A stretch of 16,599 nucleotides of DNA from Thermodesulfobacteriota bacterium (GCA_041572575.1 JBFFSH010000057.1:1-16599); one strand, 5' to 3'. Shown: positions 1 through 16,599, numbered from the stretch's first letter. Numbers and translations: made by a program. Notes: generated by a model from the letters alone, not told the origin.

Positions 1-210
1 ACAATGGAATTGACAGAAAACACTTTGTTTTGTATCTAAAAGAGATGGAATTTAGATTTAATAACAGAAATGTAGATTTAGTTAATAAAATAAAGGAGAT
101 TCTGCATTACTTATAGCTCTGTTCTATGCGAGCTCCTTAATTTTTTATTTCTATGCTTCACTTTTAATAAAAAACATATATAATTTAGAAATATTAAACA
201 GGTATGCACT

Positions 211-399
211 ATGGATGATGTGAAGAAAGGAATAACCGAGACTAAAGTAGCAGCTTCTGAATCTGCCAATTCAAACAAAAAGCTTTATAAAAAGCCTGAA
301 TTAAAAAATTACGGCAAGCTTAAGGATATAACCCTTGGTGGTTCCCCCGGCGGTGGTGACTCTGGAAATCCTGGTGTTGAGCTTCCTCCCGGACCATAA
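211..399 (+). CDS. Lasso-peptide-type RiPP precursor (42-aa leader + 20-aa Gly/Pro-rich core GGSPGGGDSGNPGVELPPGP)
   Basis: The leader has the lasso consensus YxxPxLxxxGxxxxxT (YKKPELKNYGKLKDIT), with Y at -17, P at -14, L at -12 and T at -2. The predicted core (337-396) starts with Gly and has Asp at position 8. A weak RBS (AGGT, 200-203) lies upstream, and an HPrK-like kinase gene is adjacent. Confidence 0.85.
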   Translation: MDDVKKGITETKVAASESANSNKKLYKKPELKNYGKLKDITLGGSPGGGDSGNPGVELPPGP

Positions 400-416
400 G
401 CCAGCAATCAGAAATA

Positions 417-1325
417 TTGTATTTTTATATATCCAGTAAGAAATCCTCAAAATATTTTTACAATTATAGAATATGTGGAACTAGTTTATATTCCGATACG
501 GGAATAAGGGAGCTTACTGCTTTTCATAAAGGCAAAACCTTAAATAATATTGACTCATCCTCACCCATAAAACAAACAGGTGATTTTGATCTTGTTTATA
601 ATGGCCCCGGTTTCATTGCTGACAAGATAAGAGAAGTCCGGCTTTATTCCAGAAAATCTCAGTATAAGCTTTTTATAAAAGATATAGCAACACTCATAAT
701 TGACTATAGCAGTGAAAACAAAATAATATATCTACTACAAACAGATACGGCTGATATTTCATTGCTTATAGAAGCCCTGCTGGGTCCTGCTCTTATTCTT
801 TGTCTCGCATTAGATGGAATATTTTGCTTTCATGCAAGTGCAGTTAAGTATAAAAACAAGGCTCTTTTGTTTATAGGCAGATCCGGTGCAGGCAAATCCA
901 CACTGGCTGAGTATTTGAAAAATTATTCGGAGGGTAAAATTATTAGATTAGCCGACGATATAGCTCCAGTTAAGATGGAGAATAACATTGCTTATATAAT
1001 GCCTCATTTCCCCCAGCTAAAATTGCCCGATGAGAAGCAGTACCCGGTAAAATCTTCACAAAAATTGGAGATATCAGCTATTTACCACTTAAAAAAAGAT
1101 AATAGAAGAAATTCTATTTATATTAAAGAACTAAATTCTACCGAAAAAGCCCTTACTATTATATCAAATACAGTTGCATCAAGACTTTTTGATGGATCTC
1201 TGAATAAAGATCATATAAGATTTTCCACCGATCTTGCAAATGCCGTGTCCCTAAATAATATGGTCTATCCTCACCGTAAAGTTATCCTTAATAATATCTT
1301 AAACCAAATTATCAAAAAGCAATAA
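417..1325 (+). CDS. HPr kinase-related P-loop kinase (lasso/PqqD-cluster type)
   Basis: Contains FHASAV followed by Walker A GRSGAGKST, then the LADD acidic pair, the signature of HPrK-like kinases found in paeninodin-type clusters. The TTG start lies 17 nt after the precursor stop; the exact start is uncertain. Confidence 0.8.
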   Translation: MYFYISSKKSSKYFYNYRICGTSLYSDTGIRELTAFHKGKTLNNIDSSSPIKQTGDFDLVYNGPGFIADKIREVRLYSRKSQYKLFIKDIATLIIDYSSENKIIYLLQTDTADISLLIEALLGPALILCLALDGIFCFHASAVKYKNKALLFIGRSGAGKSTLAEYLKNYSEGKIIRLADDIAPVKMENNIAYIMPHFPQLKLPDEKQYPVKSSQKLEISAIYHLKKDNRRNSIYIKELNSTEKALTIISNTVASRLFDGSLNKDHIRFSTDLANAVSLNNMVYPHRKVILNNILNQIIKKQ

Positions 1326-1591
1326 ACAAAGTGACAATTTCTGCCACAATTATAGCTTTATAAAGCACAATATGTCATGCCCCTTGTTGTATTACCTTAA
1401 ACTGGTTTATTAAATATCATCACTTCATACTATTAATTTATTGTGTTTATGAACCTGATACCATATATTTGATTTACACTGAAACCAAGTACCACATTGA
1501 CTATTACCGGCGATACTTAATACCAAAGCAGCAATAAGCTCCAATGATGATATTAACTCAAATATACAAAGCAGTTTCGAATAATTATTAA

Positions 1592-1607
1592 CGGCATAAA
1601 TATTGCA
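1592..1607 (+). promoter_or_regulatory. Sigma-54 (-24/-12) promoter for the large secreted protein gene
   Basis: CGGCAT-AAATA-TTGCA: GG at 1593-1594 and GC at 1605-1606 with exact N10 spacing. It closely matches TGGCAC-N5-TTGCW and lies ~100 nt upstream of the GTG at 1705. Confidence 0.6.
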
Positions 1608-1704
1608 GTACTCATCTAATACTCTTTCAATATTCGAGAGTACACAATACAGGTAGAGGGGAAATAATAATTGATAAATCTAATTATTATTAAGAGATTA
1701 AACT

Positions 1705-3894
1705 GTGGATTATATTTTTCAAAATAGAACGAGCAGGCTTCTTATCTCGCTAATTATTCTTTTATTAACCGCTAATTTTTCTATAGCAGCAATTTTTACT
1801 TATGACAATGCAACACCCGGCACTTTAAATGAAGTAGCAGCATCATGCGGTTCTCCATTAATCCGAAACTTCTCGGTTACCGATAATTTTACTATTAATG
1901 ATCTCAATGTGGGTTTCAATGCTAATCACACTTTTAGGGGCGATATTATTGTAGATCTTGAGTCCCCTATGGGAACCACGGTTAGAATTATTAGTTCTAA
2001 TGGTGGAGACGGTAACAACAACTACGATCTGCTTTTAGATAGTGCATCAGGCAACCCCATAAACGATGGTAACGGTGACAATACCGCTGTACCCATTTAT
2101 GACGGTGACAGAACTGCCGCACCAAGCAGCACCCTAAATGTATTTAACGGTCAAAATGCTAACGGCATATGGGAAATGCGTATATGTGATACGTTTGCAG
2201 GTAACGGTGGTACTTTTAACAGCGCCAGGCTTGTTTTTGATGGAACTTCAGTAAAGAACCCCGGAGAAGTTACAGGAACAGCTTTCAGGGATTACAATGC
2301 AAACGGCTCTCAGGATACAAACGAGCCGGGAATATCGGGCATAGAAGTATTTGCAACAGACGAAAACGGGACTACTGCCTCCACAACAACAGGCAGTGAC
2401 GGCTCATACATCATAGCAGCCGGTGCAGGGCTTACCGGAAACGTAAGAATTGAGTTTTCTCTTCCAGCTGGCGGCGCACTTGATTTTCTTGAAGACGGCG
2501 CCCCGGGGGCTACAAATGTGCAATTTTTTGATATAACAAGCGGAGCATGCGCAAACGCAGCATTTAATAATCCAGCACAGTTCTGCGAGTCTAATCCCAC
2601 AATGGTTACAAACTGTTACGTTGACGGAGACAACCTCATAGGGCCAAACCAGGATCAGGATGTATTGGTATCTTTCCCATTTAATTCATCAGGAGATATA
2701 ACTCCTCCTAATCACGAGGCAGAAGCCGAGCAGATCGGTACTACATGGGGACTTGCTTACCAGCGGTCATCAGACACACTTTTTGCAGGAGCATTCCAGA
2801 AAAGACACACGGGATACGGCCCTAACGGCACATGTGCCATATATGAGCTGGAAAACCCCGGAGACAATCAGGATGGTGACGGAGATGCGGGTATAGCACC
2901 TGCTCTTTTTGTAGACCTAAACTCCACATTTTCAGTAAACTGCGGTACTAACCCTCACCCAGGAGGTACAAATTTTTCAGTAGACAGCGCATCTTTTGAT
3001 GCTGTGGGGAAAAGAGCTCTTGGAGATATGGACATCTCAGAGGACGACCTTACACTCTGGACTGTTAATCTGAACACAAAAGATTTAATTGAAATACCCC
3101 TTGGTACAGACCCTACGACTCCCACAGTACCAGGAGCTATATTTACTCATCCGACCACAGCGCTTGATGATGTATGTGCAGGCGCTCCTGTAAATGCAAG
3201 CGCTTCTGACTTCAGACCTTTTGCGCTTGAAGTTCATGACGGAAGGGTACTCCTTGGAGGAGTATGCAGCGCAGAGAGCAACGGACTTGTATCAAGCCTC
3301 TACGGCGTAGTATTTGAGTTTAACCCGGGAAACACAAGCGGCACTGGATCATTTAACACATCTCCACTACTGCTCTTTCCACTTAATTATGACAGAGGGT
3401 GCGGCTTTGGCATTGCTTCAATTACAACCTGCTTTGGTCCTGCAGATTGGGAACCATGGGTTGCAAACTGGGGCGGATTCTCTTGGAATGTATTATTTGG
3501 CGATGGAACCAGAGAGATAGGACTTCCACAACCTATGTTAACAGACTTAGAATTAACAGAAGAAGGAGATCTTATAATTGGACTTAGGGACCGATTTGGT
3601 GACCAAACGGGTTTTGCTGAGCTTGCAACTAATCCTCCGGGAGGAGGTACCATTTTTTCGGGTGATGGTGAAGGTGATATACTCCTTGCAACATCCAATG
3701 GAAGTGGATGGAACCAGCCATCTGTACCTGCAGACGGCACATCAGATACGGCATTTCCACCTACAAGCAATGAATTTTCTTTGCAGGCGACTTTTTCTTC
3801 GACACTGAGTTTCTCCACGAAGAAACATCAATGGCCGGTCTTGCGCTTGTACTTGGGACAGCAACCCCGGCTTACACTGTTATGGATCCTGTGA
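1705..3894 (+). CDS. N-terminal part of a frameshifted large secreted protein: signal peptide, proprotein-convertase P-domain, SdrD-B-like domain, probable beta-rich domain
   Basis: Hydrophobic signal peptide (LLISLIILLLTANFSIA). P-domain motifs HTFRGDIIVDLESPMGTTV and FNGQNANGIWEMRICD. SdrD-B motif GTAFRDYNANGSQDTNEPGISGIEV...TTTGSDGSY. The genuine frame appears to end near 3777; the last ~38 aa look out of frame. Confidence 0.8.
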   Translation: MDYIFQNRTSRLLISLIILLLTANFSIAAIFTYDNATPGTLNEVAASCGSPLIRNFSVTDNFTINDLNVGFNANHTFRGDIIVDLESPMGTTVRIISSNGGDGNNNYDLLLDSASGNPINDGNGDNTAVPIYDGDRTAAPSSTLNVFNGQNANGIWEMRICDTFAGNGGTFNSARLVFDGTSVKNPGEVTGTAFRDYNANGSQDTNEPGISGIEVFATDENGTTASTTTGSDGSYIIAAGAGLTGNVRIEFSLPAGGALDFLEDGAPGATNVQFFDITSGACANAAFNNPAQFCESNPTMVTNCYVDGDNLIGPNQDQDVLVSFPFNSSGDITPPNHEAEAEQIGTTWGLAYQRSSDTLFAGAFQKRHTGYGPNGTCAIYELENPGDNQDGDGDAGIAPALFVDLNSTFSVNCGTNPHPGGTNFSVDSASFDAVGKRALGDMDISEDDLTLWTVNLNTKDLIEIPLGTDPTTPTVPGAIFTHPTTALDDVCAGAPVNASASDFRPFALEVHDGRVLLGGVCSAESNGLVSSLYGVVFEFNPGNTSGTGSFNTSPLLLFPLNYDRGCGFGIASITTCFGPADWEPWVANWGGFSWNVLFGDGTREIGLPQPMLTDLELTEEGDLIIGLRDRFGDQTGFAELATNPPGGGTIFSGDGEGDILLATSNGSGWNQPSVPADGTSDTAFPPTSNEFSLQATFSSTLSFSTKKHQWPVLRLYLGQQPRLTLLWIL

Positions 3895-6800
3895 ATACCG
3901 CATTTTCAAGCGGAATAGACTGGGTACAAACAACCGGATCAAAAGCAGATCATACGCACAGAAGCTATGAGATAATAGCGGGAGCCCCGGGAACCGGAAA
4001 AGCCGGAGGTCTTGGTGATCTGGAAGCGCTATGCAGCCCTGCTCCTATTGTTCTTGGCAACAGGGTATGGAATGATACGGATGCAGACTGGGTGCAGGAT
4101 CCGGGTGAGACAGGTCTTGGAAGTATAATAATTCAGATTTACTCCGATCCCGACGGCATACCTAACAATGGTTATGAAGTGTTGATAGGTACTACTACAA
4201 CCGATGGCAGCGGTAATTATCTTATAACGGATGCAGTTCTGCAAAACGGCCCGGACGGTATAAACGGCAATGGTGATGATGATCCAAATGCCGCCGTTAC
4301 GCTTAACACAAATTATCTTATAACCATCGATCCTTCACAGTCAGGTATTAGCACTAATAACTTTATTGTTACATTCCCGGACACTGACGAAGAACAAAGA
4401 GATTCGGATGCAACCCGACTTCTTAATAACGGAGGATCACTCACAGACTTCATTGCAATTCCTCTTAGCACATCAGGTGCAGGCGTAAATGACTATAATA
4501 TGGATTTTGGCTTTACGGCACAAGAGAACAATCCCGTTTCATTGTATTCGTTTGAGGCATATTACGTAGATAACTCCCTTAAGTTTGACTGGGTTACGGG
4601 TACTGAAACCCATAATGCAGGGTTTAACCTCTGGGTTGTTATTAATGGTAAAAAACACTACCTAAACGACGATATTATCCCAAGCCACCTCACAGATTCT
4701 CTTATCCCCCAGTACTATCAGCAGCTTATCCCAGCAGGTGATATTAAAGATGAATTTATGCTCCTTGGCCTCAGCAGTATTGATATAAAGGGCAAAGAAG
4801 AATTCCACGGCCCGTTTAAACTGGGTGAGAAATACGGAAGCGCTCCAGTAGATCAACAAATCGACTGGAGAGCCATAAGATCGGGTATTGATAAACAACT
4901 CGAATCCAAAAACCTTGTGCTAAGGGATAACAGCCTTAGAGCAGTTAACAAAGGTAAATTTACCACTACCCTTGCAAACAGCAGTAGTGCTGGAGGCGGC
5001 AACAATTCATCTCCAGACTCTGTATGCAATGTAACCGTAGGCTCAAGAGGTATTAACAGGGTAACATTTACCCAGCTTCAGTCTGCAGGATGTGATTATA
5101 CCGGAATAAACCCAACAGATATTGCAGTTATATATAAAGGCGCAGGTATTTCCAGATACATTGAATCAGGAAGCGCTAATGGGAAGAAGTTTAGCACGGG
5201 CGGTTATATTGACTTCTATGGAGAGCTCCCTCAAGACGGTGATTCTCTTTATCTTAAAGAAAATACTTATCAAATAAAAATAGACAGAACTCTTGCTGTT
5301 AACAGCAAATTAGTTAACTCTAAACCTAGTGGTTCGGATAGTTCTTATACAGAGACTACACTTAGACACCATAACCTAATCTACAGCTTTACCATGGCCT
5401 CAGAGAATGACCCATGGTATGAAAGAAGAATCTTTTCAAGAGGCAGCCCCGTATCTGCTGATTTTGAGGTAGTTACGGAGTCTGATGCCCTTACTACAGA
5501 TCCTGCCGTGCTTACAGTGAGTCTTGCAGGCGGGATAGATGCTCCAGGTGTTGATCCCGATCATCATGTAAAAATATATATAAATGGACATCAAGTAGGT
5601 GATTTCTTTAATAACGGTTTTGTGGACTGGTTAATAGAGATACCCCTTGCAGGGAACATCATATTACCGGGTTCAAATATTGTAACCGTAGAGGCTGTTG
5701 GAGATACGGGATTTCCGTTTGATATAGTGCTTTTAAACTATATTGAGCTTAGTTATGAAAGACCATATACAGCGGTAGCCGATAAACTGCTTTTTGAAGA
5801 GACAGTACAGTCTGATTTTGTAGTTACGGGGCTTAGCACGGACAGCGTTGTTTCTTATGCTTATGACGGAATTGATCTTTATATACTAAAAGCTGAAACT
5901 GCTGCAAATGCAGGAGTGTTTGATGTATCAATACCCGGGGTACAAAACAATAGTACATCTGCTGTTAAGTACTGGGTATCTGCAGAAAACAAGATAAACA
6001 ACACGCTTGTATCTCTTGCAAGGTCAAATACTGATATACTATCGGGGTTTGCCGATTATCTTATTATTGCACATCCGGCTTTTATAGGAGCAGAGCTTGA
6101 TGGTTATGTATCGCAGAAGGAGTCTGAGGGTTATGCAGTGAAGGTAGTTGATCTGCTTGATATATATGATGATCACGGCTCTGGTATGGCTACACCGTTT
6201 AGCATACGCAACTATCTCAAAGAGGCTGCTCCTTCAATAGGTTTTGATCATCTGCTTTTTGTGGGTGGGGATAGTTATGATTACCACAACAACACAAGCT
6301 CTGGGGTTATAAGTTTTATACCCACAATGTATGAGCTTACAAATGAGCTTATATTCTATACTCCTACAGACTCATTAATCGCTGATCTTGATGGGGATGA
6401 GATACAGGATCTTTCGATAGGCAGGTGGCCTGTAAGGAGCATTGATTACCTTGGTGCTATTATTAACAAGACCTCGACTTTTAGCTCTACCTCTACCTCT
6501 TCAGCATTATTGGTAGCTGAACATACCGATCCTTCCAAAGAACCTTTTAAGAATCAAACAGACAGGACAGCTAATAGGCTTCCATTTGAACCAGTTGATA
6601 TTGTTAAAGTATATGTGGATGACTTTTTGGATGCCGATCCGGATCTTACTATAAGCGGAGCTATAGCACAGACTAGAGATACTATGATATCAAGAATAAA
6701 TAACGGAACAAGCCTTACAATATTTGCTGGACATGGAGCGCCTACAATGTGGACATTTAACGGGCTTATGACACCAACTATTGCGCAGAATCTTACAAAC

Positions 6801-7115
6801 GCAGGGAAGCCCACATTTATTATGCCTCTTGCATGCTACACCACATATCACGTTATTCCTACGCTAAACTCTTTAAGCCATCAGCTTATGGCAGCAGGAG
6901 ACAAGGGAGCTGTGGTAGTTACCGGGGCTATATCACTCAGTACTCTTGCAGATAATGAAAAACTTGGGGATGGCATTATAGACAAAATGTTTTATGAAAA
7001 TAAAACCCTGGGACAGGCTGTAAAAGAAACTAAACAAATCTTGGGTACAGAGTTTAGGGATGTTGTTATAAACTGGCAGACGCTTGGTGATCCTACTCTA
7101 AAATTTAATCAATAA
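3831..7115 (+). CDS. C-terminal part of the same protein: SdrD-B-like domain, Ig-like PVxL module, C25 (gingipain/PorU-like) cysteine peptidase
   Basis: SdrD-B motif LGNRVWNDTD..QDPGE...DFGF, then PVSLYSFEA...DWVTGTETHNAGFNLW. C25 motifs ADYLIIAH, LLFVGGDSYDY, IGRWPVR, FAGHG (His 6732-6734), LACY (Cys 6834-6836) and LGDP. This frame is open from 3774, and its ATG has no RBS or signal peptide of its own. Confidence 0.85.
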   Translation: MAGLALVLGTATPAYTVMDPVNTAFSSGIDWVQTTGSKADHTHRSYEIIAGAPGTGKAGGLGDLEALCSPAPIVLGNRVWNDTDADWVQDPGETGLGSIIIQIYSDPDGIPNNGYEVLIGTTTTDGSGNYLITDAVLQNGPDGINGNGDDDPNAAVTLNTNYLITIDPSQSGISTNNFIVTFPDTDEEQRDSDATRLLNNGGSLTDFIAIPLSTSGAGVNDYNMDFGFTAQENNPVSLYSFEAYYVDNSLKFDWVTGTETHNAGFNLWVVINGKKHYLNDDIIPSHLTDSLIPQYYQQLIPAGDIKDEFMLLGLSSIDIKGKEEFHGPFKLGEKYGSAPVDQQIDWRAIRSGIDKQLESKNLVLRDNSLRAVNKGKFTTTLANSSSAGGGNNSSPDSVCNVTVGSRGINRVTFTQLQSAGCDYTGINPTDIAVIYKGAGISRYIESGSANGKKFSTGGYIDFYGELPQDGDSLYLKENTYQIKIDRTLAVNSKLVNSKPSGSDSSYTETTLRHHNLIYSFTMASENDPWYERRIFSRGSPVSADFEVVTESDALTTDPAVLTVSLAGGIDAPGVDPDHHVKIYINGHQVGDFFNNGFVDWLIEIPLAGNIILPGSNIVTVEAVGDTGFPFDIVLLNYIELSYERPYTAVADKLLFEETVQSDFVVTGLSTDSVVSYAYDGIDLYILKAETAANAGVFDVSIPGVQNNSTSAVKYWVSAENKINNTLVSLARSNTDILSGFADYLIIAHPAFIGAELDGYVSQKESEGYAVKVVDLLDIYDDHGSGMATPFSIRNYLKEAAPSIGFDHLLFVGGDSYDYHNNTSSGVISFIPTMYELTNELIFYTPTDSLIADLDGDEIQDLSIGRWPVRSIDYLGAIINKTSTFSSTSTSSALLVAEHTDPSKEPFKNQTDRTANRLPFEPVDIVKVYVDDFLDADPDLTISGAIAQTRDTMISRINNGTSLTIFAGHGAPTMWTFNGLMTPTIAQNLTNAGKPTFIMPLACYTTYHVIPTLNSLSHQLMAAGDKGAVVVTGAISLSTLADNEKLGDGIIDKMFYENKTLGQAVKETKQILGTEFRDVVINWQTLGDPTLKFNQ

Positions 7116-7127
7116 AAATAGTCTATG

Positions 7128-7166
7128 GGTAAACCGGAGTAATTTCGGTTTACCTTCTTTTACTTT
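7128..7166 (+). terminator. Intrinsic (rho-independent) terminator
   Basis: Perfect 9-bp stem GGTAAACCG (7128-7136) / CGGTTTACC (7146-7154), followed by TTCTTTTACTTT, 12 nt after the stop at 7115. Confidence 0.85.
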
Positions 7167-7263
7167 CAAGATATAAACTTATTACTACCTTACTATTTTG
7201 TAAAATCTCAGGGATTATATATATTTTATTTTTTATAATTCTTAAACACCCCGGAGGTCATAA

Positions 7264-7914
7264 ATGGAATTTTTCTTAGACACTGCAAACCTAGACGAAA
7301 TAAGAGACTGTGCAAGTTACGGCATTCTGGACGGGGTTACTACTAATCCTTCACTTGTCTCTAAAGAAGGAGAACAAAAGGGGTTCAAAGAACTTGTAAA
7401 AGAAATATGCGAGATAGTGGACGGCCCAGTGAGCGCCGAAGTGCTCAGCACCGATGTAGAAAGAATGATCTCCGAGGGAAAAGAACTAGCCGAGGTTGAC
7501 GACAGGATAGTTGTAAAAATGCCCCTTACTGAAGACGGGATAAAAGCTACAAAAATTCTTTCTGATGACGGAGTAAATGTAAATGTTACCCTCTGCTTCT
7601 CTCCAATGCAGGCTCTAATTGCAGCCAAGGCAGGTGCAGCATACATAAGCCCATTTGTAGGAAGGCTGGATGATATTTCAGAATCAGGAATGCAGCTTAT
7701 AAGGGACATTGTAAAGATTTATGATAACTACGATTTCAAAACCAAGGTTCTTGTGGCAAGCGTAAGGCACCCGGATCATATGGTAGAATCTGCAAAAGCA
7801 GGAGCTCATGTGGCTACACTGCCCTACAAGGTTTTCAAACAGCTTTTTAAACACCCGCTCACAGATATTGGGCTTGAAAGGTTCTTAGCCGATTGGGGAA
7901 ATGTTAAAAGCTGA
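7264..7914 (+). CDS. tal: Transaldolase (short TalC/FSA-family type)
   Basis: Motifs [15 protein letters not shown], Schiff-base Lys in VVKMP, NVTLCFS and SPFVGRLDD. Glu in SAEV and Phe in SPF indicate transaldolase rather than FSA (Gln/Tyr). GGAGG RBS upstream. Confidence 0.95.
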
Positions 7915-7920
7915 TGCATA

Positions 7921-8676
7921 TTATTCAGGCTTGGTTGCGTAAACCAAAAACTCTTTATTCCCCTCTGCTCCCAGGATTGGTGAATCAATAGTTTTTATAT
8001 CCTGCAGTCCCATATCTTTTAAATAATTCTCGACTTTATTTACTACGGCACGGTGTTTTTCCTTATCGCGGACTATGCCACCCTTTCCCACTTCACCTTT
8101 GCCCACTTCAAACTGAGGTTTGATGAGACCAATCAACGCCCCCCCACTTTTTAATATCGAGAGAGCAGGTTCTATGACCTTGGTTATGGAGATGAAAGAT
8201 ACGTCTATTGTAATTAAATCCACAGGTTCACCAATATCTTCTTGTTTTAGATACCTGGCATTTAACCGCTCTTTTAATATTACCCTTGGATCATTTCTTA
8301 GTTTCCAGTCAAGCTGTCCGTAGCCTACATCTATAGCATGAACCCTCAAAGCTCCGTGTTGCAATAGGCAGTCGGTAAATCCACCTGTGGATGAACCAAT
8401 ATCGAGACAAACTTTATCTCTAACATCAACATGAAATTCGATTAGAGCTTTTTCAAGCTTTAGCCCTCCCCTGCCTGCATATTTTGGGCGGGCATCTTTT
8501 ATGGTAATTTCCGAATCAAGGCTGATAATTTTTCCTGCTTTATCTATCTTTTGGCCGTCTACAAATACAGAGCCGGACATTAGAAGCGACTTTGCAGCAT
8601 TTCTGCTTTCTACAAAACCCCTTTCATGAAGAACAACATCTATTCTATCTTTTTTCTTAGTTTTTTCTGCTGCCAA
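7921..8676 (-). CDS. tlyA: TlyA family rRNA (cytidine-2'-O)-methyltransferase
   Basis: S4 domain (RIDVVL...SRNAAK) plus GRGGLKLEKAL, LDIGSSTGGFTDCLLQHGA, DVGYGQL, DVSFIS, LIKPQFE and GNKEF. The probable start is TTG at 8676, overlapping the ispA end; the ORF track extends to 8727. Confidence 0.93.
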   Translation of the reverse strand: MAAEKTKKKDRIDVVLHERGFVESRNAAKSLLMSGSVFVDGQKIDKAGKIISLDSEITIKDARPKYAGRGGLKLEKALIEFHVDVRDKVCLDIGSSTGGFTDCLLQHGALRVHAIDVGYGQLDWKLRNDPRVILKERLNARYLKQEDIGEPVDLITIDVSFISITKVIEPALSILKSGGALIGLIKPQFEVGKGEVGKGGIVRDKEKHRAVVNKVENYLKDMGLQDIKTIDSPILGAEGNKEFLVYATKPE

Positions 8677-9553
8677 GATATTTTGTGATTGATATAAGCG
8701 GCTGAGCGGAGCTTCCAAATTTATCAAGCTCAGATAGTGCTGTGCTCAGTAATTGCTCGACCTTTTCCCTTACATTTTCTATACCTATCACCGAAGGATA
8801 GGTCACTTTATTTTTTTTAATATCAACACCTGTGTCTTTACCCAGATCATCCCCACCTTCTATGTCCAGTACATCATCTATTATTTGATATGCAAGCCCC
8901 ATACAGTTTCCTATTTTACTAAAAGACTCCAATTGTTCTTCGTCAGCCCCGCCTATCCTTGCTCCTACTATTACTGAGCATCCTAGTAACGCCCCGGTTT
9001 TTAGTCCATGCATCTTCTCAACTATTTCTAAAGATATATCCTCTTTTCCCTCCAGATATAAATCCAGCGCCTGCCCGCCGATCATCCCCTCCGAGCCTGC
9101 AGCTCTGCTAATATCCTCAATGATTTTAAGTCCTGTATCTGCAGATACATCTGATTCAATAATACTTTTTGACAGCAAATGAAAGGCATCAGTAAGAAGT
9201 GCATCACCTGCGAGTACCGCGGTGGACTCTCCAAACACCTTGTGGTTTGTGGGTTTTCCTCTCCTAAAGGAATCATCATCCATGCACGGAAGGTCATCAT
9301 GTATGAGAGAGTATGTGTGAATCATTTCAAGCGCACATGCGACCGGGACGGCTTTCGAAGAATCTTGAACCAATGCTTCACAGGAAGCCAGACAGATTAT
9401 GGGTCTTAGCCTCTTGCCTCCGGCATTTATGCTATACAAGATGGATTCTTTGAGTGTTGCAAAGTCTGCGTTTAGACCGTTTACAAATGCAAGCAGTTCC
9501 TTATCGATTAATTCTTTTTTTGAAGTGAGATAAGAAGTGAGATCAAATGACAT
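8657..9553 (-). CDS. ispA: Farnesyl/geranylgeranyl diphosphate synthase
   Basis: GGKRLRP, FARM LIHDDLPCMDDDSFRRGKPT, AVLAGDAL, GGQALD, KTGAL, SARM YQIIDDVLD and KVTYP. Confidence 0.95.
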   Translation of the reverse strand: MSFDLTSYLTSKKELIDKELLAFVNGLNADFATLKESILYSINAGGKRLRPIICLASCEALVQDSSKAVPVACALEMIHTYSLIHDDLPCMDDDSFRRGKPTNHKVFGESTAVLAGDALLTDAFHLLSKSIIESDVSADTGLKIIEDISRAAGSEGMIGGQALDLYLEGKEDISLEIVEKMHGLKTGALLGCSVIVGARIGGADEEQLESFSKIGNCMGLAYQIIDDVLDIEGGDDLGKDTGVDIKKNKVTYPSVIGIENVREKVEQLLSTALSELDKFGSSAQPLISITKYLGSRKN

Positions 9554-9558
9554 TGTGA

Positions 9559-9780
9559 TTATTCGCTCGTATCAAAATCTTCTCTTTTGATTTTGCCGTC
9601 TGAGTCTTTGATTAAAATCTCAACTTTCTTTTCCATTTGGGAAAGTTTCTTATTGGCCGAATTTAGAATCTTTACTCCTTTTTCAAAAAGCGACAAGGAG
9701 TCTTCAAGCGGGATGTTTCCGGATTCGAGTTTATCAATTATATCTTTGAGCTCTTCAATCGATTTTTCAAATTTTTTCAC
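9559..9780 (-). CDS. xseB: Exodeoxyribonuclease VII small subunit
   Basis: FEKSIEELKDIIDKLESGNIPLEDSLSLFEKGV...L..MEKKVEIL, in the canonical position directly upstream of ispA. Confidence 0.95.
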   Translation of the reverse strand: MKKFEKSIEELKDIIDKLESGNIPLEDSLSLFEKGVKILNSANKKLSQMEKKVEILIKDSDGKIKREDFDTSE

Positions 9781-9800
9781 TATTTTTGTCCTGTTTATAC

Positions 9801-11651
9801 CTAAAAATATAGTTTCATAACCTCTTTATTAAAAAACCCGAATTCTGCAAGGTCATAATCCATGCTTCCGTAGACATATACCACAAGCTCATCACCTTTA
9901 TTTATAATTAGATTAGTTCTGCACAGGTGAGGAACCTTATCCTTTCCTTTCAGCAATATAATCGGGATAATGTTATCGGGAAGATCAAGCTCTTCAACTT
10001 TTTTCCCTGAGATTGATTCATCAATTTCAACCTTGTTCAGTATATATCTTAAATTTGCCGTAACCGATATAAGGTCTTCTAAATTCAGAGGTTTGCAAAA
10101 TGCCGCATCAAGTCCAAGCTTTGCAACAGTTTCCTTAGTCGCAATAGCCTTAAACTGATTTAGTAGTGGGAACACATTTTTAAGCCCATAATCAACCTTG
10201 GCAAGTCTGCACACAAGTGTGTTTACTTTATTACTTGTTGTGAGCGAAAGAAGTGTGCCTGTTTCAGCAATTCCAATTTTTTCCAAGTTATCAACATCCA
10301 GGCTGCTTCCTTCGATGACCTCAAACCCCTCCATTTCTGCAATTTTCGCATGGCTTTCGTTAGTATCAATAAAGCCAACTTCCTTGCCATGCTGTTTTAA
10401 AATTTTCCCAATCATTCTTCCAAATGAATTGGCTCCAACAATAATGACTTTCTTTTTTTCAACAATGAGATTAAGAAGTCCTGCAATCTTGTTTGCAGTA
10501 ACGCCCTGTAGAAGTACCGATATACCTATAGTTAGAAACACAAGGCCCTGAATAATGTCACCGCCAACAAGCCCCCTCTTATTAAGCTCTATAGCAAAAA
10601 TCGATGTTATAGATGCTGCAACAATCCCTCGGGGAGATATGTAAGATAAAAATGCTTTTTCTCTAAGATTAAGGCTCGAACCCCATGTTACCAAAAATAT
10701 CTGTACCGGTCTTACAACAAATATGATTGAAAATACTACAAGAAGCCCGCCAATACCAAGAGACGTTATGTACTCAAATTTGAGACTTGCAGCAAGCAGT
10801 ATAAAAAGAAATGATATTACAAAAATTGACAGCTTACCCTTAAATTTCTTAAGCGGTTCCTCTTCTGGAATTTCCATGTGCCCGAGCACTGCACCACAGG
10901 CTACGGCTGCCATAAGACCCGATTCGTGTAGCACAGATTCAGAGATTGCATAAACAGAAAGCGCCGCTGCCAGTACCATAAGTTCAATTATTTCTTCAAG
11001 CTCAATCGACCAGCGCAGTATGAACCTTCCTATTATGTAACCACCAACAATTCCGATAATCGCTCCAATTCCAAGTCTTACGAACACAAGCATAAAGCTG
11101 TAAATCAGTGAAGAAGATTCCTCAAGAACAATCTCCAGGACAAAAATTGCAATAATAGCACCAATGGGATCTATAAAAATCCCCTCAGACTCTAGAATAT
11201 TCCTTAGTTTTGAACCGACCTTAACTCTTCTTAACAGGGGTTGTATGACCGTAGGGCCTGTAACAATTACAAGGGAGCCAAAAAGAAGTGATAATGACCA
11301 GGTAAGTCCTAATATTAATTTAGTAAATATTGCGGTTAAAAAAAGTGTGATGAGACTTCCGGCGCTCAACAGGCGAAATATTACTTTTTGGTCTCTTTTA
11401 ATTTCGTCTTTATCAAGGTTAAGGCCTGCTTCAAACAGAATAATGGCAACGCACAGCTTTATTATTGCTTCAAAACCACCACCAAACATATGAGGATCTA
11501 AAAAGCCCAGAACCTCGGGGCCTATAATGATGCCCATGATTAGCAAGGGAACGATGCTTGGTATTCCCAAAAAAGCGGCTCCGATTTGCGATATAATTCC
11601 AGCCGCAATCGAGATTACTGTCATCCATAATAAACCTTCACTACTATCCAA
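9801..11651 (-). CDS. CPA1 (NhaP-type) cation:proton antiporter with C-terminal TrkA-N/TrkA-C (RCK) domains
   Basis: Many TM segments with IPSIVPLL..GII.GP, ILFEAGL, VTGPTVI, ESEGIFIDPIG, ESGL and PRGIVAA. The soluble tail has a Rossmann-like IVGANSFG motif. TTG start with GGAG RBS. Confidence 0.9.
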   Translation of the reverse strand: MDSSEGLLWMTVISIAAGIISQIGAAFLGIPSIVPLLIMGIIIGPEVLGFLDPHMFGGGFEAIIKLCVAIILFEAGLNLDKDEIKRDQKVIFRLLSAGSLITLFLTAIFTKLILGLTWSLSLLFGSLVIVTGPTVIQPLLRRVKVGSKLRNILESEGIFIDPIGAIIAIFVLEIVLEESSSLIYSFMLVFVRLGIGAIIGIVGGYIIGRFILRWSIELEEIIELMVLAAALSVYAISESVLHESGLMAAVACGAVLGHMEIPEEEPLKKFKGKLSIFVISFLFILLAASLKFEYITSLGIGGLLVVFSIIFVVRPVQIFLVTWGSSLNLREKAFLSYISPRGIVAASITSIFAIELNKRGLVGGDIIQGLVFLTIGISVLLQGVTANKIAGLLNLIVEKKKVIIVGANSFGRMIGKILKQHGKEVGFIDTNESHAKIAEMEGFEVIEGSSLDVDNLEKIGIAETGTLLSLTTSNKVNTLVCRLAKVDYGLKNVFPLLNQFKAIATKETVAKLGLDAAFCKPLNLEDLISVTANLRYILNKVEIDESISGKKVEELDLPDNIIPIILLKGKDKVPHLCRTNLIINKGDELVVYVYGSMDYDLAEFGFFNKEVMKLYF

Positions 11652-11814
11652 ATCAACACTCCAATAGTATAATTGTTTAAAGACCTACAAAGATTGATAA
11701 CCGAGGCAGATTCAAAAAATCCCAAATGTAATTTTAATGTGATATTATAGTGCTGTAAACAAAAAATTTTAGATAATTACTCAATCAATCTAAAAACTGA
11801 AAAAAGGAGTCATA

Positions 11815-12582
11815 ATGGAATTCAAGGATAAAGTCGTGATCGTGACAGGAGCAGGAACAGGAATTGGTAAGGAAATTGCTACCGAATTTGCAAAATTGGG
11901 CGCAAAAATAGCAATAGCCGGAAGAAGAATGAGCAAGCTCGGTGAGGTTAAAAAGATTATTGAAAAGAATTCGGGCACTTGCCTAACCATTCAGGCAGAT
12001 GTGTCCAAGGTTAGCGATACCAAGAATATAGTTACTCAAACTAAAAAAGTGTTTGGCGGGATTGATATACTGGTTAATAACGCTGGAGTCTATATTCCAA
12101 ACCCTATTAGTAATGTAACTGAAAAAGAATATGACAAGGTTATGGATATAAATATGAAAGGCACATATTTCCTTACAAAACATGCCCTGCCAGAGCTTAA
12201 AAAGTCTAAAGACAGTAAAATAATGAATATAGCAAGCCTATCGGGTTTAAAAGGGATAAGAAATGTAAGAAACACGGTTTACTCCTCGTCAAAAGCCGCC
12301 ATGATTCTTTTTACAAAAACACTTGCGCTCGAGCTTGCTGAAGATGGCATATGCGTAAACTGCATATGCCCGGCAGTAGTCGAAACAGAGATTTTTTAAA
12401 CATTTGGTATACCAAAAAAGGATATTCCAAAACGAATGAAACAGTGGAAGAACTTCCAGCCGCTTGGAAGAAACGGCACTCCACAAGAAATTGCAAAAGC
12501 TGCAACCTATCTCTGCTCACCCGATGCAGCCTGGATCACTGGTTCAGTTTTCACAATGGACGGCGGGGCTATGGCGGAATAG
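11815..12582 (+). pseudogene. SDR family NAD(P)-dependent oxidoreductase (FabG-like), interrupted by an in-frame TAA at 12397-12399 (real nonsense mutation or sequence error)
   Basis: TGAGTGIG, NNAG, YSSSK and VNCICP motifs. After the TAA the same frame continues TFGIPKK...[41 protein letters not shown] to TAG at 12580-12582, a typical SDR C-terminus (255 aa if read through). AGGAG RBS upstream. Confidence 0.88.
12555..12582 (+). repeat. Direct repeat copy 1 (3' end of the SDR gene)
   Basis: AATGGACGGCGGGGCTATGGCGGAATAG; 23 of the first 26 nt are identical to 13207-13232. Confidence 0.85.
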
Positions 12583-12590
12583 GTATATAC

Positions 12591-12637
12591 TAGACTTTGC
12601 ATCCTATGTGTATTATAATAGCTATATATATCCACAT
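12591..12637 (+). promoter_or_regulatory. Sigma-70 promoter of the TA operon overlapped by an imperfect palindromic operator
   Basis: TAGACT (12591-12596), 17-bp spacer, TATAAT (12614-12619). Inverted repeat ATGTG (12606-12610) / CACAT (12633-12637) is centred on the palindrome ATAGCTAT. RBS GAGGTG at 12640-12645. Confidence 0.6.
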
Positions 12638-12651
12638 TAGAGGTGCTTTAC

Positions 12652-12885
12652 ATGAAAACAGTACAAATGACTCTTGATGAAGACTTAGTTAATAAAGTAG
12701 ATAAGTTGGTTAAAAAACTTGATACCACCAGGTCCGAATTCACAAGAAATGCTCTGAGAGAAGCTATAAGGAAATATAATATTTCCAAGCTTGAAGATAA
12801 ACATACTAAGGGTTATAAAAATCATCCTATCAGCAAAGATGAATTTGAGATTTGGGAAAATGAGCAGGTATGGGGCGACGAGTGA
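12652..12885 (+). CDS. CopG/ribbon-helix-helix antitoxin
   Basis: MKTVQMTLDEDLVNKVD...TTRSEFTRNALR matches an RHH fold, with an acidic C-terminus (GYKNHP...EFEIWENEQVW). The ATG at 12652 is spaced correctly from GAGGTG, and the stop overlaps the toxin start (GTGA). Confidence 0.88.
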   Translation: MKTVQMTLDEDLVNKVDKLVKKLDTTRSEFTRNALREAIRKYNISKLEDKHTKGYKNHPISKDEFEIWENEQVWGDE

Positions 12886-13193
12886 AAAAAGGTGAAATAA
12901 GGTGGTACAAATTCAAACCACCAGATAAAAAAAGACCTGTATTAATTCTTACTCGAAATTCCATTATAGATCACCTAAATGAAGTTACAATAGCACCTAT
13001 CACATCAACTATAAGAGACATACCAACAGAAATATTGCTTACTAAAGCTGATGGCCTTAAAAATGACTGTGCAATAAATTTTGACCACATCCAAACGGTT
13101 TCTAAAAATAAGATAGGATCAGTCATAACAAACCTTTCTGATGCAAAACAAGAACAAATCAAAAATGCCGTAATGTTTGCTTTTGATTTGTAG
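12882..13193 (+). CDS. mazF: Type II TA toxin, PemK/MazF family endoribonuclease
   Basis: KKGEIRW...DKKRPVLILT...VTIAPITST...GL..DCAINFDHIQTV.K..IG. GTG start at 12882 is coupled to the antitoxin stop. Confidence 0.9.
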   Translation: MKKGEIRWYKFKPPDKKRPVLILTRNSIIDHLNEVTIAPITSTIRDIPTEILLTKADGLKNDCAINFDHIQTVSKNKIGSVITNLSDAKQEQIKNAVMFAFDL

Positions 13194-13206
13194 GTACAAT
13201 AAAAAG

Positions 13207-13234
13207 AATAGACGGTGGGGCTATGGCGGAGTGA
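13207..13234 (+). repeat. Direct repeat copy 2 (orphan copy of the SDR 3' end, encoding IDGGAMAE*)
   Basis: AATAGACGGTGGGGCTATGGCGGAGTGA, 652 bp downstream of copy 1. Mismatches fall at third codon positions, and the stop is TGA instead of TAG. Confidence 0.85.
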
Positions 13235-13250
13235 TGTAATTTTTCAGATA

Positions 13251-13628
13251 ATGACAGAACTTGTAATTGATAAACTAGCCAATGCATATGTAAATTACTA
13301 TAAGTCTAAAAAACATTCCACCAAGAACCCTAATTGGTGGGCTGTTGAAAAGTTTATGCATGTTGGAACTGAAGAACTATCCGCAGCTGACTGTCTATCA
13401 GCTATATTGAATATATTATCAAAAAATCCATCCGATAAAGTAATTGCAATACTAGCGGCAGGTCCTCTGGAAGATCTAATTCACGAGTGTGGGGAGCAGG
13501 TTATAGATGATATAGAAAAACTTGCCAGACAAAATCCGAAATTCAGGCATCTTCTTGGAGGTGTTTGGGAAAGCAGCACACCTGAGATATGGTCAAGAGT
13601 TTTAGCCTGTCGTAGTGAAGTGTGGTGA
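13251..13628 (+). CDS. Hypothetical protein, DUF6869-like
   Basis: LAAGPLEDLI..G..VID.IE..AR.NP.FR.LLGGVW pattern, recalled for DUF6869. ATG 13251 is preferred because the track's GTG at 13215 lies inside the repeat. Confidence 0.7.
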   Translation: MTELVIDKLANAYVNYYKSKKHSTKNPNWWAVEKFMHVGTEELSAADCLSAILNILSKNPSDKVIAILAAGPLEDLIHECGEQVIDDIEKLARQNPKFRHLLGGVWESSTPEIWSRVLACRSEVW

Positions 13629-13631
13629 TTT

Positions 13632-14168
13632 ATGCTTATTTCAGAGTTTGGAGAAAATACAACTGGTACTATAGATGAAGCACAATCAACATTTGTTAAA
13701 TTCACAGATTCAAAGTCTGGGTACACGTTCAAAATAGAATACAGAGATAAACAAGAGTACTATATCAAACCCGGATCATTTCGTGGTATTTCAATAGTCA
13801 ATAAACATCCTTTACTTGAACAGCATGAATACTCTTACACAAATCTATATATTTCCAGTGCATCTAAAGAGTACGAAATTGTTGATACTAAAATTGAGGA
13901 TGCAATATATGAACACTACAATGGATGGAGAGGAATTAAAAACTACTGCAATATATCATATGGAGTGGAGAAGATATTAAAACAAGGATCAGGTTTATTG
14001 TATGAGGGACCGCCATCAGGAGCAGAAGTTGTAAATAATGTATTAAAAGAATACAATATTTTATACAGCTCAACCAGTGAAGGTAAGCCGAACGGTCAAA
14101 AATATAAGGTTTTGTTTTTAGGCAGTAACTTTGTAGTTGCTCGTGATTTTGAAGTTGTTTTATTATAA
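13632..14168 (+). CDS. Hypothetical protein
   Basis: 178-aa ORF with ATG 3 nt after the preceding stop; no recognised motif. Confidence 0.7.
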   Translation: MLISEFGENTTGTIDEAQSTFVKFTDSKSGYTFKIEYRDKQEYYIKPGSFRGISIVNKHPLLEQHEYSYTNLYISSASKEYEIVDTKIEDAIYEHYNGWRGIKNYCNISYGVEKILKQGSGLLYEGPPSGAEVVNNVLKEYNILYSSTSEGKPNGQKYKVLFLGSNFVVARDFEVVLL

Positions 14169-14179
14169 TAATTGATCAT

Positions 14180-14572
14180 ATGAAACAAGAATTAATATAT
14201 GTTGAATTAAAATCTGGACATAGTGACAACGGCCCTGCATGGATAGGATATAAAGGTTCATCAAAATCAGGTGCAACTATTTATTTTAATGGAATGGCAT
14301 TCAAGAGTCTTAAGGGCACTGGTATTGGCGCCAATTATTACGAATGCGAGACTGGTGATCAATATTGGATATCCGGCGTGAAAAAGAATGGGAGTGATCG
14401 CCACTGGGCTGGCAATGGCGATATACTTATTGATAAGAATGCTGTTAAAGACTACCTAGATATTAGAGGTCTTCGAGCTTTACCGAAAACTTTGGTTCCA
14501 ATTGAACTTAAGCCCTCCGTACCAAGCTTAGATTTTCTAGAAAATGAAAATATGGTAAAAGATTTTGAGTAA
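14180..14572 (+). CDS. Conserved hypothetical protein (YxELKxGxxDxGPAWIG family)
   Basis: YVELKSGHSDNGPAWIG...SKSG.TIYFNG...NYYECETGDQYWISGVKKNGSDRHWAG is a recognisable widespread small-protein family of unknown function. Confidence 0.75.
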   Translation: MKQELIYVELKSGHSDNGPAWIGYKGSSKSGATIYFNGMAFKSLKGTGIGANYYECETGDQYWISGVKKNGSDRHWAGNGDILIDKNAVKDYLDIRGLRALPKTLVPIELKPSVPSLDFLENENMVKDFE

Positions 14573-15061
14573 ATGAAACCGCCAATCGGAAAAGTTTTAC
14601 TTTTTCTTAGCACTGATTCAGGAGATCCGTCAGATTGTATTAGCTGGGCAGAGGAAGCTTTACATAATGGATTCGACAGCCCAAGCCTGAGAATATTAGC
14701 AGGCTTGGATAAGCCTCTAAATTCATTTGAAGTCAATGAATATACAACACGAGCACTACATGAGCTGAATATTAAAATCCCTTCAGAATCAGAAGCAGTG
14801 GATGAATATGCAAGTGAACTAGTTCTATTAATTATTGACCATCCCGAGCGTATGAGAGATGTATTAAAATTATTATCAGATCTAGCTATATCAACAGAAT
14901 TTCAGGATAACATTTTTGATTATTATCTTCTTAATGGGGCTTATGAAGATTTAGATATTAAGGATGTTCAATATTATTGGGAAGGAGCAAATAAGAAGAA
15001 CATAGAACAAATAGTGTTGGATAGATGTAAAAGCTGGATTGAGGAATATAACAAAAATTAG
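14573..15061 (+). CDS. Hypothetical protein (acidic, helical; immunity-like appearance)
   Basis: 162-aa ORF starting immediately after the upstream TAA, with a WA...L..GFDSPSLRILAGL pattern. Confidence 0.7.
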   Translation: MKPPIGKVLLFLSTDSGDPSDCISWAEEALHNGFDSPSLRILAGLDKPLNSFEVNEYTTRALHELNIKIPSESEAVDEYASELVLLIIDHPERMRDVLKLLSDLAISTEFQDNIFDYYLLNGAYEDLDIKDVQYYWEGANKKNIEQIVLDRCKSWIEEYNKN

Positions 15062-15095
15062 TAGATCAGAAAAATGATTGATAGCCTTCTAATTC

Positions 15096-16580
15096 TTACG
15101 GCAAATCAGTGCTGCCCATAAGGTAACGGTCGCATTCTCTTGCGGCTTCTCTGCCTTCGTTTATTGCCCAGACTATAAGGCTCTGACCTCTTCTTGCATC
15201 ACCCGCGGCAAATACTCCCTCAATATTGGTCATGTACTTACCATACTCTGCCCTTATGTTTGACCTTGGGCCGGTATCCACATTAAGCTCTTCAATGAGC
15301 GGCTGTTCCGGGCCTAAGAATCCTAGCGCCAAAAACACTTGCTGTGCAGGCCATACCTTTTCAGTACCGGGAATATCAAACATAGTCAGATGGCCTTTGT
15401 CGTTCTTGCCCCATTTAATATCAACCGTATGCAGCTCTTTTACATTACCTTTATCATCGCCAACGAACTTAACCGTAGATACCTGATAATGCCTCGGGTC
15501 GTCACCAAATATTGCCTTTGCCTCTTCCTGACCGTAGCTAAGCTCATATACACGGGGCCACTGCGGCCATGGATTTTCAGGCGCTCTCTGCAGCGGTGGC
15601 TTTCCAAGTATTTCAAACTGAAAGAGGCTATTGCATCCGTGCCTCATGGAAGTTGCAACACAGTCAGTTCCCGTGTCCCCTCCGCCTATTACAATTACAT
15701 CTTTATCTTTTGCAGATATGTAATTTCCATCTTCAAGGTTACTGTCTAAAAGGCTCTTGGTGTTTGCATGCAGAAACTCCATGGCAAAGTGAATACCTTT
15801 TAGTTCTCTTCCGGGAATATCCAAATCTCTTGGCTTGGTTGCTCCTGTACAGATTACAACCGCATCGAAATCTCGGGTTAATATTTCGGCAGGAAGTTCT
15901 TTTCCGATCTCTGTGTTTGTCTTAAAAATCACCCCTTCTTCTGCCATAAGGTCCACCCTTCTCTGTACTACAGACTTTTCGAGATGAGGATTTGGAATAC
16001 CGTACATTAAAAGACCGCCAATCCTGTCATGACGCTCAAATACAGTTACCAGATGACCGGCTTTATTAAGCTGAGCTGCGCAGGCAAGCCCCGCTGGCCC
16101 TGAGCCTATTACCGCTACTTTCTTACCGGTTCTTATCTTTGGTGGTTCAGGTACAACCCACCCTTCTTCAAATCCTTTATCGATAATAGCAACTTCAATA
16201 CTTTTAATTGTTACAGCAGGATCGTTAATCCCAAGCACACATGCTCCCTCGCATGGAGCAGGGCACACCCTGCCAGTAAACTCTGGAAAATTATTTGTCT
16301 TATGAAGCCTCTCGAGCGCCTCTTTCCACTGACCCCTGTATACAAGGTCGTTCCATTCAGGAATTAGATTATTAATCGGACATCCCGATGTCATACCACT
16401 TATTATTTGACCAGTCTGACAAAAAGGCACGCCGCAGTCCATACATCTTGACCCTTGTTCTTTTAGTCCGTTTTCAGGCAAATGTCCGTGAAACTCATTC
16501 CAGTCATTTATCCTTTTTTTGGGCGACCTGTCTTTGCCAAGCTCCCTTTTGTGCTCCATAAATCCCGAGGGATTACCCAT
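15096..16580 (-). CDS. gltD: Glutamate synthase small (beta) subunit
   Basis: [58 protein letters not shown] and [29 protein letters not shown] at 16590-16594 on the minus strand. Confidence 0.97.
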
Positions 16581-16599
16581 ACAACAAAACCTCCAAAAT

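Follow-up and report, generated by a model that had tools for sequence, protein, structure and literature searches.

A toxin-antitoxin pair between two alleles of a dehydrogenase gene end in a Thermodesulfobacteriota bacterium and its probable insertion without a dedicated recombinase

When the end of a protein-coding gene occurs twice, on either side of a toxin-antitoxin (TA) pair, the question arises of how the pair came to be inserted there. The window analysed here is a stretch of 16,599 nucleotides, the entire contig C57 of a Thermodesulfobacteriota genome of 2.6 Mb that is 96% complete. On its plus strand a short-chain dehydrogenase (SDR) gene of 255 codons (11815..12582) closes with eight codons and TAG at 12556-12582 (copy 1). 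This ending recurs on the same strand 652 bp later, 14 nt past the stop codon of the toxin gene, as an orphan stub at 13208-13234 (copy 2), which reads IDGGAMAE and stops at TGA. The copies are identical at 22 of 27 nt, with a longest perfect run of 14 nt; 21 of the 24 sense bases agree, and the three mismatches all lie at third codon positions, two of them synonymous and one exchanging M for I. The original prediction had described this geometry, including the different stop codon, and it was confirmed. In a genome-wide stop-anchored scan the SDR repeat scored 17.5, and none of 1,136,002 opposite-strand stop positions reached 12, so the repeat is not a chance match. A search for a third copy, which the prediction had suggested, found none in the 2.6-Mb genome at up to five mismatches in 23 nt. 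One match to the motif, in L098, was set aside as chance: the contig is GC-rich and unrelated, and the match is on its non-coding strand. Intact SDR relatives end in either MDGGAMAE or IDGGAMAE, in agreement with the proposal that both copies are allelic SDR ends; the ATA of copy 2 is not a sign of decay, as Ile occupies that position in intact relatives.

The SDR gene is the host gene and its 3' end is the landing site. Its Pfam domains, adh_short and adh_short_C2, lie on either side of an in-frame TAA at 12397-12399 (codon 195), 60 codons upstream of the gene end, which the first reading of the sequence had overlooked. The full-length relatives are intact at 255 aa, six of them at 72-84%, and the nearest named ones belong to Candidatus Dadabacteria. 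The TAA is present in seven of the eight sequencing runs examined (the eighth has no coverage there) and a 194-aa SDR product is recorded on 127 contigs; because of this stop, copy 1 is not currently translated as the SDR end under translation table 11. In a sister species, represented by the metagenome contigs L096 and L097, the SDR gene is stopped elsewhere, at codon 183, by a TGA replacing Cys. Across SDR codons 196-255 the window and the sister species differ by 19 synonymous and 3 non-synonymous changes, so that both stops are probably recent and the tail mostly evolved as coding sequence. Two species thus have distinct premature stops, yet the codons downstream are under purifying selection, a pattern that would fit either parallel recent loss or read-through. 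Further upstream, at 12213-12291, the window shows five synonymous third-position differences from all seven runs that cover the tract, which may be a short recombinant or mixed-assembly allele.

The interval between the copies holds what the original prediction had listed there, a promoter (predicted), an antitoxin and a toxin, as shown by a consensus match and by Pfam, which detected no recombinase between them. A predicted sigma-70-like promoter on the plus strand (TAGACT-17-TATAAT, 12591-12619) matches the consensus at 10 of 12 positions, and shuffled sequence yields equally many such sites overall. A 5-bp inverted pair (12606-12610 and 12633-12637, plus strand, in the region 12591..12637) surrounds the -10 element and could possibly be an operator for autoregulation. 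The genes that follow, both on the plus strand, encode a ribbon-helix-helix antitoxin of 77 aa (RHH_1, PF01402, E 1.2e-6; 12652..12885) and a PemK/MazF-family endoribonuclease toxin of 103 aa (PF02452, E 6e-18; 12882..13193), whose start overlaps the antitoxin stop. This is the organization of a type II MazEF/PemK system, a two-gene operon in which the gene for a DNA-binding antitoxin comes first and overlaps that for a PemK/MazF toxin. The toxin aligns with the MazF3 structures 5uct and 5cca and retains the RPVLIL and APIT motifs. Its family is large (7,336 matches), and within the phylum it was found in one of 120 genomes; since the TA unit also has a G+C content of 32%, against 39-46% in the core neighbours, we regard it as foreign. 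The genome encodes a distant second PemK/MazF toxin on contig C5.

The TA pair lies in a variable slot. Downstream of the toxin, on the plus strand, this slot contains a DUF6869 gene (PF21746; 13215..13628, likely start ATG 13251) and three small accessory ORFs of 178, 130 and 162 aa (13632..15061) with no Pfam or NCBIfam match. Its right border is a convergent core gene on the minus strand (15096..16580) of the glutamate synthase small subunit type, which from its Fer4_20 and Pyr_redox_2 domains would be gltD. Two further DUF6869 homologues, at 33-35% identity, are encoded on contigs C119 and C9. At the other end of the window, 211-1325 holds a 62-aa ORF whose leader and core (YKKPEL..G.L.DITLGG) presumably resemble those of a lasso peptide, and after it an ORF similar to HPr kinase, possibly a lasso peptide cluster truncated by the contig start; Pfam gave no match for the 62-aa ORF. 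The ORFs of 729 and 1094 aa at 1705-7115 overlap and seem to be parts of one large secreted protein, split by a frameshift, whose end presumably resembles a C25 peptidase.

Alleles of the locus were sought in public sequencing runs. Of 24 listed runs, 19 contained half or more of the words sampled from the region; these came from 12 studies, and one study may be the source. Eight of the runs were examined. Single contigs carry both copies with at least 31 bases on each side in runs X1, X13 and X4, from three studies, so the repeat is not an assembly chimera, a possibility that the original prediction had raised; in X2 and X5 both copies stand in contigs that begin at 12546, 10 nt before copy 1. 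Other states of the site were seen in four of the eight runs. The empty site that the original prediction had proposed was found in X19, where a 156-nt contig of depth 2.1 joins 12564 to 13217 and skips exactly 652 bases; this is one contig in one of eight runs, found at 85% likeness. In this allele 12 of 100 SDR bases differ from the window, the end of the gene is copy-2-like, and the DUF6869 gene follows directly 3' of the SDR gene (3 of 56 bases differ); the seven listed differences are all synonymous. The X19 allele represents a related lineage and is neither a fresh excision nor the direct recipient. Other cargo behind the same gene end had also been proposed, and it is present. In runs X2 and X5 the sequence splits at 12575, where one branch has a third version of the final two codons and stop codon followed by unrelated DNA, and X4 diverges from 12540 into a copy-2-like end followed by other unrelated DNA, these cargos being known from their left ends only. 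The depth of the upstream contig is close to the sum of its branches (23.7 against 19.5 + 4.7 in X2, 24.8 against 19.9 + 4.1 in X5, 29.6 against 24 + 4.9 in X4), which, contig depth being a rough guide only, suggests that the same SDR body bears differing tails and cargos. No junction of a 652-bp circle was found in the contigs of the eight runs, and contigs drop rare forms. A joint from 13662 to 12414 in X19 was rejected as a circle junction; it consists of 18-22-nt matches away from the repeats. Run X15 showed no coverage of the TA pair in the 22% of it that was read.

In L096 and L097 the order antiporter, SDR, TA, gltD is the same as in the window and gltD again bounds the slot, and there is neither a second SDR copy nor a right-hand repeat around the TA pair. 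Identity between the window and L097 is 98.7% for the antitoxin (DNA level) and 94.6% for the toxin, against 81.5% for the SDR gene and 85% for gltD. The high identity begins inside the SDR gene: in its last 72 nt (12511..12582, plus strand) 2 of 23 codons differ from L097, while the body of the gene has 115 differing codons among 232 (Fisher p = 1e-4, with a boundary chosen post hoc), and the lowest 23-codon window of the body has five differing codons. The X19 allele differs in this tail, which therefore is not simply invariant. It follows that the TA pair moved or was exchanged between the species together with about 72 nt of SDR tail, and we infer that 12511..12582 is the incoming, donor tail.

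The sister species also shows accretion behind the toxin itself, extending the additive growth that had been envisaged behind the SDR gene. Directly downstream of its toxin gene lies a homologue (75%) of the 130-aa ORF in the window. Next comes a stub that repeats the toxin end with a different stop codon and has a score of 14.5. The last 68 nt of the sister toxin differ from the window at 9 positions, against 11 of the 474 before them (p = 2.5e-4, boundary again post hoc), and the stub matches the window toxin end at 19 of 21 positions, against 17 of 21 for the copy upstream of it. This locus has the same anatomy one step later, with a swapped tail, a new gene and a displaced old end. For the slot's other six genes, no stubs were found within the window.

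Arrangements like those of a donor (L096/L097) and a recipient (X19), and that of the product (the window), are all seen. The reading that we consider probable is a recombinase-free, homology-anchored insertion: DNA arriving with a gene tail of its own displaces the tail of the resident gene. The TA pair would likely have come from a related bacterium on DNA that carried that bacterium's SDR end, perhaps through natural transformation. The genome has intact comEC, dprA and comM, which indicates a capacity for competence and not its use. Host recombination likely joined the pair to the resident SDR gene and shifted the resident last codons behind the toxin. Homologous pairing in the SDR tail would have anchored the incoming DNA, and for this reason copy 1 would be of the donor type; copy 2 would be the displaced resident end. 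The far end would have been joined just behind the toxin stop to a point in the resident SDR gene some 27 nt, possibly as many as 45 nt, upstream of its stop codon. The joint would be a short-homology one if the incoming fragment was linear, or would come from a single crossover if the fragment had recircularised. In the second case, with a small circle, the donor tail should be at most as long as the stub. The swapped tails (72 and 68 nt) exceed the stubs (27 and about 24 nt), so the geometry somewhat favours a linear fragment, paired by homology on one side only and joined just short of where the homology ends, unless the stubs were later trimmed or the tails exchanged. The short mismatched repeat, with its 14 nt of perfect match, together with TA addiction would make loss rare. 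If no dedicated recombinase is involved, any gene end could serve as a target, including those of newly arrived genes. As in the original prediction, a new end was likely supplied and the old one pushed downstream, but the new end has no present function because the SDR gene is interrupted upstream. One point against this mechanism is that an allelic exchange of a 615-bp block, with the TA pair already in both species, also explains the identity pattern; another is that published homology-facilitated illegitimate recombination (HFIR) mostly deletes resident DNA rather than duplicating it (PMC3240628).

The strongest competitor reverses the polarity and is, in our judgement, unlikely. The TA pair would have been resident behind the SDR gene, and the stub, the DUF6869 gene and the genes that follow would have come from an X19-like donor anchored by homology on the right, towards gltD, with an illegitimate joint behind the toxin; a donor fragment with a longer SDR tail would recombine with the resident SDR gene and thereby remove the addictive TA pair, and only short tails would survive as additive products. 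The sister species, with SDR gene and TA pair and no stub, agrees with this, and the last 68 nt of the toxin differ by 13%, near the species level of 15-18%. The pieces on the DUF6869 side in X19 and X20 (3 of 56 and 13 of 170) also differ less than the X19 SDR gene (12 of 100), a weak lean in the same direction. However, a separate exchange would be required, ending by coincidence 72 and 68 nt before two stub-bearing stops; X2, X4 and X5 show new tails and cargo on an unchanged SDR body, that is, anchored on the left; and the toxin, in one of 120 genomes, is foreign to the phylum.

For stubs at other gene ends, the stop-anchored scan covered about 2,540 mechanically called genes at a threshold score of 12, with upstream and opposite-strand controls. 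At this score seven matches were downstream and four upstream. Four orphan stubs were retained, all downstream: nuoM (56 nt, at 1.2 kb), nitrilase (35 nt, at 3.3 kb), parB (35 nt, at 0.7 kb) and SDR (25 nt), the first three gene names being our reading of the sequences. Above a score of 13 the upstream control holds only one paralogue pair and one near-exact duplicate. The paralogue pair (C32, matching in both directions) and the near-exact duplicate (C112) were dropped from the count, as were two downstream matches at 13, one of them probably a short second nuoM stub, and two upstream ones below 13. No stub shares the stop codon of its gene, and third positions account for 13 of the 17 mismatches (p = 3e-4). 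The nuoM stub starts with two residues that are found in a congeneric nuoM and are absent from the gene's own sequence, which fits an origin in another allele. NCBIfam gave no recombinase or nuclease match for the cargos, which are small genes, and the same integrase-free route likely acted at nuoM, parB and nitrilase as well.

Several details of these loci are recorded here as observations. Behind nuoM on C12 (L141), the 56-nt stub and a short stub 180 nt before it lie around a 198-aa gene with a Cys motif, and REP-like palindromes, multicopy here and in relatives, stand beside the nuoM stop and the long stub. On C9 (L142, 46149-49400) five small genes, with one weak VasI match, lie between the nitrilase end and its 35-nt stub, and on C100 (L143, 4569-5300) one reverse-strand gene of zinc-finger type, near an rRNA-like region, lies between the parB end and its 35-nt stub; relatives have purS-type genes, by our own reading, directly 3' of parB. 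The C112 duplicate, of at least 60 nt and 3 kb upstream, appears to comprise the aspS 3' region at the contig end around a two-gene block, and could be a longer gene-end duplication scanned in the wrong frame. Among relatives, no SDR stub was found in 12 orthologue loci (one 11-nt match, under the threshold of 12, lies at another gene), and there was none in eight nuoM and parB loci or in 134 kb (12 stretches) of a congeneric genome; the habit is thus not shown to be general in the phylum. That congeneric genome, the only one, is 74% complete and lacks the region. A DNA search of 40 relatives gave distant SDR orthologues only and no TA pair. A scan of a genome collection with the SDR C-terminus returned 80 distant SDR loci. 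The stub scan of these outgroup loci gave three downstream matches, all of them set aside: L080 holds two paralogues, L070 has the look of neighbouring tRNA genes, and in L031 the repeat continues into the start of the next gene, which makes it a tandem SDR duplication; in this Streptomyces sequence (2490-3450) it spans the last 41 nt of the upstream gene and the start of the SDR gene.

These loci bear on the idea of a minimal mobile cassette bounded by repeats like attL and attR, a cis-mobilisable islet whose tyrosine or serine integrase would target the SDR 3' end and be supplied in trans. We consider this somewhat less likely still than the reversed polarity. The exact empty site and the several cargos at a single site speak for it. 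Integrase islands and CIMEs can duplicate the 3' end of a protein gene, the usual length of att sites includes 24-27 nt, and a search for recombinases in the genome, which had been advised, found nine tyrosine and two serine genes over family cut-offs. On the other side, the right-hand repeat is missing around the same TA pair in L096/L097. The repeat also lacks dyad symmetry (best 4 of 7, a score matched by 99% of random windows) and with it a core flanked by inverted recombinase-binding sites. The five target genes are unrelated, their stubs vary from 21 to 56 nt, and their ends share no core (the longest run in common is 6-7 nt, against 6.1 in random sequence). None of the recombinase genes is on the four stub contigs, and no cognate integrase was found there, in the window or in L096/L097; viral contigs show neither the repeat motif nor a toxin relative, and the circle joint is lacking in the contigs of the eight runs. 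The att-bounded cassette is thus not supported. An integron cassette finds no agreement on the side of the integrase, the genome's best match to an integron integrase (TIGR02249) scoring 82.8 bits against a cut-off of 265.

Copy 2 might instead be the remnant of a tandem SDR paralogue, or of a duplication once far longer, after deletion from the left, as the original prediction had itself allowed. Such a deletion would also leave a stub ending at the stop codon, the 18 nt further upstream of copy 2 have a weak likeness to the SDR gene, and a longer duplication that was later trimmed is indistinguishable from a short one. We nevertheless hold this improbable: the empty allele joins an SDR orthologue straight to the DNA after copy 2, no tandem SDR pair occurs in the 12 orthologue loci or in L096/L097, and the same history would be required for each of the four other stubs. 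An assembly chimera or a chance repeat, to which the five differences in 12213-12291 might point, is the most remote of these alternatives, given the bridging contigs in X1, X13 and X4 (and, from 12546, in X2 and X5) and the 0 of 1.14 million in the opposite-strand control.

Returning to insertion anchored in a gene tail, we suggest, tentatively and with more doubt than for the locus itself, that serial displacement of gene tails may be a general way for accessory arrays to grow in this lineage without recombinase or nuclease, in which about 70 nt of the 3' end of any gene, even the latest arrival, would serve as anchor and a stub of 20-60 nt would be left. If so, the tail exceeding the stub in two independent events would indicate a one-sided homologous anchor with the joint just inside the end of homology, and long target duplication would require no DNA-cutting cargo. 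Insertion with long target duplication is a class reportedly described for restriction-modification (RM) genes by Nobusato in 2000. It was set out by Furuta, Abe and Kobayashi in 2010, who found that the duplications often span start or stop sites and suggested DNA breakage by the RM enzymes as mechanism (PMC2853133). Our locus shares with that class an addiction-type pair without mobility gene, a direct repeat of unique host sequence of variable length over a stop codon, and a single-copy empty site in a relative (X19, one contig, depth 2.1); the insert, 652 bp with two genes, is far within the limit of 20 kb. It differs in that the cargo is an RNase TA pair (RHH antitoxin and PemK/MazF toxin) instead of R and M gene homologues, the genes at the other three sites having no nuclease match; in that the repeat of 24-27 nt falls short of the required 30 bp and consists of two diverged alleles, not near-identical copies; and in that a second event nests behind a cargo gene. 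Because the RM cargo and the length of over 30 bp (27 nt here) are both lacking, the locus was not filed under that class; the stubs at nuoM, parB and nitrilase, of 35-56 nt without their stop codons, would be long enough. No TA-only unit flanked by two copies of a protein-gene end came up in a literature search; shorter or non-RM cases may stand in the supplementary figures of PMC2853133.

A second likeness is to the displacement of tips in rhs genes, where an incoming gene end and its downstream genes pair with the resident gene and the old end is shunted downstream (PMC2935791), and to the effector-immunity arrays of T6SS, for which an HFIR model has been given (PMC5361080). The shunted old end, growth by repetition and the lack of an integrase are common to these arrays and our locus, a circle or HFIR having been proposed there; the orphan 3' fragment downstream of the incoming DNA, of another allele and of variable length, is likewise found here. 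Unlike in rhs, where a new toxin tip is placed on a repeated core, there is no polymorphic toxin core with tips and immunity genes: the anchor is a housekeeping-type SDR gene, the protein end is unchanged, only the cargo is new and the relic amounts to nine codons. HFIR and recircularised fragments share with our proposal one homologous anchor and one illegitimate joint; they are RecA-dependent, and the circle route duplicates part of the homology. In E. coli 56 of 60 recombinants had duplicated part of the homologous segment; single crossovers there gave duplications of 109-950 bp, longer than the 27 nt here (PMC3240628). HFIR usually deletes about 1 kb of resident DNA, whereas here 27 nt are duplicated and the swapped tail is longer. 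Chromosomal islets that consist only of a TA pair spread by recombination in flanking core genes, and the part of that account available to us describes no gene-end stub (PMC13617665). The unit here resembles such islets and CIMEs in being very small, TA-only and provided with a restored gene end, and differs from integrase islands and CIMEs in having no integrase or att features.

Taken singly, the locus is ordinary: its TA pair is of a common family and occupies a variable slot downstream of a gene that is at present broken. How integrase-free insertion with target duplication comes about has been an open question ever since the RM cases (PMC2853133). The RNase cargo, the presence of all three allele types and the nested second event constrain the mechanism and give it a testable geometry, a tail longer than the stub. 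Gene-end stubs also provide cheap markers of insertion history in uncultured genomes. Insertion of a TA pair at a gene tail follows a known integrase-free route, of which this locus is a variant distinguished by its RNase cargo, its three allele types and its nested event.
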